The translations under genes were made by a program, and so were the position numbers. Of a DNA stretch of 33,668 nt, positions 1 to 33,668 are shown in pieces. The notes beneath the pieces were generated by a model. That model was not told where the DNA came from and ran no database searches. It saw nothing but the letters and a program-made list of their open reading frames with translations. Each line of letters opens with the position of its first letter. The stretch's first letter is position 1. Origin of the DNA: a virus. Its lineage: Duplodnaviria; Caudoviricetes. The stretch covers positions 1 through 33,668 of IMG/VR virus record IMGVR_UViG_3300012352_000260. One strand, 5' to 3'.

Positions 1-2
1 AT

Positions 3-110
3 GACTTTGAATTGTGGAAAGCAGGATGCAAAGCGGAGGCATACAAATTGTTTTGCCATCAGTTGGCTGATATGGATATGACATTAGATGAAAACGGACA
101 AATAAATTAA
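3..110 (+). CDS. 3' end of a truncated hypothetical protein (...DFELWKAGCKAEAYKLFCHQLADMDMTLDENGQIN*)
   Basis: Open frame from the window edge to TAA at 108-110, directly before the next ATG at 115. Confidence 0.6.
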   Translation, partial: DFELWKAGCKAEAYKLFCHQLADMDMTLDENGQIN

Positions 111-114
111 ACTT

Positions 115-321
115 ATGAAAGCACAGGAAACAGAATTTGGCACATTGGTGCTGAAAGGATTAGAAAAAAAAGGAATGAGCCGGCAGGATTTGGCCGATGA
201 AATCAACACAACACATTCATCTGTTTGTAATTGGATAGCAGGGAAAATGGTTCCTAATATGATAACAGGATTGAGAGTGTGTAAAATGTTGGACATTGAT
301 GCAAATCAGATAATTCAGTAA
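115..321 (+). CDS. XRE/Cro-like helix-turn-helix transcriptional regulator
   Basis: KKGMSRQDLADEINTTHSSVCNWIAGKMVP matches the HTH_3 pattern; 68 aa. Confidence 0.85.
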   Translation: MKAQETEFGTLVLKGLEKKGMSRQDLADEINTTHSSVCNWIAGKMVPNMITGLRVCKMLDIDANQIIQ

Positions 322-346
322 ATAAACCTAAACCAATAACCGACAT

Positions 347-583
347 ATGAAAAAGAATTTGATTCTAACAGCAGTTTTTATCACGATTGGATCAATTGTA
401 TGTATTGCAATTAATCAGGTCAGAAAGCAAAGGAATGGTGGCAAAAAACAAGTAATTGCCAAACGTTCGGAATTTAGTCAGGCATTTATGATGGATACAT
501 TCGAACCAATTGAGGATTTTGAAATGATTTACTTTGATGAAAGCAGGGGATTAGTTCAAATTAAACATAAGGGTAATCCCTGA
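347..583 (+). CDS. Hypothetical protein with N-terminal membrane anchor
   Basis: Hydrophobic LILTAVFITIGSIVCIAI followed by basic residues. Confidence 0.7.
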   Translation: MKKNLILTAVFITIGSIVCIAINQVRKQRNGGKKQVIAKRSEFSQAFMMDTFEPIEDFEMIYFDESRGLVQIKHKGNP

Positions 584-631
584 TTTATTTTAAAAATTAT
601 ACGGTTATAACCTGATTAAAACAAAACGATA

Positions 632-862
632 ATGAAAAATGAATTAGTAACGGTTTTTTTATCCCATAAATTTGGAAGACTAATTGAAGATATTTCAAAT
701 AAGAAAATTACAACGCAGGAACAATTAGATGTCGTTTGGAATAAAGTTTTTGACGAAGCAGTTAAAATTGAAAAAAAGCATATAAAAAAAGCATTTGAAA
801 TGGGAGAAAATACAATCACGTGGGATGCTGAGGAATACTACAACGAAACCTATATAAAATGA
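632..862 (+). CDS. Hypothetical phage protein
   Basis: A-rich leader; ATGA overlap with the next gene. Confidence 0.7.
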   Translation: MKNELVTVFLSHKFGRLIEDISNKKITTQEQLDVVWNKVFDEAVKIEKKHIKKAFEMGENTITWDAEEYYNETYIK

Positions 863-1137
863 AAAAATACAGAATAGTTGAAACAAAGACACCCACAATT
901 TCTACAAATTTAAGCGGTGTTTATAATTATATTCCTGAAATTGGATACAATTCTACATTTCACGTTGAGGAATATTTTTGCGACAAATTTTTGTGGATGA
1001 AATTTGAGGATTGGATTGAGGTAAAATTTGTGACTGAATATGGATATAAAGATAAATTTGTATCAATTGAACAGGCTGAAAAATTCATTGAATTTAGGGA
1101 AAAACAAAATGAAGTCAGCATTGTAAAAACCTATTAA
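859..1137 (+). CDS. Hypothetical phage protein
   Basis: Coupled ORF in the + strand gene run. Confidence 0.7.
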   Translation: MKKYRIVETKTPTISTNLSGVYNYIPEIGYNSTFHVEEYFCDKFLWMKFEDWIEVKFVTEYGYKDKFVSIEQAEKFIEFREKQNEVSIVKTY

Positions 1138-1149
1138 AACAAAACTATA

Positions 1150-1392
1150 ATGAAAACACCTAATAAAAATTTTGCAACGGTTTATACCGAAAATGGACAG
1201 CAATTTGTATTGGCAAAAGGGGGTTGGAAAATTCCTGATATTGTTAAAACAATTGTGACCGATGATTGTAAAGATGACATGGCAACCGTTGAAATCACGT
1301 TGAGATGCAATATTGTTGGCAATGCTGATGAGGCAAAGGCAATTTATGAGGCATCGAAATCTTGGGCAACATTTAATCCAAATGAGCAATGA
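1150..1392 (+). CDS. Hypothetical phage protein
   Basis: A-rich leader AAAACAAAACTATA-ATG; ATGA overlap downstream. Confidence 0.7.
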   Translation: MKTPNKNFATVYTENGQQFVLAKGGWKIPDIVKTIVTDDCKDDMATVEITLRCNIVGNADEAKAIYEASKSWATFNPNEQ

Positions 1393-1538
1393 GTATTTTG
1401 AAAAAAATGAAAAAGCAATGGTATTTGCTTAATAAAAATAATTATGAGGTTATTAAGCAAGAAAAAGAAAGGCAACAAGTCATAAATTTTTTTAAGGATT
1501 TAGGCAAAATTTATAATATTAAACCTTATAAAGAATGA
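1389..1538 (+). CDS. Small hypothetical protein (49 aa, MSILKKMKKQWYLL...), absent from the ORF track
   Basis: Fills the gap exactly, with ATGA overlaps at both ends (1389-1392 and 1535-1538). Confidence 0.65.
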   Translation: MSILKKMKKQWYLLNKNNYEVIKQEKERQQVINFFKDLGKIYNIKPYKE

Positions 1539-1960
1539 GAAACGAACACGAACACAGATTGCAAACGGTATTGGCAACATATTTGGATTTAAACAATTAC
1601 ACGTTTTTTGCAATACCAAATGGCGGACTAAGATCCAAAGCAGTTGCGGCCAAATTAAAGGCTGAGGGAGTCAAAGCCGGTGTGGCTGATTTATTGATAC
1701 TATTGCCAAACCAAACATTTCACGGCCTATTTGTTGAAGTCAAAATTGCAGGCAATTATCAACAGCCAAACCAAAAGGATTTCGAACAGAAAGCAAGGGA
1801 TTGCGGATATGAATACATAATTGTGCGTTCATTGGATGAGTTGATTGAAAAGCTAAAATATTATGAGGGGCAAAGATTTGTGGAACAAGACAAAATAATG
1901 AAAGCATACAGGGAAGGATACACAGATGGGAAACTTGAAAATCAAATGACAATACGATGA
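1535..1960 (+). CDS. VRR-NUC domain nuclease (PD-(D/E)xK; putative Holliday-junction resolvase)
   Basis: EHRLQ...FAIPNGG...EGVKAGVADL...LFVEVK...QQPNQKDF motifs. Confidence 0.9.
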   Translation: MRNEHEHRLQTVLATYLDLNNYTFFAIPNGGLRSKAVAAKLKAEGVKAGVADLLILLPNQTFHGLFVEVKIAGNYQQPNQKDFEQKARDCGYEYIIVRSLDELIEKLKYYEGQRFVEQDKIMKAYREGYTDGKLENQMTIR

Positions 1961-2184
1961 ATATTAACAGACAAAAGGCCATTGATTGGGCCAATGAAAA
2001 AATTGCTGATCCTGATTTCACAGAACAGCCAATCAAGGTGAATAAGTGGGAAACAATTCACAATCCAAAATTATTTCTGGAAACCTGTGTGGCCCGGCTA
2101 ACCTACGGATCAGAAAGGGAAAAAATTGTAGTTTATAACCGTGTACGCAATTTTAAAATTTTCTACAATGAAATTTCAAGATGA
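1957..2184 (+). CDS. Hypothetical phage protein
   Basis: ATGA overlap with the VRR-NUC gene. Confidence 0.7.
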   Translation: MNINRQKAIDWANEKIADPDFTEQPIKVNKWETIHNPKLFLETCVARLTYGSEREKIVVYNRVRNFKIFYNEISR

Positions 2185-2359
2185 GGATATATTTGTTCAC
2201 GGTGACATCAAATGTTCCGATGGCATAACACGTGAGGAGGCAATTGAAATTATTGAGGAAATACAGGAATTAATGATATTTCATAAAATCATAAAACTTG
2301 ATTTGTGCATTGATCCATATAAATTTCCACGTGAATTGTTGGACATAGGCAAACCATAA
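2168..2359 (+). CDS. Hypothetical phage protein (start re-assigned to ATG 2168, MKFQDEDIF)
   Basis: ATG with CTACA leader and a short overlap with the previous gene. Confidence 0.6.
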   Translation: MKFQDEDIFVHGDIKCSDGITREEAIEIIEEIQELMIFHKIIKLDLCIDPYKFPRELLDIGKP

Positions 2360-2404
2360 AAATACAAGGCAATAAATGGCCTGAATTGACAAAAAAACAA
2401 ACCG

Positions 2405-2791
2405 ATGAAAACTACAAAAGACAAAATTAGACTATTGACATTCTTTGCATTGTGCCAAAATATGTTGGATTTTATTGATGGATCGTGGCACGGACATCCG
2501 GCAAACAAACAGGCAGTTAAGATGGTGACAAAGCAAATGATTAGGGAGTTGGAAAAAACAATGGCCATATTATTCCCGGCAAACAGAAACGATGATCCAG
2601 AATTGCCAGATGCATTGGATACATTCCAAAATGCCTGCACAGCAATGGAGTCATTTTTTATGCTTGGAATGGAAATGGATCAAATGGATGATACAAAGAA
2701 AGATTCATTGAATACACAGATTAATATTTTGCTAAAATCATACGGAATTGATTGTTGGGAAAAACCAATGTCAAACCTATGGAAAAATTAA
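2405..2791 (+). CDS. Hypothetical phage protein
   Basis: 128-aa ORF with an A-rich leader. Confidence 0.75.
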   Translation: MKTTKDKIRLLTFFALCQNMLDFIDGSWHGHPANKQAVKMVTKQMIRELEKTMAILFPANRNDDPELPDALDTFQNACTAMESFFMLGMEMDQMDDTKKDSLNTQINILLKSYGIDCWEKPMSNLWKN

Positions 2792-2864
2792 ATAAATTTA
2801 CAACGCAGTTGGGTGATGAATAACTGCCGGATCAAAAGCACATTTTTCCCTAAACAACAAAAAA

Positions 2865-3095
2865 ATGAATTACGTTGAACCTCACGAAAAGGTTGATTTG
2901 GTTAATCAGCCTCCGCACTACAAATCAGCAGGCGGTATTGAATCCATTGAAGTTATTGAATCATTTGAATTAGGCTTCAATCTTGGAAACGCAATCAAAT
3001 ACATATTGAGATGTAATAAGAAAGGCAATAAAAAGCAGGATCTTGAAAAGGCTCAGTGGTATATCAATCGCGAATTGAATCAATTTAAAGGATAG
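2865..3095 (+). CDS. DUF3310-family protein
   Basis: DLVNQPPHY...IESIEVIE...GFNLGNAIKYILR...KG..KQDLEKAQWY signature. Confidence 0.9.
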   Translation: MNYVEPHEKVDLVNQPPHYKSAGGIESIEVIESFELGFNLGNAIKYILRCNKKGNKKQDLEKAQWYINRELNQFKG

Positions 3096-3103
3096 CATTA
3101 AAC

Positions 3104-3205
3104 AGTCAGGTGGCGGAATAGGGGGATCATTCCTCGCGGCAGACGCAGCGCAATTAGGTTCGAATCCTAATAATTGGTGCAGGTTCGAATCCTGTCCTGA
3201 CTACA
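3104..3205 (+). tRNA. Atypical tRNA-like element (nominal anticodon CGA/Ser; possibly not used in translation)
   Basis: Acceptor stem AGTCAGG 3104-3110 / CCTGACT 3196-3202; D-arm TGGCGGAAT...GGCAGACGC; T-arm GCAGG-TTCGAAT-CCTGT 3179-3195; D-loop insertion; anticodon arm resembles a second T-arm. Confidence 0.6.
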
Positions 3206-3260
3206 ATACATTTACAACAAACCGTTTTGTTAATCAAAATGGACAAAAAATTAAGGACAA

Positions 3261-3833
3261 ATGATAGAACACGTAAACATTAAATTGGTTATTCCTCATC
3301 CAAATAACCCTAGATTGATCAAGGATGACAAATTTAAAAGACTTGTTAAGTCGATCAAAGACTTTCCTGAGATGCTTGAATTGCGTCCTATTATCGTGGA
3401 CGAATTTATGATTGTCTTGGGCGGTAATATGCGCCTGAGAGCGTGTCAAGAGGCCGGCCTGAAAAAAGTGCCGATCATCAAAGCGTCTAATTTGACGCCT
3501 GAGCAGCAGAAAGAATTTATCATCAAGGACAACGTAGGGTTTGGAGAATGGGATTGGGATGCTTTGGCAAATGAATGGGATGCAGAATTATTAGCAGATT
3601 GGGGGCTTGACGTATGGCAAAACAACGATGAGCCTGATTATTCAATTCTTGATTCTGAGGATCTAACAGATCAGCTAGGCGATATGGCCGGCGGCGTACG
3701 CAAGGCGATCCAAATTGAATTTGAGCCTGAGCATTATGAGGAGGCGCAAGAATTGGTTAAATTTTGGAGAGGCCGCGAATTATACATTGGTGGATTCTTA
3801 ATGGAGAAATTGAAAGAAGAGAAATTGAAATAA
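3261..3833 (+). CDS. ParB/Srx-like N-terminal domain protein heading the DNA-modification operon
   Basis: PHPNNPR...LVKSIKDF...RPIIVDE..IVLGGNMRLRA...IIKDN..GEWD motif series. Confidence 0.9.
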   Translation: MIEHVNIKLVIPHPNNPRLIKDDKFKRLVKSIKDFPEMLELRPIIVDEFMIVLGGNMRLRACQEAGLKKVPIIKASNLTPEQQKEFIIKDNVGFGEWDWDALANEWDAELLADWGLDVWQNNDEPDYSILDSEDLTDQLGDMAGGVRKAIQIEFEPEHYEEAQELVKFWRGRELYIGGFLMEKLKEEKLK

Positions 3834-4426
3834 TGTGTTCAATCATTGGTTTTTCGGGTGTTTACAATCGCGATCTATTGACGAAAGTCTTTGAGAACAG
3901 CAAAATTAGGGGGATCCATAGCTTTGGATTCTCCTATTATGACGCAGGAAAACTATTGACTAACAAATTTCTTGATTATGATCAGTTCGTTTCAGCATTA
4001 CACCAAAAAGCGCCTAACAAATTTATTGCCCATTTTAGGTACAGTACCTCAGGCGATTATAAGGAAATTGACAACAATCAACCGTTATCAGACGGCAAAA
4101 CATCGATTGCTTTCAACGGCGTTATATCGCAGAAAACAAAGGCCGAAATGGAACAGGAATACAATATGTCGCTTCAAGGAGATAATGACGGCTATTTATT
4201 GCTACACAAAATGGACGATCCTGCGTTTTTATCTAGCAAATCAATCACGTTTGCAATGGTTGGTTTATCAGGCGGTAAATTGGTAGCAATGAAAAACTCA
4301 AAGAGGCCATTGTATATTGCTGATAAGGACGGAACGCAATTAATAGCAAGCACGAATGATATTATGAAGCGCTCAGGGATTGATTTTGCGGTTGAATTGT
4401 CAAATCTTAAAAAGATAGCATTTTAA
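3833..4426 (+). CDS. Class II (Ntn-hydrolase) glutamine amidotransferase-like protein; true start 3833 (MCSIIG)
   Basis: TAATG coupling gives a Met-Cys N-terminal nucleophile; RGIHSFG, AHFRYST, NNQP, FNGVI and GDNDG motifs. Confidence 0.85.
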   Translation: MCSIIGFSGVYNRDLLTKVFENSKIRGIHSFGFSYYDAGKLLTNKFLDYDQFVSALHQKAPNKFIAHFRYSTSGDYKEIDNNQPLSDGKTSIAFNGVISQKTKAEMEQEYNMSLQGDNDGYLLLHKMDDPAFLSSKSITFAMVGLSGGKLVAMKNSKRPLYIADKDGTQLIASTNDIMKRSGIDFAVELSNLKKIAF

Positions 4427-5256
4427 TGTCACACATCGATTATGCTACATATCACCGGATGAGCCTTGAAGCAAAAGATATTGATCCGTCAATAACTTGT
4501 TTAAAATACCTTTCGGACAGGTTTGAACTCAATATTGAGCAACGGTATTGGATCGCGTTTTTGTACGGAACTTGCTATTGCGCGCCAACAGTGTTTTACA
4601 TCTACAACGAATTTCCGGATTTTGAATGCGTTGACGTGAATAGGCTTACTAATTGGTGGAATGCTAAAAAGGATAATTGTATTTTTCAAACCGATCGCCA
4701 AAGGATCAAATCTAACAATCAATTTGTTGATTGCTTCAAGTCTTATAAGGCGCTTGTCAAGAATAGTCAGCAAAACTATTTTCGCTCAAAGAATTGGCAG
4801 GAAATGTACAAGAAAATGGAGGCTATCAAGTATTTCGGTAGATTCAGTCTATTTAACTACCTTGACGTGTTAAATAACATTACAGACATTAATCATAAGC
4901 CAACCTACCTGAATATGCTTGAAGCGGAATCTTGCCGGAACGGGTTGGCATACGCCATTGATCGAATCGATCTAGTGGACAAGAAAATTACAAAGAATGA
5001 CGCCATTTTGTTACACAATTCATTTATTGATTTTTTACGGAAATATGACGGCAACGTATTTCAGATTGAAACTACACTTTGTGCTTATAAAAAATATCGC
5101 AGAGGCAGCCGGTATGTTGGATACTACATTGACAGGATGTACGGCGAAATTAAGAAAATGGAAGCGGCAGTAACAAACGGCGTTTATTGGAACGTTTTGT
5201 GGCAATTCCGTGAAGAAACTTTTGAAAGGAAATATCTGTATGAGTGTAAAAAATAA
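4426..5256 (+). CDS. Amino acid:DNA transferase family (aGPT-Pplase2/ADDT-like) DNA hypermodification enzyme
   Basis: DIDP..., RYWIAFLYG..Y, FGRFSLFNYLD, SCRNGL and IETTLCAYKK...RYVGYYIDR match my recollection of this family; TAATG coupling. Confidence 0.8.
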   Translation: MSHIDYATYHRMSLEAKDIDPSITCLKYLSDRFELNIEQRYWIAFLYGTCYCAPTVFYIYNEFPDFECVDVNRLTNWWNAKKDNCIFQTDRQRIKSNNQFVDCFKSYKALVKNSQQNYFRSKNWQEMYKKMEAIKYFGRFSLFNYLDVLNNITDINHKPTYLNMLEAESCRNGLAYAIDRIDLVDKKITKNDAILLHNSFIDFLRKYDGNVFQIETTLCAYKKYRRGSRYVGYYIDRMYGEIKKMEAAVTNGVYWNVLWQFREETFERKYLYECKK

Positions 5257-5746
5257 GGCGTTTTTTCTTGTAGGTAATTACGGATGCGGCAAATCGTCTA
5301 TAATTAAAGAAACCGTAACGCGGCAAGAAAGTATATTTTTGGAAATTAGGCCGAACGTTTGGGTTGTAGGCACGCAAATCAATGGCGCTGACAGTCTATC
5401 TCAATTCGCAAAAGAAAACGTCCTAAAAACAATAATTGAGAACAAGGACAAAAATGTTATCATTGCCGGGAACTACTATTGCCAAATCAAGGATATTGAA
5501 ATTTTAAATAAGCATTTCAGTGTTGTTTTGGTGTATTTAAAAACAACGTTCGAAAATAACGCAAAACGCATCGCTGAGCGCGGTAAACTGATAAACGTGG
5601 ACACGTTCAATAATAAATTGAAAAACCACATTTCAATGATAAGTAAAACAAACGGGTTGCGTAAATTGTACATAATTGATAATAATCAGCCTTTAAAGCA
5701 AACTAAACACGAATTTTTTAACATAATAGAAAATGAGATCAATTGA
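5240..5746 (+). CDS. P-loop nucleotide/DNA kinase associated with base modification; start re-assigned to 5240
   Basis: Walker A GNYGCGKS after a hydrophobic strand, G-x-D-x-L-S motif and lid R-x-x-x-R-G. Confidence 0.75.
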   Translation: MSVKNKAFFLVGNYGCGKSSIIKETVTRQESIFLEIRPNVWVVGTQINGADSLSQFAKENVLKTIIENKDKNVIIAGNYYCQIKDIEILNKHFSVVLVYLKTTFENNAKRIAERGKLINVDTFNNKLKNHISMISKTNGLRKLYIIDNNQPLKQTKHEFFNIIENEIN

Positions 5747-6512
5747 ATTAGTTAAAATAGAGCATAATGTTAAAATTGGCGATGTTTGCGGCGATATTGA
5801 GCCAAATATCACTGAGGACACAATTTTTTTGGTAAACGGGGAGCCTATTGGGTTCTACATCAAAAACATTGCAGATTATTCTGAGAGAGCCGCGCAATTA
5901 GTCGCGATCGCAAACACGGAATTTAGAAGCAAGAATGTACCCAAAAGTACAATGAACAGAACAAGCGGAGAACAAGGCAATACGGCAAGGGTTCAGCAAT
6001 TTAGCACAATCCTTGGTAGCGTTCCACCTAGACCACATATGAAGCGCCCATACCCGTCTATTTCATCGGTTCATCAGGTAAAAACAGCAAATACATTTAT
6101 CAAGGCAATGCTTATGCTTTGTAACGAAAGTGAGCAGATCATTAAAAAAATAGCGCCGAACATTTATGAAAAGCAGTTGGATATAATTAGCACAAACGTT
6201 GATAAAAAATGGCGATTTGGTAATTTATTCACGTCATCAATTTCAAATTACAATATCTCAGCCCCGTTCCACCGGGATGCAGGAAATTTTGAGGGATGTG
6301 TAAATGTTATCATTGCAAAAAAAGAAAACGCAAGCGGAGGCAATACAACCGTGCCTGACTACGGCGCAACGATGGATTCTTGCGACAATTCAATGTTGGT
6401 TTATCCTGCTTGGAGAAATGTGCACGGAGTTACGCCAATTATTCCGAAATTTGATGGCGGATACAGAAACAGTCTTGTGTTTTATCCGTTGAAAGCATTT
6501 AAAGGACTATAA
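5733..6512 (+). CDS. TET/JBP-family 2-oxoglutarate/Fe(II) dioxygenase
   Basis: FTSSISNYNISAPFHRDAGN (HxD), distal HGVT His and RNSLVFY 2OG-binding Arg. Confidence 0.85.
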   Translation: MRSIELVKIEHNVKIGDVCGDIEPNITEDTIFLVNGEPIGFYIKNIADYSERAAQLVAIANTEFRSKNVPKSTMNRTSGEQGNTARVQQFSTILGSVPPRPHMKRPYPSISSVHQVKTANTFIKAMLMLCNESEQIIKKIAPNIYEKQLDIISTNVDKKWRFGNLFTSSISNYNISAPFHRDAGNFEGCVNVIIAKKENASGGNTTVPDYGATMDSCDNSMLVYPAWRNVHGVTPIIPKFDGGYRNSLVFYPLKAFKGL

Positions 6513-6513
6513 T

Positions 6514-6879
6514 ATGGCAACCATAGCGCGCGTGACTAAAATGAACAAAAAGAAGATGCTTGAAGCATTGGAAAAATCGTTGGGGATCGTAACGACAGCC
6601 GCAAAGGCCGCCGGGATCGATCGCACAGTTCATTACGATTGGTTGCGCAATGATCCTGAGTACAAGACGGCCGTTGAATCATTATCAGATATGACGCTTG
6701 ACTTTGCTGAATCTCAATTACACAAGCAGATAAAGGAGGGAAATACAACAGCAACAATTTTCTATTTAAAGACCAAAGGCAAAAAACGCGGATACGTTGA
6801 GCGCACAGAGGTTGTACACGAAACCGGCATTGAATCTGCCATAATAGAATGGACACCGGCAACAATCGAAAACGAATAG
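6514..6879 (+). CDS. Terminase small subunit
   Basis: HTH (LGIVTTAAKAAGIDRTVHYDW) plus ATIFYLKTKGKKRGY; lies directly before TerL. Confidence 0.85.
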   Translation: MATIARVTKMNKKKMLEALEKSLGIVTTAAKAAGIDRTVHYDWLRNDPEYKTAVESLSDMTLDFAESQLHKQIKEGNTTATIFYLKTKGKKRGYVERTEVVHETGIESAIIEWTPATIENE

Positions 6880-8033
6880 GGCAGCAATGCAACGTTCAAT
6901 TTTTTCAGACGCTAAACAGCAACAAACGTATTAAGGTTCATCAGGGCGGTACACGTTCGGGGAAAACTTATGCGCTTTGTCAATACCTGATTTACAAATT
7001 AACGTCATCAAAAAAGCCGCTTGTTATTTCGATCGTCCGGAAAACATTGCCGGCCTTGAAAGGATCCGTACAACGCGATTTTCTTGAAATCCTAGACAAT
7101 TTAGGGATCCTGTTTATAGGGCAGCATAACAAATCAGAAAACACGTACACGTTCGGCAATCACGTTGTTGAATTTCTTTCAGTCGATGAGCCTCAGAAAA
7201 TTAGAGGCCGGAAACGAAATATATGCTACTGTAATGAGGTAAACGAACTTGATTATGAAGATTTCAGGCAATTATTAATGCGTACAACGGATGAGATGAT
7301 TTGCGATTTTAATCCGTCTGATCCTGTCCATTGGATCTACGATGACGTGATCACGCGTGACGATTGTGACAGTTGGATCTCAACCTACAAAGACAATAAA
7401 TTTTTACCTGCGGAGTTGGTAAACGAAATTGAGCGATTGCGTGAAAAAGATCCGGACTATTGGCGCGTGTACGGCGAGGGAAAACGTGCGGTGTTTAGTG
7501 ACAGGCAGATATTCCCTAATTGGAAATTTATTCCAAAGGCGGAATTTCCTGAATTTGATGACGTATTTTACGGCCTTGACTTTGGATTTAGTCACGATCC
7601 TACGGCGATCGTTCAGTTGGCAAAGGTTGGCGATAAATTGTTCATTCACGAAATTCTGTACAAGAAAGGAATGACAAACCGTGATATTGCAGACTTTTTG
7701 AAAGAAAAGAAAATAAATGAGCATATTATTTATTGCGAATCAGCTGAGCCAAAATCGATTGAGGAGTTGAGACAGATGGATATATTGGCAATTCCTGCGA
7801 TCAAAGGAGAGGGATCAATCAAGGCCGGAATCAGTTTGCTAAAAGAACACGAAGTGATTTGTTCAGCCGAATCGTCAAATTTGTTCAGCGAATTTCAGTT
7901 TTATTTTTGGGAGCAATTAAAGGACGGCACGATTGTAAACAAGCCGATCGACAAGCACAACCACCTTATGGATGCTATCCGGTACGGTGTTTATACCAAA
8001 TACAAAAATCGATCTGATTTTTTTGTAGTTTAA
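6849..8033 (+). CDS. Terminase large subunit (PBSX/SPP1-like)
   Basis: QGGTRSGKT Walker A, CYCNEVNE Walker B, DFNP, GLDFGFSHDP and NHLMDAIRY. Confidence 0.95.
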   Translation: MDTGNNRKRIGQQCNVQFFQTLNSNKRIKVHQGGTRSGKTYALCQYLIYKLTSSKKPLVISIVRKTLPALKGSVQRDFLEILDNLGILFIGQHNKSENTYTFGNHVVEFLSVDEPQKIRGRKRNICYCNEVNELDYEDFRQLLMRTTDEMICDFNPSDPVHWIYDDVITRDDCDSWISTYKDNKFLPAELVNEIERLREKDPDYWRVYGEGKRAVFSDRQIFPNWKFIPKAEFPEFDDVFYGLDFGFSHDPTAIVQLAKVGDKLFIHEILYKKGMTNRDIADFLKEKKINEHIIYCESAEPKSIEELRQMDILAIPAIKGEGSIKAGISLLKEHEVICSAESSNLFSEFQFYFWEQLKDGTIVNKPIDKHNHLMDAIRYGVYTKYKNRSDFFVV

Positions 8034-8065
8034 ATGTGTATTTTTGAGAAAAAAAAGCGATACAA

Positions 8066-9436
8066 ATGGCATCAATACTTGATACATTGCGGCAATCGAT
8101 TGCCAAAGCATTGACAAGCGGAACCAATCCGGCGTACAATAATCTGATCTACACTTGGCTAGGTACAAACATCATAATGAATGAGGACAACGAAGAAACC
8201 TACATTCGTGACGGATACCAAAGAAATGCCACCGTATATTCAATCATTAATCTAATTGTAAAAGCGGCAACAACGATTCCAATGACCGTTTATCGTGTAA
8301 AAAGCGAGGGAACGGCAAAGCAATACAAGGCGATGACGTCCGGAATAATGGACGGGAATGCGATGTACAAAGCAAATATCCTACGCAAAAGAGCGTTTGA
8401 AGAAGTGAAAGACACGGATCTTGAAGCGTTATTAAAGCGCCCAAATCCTGAGCAATCATTTTCTGCTTGGTTGGGAGAAATTGTTGCTTTCGGTAAATTA
8501 ACCGGCAACCGTTACATTTATGGAATTGCGCCTGATACAGGAGCAAATGCAGGTAAATTTCAAGAGTTGTACAATCTACCGTCTCAATTAGTTGAGATCG
8601 TTTCAGGAGGCGTAATGCAGCCGGTGGCAGGTTATAAAATTCAATACAATTCAATGATTGAAGTGGCGCCTGAATTAGTTTGCCATATCAAAGATTTTAA
8701 TCCGGACTACGACAGCAGCGGTTCAAACCTATACGGGCAATCGCCATTGCGCGCCGGCCTGCGTGTTTTATCGTCCAACAACGAAGCCGTAACAACCGGA
8801 TTAAAGTATTTACAAAATCAAACGTCACGCGGAATGCTTATTTCAAAGGACGGAAACTTGACAGAGGTACAAGCGCAAGCGTTAAAAGATAAATTTCGCA
8901 GGAATTATCAAGGCGCCTCAAATGCAGGCGATATCATCATCACTCCAAAGGATCTTTCGTGGGTCAATTTTGGTTTGAGCGCATCGGATCTTTCGTTGAT
9001 TGAGCAATACAACGGAACTGTAAAGGATCTTTGTAACATTTACAATATCCCGGTTCAGTTGCTTAATAACACAGATTCGTCCACTTACAACAATATGAAA
9101 GAGGCGAAAAAGGCGCTTTATCAAAATGCGGTAATTCCTGAATTAATCAAGATCCGTGACGAATTAAACAGATGGCTGACGCCTAAATTTGGAAGCGATC
9201 TATACATTGATTTTGATTTTACTGCGATTAGCGAAATGCAAGAAGAGGTTGACAAATTAGTCACTCAGCTAGCAAACGCTTGGTGGATCACTCCTAATGA
9301 GAAGCGCGACGCAATGAACTACGCAATGGACGTTGAAAATATGTTTATGGATGACTATTTCATTCCTGCTAATTTAATGCCTCAAAATCAAACGCTTCAA
9401 TCTTTGGAGAATCCAAAGCCGCTAAACGTTCAATAA
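8066..9436 (+). CDS. Portal protein (HK97 family)
   Basis: LLKRPNP, GNRY, LYGQSPL and ITPNEKR motifs; position after TerL. Confidence 0.93.
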   Translation: MASILDTLRQSIAKALTSGTNPAYNNLIYTWLGTNIIMNEDNEETYIRDGYQRNATVYSIINLIVKAATTIPMTVYRVKSEGTAKQYKAMTSGIMDGNAMYKANILRKRAFEEVKDTDLEALLKRPNPEQSFSAWLGEIVAFGKLTGNRYIYGIAPDTGANAGKFQELYNLPSQLVEIVSGGVMQPVAGYKIQYNSMIEVAPELVCHIKDFNPDYDSSGSNLYGQSPLRAGLRVLSSNNEAVTTGLKYLQNQTSRGMLISKDGNLTEVQAQALKDKFRRNYQGASNAGDIIITPKDLSWVNFGLSASDLSLIEQYNGTVKDLCNIYNIPVQLLNNTDSSTYNNMKEAKKALYQNAVIPELIKIRDELNRWLTPKFGSDLYIDFDFTAISEMQEEVDKLVTQLANAWWITPNEKRDAMNYAMDVENMFMDDYFIPANLMPQNQTLQSLENPKPLNVQ

Positions 9437-9437
9437 T

Positions 9438-10490
9438 ATGCCGTTGCCTAAACCGAATCAGGATGAGAGCCGCAATGATTTTATGGGTCGTTGTGTTATT
9501 GATACTAACATTGTCAATGATTTTGATTCCGTTGATCAACGCGTTGCAGTTTGTAACAGTTTGTTTGAGGAGGCGAAAGAAGTCAAAGCGCAGGATAATT
9601 GGGCTGACGAATTTGAGAACGAATTAACAAAGGCAGAGCGTATTTCAGTGTGCGATTTTACGGCGTTTTATCAGGCCGAATATAACAAGGCAATCGATCT
9701 ATTTTTGAAGATTCAGTCAATGACTAGCGCAACAGCGCAGCAGTTTTTTCAGGATTCGAAATATATGGATATGTATGTTGGTATGTATTCAAAAATCGGT
9801 TTACAATTCGCAAATTGGTACACGAAAAACGTTGATAAATACCTACCCAAAGCGGATCCTGCAAATATGCAATCAATTTGGCTTAATTCGTTTGCGTTTA
9901 TGGGCGCTCAGGTAGGCGGTCAAAGAATTACAATGGTATCAAGCACAGCGCAAGCTACCTTGACAAATACAATACGTCAGTTTATGGCTGATCCGGTTTT
10001 TATGACGGCAGGAGAAAAGGTACAATCCAAAATGCTGCGTCAAAAATTCGATTATCTTGCAGACTATCAAGCAAAGCGAATCGTGCGCACTGAGGCAACG
10101 AATGCTGCCAATTACGCAACGGAACAGGCCGCGCTCAATCTGTTTCCCGGACAGGATATGACCAAAACTTGGAAATCAGGATATGACGCAAGAGTTCGTG
10201 ACGCTCATCGTGCCGCAAATAACCAAGTTGTAGCATTCAACGGTAAATTCTCAGTTGGCGGCGAATCTTTACAAAGGCCGGGCGATCCTAATGGCTCAGC
10301 AAGCAATGTAATTAATTGCCGTTGCTCAATGATCGTATTGCCGAAAGCAGGAGCAAATACGATTGGCGCTCAAATTACAGGTATTGGTTTAGGCTTGGCG
10401 CAAGCGGCCGTGATCGATGCTATCAGTAGCGCTGAGATAATTACAGGAGCAACCGGTGCTATTGTAGCCGGCGAAAATCTAGGCGGATAA
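9438..10490 (+). CDS. Head morphogenesis protein (Mu gpF/SPP1 gp7-like)
   Basis: RIVRTE...KTW...DARVRDAH...PGDP...NVINCRC. Confidence 0.9.
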   Translation: MPLPKPNQDESRNDFMGRCVIDTNIVNDFDSVDQRVAVCNSLFEEAKEVKAQDNWADEFENELTKAERISVCDFTAFYQAEYNKAIDLFLKIQSMTSATAQQFFQDSKYMDMYVGMYSKIGLQFANWYTKNVDKYLPKADPANMQSIWLNSFAFMGAQVGGQRITMVSSTAQATLTNTIRQFMADPVFMTAGEKVQSKMLRQKFDYLADYQAKRIVRTEATNAANYATEQAALNLFPGQDMTKTWKSGYDARVRDAHRAANNQVVAFNGKFSVGGESLQRPGDPNGSASNVINCRCSMIVLPKAGANTIGAQITGIGLGLAQAAVIDAISSAEIITGATGAIVAGENLGG

Positions 10491-10513
10491 AATTAATTTT
10501 CATATTCTGTTTT

Positions 10514-10539
10514 CTAATTAGCTATTTGACTAATTTTGA
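10514..10539 (+). promoter_or_regulatory. Palindromic operator-like motif overlapping a TAATTTTG promoter box (copy 1)
   Basis: CTAATTAGCTATTTGACTAATTTTGA; 24/26 identical to 27829-27854. Confidence 0.6.
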
Positions 10540-10553
10540 GCAAAAGATACGTT

Positions 10554-11237
10554 ATGATTTATAAGCAAACATCCATTGGTATTGATGATATTGACGAGGC
10601 AAACGGCATTGTGTCCGGTTACGGCTCAATTTTCGGCAATATAGATTCAGACAACGACATTATTTTACAAGGCGCATACGCCAAAACTTTAATGGAAAAC
10701 GGTTCACGCGTTCGGTATTGCAACCAACACAGAATCGATCAGCCATTGGGCAAATTCACGGAATTACGTGAGGATGGCACCGGATTATATTTTGTGGCTG
10801 AGGTTCCAAAAACAAGAATGGGCGAAGATGTTTTGTTATTAATGAAAAATGGCGTGATAACTGAAAATTCAGTTGGAATTATGCCGATCGTTAAGAATTA
10901 CAGACAAGATGGTGTACGCGAATTGAAAGAGGTTAAATTGTACGAAATTTCTTGCGTTACATTGGCGGCAAACCCAATGGCCTTAATTACAGACGCAAAA
11001 GGAGAAATCAATCAGGAATTGTTAGCAAAACGTTTTGACGTGCTAGCAAAAATGATTAAAAAAGAAAACGTATCTGATGAACTTGGATACGCTATTGAAG
11101 CAGAATTGATGAAGTTGAAATCATTGTTTATTGATGTTACCACTCAGCCGGCAAAAATTGTCACTGAGCCGGAAGTTAAACAGGTGGATATTTCGGAAAT
11201 TTTTAAATACTTAAACAATCAAATTACATCCAAATAA
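10554..11237 (+). CDS. HK97-family prohead protease (start re-assigned to ATG 10554)
   Basis: GYGSIFGNIDSDNDII..GA, NQH, SVG and LYEISCVT..AN motifs. Confidence 0.92.
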   Translation: MIYKQTSIGIDDIDEANGIVSGYGSIFGNIDSDNDIILQGAYAKTLMENGSRVRYCNQHRIDQPLGKFTELREDGTGLYFVAEVPKTRMGEDVLLLMKNGVITENSVGIMPIVKNYRQDGVRELKEVKLYEISCVTLAANPMALITDAKGEINQELLAKRFDVLAKMIKKENVSDELGYAIEAELMKLKSLFIDVTTQPAKIVTEPEVKQVDISEIFKYLNNQITSK

Positions 11238-11238
11238 G

Positions 11239-12435
11239 ATGACAGAAGAAATCAAAAAGCAATTAGATGAATTAAATTCAGCTATTGACGGCCGTATCGC
11301 AAAAGCGGAGGGTCAAGCAGTTGCGTCAGCAACAGGCAAAGCAGACGAATTATTAAAGTCTGAAATCAAGAATTTAGAAGCTAAATTCACTGAAATTCAC
11401 GGCCGCATCGACGCAGCTGAGGTTGCTGCTAAGAAAACAGCATCAGGAGCAAACGCTCAATCATTCAAACAATCTTTGGTTGATGGTATCACAAAAGGCG
11501 GTTTAGAGGGATTAATCAACGGATCTAGCCGTTCAGCTAAATTTGAAATCAAAGCAGGCGATATGACTGTTGCTGCTAATTTCACAGGCGAAGTTATCCC
11601 GGCTCAATACGTTCCGGGTATCAAGTACGATCCAACAAACCCTGTACACGTTCGTCAATTATTGGCGCAAGGTTCTACAAACGCAGAGGTTGTACGTTAC
11701 GTACGTGAATCAGCATATGACAACGGTGCTTCTACAAAGGCGCAAGGTTCTACATTAGCTGAATCAGATTTTGATTTAACAGCATACGATGCTAACGTTC
11801 AAAAGATCGGTACATATTTCCGTATCTCTGAGGAAATGTTAGCAGATACTCCTCAGTTGACATCTTACTTAGCAGCTCGCGCTCCTGAGAAGTTATTAAC
11901 AGTTGAAGATGCTCAATTACTTTACGGAAACGGTACAGCACCGAACATTTCAGGTATCGTAACATCAGGATCAACTGCTTTCGCAGCAGGCGGATTTGCT
12001 GATACAATTACAGCAGCCAACCAATTTGACGTTTTAACGGTAGCAATCAACCAATTAGCATTGGTTAATTACCGTCCTGACTACATTATGGTTAATCCAA
12101 CAGATTTCCACAAAATCTTGTTATTGAAAGCTACTACAAACGAATACTTGAAAGATCAAGTATATATGGGCTTACAACCACAATTCTTAGGAGTTCCGGT
12201 TGTAGTTAATACAGCGATCACAGCAGGAACATACCTTGTTGGAAACTTTGGCTTAGCAACGCAAATGTGGGTACGCGAAAACTTATCACTTGAATTCTTC
12301 CGTGAGGATGGAACAAACGTACGTGATGGTTTTGTTACTGTACGTTTACAAGAGCGTATTGCATTGACTAACTACGCACCTTTGGCAATCGTTAAGGGTA
12401 CATTTGCAACGGACATCGCTGCAATCGGGGTTTAG
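11239..12435 (+). CDS. Major capsid protein (HK97 fold with N-terminal coiled-coil delta domain)
   Basis: KIGTYFRISEEMLAD, EDAQLLYGNG and LGVPVV; follows the protease. Confidence 0.95.
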   Translation: MTEEIKKQLDELNSAIDGRIAKAEGQAVASATGKADELLKSEIKNLEAKFTEIHGRIDAAEVAAKKTASGANAQSFKQSLVDGITKGGLEGLINGSSRSAKFEIKAGDMTVAANFTGEVIPAQYVPGIKYDPTNPVHVRQLLAQGSTNAEVVRYVRESAYDNGASTKAQGSTLAESDFDLTAYDANVQKIGTYFRISEEMLADTPQLTSYLAARAPEKLLTVEDAQLLYGNGTAPNISGIVTSGSTAFAAGGFADTITAANQFDVLTVAINQLALVNYRPDYIMVNPTDFHKILLLKATTNEYLKDQVYMGLQPQFLGVPVVVNTAITAGTYLVGNFGLATQMWVRENLSLEFFREDGTNVRDGFVTVRLQERIALTNYAPLAIVKGTFATDIAAIGV

Positions 12436-12460
12436 TTTTAATACAATTCCAAATTAAGAG

Positions 12461-12493
12461 AGGCCACCTAATTATTGGGTGGCTTTTCTTTTT
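12461..12493 (+). terminator. Intrinsic terminator after the capsid gene
   Basis: AGGCCACCTAA-TTA-TTGGGTGGCTT followed by a T-rich tract. Confidence 0.8.
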
Positions 12494-12500
12494 ATATTTG
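12493..12500 (+). promoter_or_regulatory. Bacteroidota-type -7 promoter box (TATATTTG)
   Basis: Matches TAnnTTTG. Similar gene-boundary boxes at 8039, 10531, 20691, 21942, 27699, 27847 and 28849; TAnnTTTA variants at 2793, 23198 and 32272. Confidence 0.6.
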
Positions 12501-12519
12501 TTCAAAAAATAGCACAATT

Positions 12520-12771
12520 ATGGGCAAAGTTTTAATGAGAAAAACGGTATTTGATAACAAATCAGGGTACCACAGAGCAGGCGAAATAGTGAATTTGTCA
12601 GCAGACGTTGAAAGACATTATTTAGCAAATAATTTCGGCACAAAGGTTGAAGATGAGCCGGTGGTTATTGAAGCAAAACCTGAGGCCGTTGAGGCTGAAA
12701 CAAAAGAGCAAAAAATAGTTTACAAGACAAAGGGCAACAAAGCAAAAAAGGATGCGGCAGATCAAGATTAA
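12520..12771 (+). CDS. Small head-associated hypothetical protein (start 12520)
   Basis: ATG after the promoter box; typical small ORF following a capsid gene. Confidence 0.65.
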   Translation: MGKVLMRKTVFDNKSGYHRAGEIVNLSADVERHYLANNFGTKVEDEPVVIEAKPEAVEAETKEQKIVYKTKGNKAKKDAADQD

Positions 12772-13261
12772 TGACGTAATTGGAACACCAATTATTTCAC
12801 GAACAGATGCGAAAAATTATATCCGTATTGATACAACGGCAGATGATACGTTGATTGATTGGATGATCGAGGCCGCTCACACAGCTGCTGAAAATTATAT
12901 GAGCCGCGATATTATCGCAAAAGAGCGCACATATTATTTAGATTATTCCGATTCAGGATTTATTGACGTTCCATTTGGCCCCGTAGCATCAGTGGACGCA
13001 GTTACTGTAAAAGATATTGCGGTTTCATTTACTGTTTACGGTTTAGGCGATCCGATGGTTGAGATCGAGCCACTAGGATCAAACATAAAAATTGATTTTA
13101 CGACAGAGGGAATGAGTGACGGCCTATTAAAGCAGGCGTTGCTTATGATGGTTTCTACATATTATGATAATCGTACAGATTTTGTTGTAGGTCAAAGCGT
13201 CAATGAAGTTCCAAGCGCATCAGCTAAATTATTAGACGGCATAAAATCAGTATTTATATAA
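12752..13261 (+). CDS. Head-tail connector (HK97 gp6-like)
   Basis: AKNYIRID...DDTLI..MIEAA...AENY and LKQALLMMVSTYYDNR. Confidence 0.9.
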   Translation: MRQIKINDVIGTPIISRTDAKNYIRIDTTADDTLIDWMIEAAHTAAENYMSRDIIAKERTYYLDYSDSGFIDVPFGPVASVDAVTVKDIAVSFTVYGLGDPMVEIEPLGSNIKIDFTTEGMSDGLLKQALLMMVSTYYDNRTDFVVGQSVNEVPSASAKLLDGIKSVFI

Positions 13262-13605
13262 TGGCAATATCAAACACGGCATCAATTTTAAAGCAGCGCA
13301 TCTTGATTAAAAGGATGGCAAAATCTGCTGACGGCTACGGCGGATTCACTCCGGGCGGATATGTTACTATTGATACAGTATGGTGCCGTGTTCAAGAAAC
13401 AAAAGGCGATATTGACGAGAGAATGGGCGTGCGTCTTAAAAGCACTGAGATTGAAATAACAATACGCAAGGAAACGGCTGATTTAATTGCTAATGAGGAC
13501 GTGTTACAGGTTGAGGGTTTTTCGGCTTTATACAGAATCAATTCAAACTTTCAAACGTTTGAAAACTTTTGGGTAAAAATGACGGCTACAAAAATTGAGG
13601 GATAA
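13261..13605 (+). CDS. Head-closure/head-tail adaptor (SPP1 gp16-like)
   Basis: LKQRILI...DGYGG...TVWC...ITIR pattern and synteny. Confidence 0.8.
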   Translation: MAISNTASILKQRILIKRMAKSADGYGGFTPGGYVTIDTVWCRVQETKGDIDERMGVRLKSTEIEITIRKETADLIANEDVLQVEGFSALYRINSNFQTFENFWVKMTATKIEG

Positions 13606-14048
13606 TGATCAAAATAAAGGTTGATTCAAAGCAAATTTTAATGCTGCAAAAACAAATTGCAGATTTAAAGTATTTTGCCGGGCAAGAATTGTCCAATGAA
13701 TTAACTGCGACAGCTGCGGCAGCCGTTAAGCGTATGAAAGAAACAGCGCCTCACGACAACGGAAATCTTCGCAATTCAATCGCATACGAAAGACAAAACA
13801 ATTCAAACGTAATGATCGCAGCGCGCGCTCCTTATGCGCCATACGTTGAGTTTGGTACAGGTCGCGGAGTTACTTTGAGATTTTTACAAGAGGCAGGATT
13901 TCCATCATCATACGCTGAGCAATTTAAAGGCAAAGGAATCAAGAAACAAAATATGTACGCGCGGCCTTATTTTTTCCCGGCGATCCGGACTGAAATGAGG
14001 TTATTGAATGTACGGTTGTACCAAAAATTAAAACAATTAACCAAATAA
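13605..14048 (+). CDS. HK97 gp10-like neck/tail-completion protein
   Basis: APHDNGNLRNSI, APYAPYVEFGT and ARPYFFPA. Confidence 0.88.
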   Translation: MIKIKVDSKQILMLQKQIADLKYFAGQELSNELTATAAAAVKRMKETAPHDNGNLRNSIAYERQNNSNVMIAARAPYAPYVEFGTGRGVTLRFLQEAGFPSSYAEQFKGKGIKKQNMYARPYFFPAIRTEMRLLNVRLYQKLKQLTK

Positions 14049-14488
14049 TGTTAGAACCAATACAATTTATACGCAAGGCGATCATTACGCGTTTGACCAA
14101 CAATGTTGTTATTGGCGGCGTTACTTTTGGCGTGTATAACCGGGTTCCGTCATCGGCTTCATTCCCGTACATTTTAGTGTATTCAGTTTCCTCAGATGAA
14201 ACAGATTTTAATCAGTCATCGTATATCACTGAAACAATCACAAGAATCGAGGTTGTAACGCGTTTTGCGTCAGACGCAGGCGGAGAATTAACCGCAAATC
14301 AGGCGATCAATCGTATTTTAGAATTAATCAGGACGCGTTCAAACGGATATTTTGATTTGTCAGCTGACGGATTCAATGTATTTACCTGCGTGAAAGAATC
14401 TTCAACGTATATGGTTGACGATGAGCGCGATCACACGTATTTTCGTGGAATTATCGAAATCAGTAATAAAATCCAACAAACAGTATAA
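14048..14488 (+). CDS. Tail terminator protein
   Basis: VYNRVP...FPYI pattern and synteny. Confidence 0.75.
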   Translation: MLEPIQFIRKAIITRLTNNVVIGGVTFGVYNRVPSSASFPYILVYSVSSDETDFNQSSYITETITRIEVVTRFASDAGGELTANQAINRILELIRTRSNGYFDLSADGFNVFTCVKESSTYMVDDERDHTYFRGIIEISNKIQQTV

Positions 14489-14775
14489 TGGAAACAAGGG
14501 ATGCCATCATTGGCCTAGTATCATCTACAATCACGGCGTTAATTTCGTGGATCTTAGGGAAGCGAAAAGAGAATGCAGATATCAGTACAATACAATTAGA
14601 AAATTCTCAGCGCGTGATTGATATGGTTACCCAAATGAATGAGAAGTTGGAAGCGAAAGTGGATCAGCTATCAAAGAAAGTCGATGAATTGACGGTCGAA
14701 ATTGAAAACTTGCGTGAAGAAAATCATAATTTGAAGCACGGCAAGCCTGTAAAAAAGAAATCTGATCAGGAATAA
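14488..14775 (+). CDS. Putative holin (one TM helix plus coiled coil)
   Basis: N-terminal TM AIIGLVSSTITALISWILG; directly upstream of the endolysin. Confidence 0.6.
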   Translation: METRDAIIGLVSSTITALISWILGKRKENADISTIQLENSQRVIDMVTQMNEKLEAKVDQLSKKVDELTVEIENLREENHNLKHGKPVKKKSDQE

Positions 14776-15263
14776 TGAAAGATCAAATCACATTAGATCG
14801 CATTAAATTAGTACATCCAAAATTGCGCGCTGAGGTTGCCGTAATTTATGATGAAATTGTAAACGCTCTGAGAGGCAAAGCGTTTTGCAGATTCGCATAT
14901 ACACTGAGAACTTTTAAAGAACAAGAGGCAATATATGCTCAGGGCAGAACAAAACCGGGCGTAATTGTTACAAAGGCAAAACCGGGATTGAGTGTTCATA
15001 ATTACGGGATGGCGATCGACATTGTATTGATTGACGGCAAATCTGCTTCTTGGGATATTAAAAAGGATTTTGACGGAGATGGCAAGGCAGATTGGATGGA
15101 AGTTGTAGCCGTATTCAAAAAGTATGGATGGGAATGGGGAGGAGATTGGAAGAAATTCCCGGACGCGCCGCATTTTCAAAAGACTTTCGGCAAAACGCCG
15201 TCGGAATTATTCGCGATGTATAATGCAAAAAAAATAGATTCACAAGGGTACCTGATACTGTAA
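14775..15263 (+). CDS. Endolysin, M15-family L-alanyl-D-glutamate peptidase-like
   Basis: RTFKEQ..IYAQGR, SVHNYGMAID (SxH...D) and WGGDW..F.DAPHFQ. Confidence 0.92.
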   Translation: MKDQITLDRIKLVHPKLRAEVAVIYDEIVNALRGKAFCRFAYTLRTFKEQEAIYAQGRTKPGVIVTKAKPGLSVHNYGMAIDIVLIDGKSASWDIKKDFDGDGKADWMEVVAVFKKYGWEWGGDWKKFPDAPHFQKTFGKTPSELFAMYNAKKIDSQGYLIL

Positions 15264-15712
15264 TGAAAAAATTCCTAATCATCGCGATCGTTTTGTTTGC
15301 TAGTTGCAAACCGTCAAAGACAATAATCAAAGAATCAACCATTGTAAAATACGACACGATCCATACGTCAGACGTGATCTATAAAACAAAGGCGCTCCGT
15401 GATTCAATTATCATTGAAAATCCTTGTGATTCTGCGGGCATTTTAACGGCCTTTTATTCGAAATTTGTAATACCACAAGGAACAATCACTGTTCGTTCCT
15501 CACGCGGCAGAATTGAGGCCAAAATCGACATTGATTCGATCGAATCAGTTTACAAATCAAAATATCAATTATCAAAATCTGACAATTTTCAAATTTCGAA
15601 CAAAGAAGTGATCAAAAACGTAGTGCCTGCTTGGGCTATTATCACTATATTTTTCGAATCAATTATCATTATCGGTTACGTGTTCTATAAAACAAGGCTG
15701 ATTATTTTTTAA
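15263..15712 (+). CDS. Putative spanin (lipoprotein signal plus C-terminal TM, u-spanin-like)
   Basis: MKKFLIIAIVLFASC lipobox and a C-terminal hydrophobic helix; follows the endolysin. Confidence 0.65.
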   Translation: MKKFLIIAIVLFASCKPSKTIIKESTIVKYDTIHTSDVIYKTKALRDSIIIENPCDSAGILTAFYSKFVIPQGTITVRSSRGRIEAKIDIDSIESVYKSKYQLSKSDNFQISNKEVIKNVVPAWAIITIFFESIIIIGYVFYKTRLIIF

Positions 15713-15738
15713 CTTGCATTAAAATAAGCAGGTAAAAA

Positions 15739-18700
15739 ATGGCATCATTAACCGGTAAATTAGTAGCGGAAACATACAAAGCATTGTTAAAAACCATTGA
15801 CAATGACATCCTAACGGCAAGCGAAAAACAAATCACAGATGGTTTTGGCGGCGGCTCAAATGTTTTCATCGATTCGCAAGGGTTTCTAAGAGCAAACAAA
15901 TACAAGGTTACTAACGGTTTAGCAACGCAGTTTTTAAAGGCTGACGGATCGTTGGATTCAAATACCTATTTGACCGGCATTACAAGTTCTCAAATCATTG
16001 CGGCCTTAGGATATACGCCTGTAACAAGCGCGCGTACATTGACGATCAACGGTACAACATACGATCTTAGCGCAAATAGATCGTGGACGGTTGCAGGTAC
16101 TGCGGCTGTTTGGGGAAATATATCAGGAACGCTATCAGATCAAACGGATTTACAAACTGCTTTAAATGCAAAATACAATAATCCGGCCGGCACAATATCT
16201 CAATACATTCGCGGAGATGGGTCATTAGCAACGTTTCCGACAATATCAGGAGGCTTGCCAACAGGTGGCACAGCAGGCCAAATTTTAGCTAAAATAGACG
16301 CAACTGACTATAATACTCATTGGATTGATAATTACGCCACACAAACCAAAAATGAGGTAAAATTAGGCCAAACGCTAGCAAAAGGTGCGGCGGTTTACGT
16401 TTCATCTGCAAACGGAACAAATATGATTGTTTCGGCTGCGTCAAATACATCTGAGGCTACATCATCAAAAACGTTTGGTTTACTTGAAACAGGCGGCGCA
16501 ACAAACGCATTAGTTAAATGCGTGACATTCGGATTAATTGCCGGATTGGATACGTCGGCTGCTCAGGCAGGAGATCCTGTTTGGTTAGGTGTTAATGGAG
16601 CATTGATTTTTGGTTTAGCGAATAAACCGGTAGCGCCTGCTCATATGGTTTACATTGGAGTCGTAACGCGCGTACAATCAAATAATGGCGAAATTTTTGT
16701 AAACGTTCAAAACGGGTTTGAGATTGAAGAATTACACGATGTTTTGATTCAATCAAAAGCCAACAATCAAGGTTTGTTTTACGAATCTTCAACAGGATTG
16801 TGGAAAAATAAAAGCATAGCAACGGTGCTTGGATATACGCCTCAGGCGGAATTAAACGGAACAGGATTTGTAAAGGCGTCAGGAACGACAATATCATACG
16901 ACAATTCAACGTATCTGACAACAACGGACGCAGATACTACATATCAAAGATTGTCAAATTTATCGTCAAATTTAAACCCGTCAACCACAAGATATCCGTC
17001 AATTAACGCAGTTATTGCAGGATTAGATTTAAAATTGGATCTTACAGGCGGAACATTAACAGGCAGTATTACTGCTACATCTTTTGTAAAAACGGGCGGA
17101 ACATCAGTTCAGTATTTAAAGGCCGATGGCAGCGTTGCAGAAATTACAGGAGATATTATTTCAGGTGCAGGATCATCAGGATACGTTCCAAAATGGACGT
17201 CTGCGATTGTTCTTGGAAGTTCGATTTTATATGACAACGGAACGTCAATGGGAATTGGATCTACAAACGTAAATTATCACGCATACGGTAGATCATTGAC
17301 AGGTTCAGGATTTGCGTCAAATTCATTTGGATTTGAAGCATCTAGTGCTGCTACAACTAATGGTTCGTTGATAGGTGGTCTTTCAATGATAATTTCAGGA
17401 AATGATTCAACGCGTAGAATTGGATCGGCAATTCAATCTTATATTTCAGGTTCAACAGCAACTAATTTAGGCGCAGATTTAAGATTTTACGCAAAACCGG
17501 ACAACGGTGTTTTGGCTGAAATTGTTCGAATTACGTCAAGTTTAATTACGTTTAATAAGGATTTAACGGCAGCAAATATCACGGCAACGTCGTTTGTAAA
17601 ATCAGGCGGAACGGCATCTGAGTTCCTTATGGCTGACGGATCTGTTTCTACATTATCAAGCCCTGTTACAGGTTCAGGATCAGCCGGATATATTCCTAAA
17701 TGGACTACTGCGGCAAATATCGGATCTTCAAATATATTCGATGACGGAACGTCGATCGGTATTGCTTATTCAACGCCAAATAAAGGCGGATATGGGCGTA
17801 CATTGACAGGCGCAGCGTTTGGATCTGCATCCTTTGGTTTTGAAGCAGTTGGAGGCACAACAACAAACGGCGGATTGATTGGAGGTTTATCATTTATTCT
17901 TTCGCAGAACGATTCATCGCGAATTGTCGGATCAGCAATTCAATCAAATTTGGTTGGAACAACAGCAACAAATTATGGCGCTGATTTGCGATTCTTTGCG
18001 AAAGCAGATGCGGGAGTAATTGCCGAAGTTGCAAGAATGACATCAGCCGGATTAAGAGTTTATGGAACGATTGTAAAAGACGGAGGAACATCAAGTCAAG
18101 TATTAATGGCAGATGGATCGGTTTCAGCATTTCCGAGTTTATCGGGTTATTTGCAATTATCAGGCGGAACAATGACCGGAATTATAAATAATACCACAAC
18201 ATATATTGGTTATAGAGCACAAGTTGATGGTACATCAGCCATTTGGCGTGGTATAATTGGATCATATAATGCATCATCAGATGTTGGTACATTTATTGGT
18301 AATTATGCAGGTAAATCCGGAATTTTTGGGCACACAAATTCAATGGGCGCGTGGAATACATTGCGAATAAATTCATTGGGTGTAAATGGGATGGGTAAAG
18401 TAATTTTGTCAAATAATACCGTTGTAAATGCTGATAATTCAGACACAGAATACGGAATTATTCACGCAGGTAATGTTGCAAATTATTCGGTTCCAAATAG
18501 AATTGTATCAAATTGGAATGATGCAACCGTACTTGGAAATGTTGTAGGATTATTAGCTTGGAAAAATTGGGGAAATGGACACGTGATTTTTGATGCATCA
18601 GCAGGAACATCACCATCAGGGACAAGTGTTTCACAAACAAATGCAACAATTGCTTGGCAAGCAACAAATCCGACATTAATGGGATGGAATGGTCAATATT

Positions 18701-20247
18701 CATTTGGTGTTCGTGTTGATTCAGCAAGGATTGCAGATAATGCCGGAAATATAACTGCGTACACAATTAATCAAAATCTTGGTACAGGTAATTCTCCGTC
18801 ATTTTCAGGATTAACAATTAATACAGGAGGTACAGGAACTTGGGCGCCATTCGTGGTTAATTCAACAAGTCAATGGGGCGATGGAGCAACGCAATATGTA
18901 ACTATTGGAGCAGGAGGAGCAGCAGGTATTATGATAAATAACCCACATATTGTATGGAACGCAGCCGAGAATTCAGCTGCTGCTAAATATGGCAGAAGCG
19001 GCGGCGTTTCGTCAGGATCTTATTATGTAGCAGGAACGGGGGCAAGCAATAATTATTTTGTTGCCAAAGACGGGAATACTCCAATATTCAATATAAATTC
19101 AAGCGGAAACTCATCGTTTACAGGAACATTATCTGCGTCAAATTTATCAGGAACAAACACAGGAGATCAAACAAATATATCGGGATCTGCTAGAAACCTA
19201 AATGGCAGTAATTATATTGATAGATGCGGAAGCACAGGTAACGCAAATACTGATTTTCAAAATACGCCTGCGGGTTCAGTAAGACACAACGGAGATGATT
19301 ATGGTGTTACTAATGGCCCCGGAGGATGGTGGTTTTATGACAATTATAGGCATTCTAATGCAAGTAATTATTGGGGCATACAAGTAGCTTGGGGATGGGA
19401 AGATAATGCAAACAGATTAGCTACAAGAAACGTTTCAGGCAATAATTTTGGAGGATGGGTTTATTATTTAAACAGTTTGAATTACGGCAATTATGCGGTT
19501 CCTTTAACCGGCGGAACAATGAGTGGTGCTCTTAATTTTACACAACCTGTTGGTCTTGGATTTGCAAATGGACAATATATTAAAGACAATGGCGGTGGCG
19601 GTTTAGTTATTTCAAGTGGTGCCGCTATTAATTTGAATGCTACATTATTAACTACAAACACAATTTTAAATTACGGAACAGGTGGCGCAACACCGTACGC
19701 ATACGCAACAGGATTAAATTGCGGTATTGGTTTTGGAGGCGTTGAGGGTAATTTAAGAATGTATGGAATTTTTACAGAAAAAGAAAACATTGGAGGAGAT
19801 TATACAAAACTAACTATTAATTGGCACACAGGAATTAGATTTGGGGCATATTTTGGCTATGGTGGAACAAGATTTTACAACAATTCTGTTGGCGGTGGTG
19901 GTGAAACTATGATTATGTCAGTAGGTAATGGAGATTCTAATGTAAGGGTGACAAATAATTTATATGCAGCAGCATTTTTTGAAAGTTCTGATGCAAAAAT
20001 AAAGACTATTATTACAGATAATTATCAAGCAAAAGGAATTGAATCTGTGGTTGCAAAGTTATATTATAAAAATGGCAAAGAAGAATTAGGATATTATGCA
20101 CAAGATGTAAAAGAAATTTTACCTAGTGCAGTAAGCGCAGGTATTGACGGATTATTGAATCTTTCATATCGTGAAGTTCACACGGCTAAAATTGCAAGAT
20201 TAGAAAAAAGGGTTGCAGAATTAGAAAAACAATTAAACATTAATTGA
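15739..20247 (+). CDS. Long tail fibre / receptor-binding protein with probable C-terminal intramolecular chaperone (S74-like)
   Basis: 1502 aa, Gly/Thr/Ser-rich, repeated L-x-ADGS and GGT-M/L-T/SG motifs; SSDAKIK...GYYAQDV...LSYREV...coiled-coil end. Confidence 0.85.
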   Translation: MASLTGKLVAETYKALLKTIDNDILTASEKQITDGFGGGSNVFIDSQGFLRANKYKVTNGLATQFLKADGSLDSNTYLTGITSSQIIAALGYTPVTSARTLTINGTTYDLSANRSWTVAGTAAVWGNISGTLSDQTDLQTALNAKYNNPAGTISQYIRGDGSLATFPTISGGLPTGGTAGQILAKIDATDYNTHWIDNYATQTKNEVKLGQTLAKGAAVYVSSANGTNMIVSAASNTSEATSSKTFGLLETGGATNALVKCVTFGLIAGLDTSAAQAGDPVWLGVNGALIFGLANKPVAPAHMVYIGVVTRVQSNNGEIFVNVQNGFEIEELHDVLIQSKANNQGLFYESSTGLWKNKSIATVLGYTPQAELNGTGFVKASGTTISYDNSTYLTTTDADTTYQRLSNLSSNLNPSTTRYPSINAVIAGLDLKLDLTGGTLTGSITATSFVKTGGTSVQYLKADGSVAEITGDIISGAGSSGYVPKWTSAIVLGSSILYDNGTSMGIGSTNVNYHAYGRSLTGSGFASNSFGFEASSAATTNGSLIGGLSMIISGNDSTRRIGSAIQSYISGSTATNLGADLRFYAKPDNGVLAEIVRITSSLITFNKDLTAANITATSFVKSGGTASEFLMADGSVSTLSSPVTGSGSAGYIPKWTTAANIGSSNIFDDGTSIGIAYSTPNKGGYGRTLTGAAFGSASFGFEAVGGTTTNGGLIGGLSFILSQNDSSRIVGSAIQSNLVGTTATNYGADLRFFAKADAGVIAEVARMTSAGLRVYGTIVKDGGTSSQVLMADGSVSAFPSLSGYLQLSGGTMTGIINNTTTYIGYRAQVDGTSAIWRGIIGSYNASSDVGTFIGNYAGKSGIFGHTNSMGAWNTLRINSLGVNGMGKVILSNNTVVNADNSDTEYGIIHAGNVANYSVPNRIVSNWNDATVLGNVVGLLAWKNWGNGHVIFDASAGTSPSGTSVSQTNATIAWQATNPTLMGWNGQYSFGVRVDSARIADNAGNITAYTINQNLGTGNSPSFSGLTINTGGTGTWAPFVVNSTSQWGDGATQYVTIGAGGAAGIMINNPHIVWNAAENSAAAKYGRSGGVSSGSYYVAGTGASNNYFVAKDGNTPIFNINSSGNSSFTGTLSASNLSGTNTGDQTNISGSARNLNGSNYIDRCGSTGNANTDFQNTPAGSVRHNGDDYGVTNGPGGWWFYDNYRHSNASNYWGIQVAWGWEDNANRLATRNVSGNNFGGWVYYLNSLNYGNYAVPLTGGTMSGALNFTQPVGLGFANGQYIKDNGGGGLVISSGAAINLNATLLTTNTILNYGTGGATPYAYATGLNCGIGFGGVEGNLRMYGIFTEKENIGGDYTKLTINWHTGIRFGAYFGYGGTRFYNNSVGGGGETMIMSVGNGDSNVRVTNNLYAAAFFESSDAKIKTIITDNYQAKGIESVVAKLYYKNGKEELGYYAQDVKEILPSAVSAGIDGLLNLSYREVHTAKIARLEKRVAELEKQLNIN
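17068..18087 (+). repeat. Internal tandem duplication (two ~170-aa units) in the tail fibre
   Basis: ITATSFVK.GGT...GY.PKWT...GADLRF.AK.D.GV.AE..R begins at 17068 and again at 17578 (510-nt period). Confidence 0.9.
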
Positions 20248-20248
20248 T

Positions 20249-20686
20249 ATGCAATGGATTAATGTGGCATCCAATCAAACGTGTTCGTGGGATAGCTTAA
20301 TAGATGCCTGCAATAATGGGTATTTCCTGCAATTATTACCAATGCCGCCATCGGGAGAATCAGCAAGCCGTTGCGTTCGTAAAGAATTAATTCAATCGTA
20401 TATTGATATTCAATCTGCTCCATTATCAGGCGTTCCAAATAATGAATTAGTTGTAAAAAGTCAATTAGTTGCAAACGCATACACATATTATCGTTTAACA
20501 GCCTGTGGAGGCGGCGCAGACGCTTGGACACGTATTGCTCCTACATTAGGATATGGCCAAAGATATATTTTGCCATCATATCCGTCACCATCATATTATT
20601 ATTATAATGGATATTCGCAAACTACTTTGCCGTCAGGATACAACGGATCAATTCAAATTGTAAGTGGTGCAACGTATTGTCCATAA
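20249..20686 (+). CDS. Hypothetical virion/tail-fibre-associated protein
   Basis: Directly follows the fibre gene; Cys/Tyr-rich. Confidence 0.65.
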   Translation: MQWINVASNQTCSWDSLIDACNNGYFLQLLPMPPSGESASRCVRKELIQSYIDIQSAPLSGVPNNELVVKSQLVANAYTYYRLTACGGGADAWTRIAPTLGYGQRYILPSYPSPSYYYYNGYSQTTLPSGYNGSIQIVSGATYCP

Positions 20687-20725
20687 TCAGTATATTTGCA
20701 TATTATTAAACCAAATCAACATAAA

Positions 20726-21121
20726 ATGAAAAAGAAGTACGCAGAAATCATTGTTTTATCACGCGTTTTAAAACATTTTGCCGGAGATCAAAAGACAAAG
20801 GCGCAAAAAAAATTGGCTAAAATTGCAGAAAAATTGAAGCCATATTTGGATAAATATGAGGAACAAGCTGAGGAATACCGTTTAGACAATGCGTCAGTTG
20901 ATAAAGATGGAAACCTAATTTTAAAAGAAAATGGAGGCTATTCATACACAAAAGACGGATTGAAAAAATTGACCGAAAAATCAAAGGAGTTAAATTTGAC
21001 TGAGGTTGATTTTGAATTAATTCAAGTAATTAATCCTGAGGGATTAGAAGAATTTGGATTTTTAAAGGATTGGGTTGACGGTGTAGAATTTACAAATATT
21101 GAAGAGGACATAGAATTATAA
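20726..21121 (+). CDS. Hypothetical protein, possible fibre chaperone (start 20726)
   Basis: ATG after the TATATTTG box at 20691; charged helical protein with a DKDGNLI motif. Confidence 0.7.
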   Translation: MKKKYAEIIVLSRVLKHFAGDQKTKAQKKLAKIAEKLKPYLDKYEEQAEEYRLDNASVDKDGNLILKENGGYSYTKDGLKKLTEKSKELNLTEVDFELIQVINPEGLEEFGFLKDWVDGVEFTNIEEDIEL

Positions 21122-21123
21122 TT

Positions 21124-21480
21124 ATGAAAACAATCGAACCTGTTTCAATTTGGGACAATGGATCAGTACAAGAAGCGACAATTTTGGATACATACGCTTA
21201 TAATGTTTCTTTGGGCAATTCAGCAACATTTTCGTATTCGCTATATAAACAAAATATAGATCCTACAATGATCAAACAATTATCGTTTGGTACTTTAATA
21301 ATGACAGGCGAAGCATATACACAATGGACTGTTGATTCATACGCTTGGGATTGGGTAGCTAGTCAATTAAATTTGACTATTACAGGCGAATATATTCCAC
21401 CTGTTCCTCCTATTCCACCGGTACCACCTGTTCCTCCAACAACGGAATTAACACCTGAAATTGAATCCCCTGCTGTATAA
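21124..21480 (+). CDS. Hypothetical tail-associated protein with a Pro-rich tail
   Basis: MKTIEPVSIWDNG...AWDWVASQLNLTITG followed by PPVPPIPPVPPVPP. Confidence 0.7.
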   Translation: MKTIEPVSIWDNGSVQEATILDTYAYNVSLGNSATFSYSLYKQNIDPTMIKQLSFGTLIMTGEAYTQWTVDSYAWDWVASQLNLTITGEYIPPVPPIPPVPPVPPTTELTPEIESPAV

Positions 21481-21930
21481 ATGGCATTAGTAAACGGCAC
21501 AAACGTAGTTCTGTATGAGGGCGATGTAGCACTTGGTCATTCCAAGTCAGCTACAATGGCCTTACAGATGGATATGGCTGAATTTACTAACAAAGATTCG
21601 CAAGGTTGGAAAGAAGTTTTAGCCGGTAAACGATCGGCTACATTTTCGGCTGACGGATTGATCGATTATTCTGATCAGGTAAATTTCAACGATTTTGCGG
21701 ATCGTATTATTACAAGATCGGAAGTTCAATGGGTATTTCAGACGGCCGGTATGTTTTACTATGGATTGGGATATATTACAGACGTTGAACAAATTTCGGA
21801 AACGGAAACTGTATCAACGTATTCTGTTAATTTTAGGATTTCAGGCCGCATTTATACTGATACCCGGTTGATATGGAATCAGGTATTTACGAATTGGGAA
21901 AACTTAAATATACAATGGCAAAATCTATAA
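21481..21930 (+). CDS. Tail-tube protein paralog (minor)
   Basis: NGTN...ALGHS....L......EFTNKDSQGWKE.LAGKRS...SADGL; aligns by eye with the next gene. Confidence 0.8.
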   Translation: MALVNGTNVVLYEGDVALGHSKSATMALQMDMAEFTNKDSQGWKEVLAGKRSATFSADGLIDYSDQVNFNDFADRIITRSEVQWVFQTAGMFYYGLGYITDVEQISETETVSTYSVNFRISGRIYTDTRLIWNQVFTNWENLNIQWQNL

Positions 21931-21983
21931 TTGATTTTGAATATATTTGCATAAATATCAGAGCATAAAAATTAAACAAAAAT

Positions 21984-22394
21984 ATGGCAACATCGGGAGT
22001 ATTTAACGGCACGAACCTATTGATCAAAGTTGAGGGAACGGCTATCGCACACACAACGTCTTGTTCTTTGTCTATCTCACAAGACATCGCAGACGCTACT
22101 ACAAAAGATTCATCAGGTTGGTCTGAGGGAATCAGTGGCCTACGTTCAGGCGAAATTTCGTTTGACGGTTTGGTAAACTACGCATCAGCTGCTAACGCAG
22201 AAGAATTGGTTGACTACGTTTTAAACCGTACAGTTGTAACTTGCGTATTTGGAACATCAGCAACAGGTGACGTGATCTACACAGCTGAGGGTTATATTGC
22301 ATCAATCGAGCAATCAGCAGAGATGGAAGCAGCAGTGACTTTCTCAGGATCAATCACATTGACAGGCGCAATCGTAAAATCAACAAACGCATAA
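21984..22394 (+). CDS. Major tail (tube) protein
   Basis: FNGTNL...IAHTTSCSLSI...DATTKDSSGWSE.ISGLRS..ISFDGL; has its own promoter box and terminator. Confidence 0.88.
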   Translation: MATSGVFNGTNLLIKVEGTAIAHTTSCSLSISQDIADATTKDSSGWSEGISGLRSGEISFDGLVNYASAANAEELVDYVLNRTVVTCVFGTSATGDVIYTAEGYIASIEQSAEMEAAVTFSGSITLTGAIVKSTNA

Positions 22395-22415
22395 TTTGTT
22401 GATTGCAAAATAGAT

Positions 22416-22446
22416 CCCGGCATCAGTAAAAATGGTGCCGGGTTTT
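22416..22446 (+). terminator. Intrinsic terminator after the major tail gene
   Basis: CCCGGCATCA / TGGTGCCGGG stem followed by TTTT. Confidence 0.7.
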
Positions 22447-22473
22447 AAAGTTTAAACACCTAATCAAACACAA

Positions 22474-22866
22474 ATGGAAGTCAATCAAAAAAGGGGCTAT
22501 TGTCAGTTGAACATTGGCGGTAAAATTCGCACCCTGCATTTTTCAATGAATTTTTGGGCTGCTTTCGAGCAGGCGTCAGGTTTCAGCATCTCTGAGATCG
22601 ACAAAGTATTTGGATCCGGTTTATCGTTGTCCTCAATGAGAGCATTGGTATATTCCGGATTGCTTGCTTTTGATCAAGAGAACGGCAACGAAATTGATTA
22701 TACGATCTACAAGGTAGGCGATTGGATGGAGGACGTTGATCAGAGCGCTTTGACTTTGATCGTAGAAACTTTAATGCAGTCACGGATCTTGGGAAACGAT
22801 CTCAACGCAGGCGTGAGAAGAAACGTTGAAAAATCCACAAAAAACCCAAAGCCCAAAAACCCCTAA
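22474..22866 (+). CDS. Tail assembly chaperone (lambda gpG-like)
   Basis: Lies between the tail tube and tape measure genes and ends in a slippery sequence. Confidence 0.8.
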   Translation: MEVNQKRGYCQLNIGGKIRTLHFSMNFWAAFEQASGFSISEIDKVFGSGLSLSSMRALVYSGLLAFDQENGNEIDYTIYKVGDWMEDVDQSALTLIVETLMQSRILGNDLNAGVRRNVEKSTKNPKPKNP

Positions 22867-23180
22867 CGTGGGATTCAATGTTTGACTTTTATATTGGTCA
22901 AGCAGGGATAACACCGGATAATTTTTGGCGCAATACTTGGAAAGAAAATGCGTTGTTGGGGGAATCTTGGAGTGTAAACGTGAATTTACATTGGGAGATG
23001 CACAGATTCACGAGTACAATGATAATAAATTCGCAAGCCACGAAGCGCTCTCAATTAATTACACCTGATAAGCTATTCCCGTTGCCGCAGGATGTATATT
23101 TAGAAAAGGGCAAACCGAAATCAACACCGGAACAATTCGAGGCATTTTTGAAGCAAATTGAAAAAAGTCAATCCAAATAA
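22839..23180 (+). CDS. Tail assembly chaperone extension (gpT-like), probably expressed by a -1 frameshift
   Basis: In-frame A AAA AAC (22839-45) and C CCA AAG (22845-51); the -1 frame is open from 22830 to 23180. Confidence 0.75.
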   Translation, partial: KKPKAQKPLTWDSMFDFYIGQAGITPDNFWRNTWKENALLGESWSVNVNLHWEMHRFTSTMIINSQATKRSQLITPDKLFPLPQDVYLEKGKPKSTPEQFEAFLKQIEKSQSK

Positions 23181-23198
23181 CGGGTTGGCTTTTTTTTT
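23166..23198 (+). terminator. Intrinsic terminator before the tape-measure gene
   Basis: AGTCAATCC / GGGTTGGCT stem plus a long T run, followed by a TAACTTTA promoter-like box. Confidence 0.7.
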
Positions 23199-23209
23199 AA
23201 CTTTACATT

Positions 23210-25768
23210 ATGGCAAACATATTAGAGGTATTCATCAGTGGCGATTCTAAGGAACTAGAAGCGGCATTATCACGGGCTGACAAGCAATTACAGAATTTCG
23301 GAAAGCAGGCGTCTGAGATCGGAAAGTCAATGTCCACTTACATCACTGCTCCATTAACGCTTGCGGGAGGCGCTGCGATTAAATTGGCGTCTGATTTTAA
23401 CGAATCAATGAACAAGGTTGATGTTTCATTCAAAGATTCGTCAGCTGAGGTACAAGCATTCGCAAAGCACGCGCTAACATCGTTTGGTATCGCTGAGGGC
23501 ACGGCCTTAGATATGGCCGCATTATTCGGTGATATGGCAACCGGTATGGGCGTTGCCACATCGGACGCTGCAAAATTATCGACGTCATTAGTTGGTTTAG
23601 CAGGCGATCTTGCGTCATTCAAAAACATTGGTATTGATCAAGTTCAAACAGCGTTGGCCGGGATCTTCACCGGTGAAACTGAATCGTTGAAGCGATTAGG
23701 TATTGTAATGACTGAGGCAAACGTTAAACAATACGCATATACTGAGGGAATTAAGAAATCATACGAGGAAATGACGCAGGCCGAAAAGGTTATGTTGCGT
23801 TACAATTACGTGCTTTCTGTTACAAAAAATGCTCAGGGAGATTTTGAGAGAACAGGCGGAGGCGCTGCGAATCAGATGCGTATGTTATCTGAATCTTTGA
23901 AACAAGTTGGAGCGCAATTTGGTCAGATTATTTTGCCATATGTTACAGCAGCAGCAAAAGCGTTTAATTCATTTATGGTGAGCGTTTCTGAATCATCCAC
24001 TGCTACAAAAACAATTGTTATGGTTTTGGCAGGTTTAGCTGCCGCTATTGGCCCGGTTTTGGTTGCCGTTGGGTTCCTATCATCTAATATCATTTCAGGC
24101 TTTACAAACGCAACGAAAGCTGTTAAAGGACTATGGACTGCTATGATGGCAAACCCATTGGTTGCTATTACAACATTAGTTGCCGGATTGACTGCTGTTT
24201 ATTTGATTCAAGCAGGAGTATTTAAAGAATTGACTGATGTTCAAGGAGAATTGAACAAATTGAAAGATGATTCAATTAAATCAACAATAAAAGAGGAAAA
24301 TGAATTACAGCGGTTAGTAAAATTAGCGCAAAATCAAAATGTCGCATTAGAAGAAAGGCAAAAAGCGGTAAAAGCAATCAATGCGATGTCTCCTGAATAC
24401 CTAAATGGTATTACATTAGAAACAATTGGTACAGATGCGGCTAAAAAATCAATGGACAATTATGTTGAATCGTTGAGAAAAAAGGCGTTGGTAATGGCCG
24501 GAAATGCTAAAATTGAAGAATTAACTAAAAAGAAATTAGCATTACAAACGGGAGAAGTTGATGCAGGAACAACAGCCCTTGGAGCATTAAGTGATGCTTT
24601 GGGTTGGGTTTACAAAAATGCTCCCGGAGCTGCCGGTGTAGGAAACTACGGAAAAAATGTTAGAGCCGAAATGGTTCAAAAAGAAATTAAAGGTATTGAC
24701 GAATTAATTGAAAAAACAGCACAATTAACGGGTCAGGATCTTAATAAAGTAAATGCGCCTACAAGTACAGCATCAAAAGGAGCGTACAATCCTAAGGCAG
24801 CAAAAGCGGCCGAAAAAGCGGCAGCAAAAGAATTAAAAGTAAAACAAGCGGCTGAGGAAAAAGATGTAAAAGAAAGAATTGCGCATTTAGACGAAATACA
24901 AAAATTAAAAGACAAAGTTGCAGCAGAAGATCGTGCGGCAGCAGACGCGCAAGCCTCAAAGTTTTTAACCGATAGACAAAAGGAATACGAGTCATTGGCT
25001 TCAACCTATGACGAGCAGGTTAATTTACGCGAGAAATTGCATATGAGTACAGCTGCTATTGATGAAAAATTTGCAGCAGACAAAGCAGCAATGCAGGCTA
25101 AATGGGATCAAGAGGATTTAGATGCTATGAGCGCTAAATTTGACGAAACAAGTGCAATGATAACCAAATTTGCAGACGAAGATGCTGCGACAGCTGCTGA
25201 AAAGGTTGCCGCTCAGATGCAAAAAATTATGGACATTGGAAGAATGGTTGCCGATACAGCAGGTCAAGCATTTAATGCGTTAGGTCAATCAATCGTATCT
25301 TCAATGGGTTTAGCGTCAGACGGATTAGAGGGATTTGCTCAGGTAATGCTTAGAACTTTGGTTGAATTAGGTACAATGATTTTAAAACAGATCATTATGA
25401 ATCAAGCATCTGCAATGGCTTCATCTATTGCTTCTGCTTCGCAATCTGCTGCGGCCACGGGGCCATTAGCGGTATTTGCACAACCTGCTTTCATAGCAAC
25501 CGCAGTTGGCGGTGTTTTATCAGCATTTGCGGCAATTCCTAAGTTTGCTGCCGGTGGTATTGTATCGGGGCCAACTATGGGTTTAATGGGTGAATATCCG
25601 GGTGCTAAATCAAATCCTGAGGTAATTGCTCCATTAAATAAATTACAAGGAATGATGGATCAAACAGGCGGCGGATCTACAAACGTATCAGGCGAATTTG
25701 TATTGCGCGGTCAAGATTTGGTTGTAGCTTTACAAAGAGCCGAAAAACAAAGAAACAGAATAGGATAA
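23210..25768 (+). CDS. Tape measure protein
   Basis: 852 aa, Ala-rich helical; LAGDLASF.N, GETESLKRLG and C-terminal FAAGGIVSGPT..LMGE....PEVIAPL. Confidence 0.93.
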   Translation: MANILEVFISGDSKELEAALSRADKQLQNFGKQASEIGKSMSTYITAPLTLAGGAAIKLASDFNESMNKVDVSFKDSSAEVQAFAKHALTSFGIAEGTALDMAALFGDMATGMGVATSDAAKLSTSLVGLAGDLASFKNIGIDQVQTALAGIFTGETESLKRLGIVMTEANVKQYAYTEGIKKSYEEMTQAEKVMLRYNYVLSVTKNAQGDFERTGGGAANQMRMLSESLKQVGAQFGQIILPYVTAAAKAFNSFMVSVSESSTATKTIVMVLAGLAAAIGPVLVAVGFLSSNIISGFTNATKAVKGLWTAMMANPLVAITTLVAGLTAVYLIQAGVFKELTDVQGELNKLKDDSIKSTIKEENELQRLVKLAQNQNVALEERQKAVKAINAMSPEYLNGITLETIGTDAAKKSMDNYVESLRKKALVMAGNAKIEELTKKKLALQTGEVDAGTTALGALSDALGWVYKNAPGAAGVGNYGKNVRAEMVQKEIKGIDELIEKTAQLTGQDLNKVNAPTSTASKGAYNPKAAKAAEKAAAKELKVKQAAEEKDVKERIAHLDEIQKLKDKVAAEDRAAADAQASKFLTDRQKEYESLASTYDEQVNLREKLHMSTAAIDEKFAADKAAMQAKWDQEDLDAMSAKFDETSAMITKFADEDAATAAEKVAAQMQKIMDIGRMVADTAGQAFNALGQSIVSSMGLASDGLEGFAQVMLRTLVELGTMILKQIIMNQASAMASSIASASQSAAATGPLAVFAQPAFIATAVGGVLSAFAAIPKFAAGGIVSGPTMGLMGEYPGAKSNPEVIAPLNKLQGMMDQTGGGSTNVSGEFVLRGQDLVVALQRAEKQRNRIG

Positions 25769-25772
25769 AAAT

Positions 25773-27701
25773 ATGGCATACGGTGTTAAATACAGATTGG
25801 AATTTGCCGATCTAAAAGGAAATAAACGCAAGGTTGAGATATTTAAAAACGGATATTCGGGCAGCGTTTTACCTATGATTGGAACGTCTGAACCGGTAGA
25901 AATTGAGTGGAAAGCAGATGAGGATATTTACGAGCCATTAATTGGATCTCAATGCAAGCTAAATTTAATGGTAACGGATGACGTTACCTATGACGATTTT
26001 TACCTGTATGATGAGCGTGAATATAAGGTTGTAATTTATTACGAATCGTCAGCAGGCGCTTGGTCAACGTTTTGGGCAGGTTGGGTTGTAAACGATCTTT
26101 ATTCTCAGGCATTGGTTTCAACGCCGTATTCTTTGTCAATTACGGCAACAGATAATTTAGGCCAATTAGACGCCTATGATACTTGGATGCCGGCGATCGG
26201 TACAGACAATCCGACGCTTTGGCAATTTATGTACAACGCTTTGGGCAATCTGTCTTTGGGTTTTGACATTTATATTAGCAATGATTTAAGGATCTCAACA
26301 GATTCGGCTTGGAAAAACGTATTTGATCAGGTTACAATCAAAAAGTCGGGATTTTTTCACGATTCCTATATCATTAATGACGCTAAAACAACGTTGCGTT
26401 CAATCCTGCTAGGGTTTAATTGCCGATTGTTTCAATCGTTTGGCCGTTGGTATATTGTAAACAATTCTTCATACGGCGATCAACGTATCATCGAGGGAAT
26501 ACAGGCCGGAACATATACAGGATCCGGAATTTTAACAGCAAAACAAGCCTTTTTGAACGCAGGATCTGAGAATATAAAGTATTGGATCTATAATTCAGCA
26601 GGCGTTGCTCAATCGTCAGTTACAACAAATATGTTGAAAGTGGTGCCGACAAATATGCAACCGATTGGTCAAAATTTGTTTAGAACGCCGCGCAGACCGG
26701 TTAAAAAATATCAGGAAATTGTTGATATTTCTCAGCAGCAATACGATCTTAATTTGAACGCATCGTTTGAATTTGACTATGAAAATTGGACAACGACATT
26801 AGTAACAACGGAATTTGTTAATGCTCCATTCGCAGGCCGTAGATCGTTAAAATATGTAGGTACAAGCGCATTGGGCGTTTATGCGCTTAGGTTGGTAAGC
26901 TCAGGCGCTGCTAATGCTATTAAAGGGAATCAATATCAGGTATTATTTTCAGTCAATATCGACAAAGGCGGATCTGATAACCGGTTGCCTTGGTTTTTGC
27001 GAATTGAATATGCGCCGGGCGTTTATACATATTGGAGTGAAACGAACAAAACTTGGGGAACGTCACCGGGTTCGATCGGTTGGAATGAAACATCAGTAGT
27101 TGGAGCAGGAACGTTTGAATCATTCAAATTTACAGCAAAAGAAGCGCCTGAACCCGGACAAATTCAAATAGGATTTTCATACCCTTATATTGATTCAGCA
27201 GGTTTATATACAGGAATGTATTTGGATAACTGCGCGGTGCGTAATATCGACAAAGAGCAAAACGTGTACAAGGAGGTTTATTTCATTCGTGAGCAATCGG
27301 GATCGTTTGTAACATCCGATGTTATGGAACACAAGGAAATCTATCAAACTGACGTTGATTCGGTTGCGTTCTTAGGAGCATTTACTGATAACAATTCTTT
27401 CAAACGCGCTCAGGACGCAGGCGGATTATTTTTGGAGCAGATTGTGACGCAGCAAAGGATAAATGATTTCAGGCAATACTCAATGCAATATGAGGGCGAT
27501 TTATACAATATGGATCAATTCGGCGTAATGACGATGGCTCACAAATTATGGATCAAATTTAACACATTAACTGAGACAGATTCGGCAATTGTCGATTCGA
27601 TCCGGTTACAGATGAAATCAAATATATACAGTTGTCAGTTTCATATCCCAAACAATTACACGGACGTGGCTACAACGTACAGAATTTCATATCAAGAGTA
27701 A
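25773..27701 (+). CDS. Tail tip / distal tail-hub structural protein
   Basis: 642 aa directly after the tape measure; MAYGVKYRLEF N-terminus and SITATDNLGQL. Confidence 0.7.
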   Translation: MAYGVKYRLEFADLKGNKRKVEIFKNGYSGSVLPMIGTSEPVEIEWKADEDIYEPLIGSQCKLNLMVTDDVTYDDFYLYDEREYKVVIYYESSAGAWSTFWAGWVVNDLYSQALVSTPYSLSITATDNLGQLDAYDTWMPAIGTDNPTLWQFMYNALGNLSLGFDIYISNDLRISTDSAWKNVFDQVTIKKSGFFHDSYIINDAKTTLRSILLGFNCRLFQSFGRWYIVNNSSYGDQRIIEGIQAGTYTGSGILTAKQAFLNAGSENIKYWIYNSAGVAQSSVTTNMLKVVPTNMQPIGQNLFRTPRRPVKKYQEIVDISQQQYDLNLNASFEFDYENWTTTLVTTEFVNAPFAGRRSLKYVGTSALGVYALRLVSSGAANAIKGNQYQVLFSVNIDKGGSDNRLPWFLRIEYAPGVYTYWSETNKTWGTSPGSIGWNETSVVGAGTFESFKFTAKEAPEPGQIQIGFSYPYIDSAGLYTGMYLDNCAVRNIDKEQNVYKEVYFIREQSGSFVTSDVMEHKEIYQTDVDSVAFLGAFTDNNSFKRAQDAGGLFLEQIVTQQRINDFRQYSMQYEGDLYNMDQFGVMTMAHKLWIKFNTLTETDSAIVDSIRLQMKSNIYSCQFHIPNNYTDVATTYRISYQE

Positions 27702-27706
27702 TTTTG

Positions 27707-27814
27707 TTTTTCATAGGTTTAGTAGTGCGCATCCGTTTACCTTATAGGTATGGCGGATGTTGATTAGGGTGAATGCAGAATGGTCGTGGAATTATCTACG
27801 GCCATTTTTGTTTT
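27707..27814 (+). ncRNA. Candidate small RNA 1 (promoter box, antisense seed, hairpin, terminator)
   Basis: TAATTTTG at 27699-27706, hairpin 27730-27759, terminator 27780-27814; no credible + strand ORF. Confidence 0.4.
27780..27814 (+). terminator. Intrinsic terminator ending the tail operon
   Basis: ATGGTCGTGGA-ATTA-TCTACGGCCAT followed by TTTTGTTTT. Confidence 0.8.
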
Positions 27815-27828
27815 ATTTATCGGTTTCA

Positions 27829-27854
27829 CTAATTAGTTATTTGGCTAATTTTGA
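27829..27854 (+). promoter_or_regulatory. Palindromic operator-like motif overlapping a TAATTTTG box (copy 2)
   Basis: CTAATTAGTTATTTGGCTAATTTTGA. Confidence 0.6.
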
Positions 27855-27867
27855 AAAAAAACTACAA

Positions 27868-28851
27868 ATGGGTTTAAAGCACGATCAAATCAAGGATCAT
27901 TTTTATTCATCGCCATTATCAATGAAATTATTTTCTGAAAAGTATCACGAGGCATACGGTTACACGGATGCTAAACAGATGCGCAAGATGATGAGCAGGT
28001 ATAACATTCTGTCGCGTACTAGGGCAGATCACAATTTGAAAAATTTACCAAAGGCTCATATTGAATCGATGGAATTTAGCGAAATGGATAATTTTGGGAT
28101 TGAGCCATCTATTGGAAAAGAATACACCTCAGATAAATTGCCTGATCATCTTAAAAAGATCGGGATCCTTTCTGACATTCACGTTCCATTCCATTCGGTT
28201 GAGGCCGTTGTATGCGCAATTAAACGATTGAGAGAAGAAAAGATTGATTGCTTGTATCTAAACGGTGACACGTTTGATTTTTATAGCATTAGCCGTCACG
28301 AGAAAGAAAAGGATCTACGTGATTTTCCAAAGGAGATCGAAATGTGCCGTAATTTCCTGCAAAAGTTACGTGACATATTTCCTAACATACCGATCTATTT
28401 TAAGGCCGGGAATCACGAAAACAGGTATCAGCGATATTTGAACGAACAGGCTGAGGAATTTGCGCAGCTTCACGAAATGCAGTTTGACAAGTTTTTCAGG
28501 TTAGACTCGTTGGATATGAAATTTGTACCGGATTGGCAAGGTATGGAAATGGGCGATTTGCTAGTTTGTCACGGTCACGAATTGATGGCCGGTGGGATGA
28601 ATCCATCTCAAAGCACGTTCAATAAAACTTTCTGCAATACGTTGATAGGCCACGTCCACCGGACTACAAATACAATCAAAAAGGACGGATTTAAAAAATT
28701 CATACACACGTACAGTACAGGATGTTTGACGCAATTATCGCCAAAATACTATCCATTTGCTCAGCACAATAACGGTTTTGCGATCGTTACAATCGCAGAC
28801 GGAAAATCAAAAGTGGATAACATTATGATTAAAGACGGAAAAATTGTTTAG
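27868..28851 (+). CDS. Calcineurin-like metallophosphoesterase (start re-assigned to 27868)
   Basis: SDIH, NGDTFD, GNHE, HGH and GHVH motifs. Confidence 0.9.
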   Translation: MGLKHDQIKDHFYSSPLSMKLFSEKYHEAYGYTDAKQMRKMMSRYNILSRTRADHNLKNLPKAHIESMEFSEMDNFGIEPSIGKEYTSDKLPDHLKKIGILSDIHVPFHSVEAVVCAIKRLREEKIDCLYLNGDTFDFYSISRHEKEKDLRDFPKEIEMCRNFLQKLRDIFPNIPIYFKAGNHENRYQRYLNEQAEEFAQLHEMQFDKFFRLDSLDMKFVPDWQGMEMGDLLVCHGHELMAGGMNPSQSTFNKTFCNTLIGHVHRTTNTIKKDGFKKFIHTYSTGCLTQLSPKYYPFAQHNNGFAIVTIADGKSKVDNIMIKDGKIV

Positions 28852-28859
28852 ATTTGTGC

Positions 28860-28934
28860 GAATAAATTAAGGTTAAAATCAGTATAGTTGTTGTGAGTTG
28901 AAAAGGGCATTCCATTGGATTGCTCTTTTTTTTT
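28860..28934 (+). ncRNA. Candidate small RNA 2
   Basis: TAGATTTG box at 28849-56, about 40 nt of unstructured sequence containing GTATAGTTGTT, then a terminator. Confidence 0.4.
28901..28934 (+). terminator. Intrinsic terminator (possibly bidirectional)
   Basis: AAAAGGGCA...TGCTCTTTT stem plus a T tract. Confidence 0.75.
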
Positions 28935-29033
28935 ACCGTTAGATAAATTTTAGTTTAAAAAAGTTTGAAAAAGTTTTGAAATTAAAATAATTCGTATTTA
29001 CTTAGCCATATCAAACAACAAAACAACAACGAT

Positions 29034-29225
29034 ATGAAAAATTTAGTAGTAACATTCAAGGTAAGTCAAAACGAAAAATATGGCGATTTTAGAGTAGATA
29101 AATATCTAAATGGCGAATGGGTTAATCAGAGAGATAATAATTGGACAAAAAAGCAAGCTGAAATAGTTGCTCAAAAATATAGAGTAGCTTCAATTACTCA
29201 CACAACAATGGGAGATAAATTTTAA
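29034..29225 (+). CDS. Early hypothetical protein
   Basis: CAA-rich leader; first gene after an AT-rich intergenic region. Confidence 0.7.
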   Translation: MKNLVVTFKVSQNEKYGDFRVDKYLNGEWVNQRDNNWTKKQAEIVAQKYRVASITHTTMGDKF

Positions 29226-29274
29226 TACAACACCGAGCCGGGCGGATTCCCGGCAAACTTTAAACAACTATACA

Positions 29275-29592
29275 ATGAAAAATTATCAATTAAACAGCTA
29301 TTTACAATTAAACGGTTTTACAGATCAATCAATCTGTATGAAAGAGGCGGTTGGCCTTTCAAAGTGTTTCGCTGCCTATGCAGAATTTACTCCAAATGAA
29401 GAAATTATTGAAATCGGGTTCAATCCAAATTCAGGATACGTTTACATTTCATTAGAGCATTACTCTATTTCAATCTGCTCAATGGTTGGATGCGACGTTG
29501 AGTATTTAGTTACAGATTTTGAGGATGGCGAAGAGTATTTTTTTGACTCTTATGAGGACGCAGTAGAAAAACAATTATCAATCAATTCATAA
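29275..29592 (+). CDS. Early hypothetical protein (acidic)
   Basis: Leader TAAACAACTATACA-ATG. Confidence 0.75.
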   Translation: MKNYQLNSYLQLNGFTDQSICMKEAVGLSKCFAAYAEFTPNEEIIEIGFNPNSGYVYISLEHYSISICSMVGCDVEYLVTDFEDGEEYFFDSYEDAVEKQLSINS

Positions 29593-29603
29593 ACAACAAC
29601 AAT

Positions 29604-29714
29604 ATGTGGAACTTATTAAAAACAATCGACAAAAATGACATAGCAGGTTTGGTTATCTGCTTGACTGCAATAGCGATCTGCGTGAAAATTATGTATATCG
29701 TTGGAAACATCTAA
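29604..29714 (+). CDS. Small membrane protein (36 aa), absent from the ORF track
   Basis: MWNLLKTIDKNDIAGLVICLTAIAICVKIMYIVGNI*, with leader AAACAACAACAAT. Confidence 0.6.
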   Translation: MWNLLKTIDKNDIAGLVICLTAIAICVKIMYIVGNI

Positions 29715-29724
29715 AAATACGGCA

Positions 29725-29919
29725 ATGGTATATAAAATCACTTTTAAGGATCACGCCGGATATTACACGGTGACCAAAAGTTTTTCCAATACTGACGAAT
29801 TGGGGAAATACATTCAGAATGAAATGGCCAATTATGGCGGCAAGGAAATAGGCATTGAGGAATTTGAATCAATGCAGGATATGTTAGAAAAACGGTACAA
29901 GAATCAAGATGAGAGTTAA
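29725..29919 (+). CDS. Hypothetical protein (start 29725)
   Basis: ATG follows the stop of the preceding small ORF. Confidence 0.65.
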   Translation: MVYKITFKDHAGYYTVTKSFSNTDELGKYIQNEMANYGGKEIGIEEFESMQDMLEKRYKNQDES

Positions 29920-30112
29920 AATCAAAAAGGGTGAACTGCACAGATTGGTTGCAGATGATCTAAACAAAAGAGGTATTAAACCAATCAGCGCCGAAAAATG
30001 GCAGGCGCATAATATACAGATGGCCATATCAAGAAATTTAAACTACCCACTGATGTGGGAATCAATTAACAGAATATCTAAACAACTATACAATGAGTCA
30101 GAAAACAAGTAA
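29909..30112 (+). CDS. Small putative DNA-binding protein
   Basis: VADDLNKRGIKP...KW resembles the A-x-x-LN-x-x-G...W helix of recombinase-type DNA-binding domains. Confidence 0.55.
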   Translation: MRVKIKKGELHRLVADDLNKRGIKPISAEKWQAHNIQMAISRNLNYPLMWESINRISKQLYNESENK

Positions 30113-30707
30113 TCCATTAGCCGAAATTCAGGCAAAATTAAAAGCCCCGAAAGGACAATATAATTCATTCGGAAAATATCATTACAGATCAGCTGAGGAT
30201 ATTTTGGAGGCCGTCAAAAAGGTAGTTAATCCAATGGGGTTTTCAGTTACATTAACGGATCAAGTCAAAGAAATTGGCGGCCGTATTTACGTTGAGGCGT
30301 TGGCGTCATTATTCAATGGAGAATTGGAATACACAGCCACCGGGATCGCGCGTGAAGAAGAAACAAAGAAAGGTATGGACGGCGCACAAGTAACGGGAGC
30401 CGCTTCAAGTTACGCTCGCAAGTATGCGCTCAACGGCCTTTTTGCGATCGATGATACAAAGGATTCAGACGCAACGAATAATCACGGGAAATCGCAGGAA
30501 TCAGCGCCTCAGGCAAAAACTAAAACAGGTATGCCACCGTTGTCTGATTTTGATATTCAATTTCAGGGATTAATTGAAACAGTGAATAAAATTACCCAAA
30601 TATCGGAATTAAAGGAATTGTGGGATGAATTACTTGATGAGGCGAAGCAAAACAAGGAGGTTCAGCAATTATTTAATCATAAAAAACAAGATTTAACATC
30701 AAAATAA
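30093..30707 (+). CDS. ERF-family single-strand annealing protein
   Basis: LKAPKGQYNSFGKYHYRSAEDILEAVK and Q.TGAASSYARKYALNGLFAIDD..DSD. Confidence 0.92.
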   Translation: MSQKTSNPLAEIQAKLKAPKGQYNSFGKYHYRSAEDILEAVKKVVNPMGFSVTLTDQVKEIGGRIYVEALASLFNGELEYTATGIAREEETKKGMDGAQVTGAASSYARKYALNGLFAIDDTKDSDATNNHGKSQESAPQAKTKTGMPPLSDFDIQFQGLIETVNKITQISELKELWDELLDEAKQNKEVQQLFNHKKQDLTSK

Positions 30708-30718
30708 ACAAAATACCT

Positions 30719-31183
30719 ATGAAAAATGAATTAATGAGTGTTGACGGTCAGATCCTTGACCTAAACAAAAAAGAGATCGCGCAGATGGCTGAAAACTTTA
30801 TGGCCAACGCGGATTCAATTAACACCGTGAAATTGGCCGCACAATTAGCTAAATTCACGCTATTATCTGCTGAAATGGACAAACACCTGAAAGACCATTT
30901 GTTTGTTGATCTGCGCCAAAACAAGGACAGTAAATTAAGCGCGTATGGAGTTGATTTCAGCGAGATGGAAGCCGGTATCAAATACGATTATTCGGAAACA
31001 GAATCGTGGTGCAAATTACAGTATGAAATCGATCGTTTGAAAGACAAGCAGAAAGACGTTGAGGCATTCTGTAAAGCCCTAAAAGGCAAAGTATCGATAT
31101 TGGATGAAGAAACAGGCGAATTGGCTGATTTTTACCCACCGTCAAAGACATCTACAACTACAATCAAAAAAGTAATCAAATAA
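30719..31183 (+). CDS. Hypothetical phage protein in the recombination module
   Basis: EAGIKYDYS...DEETGE...PP..TS; lies between ERF and the SSB-like gene. Confidence 0.75.
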   Translation: MKNELMSVDGQILDLNKKEIAQMAENFMANADSINTVKLAAQLAKFTLLSAEMDKHLKDHLFVDLRQNKDSKLSAYGVDFSEMEAGIKYDYSETESWCKLQYEIDRLKDKQKDVEAFCKALKGKVSILDEETGELADFYPPSKTSTTTIKKVIK

Positions 31184-31202
31184 CAATCTAACAAATAGCA
31201 TT

Positions 31203-31508
31203 ATGGCACGTTTTATTTCAATCAAAATTGACCTTTCTAAAATTGACGAATCACGTATTTTCGAAAGTCAAAAAACAGGGGCGCGTTACCTTGATATTAC
31301 AGGTGTATTAACCGATACGCCTGACAAGTACGAAAACAACGGATTTGTAAAACAAAATTCGACCAAAGAGGAGCGTGAAGCAGGTTTGCAATTACCGATC
31401 GTTGGTAATTTTAAATTGTTGAAAATTTTATCGGATCCGGGTGCGCCTGTATCTGCTCAGCCTATCCAATCATCAGCGCCGGTTCAGTCGGACGATCTAC
31501 CATTTTAG
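31203..31508 (+). CDS. Putative single-stranded DNA-binding protein
   Basis: Acidic C-terminal DDLPF tail after a Pro/Ser/Ala linker; close to ERF. Confidence 0.7.
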   Translation: MARFISIKIDLSKIDESRIFESQKTGARYLDITGVLTDTPDKYENNGFVKQNSTKEEREAGLQLPIVGNFKLLKILSDPGAPVSAQPIQSSAPVQSDDLPF

Positions 31509-31510
31509 CA

Positions 31511-31780
31511 ATGAGAAAAATTGTTGATAGCTACACTACAAGACACGGAGAATTGAAAGCAATTTATTCCGTAGCAACGGCAAATTTAAAGCATCGTGAC
31601 ATTGAGATCGGTGCTTTATATGAACTTGAATATCGCTTGGGAAATCAGGTGCTATTTTTGAAATCAGAATTGGATCACGTTACAGATGGGAATCGTACAT
31701 TATTTTTCAAGCATCCGGATCCTGAACGCCGGTTGATCGGAATCCCAATTATGTCAATTATCAGATACGTGAAAAAATGA
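31511..31780 (+). CDS. Hypothetical protein
   Basis: Coupled ORF. Confidence 0.7.
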   Translation: MRKIVDSYTTRHGELKAIYSVATANLKHRDIEIGALYELEYRLGNQVLFLKSELDHVTDGNRTLFFKHPDPERRLIGIPIMSIIRYVKK

Positions 31781-31887
31781 GCATAGAAACAAAAATTGAT
31801 TTGGTATTTTATTGGGCTGTTGCGCAAATGTTTTTTACTATTTTAGGCGCATTAATCAATATGTATAATGAGAACAAAAACAAATGA
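31777..31887 (+). CDS. Small membrane protein (36 aa), absent from the ORF track
   Basis: ATGA overlap; hydrophobic LVFYWAVAQMFFTILGALI. Confidence 0.55.
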   Translation: MSIETKIDLVFYWAVAQMFFTILGALINMYNENKNK

Positions 31888-32032
31888 ACTAGGATACACG
31901 TTCAATCAAGTTTGGGCGCATATCGCAAAAGAATTACAACGTAATTACATAAAATTGAATAAAATTCAACCTAAACAACAAAATTATGGTAACCTTTCAG
32001 CAGTATCATCAAAGCAATCCGCATCTATATGA
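31868..32032 (+). CDS. Small hypothetical protein (54 aa), absent from the ORF track
   Basis: MRTKTNELGYTFNQVWAHIAKEL...; fills the gap. Confidence 0.5.
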   Translation: MRTKTNELGYTFNQVWAHIAKELQRNYIKLNKIQPKQQNYGNLSAVSSKQSASI

Positions 32033-32261
32033 ATTGTACAAAATGATTGCTATTAAGCTAATCAGACAAGGACGCAGGAAGCTAGGATCAAAGTATATTT
32101 TTGAGCATATGCGGTACGATTTTACATTCAGAAGTGAAAACGATCCGTTTAAAATTAATAACAATTTTGCACCAATGTATGCGCGCAAATTCATCTTAGA
32201 AAATCCGCAGTACGGTCACTTGTTTAATTTTAAGCCGCTCAAAGGCACTATCGTTTTATAG
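31986..32261 (+). CDS. Hypothetical phage protein
   Basis: F.QYH..NP.LY...FKINNN....YARKF....P pattern; A-rich leader. Confidence 0.75.
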   Translation: MVTFQQYHQSNPHLYELYKMIAIKLIRQGRRKLGSKYIFEHMRYDFTFRSENDPFKINNNFAPMYARKFILENPQYGHLFNFKPLKGTIVL

Positions 32262-32284
32262 ATTTTTTTTCTATATTTACGATG

Positions 32285-32378
32285 TAATCAGCGAAAAGGG
32301 TAGGAGTTTTTCGGTGATTAATTGGGTTTAAGAACCACAAAGCCTGTTTGCACTCCTACGCATTCAGGCTTTTTTTTT
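32285..32378 (+). ncRNA. Structured leader (two hairpins with complementary loops; the second is terminator-like)
   Basis: Hairpin 32285-32320 carries GTAGGAGT; hairpin 32340-32371 has loop ACTCCTAC and is followed by a T run. Confidence 0.6.
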
Positions 32379-32384
32379 GACCAA

Positions 32385-33071
32385 ATGAAGAAATTAGTAA
32401 TAAAAAACAGGTATGCTACAATACCAAACGATCTAGTGAACAGTCATCGGATCTCTTTAAAAGCAAAAGGATTGTTTGCTTATATTCAATCAAAACCGGA
32501 TGGATGGGATTTTAGCGCTGAGCGGATCGCAAGCCAATTAAAGGAGGGAATGCCAACCGTATCATCTGCCCTGAAAGAATTGGAAAGTCACGGATATTTA
32601 ACGCGCGAACGTTACCAAAATGAGAACGGATATTGGATGATTCAATACATTCTGCACGATAATTCAAGCCTACATATACAAATTCCTGTCGCGGAAAACC
32701 TAATATCAGGAAATCCTATACAGGAAAATCCTAATACAGGAAAACCATCGAATAATATAAAGAAAGAAAGCAGTAAAAAAGAATCAATAAAAGAAAGTAC
32801 AGTAAAAAGTAGGCGTGAAGAAATTTTCGATTTATGGTTTAAATACAAGGCGGAGAAAAAACAACGATATACAGAAACCGGCAGAGCCGCATTATTAAAA
32901 AAATGGGAATGGGTTACTGACGATCAGTTGGAACAATACGTCAATCATTCGATGGCAAACAATTACTCAGGGATCTTTGAAAAATCAGTAAACAATAATA
33001 ACAATGGAAATTCAACAGGCGAAAAACTTGGTACAAGTGCAGCAAGAAACGCAGCCCTCAGAAATTGGTAA
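32385..33071 (+). CDS. Replication initiator (N-terminal winged HTH, lambda O-like organisation); start 32385
   Basis: YATIPN...ISLKAKGLFAYIQSKPDGW.FS...LKELE..GYL.R; internal iterons; C-terminal SMANNYSGIF. Confidence 0.8.
   Translation: MKKLVIKNRYATIPNDLVNSHRISLKAKGLFAYIQSKPDGWDFSAERIASQLKEGMPTVSSALKELESHGYLTRERYQNENGYWMIQYILHDNSSLHIQIPVAENLISGNPIQENPNTGKPSNNIKKESSKKESIKESTVKSRREEIFDLWFKYKAEKKQRYTETGRAALLKKWEWVTDDQLEQYVNHSMANNYSGIFEKSVNNNNNGNSTGEKLGTSAARNAALRNW
32693..32746 (+). repeat. Iteron-like direct repeats (probable replication origin)
   Basis: GGAAAACCTAATATCA / GGAAATCCTATACA / GGAAAATCCTAATACA / GGAAAACC, followed by an A-rich tract at 32751-32810. Confidence 0.65.
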
Positions 33072-33668
33072 AGGAACGGCAAATTTGATAATCAAGGCGC
33101 AAAGCGCTGAAAATATCCGGAATCGATCCGAAAACGAATTGAAGCAGGTGCTACGTTTGGCGATGCTTATGGTTGGACTACGCGGATCAAACCTGCCTAC
33201 GGATGAGGAAAAATTTGTATTGCTTGCCTTTATCAAATCAAACTACGGAAACCAAACGCCTGAGGAAATTGCGATTGCCTTTGAAATGGCCGTTGCCGGG
33301 AAACTGAATACTGATTGTAAATGCTATGAGAATTTTTCTTGCGAATACTTTGGACGCATAATGAACGCATACATTGAATACGCAAGGCAGGAAACTAAAA
33401 ACGTGAAACGGCCTGAAATTGAGATCCCTAAACCCGTACCAACGAATGACGAATTGAAATCATTGGCGATCGCGAACGTAAATTCATACATAAAGCGTAT
33501 AAAATTAGGAGAGAAAACAGGAGAAAAATTTGAATGGACGGCCGGTGGACTTTCTTTTTTGTATGATTATTTAGTTCAATTTGAAATTTGGGAATGCCCG
33601 TTGGAACAAAAGCGTGAGATCGCGGCAAAATTAAAGCCGAAATTTACAGACGTTACATTACTTACGGC
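33004..33668 (+). CDS. Replication-associated hypothetical protein (possible helicase loader), truncated at the window end; absent from the ORF track
   Basis: ATG at 33004 with an AACAATAATAACA leader; open for about 221 codons to the edge; overlaps the initiator gene end. Confidence 0.7.
   Translation, partial: MEIQQAKNLVQVQQETQPSEIGKGTANLIIKAQSAENIRNRSENELKQVLRLAMLMVGLRGSNLPTDEEKFVLLAFIKSNYGNQTPEEIAIAFEMAVAGKLNTDCKCYENFSCEYFGRIMNAYIEYARQETKNVKRPEIEIPKPVPTNDELKSLAIANVNSYIKRIKLGEKTGEKFEWTAGGLSFLYDYLVQFEIWECPLEQKREIAAKLKPKFTDVTLLT

Follow-up and report, generated by a model that had tools for sequence, protein, structure and literature searches.

What does a class II glutamine amidotransferase (GATase) contribute when its gene directly precedes that of an amino acid:DNA transferase (AADT) in a viral genome? 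The question is raised by a DNA of 33,668 bases (here called the window), which is a whole virus record with a completeness estimate of 100%. Pfam scans of the window identify HK97-like head genes as well as tail genes. Five coupled genes lie ahead of the terminase genes, and the GATase gene comes second among them:

3261..3833, + strand: ParB-like protein (Pfam ParB_N, E = 3e-7), predicted activator of the thymine dioxygenase
3833..4426, + strand: class II (Ntn) GATase domain (GATase_6, E = 2.4e-6, above the family cut-off), predicted ammonia donor
4426..5256, + strand: AADT (ADDT / aGPT-Pplase2 family; PF18724, E = 2.1e-18), predicted ammonia acceptor
5240..5746, + strand: P-loop kinase (Walker A motif in the sequence), predicted 5-hmU DNA kinase
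5733..6512, + strand: TET/JBP Fe(II)/2-oxoglutarate dioxygenase (Tet_JBP, E = 1.1e-11), predicted to convert T to 5-hmU in DNA
6514..8033, + strand: terminase small and large subunits (PHROGs, Pfam), context outside the pathway

A GATase gene within a thymine modification cluster

The junctions on both sides of the GATase gene read TAATG. Specifically, the ParB stop codon TAA (3831-3833) overlaps the GATase ATG at 3833, and the GATase stop codon TAA (4424-4426) overlaps the AADT ATG at 4426, which upholds a preliminary description of this DNA in which the GATase and transferase genes were said to be coupled. The ParB, kinase and TET/JBP genes were absent from that description, and clusters that hold them have already been published. 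The kinase reading frame begins with an ATG at 5240, which the ORF finder extends to a GTG at 5210. Its Pfam AAA/dNK matches are weak, and homologs in related loci match Ploopntkinase3 at up to E = 7.7e-17. The TET/JBP protein keeps H180-x-D182, H231 and R245.

Pfam searches of the 49 ORFs in the window identified no PLP, radical-SAM, flavin, GNAT, amidoligase, thymidylate-synthase or C5-methyltransferase gene. Furthermore, six-frame searches of the whole record, in which positive controls matched, returned no GNAT and no FAD enzyme resembling gp47 of phage PaMx11. Two other features of the window deserve mention. The TET/JBP family to which the product of 5733-6512 belongs is labelled 'queuine tRNA-ribosyltransferase' in PHROG 6059 and in several GenBank records, which looks like a misannotation. 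Upstream of the ParB gene, positions 3118-3202 form a short GC-richer stretch that carries two GGTTCGAATCC copies and is tRNA T-loop-like.

According to O'Toole et al. (2026, PNAS; PMC13229309), GATases, P-loop kinases and AADTs consistently accompany the thymine dioxygenases that depend on ParB, and the Dataset row 'GATase' of that paper places a GATase near phage thymine dioxygenases in about 10-11.5% of contigs. From the clusters of these enzymes (5mYOX clade C1), TET and ParB alone were tested there, and the sections of the paper considered here give neither a GATase function nor a final base. Lee et al. (2021, PMC8989533) name amidoligase and glutaminotransferase genes among those whose role had yet to be established. 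In the literature covered, whose scope excludes Iyer et al. 2013 (NAR 41:7635) and bioRxiv supplements, we found no paper that assigns a function to the GATase. The gene set is already published (Lee 2021; O'Toole 2026) and, relative to those sources as far as they were covered, a role for the GATase in glutamine-dependent base amination is a new proposal.

The gene encodes an intact class II amidotransferase domain

The GATase product has 197 aa and begins with Met-Cys. The preliminary description had taken the TAATG at 3833 as the true start, such that a Cys nucleophile is exposed, and homologs bear this out. A search returned 176 matches among 250 candidates, and among the 120 listed homologs from which residues were counted, 116 begin with Met-Cys and 119 have Cys in the column of the nucleophile (C2). 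A longer TTG start at 3764 proposed by the ORF finder was rejected because it lies inside ParB and because of the prevalence of the Met-Cys start. Eight other positions (R26, H67, R69, Y70, T72, N95, G96 and D119) are each identical in all 120 listed homologs. Cys and Q-loop counts from related loci, which had been picked by sequence patterns, do not enter into this evidence.

An AF2 model of the domain (pLDDT 96.4) superimposes on PurF with a Z score of 20.3 (rmsd 3.1, 194 residues aligned), on the GlmS glutaminase domain with a Z score of 19.5 and on EgtC with a Z score of 18.6 (rmsd 2.8). These scores for a predicted structure differ by less than 2 and do not separate PurF/GlmS from EgtC by fold. 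The sequence match is nearer to PurF (E = 1.1e-7) than to EgtC (E = 0.013), and the Q-loop (H-x-R-aromatic-x-T) aligns with the HVRY-x-T-A-G loop of PurF. The aromatic residue of this loop is Y70, which we take to be positionally equivalent to Trp74 of GlmS. In GlmS, the Q-loop aromatic forms an ammonia channel, as described in the part of PMC7948480 considered here.

Orthology to each of the three reference enzymes was rejected. For PurF, the score reaches 31.5 bits where the purF cut-off demands 350, and the window protein has only 197 aa and no synthase domain; for GlmS, both the score and the missing domain speak against it. For EgtC, the TIGR03442 score is 14.8 bits against a cut-off of 218.65, which argues against membership in that family and not against EgtC-like action. 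Judged from sequence and from the model, the product of 3833-4426 is an intact class II glutamine amidotransferase domain, whose activity is predicted. No match to it was found among 50,697 phage records, and hence no cultured carrier was found. In addition, the stretches fetched from the cultured TET-linked phages MED4-184, Acadian, Prince and Tonitrus contain no annotated GATase.

GATase and AADT form a conserved pair

The second claim of the preliminary description, that the GATase is a stand-alone domain, holds for the window, where the gene has no attached synthase domain, and fails for some relatives. Nine longer homologs, found among 8,000 scored candidates, consist of a GATase followed by an AADT domain (PF18724); one of these is incomplete, and in two the N-terminus is missing from the gene call. 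The existence of such natural fusions led us to reject the notion that this GATase always stands alone. Seven fused GATase-AADT ORFs are present in the related loci described below.

In loci seeded with the GATase (the best 80 of 157 related viral stretches), an AADT comes after the GATase in 78, and the remaining two stop at the GATase gene. Loci seeded with the AADT (the best 80 of 211) share some contigs with that set, and all 57 that were newly fetched carry the GATase. Across all 305 loci collected in this study, 299, together with the window, hold a full AADT, and these sequences form 122 AADT clusters at 80% identity. With the window set aside, 75 clusters contain the GATase; it precedes the AADT in 69 of them, is fused to it in 6 and lies downstream in none, whereas the positions of kinase, TET and ParB vary. 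ParB is present in 56 and the kinase in 73 of the 76 GATase clusters.

Eight of the 76 adjoin a thymidylate-synthase-family gene instead of TET. Some of these hold fusions, and most also carry a 5-hmdU kinase helical domain. Persistence of the GATase-AADT link in this setting suggests that the pair does not depend on the way in which 5-hmU arises. Comparative evidence, read from sequence, thus makes the AADT the well-supported partner of the GATase, which is the partnership that the preliminary description had supposed.

Several related loci show further arrangements. One protein (P0130, 859 aa) is an AADT-kinase-unknown-ParB fusion whose AADT is of the GATase-linked type. GNAT is fused in frame to AADT at L007:2069-3097, which keeps only the N-terminal part of the GNAT, and at L195:3474-5057. 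A gene for a TET-associated glycosyltransferase (TAGT) resides inside GATase-AADT clusters at L155:4864-5640, L202 and L217:3831-4610, and in these genomes sugar and amine routes may share 5-hmU. A weakly GIY-YIG-like gene of 420-490 aa is located between GNAT and AADT in L157, L171 and L180-L189 (about 4550-6010).

The GATase and an FAD enzyme are mutually exclusive

A route to a modified aminomethyl base is known from Pseudomonas phage PaMx11, in which 5-AcNmdU genes encode the gp49 kinase, the gp46 glycine:DNA transferase, the gp47 FAD enzyme and the gp48 acetyltransferase (PMC8989533, PMC11472151). Glycine transfer is followed by FAD-dependent cleavage to 5-NmdU and then by acetylation; gp47 is a known maker of 5-aminomethyl-dU and gp48 is a proven 5-NmdU acetyltransferase (PMC8989533). 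Control loci with PaMx11-related AADTs (the best 80 of 234, with W/K as part of the seed pattern) have the same ParB-TET-AADT-kinase frame with a gp47-like FAD enzyme and never a GATase.

The 122 AADT clusters divide into 76 with the GATase only, 39 with the FAD enzyme only, 7 with neither and none with both. At 95% identity, the corresponding numbers are 121, 52, 12 and 0. Whole-record checks with controls agree, in that four complete FAD-type genomes have no GATase and four GATase-type records have no FAD enzyme. Because GATase versus FAD enzyme is one contrast between two AADT clades that were seeded separately, the 76/39/0 split does not represent 115 independent events.

GNATs occur in 38 of the 76 GATase clusters and in 9 of the 39 FAD clusters, and amidoligases in 13 and 4, respectively. 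A GNAT tree needs four changes of label (GATase or FAD), two of which are forced by strong branches. Labels on the amidoligase tree are not clustered, as 154 of 500 shuffles give a value as low. The best match of PaMx11 gp48 in the set adjoins a GATase-AADT fusion (L149; 35.5% identity, E = 3e-24), compared with 27.3% for the best GNAT from an FAD locus. These sequence comparisons find their simplest reading in a GATase and AADT that together yield the same product as AADT and the FAD enzyme.

The natural fusions, fixed gene order, FAD-enzyme exclusion and common GNAT and amidoligase add-ons therefore support both the partnership and a product whose aminomethyl amine is free. The latter, already suggested in the preliminary description, is well supported by comparative genomics, with the qualification that GNATs and amidoligases require only some amine and not specifically 5-aminomethyl. 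Moreover, the residue after the catalytic Cys in FAD-type viral clusters is Asp, not Lys, in 38 of 39, such that the donor and product of these enzymes are themselves predictions.

Other observations concern these add-ons and the FAD-type loci. A large sister family with the order ParB-TET-AADT-FAD enzyme-kinase is found in L225-L305 (for example, L248, L276 and L305), and its sequences suggest that its donor may not be glycine. A pair of genes encoding Amidoligase_2 and a low-molecular-weight phosphatase-like protein appears in both cluster types (L041:2212-3482; L237, L274, L302 and L305) and may acylate the aminomethyl base. A second GNAT-like family of about 210 aa (L120:4742-5377 and relatives) sits where other loci have the 134-aa GNAT, which suggests repeated recruitment. 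In the cultured Rhodococcus phage Tonitrus, a Rossmann-type gene (gp8; L088:3761-4642) accompanies ParB-TET-AADT-kinase. Iterative search alone placed Tonitrus gp8 in the FAD group, and pairwise BLAST of gp8 and gp2 against PaMx11 gp47 and gp48 gave no significant match. Tonitrus is a possible culturable test of an FAD-type cluster.

The AADT keeps its catalytic residues and lacks the glycine pocket

The window AADT retains D20, Y51, D90, E215, T216 and C219, whose counterparts in PaMx11 gp46 are D24, Y51, E92, E243, T244 and C247. The catalytic D, E and C are present in all 76 GATase clusters, and the T is present in 71 and replaced by S in 5. Pocket residues of the family are described in PMC11472151 and PMC13458397, and according to the latter a few of them set the choice of donor, with many donors unknown. 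The glycine pocket W146/K150/K248/Y257/D262 reads F140/N144/A220/R229/Y234 in the window, where the last two were placed by counting from the Cys. With F140, N144 and A220 in place of W146, K150 and K248, the enzyme lacks the carboxylate-binding lysines of glycine enzymes. Indeed, the GATase-type pocket (Ala/Ser, Lys, Arg, Tyr) differs from both the glycine and the diamine pockets of PMC13458397, as far as these are covered here. K223 and R229 are invariant in GATase-type AADTs and, judging by sequence, could bind either DNA phosphate or a carboxylate on a bulkier donor.

The serine enzyme gp247 of phage ViI also lacks W146/K150, and therefore this loss excludes the known glycine pocket without being diagnostic for ammonia. 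In an AADT tree (a quick search with SH-aLRT only, in which long branches are flagged), one FAD clade is set against a clade that holds the GATase type together with ViI, Cr30 and Prince. The records of ViI, Prince and Cr30 have no match to the window GATase family in a search whose positive control worked, which indicates that this AADT clade also works without the GATase. When the AADT sequence was compared with those of solved structures, only chance matches emerged.

Certain loci (L270, L271, L275, L277, L284, L290 and phage Prince L085) have TET-AADT-kinase with no GATase, FAD enzyme or GNAT nearby, and have Gly, Ala or Thr after the catalytic Cys. Clusters of this kind, with neither GATase nor FAD enzyme, probably use other donors.

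A proposed route to 5-aminomethyl-dU

We consider it probable, on the evidence of the sequences, that the GATase supplies glutamine-derived ammonia to the AADT and that the outcome is 5-aminomethyl-dU in phage DNA. In the first step, a ParB-activated TET/JBP enzyme would oxidise T to 5-hmU, as shown for other members of the class; this base would be made by TET on finished DNA, after replication. The kinase would then phosphorylate 5-hmU, as shown for relatives. Next, Cys219 of the AADT would add to C6 and the phosphate would leave to form an exocyclic methylene, a step for which the residues are conserved here. This chemistry is supported for M6 gp51 by trapping and mutants, and the AADT mechanism described in PMC8989533 involves a Cys adduct and an exocyclic methylene open to added nucleophiles. 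In the fourth and new step, the GATase Cys, exposed after Met removal, would hydrolyse Gln, and the NH3 released would attack the methylene.

By a narrower margin, we favour a more specific form of this model, in which GATase and AADT would constitute a two-subunit, sometimes fused, glutamine-dependent amidotransferase that acts on a dsDNA base and replaces the glycine-plus-flavin route, with unacetylated, positively charged 5-aminomethyl-uracil as the final base. Because this phage has no GNAT, the free amine would be its end product, whereas relatives would acetylate or acylate the amine. The purpose of the modified base is likely to be protection from host nucleases.

Alternative roles for the GATase

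The foremost alternative, which we regard as unlikely though still worth weighing, is EgtC-like trimming, wherein the AADT attaches a γ-glutamyl compound and the GATase removes glutamate on the DNA to leave a free amine. The compound could be glutamine, joined through its amide nitrogen, or a γ-Glu-thiol (glutathione or γ-Glu-Cys), joined through sulfur, and the products would be an aminomethyl or an S-linked cysteinyl residue available to GNATs or amidoligases. In class II enzymes, residues such as R69/T72/D119 would bind every γ-glutamyl group whose α-amino acid end is free, and the conservation of these three residues, the close fold match to EgtC and the possible carboxylate binding by K223 and R229 all suit this scheme. 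The GATase-AADT fusions and the common add-ons fit it equally well. However, an Nα-linked Gln/Glu adduct is held by a C-N amine bond, which Ntn hydrolases are unable to cleave, and so trimming works only with a γ-glutamyl amide linkage. Such a linkage through glutamine would depend on an amide nitrogen, which is a poor nucleophile, and the GATase would have to bind DNA and reach the base. The closer sequence match to PurF and the PurF-like Tyr of the Q-loop, kept in 120 of 120 listed homologs, also argue against trimming. The thiol variant gains from the finding that AADTs accept thiols in vitro, where a β-mercaptoethanol adduct is formed (PMC8989533). Of the two mechanisms in the preliminary description, ammonia supply is thus favoured by the sequence evidence, and trimming is feasible only in its γ-glutamyl amide form.

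It is improbable that the GATase serves another step, either by giving ammonia to the amidoligase or in the amidation of 5-formyl- or 5-carboxy-U, while the AADT uses a host amine or amino acid. The amidoligase gene, where present in GATase clusters (13 of 76), often directly follows the GATase; an unrelated GATase-amidoligase pair exists in phage Laroye with no AADT nearby; and these dioxygenases oxidise iteratively in vitro (PMC13229309). Nevertheless, the window and 63 of the 76 GATase clusters show no amidoligase, which led us to reject it as an obligate partner. Amidoligases also reside in FAD-type clusters (4 of 39) that have no GATase, their tree labels are not clustered, and the fusions join the GATase to the AADT, including in loci without TET.

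In the least probable reading, the GATase prepares a small donor for the AADT (for example, glutamate made from glutamine, or an amine released from a γ-glutamyl-amine) and the base is not 5-NmdU. This reading accords with the control of donor choice by few pocket residues and with a pocket unlike those described, but glutamate is already abundant in cells, an Nα-glutamyl base would offer no primary amine to the GNATs of 38 of 76 clusters, and a labile intermediate, ammonia for instance, fits the strict coupling and the fusions.

If the favoured reading of ammonia supply to the AADT is correct, a function and a product would be assigned to a widespread cluster that is left unexplained in the parts of PMC13229309 and PMC8989533 considered here. 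It would extend class II amidotransferase chemistry to an acceptor within the DNA polymer, and would provide both a short enzymatic way to place a primary amine handle on DNA and a shorter route to a base for which other phages start from glycine. The five-gene form in the window is the simplest version to reconstitute, and the natural fusions offer a single-chain test object.

Comparison with known systems

Like the published ParB-dependent T-dioxygenase clusters, the window has ParB, TET/JBP, GATase, kinase and AADT, and no C5-methyltransferase. EgtC, which performs γ-glutamyl trimming in ergothioneine synthesis, is likewise a stand-alone class II domain of the same fold, but the window protein scores below the TIGR03442 cut-off and has another gene context. 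In the AADT tree, the serine:DNA transferase gp247 of ViI groups with the GATase-linked enzymes, whereas ViI uses serine and a PLP decarboxylase (PMC8989533) and its record has no match to the window GATase family.

With PurF and GlmS, the window GATase shares its fold, N-terminal Cys, Q-loop, Asn-Gly oxyanion motif and Asp. It differs in having no PRTase or isomerase domain, and the acceptor predicted for it is an intermediate attached to DNA, in an AADT that is either a separate protein or fused to the GATase. PaMx11 resembles the system described here in its predicted 5-NmdU intermediate, in the homologous catalytic residues of its AADT and in GNATs that are homologous to those of related loci. 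In contrast to PaMx11, the window has no glycine pocket, gp47-like enzyme or GNAT; its 5-hmU is predicted to arise after replication through the action of TET, and its nitrogen is predicted to come from glutamine.
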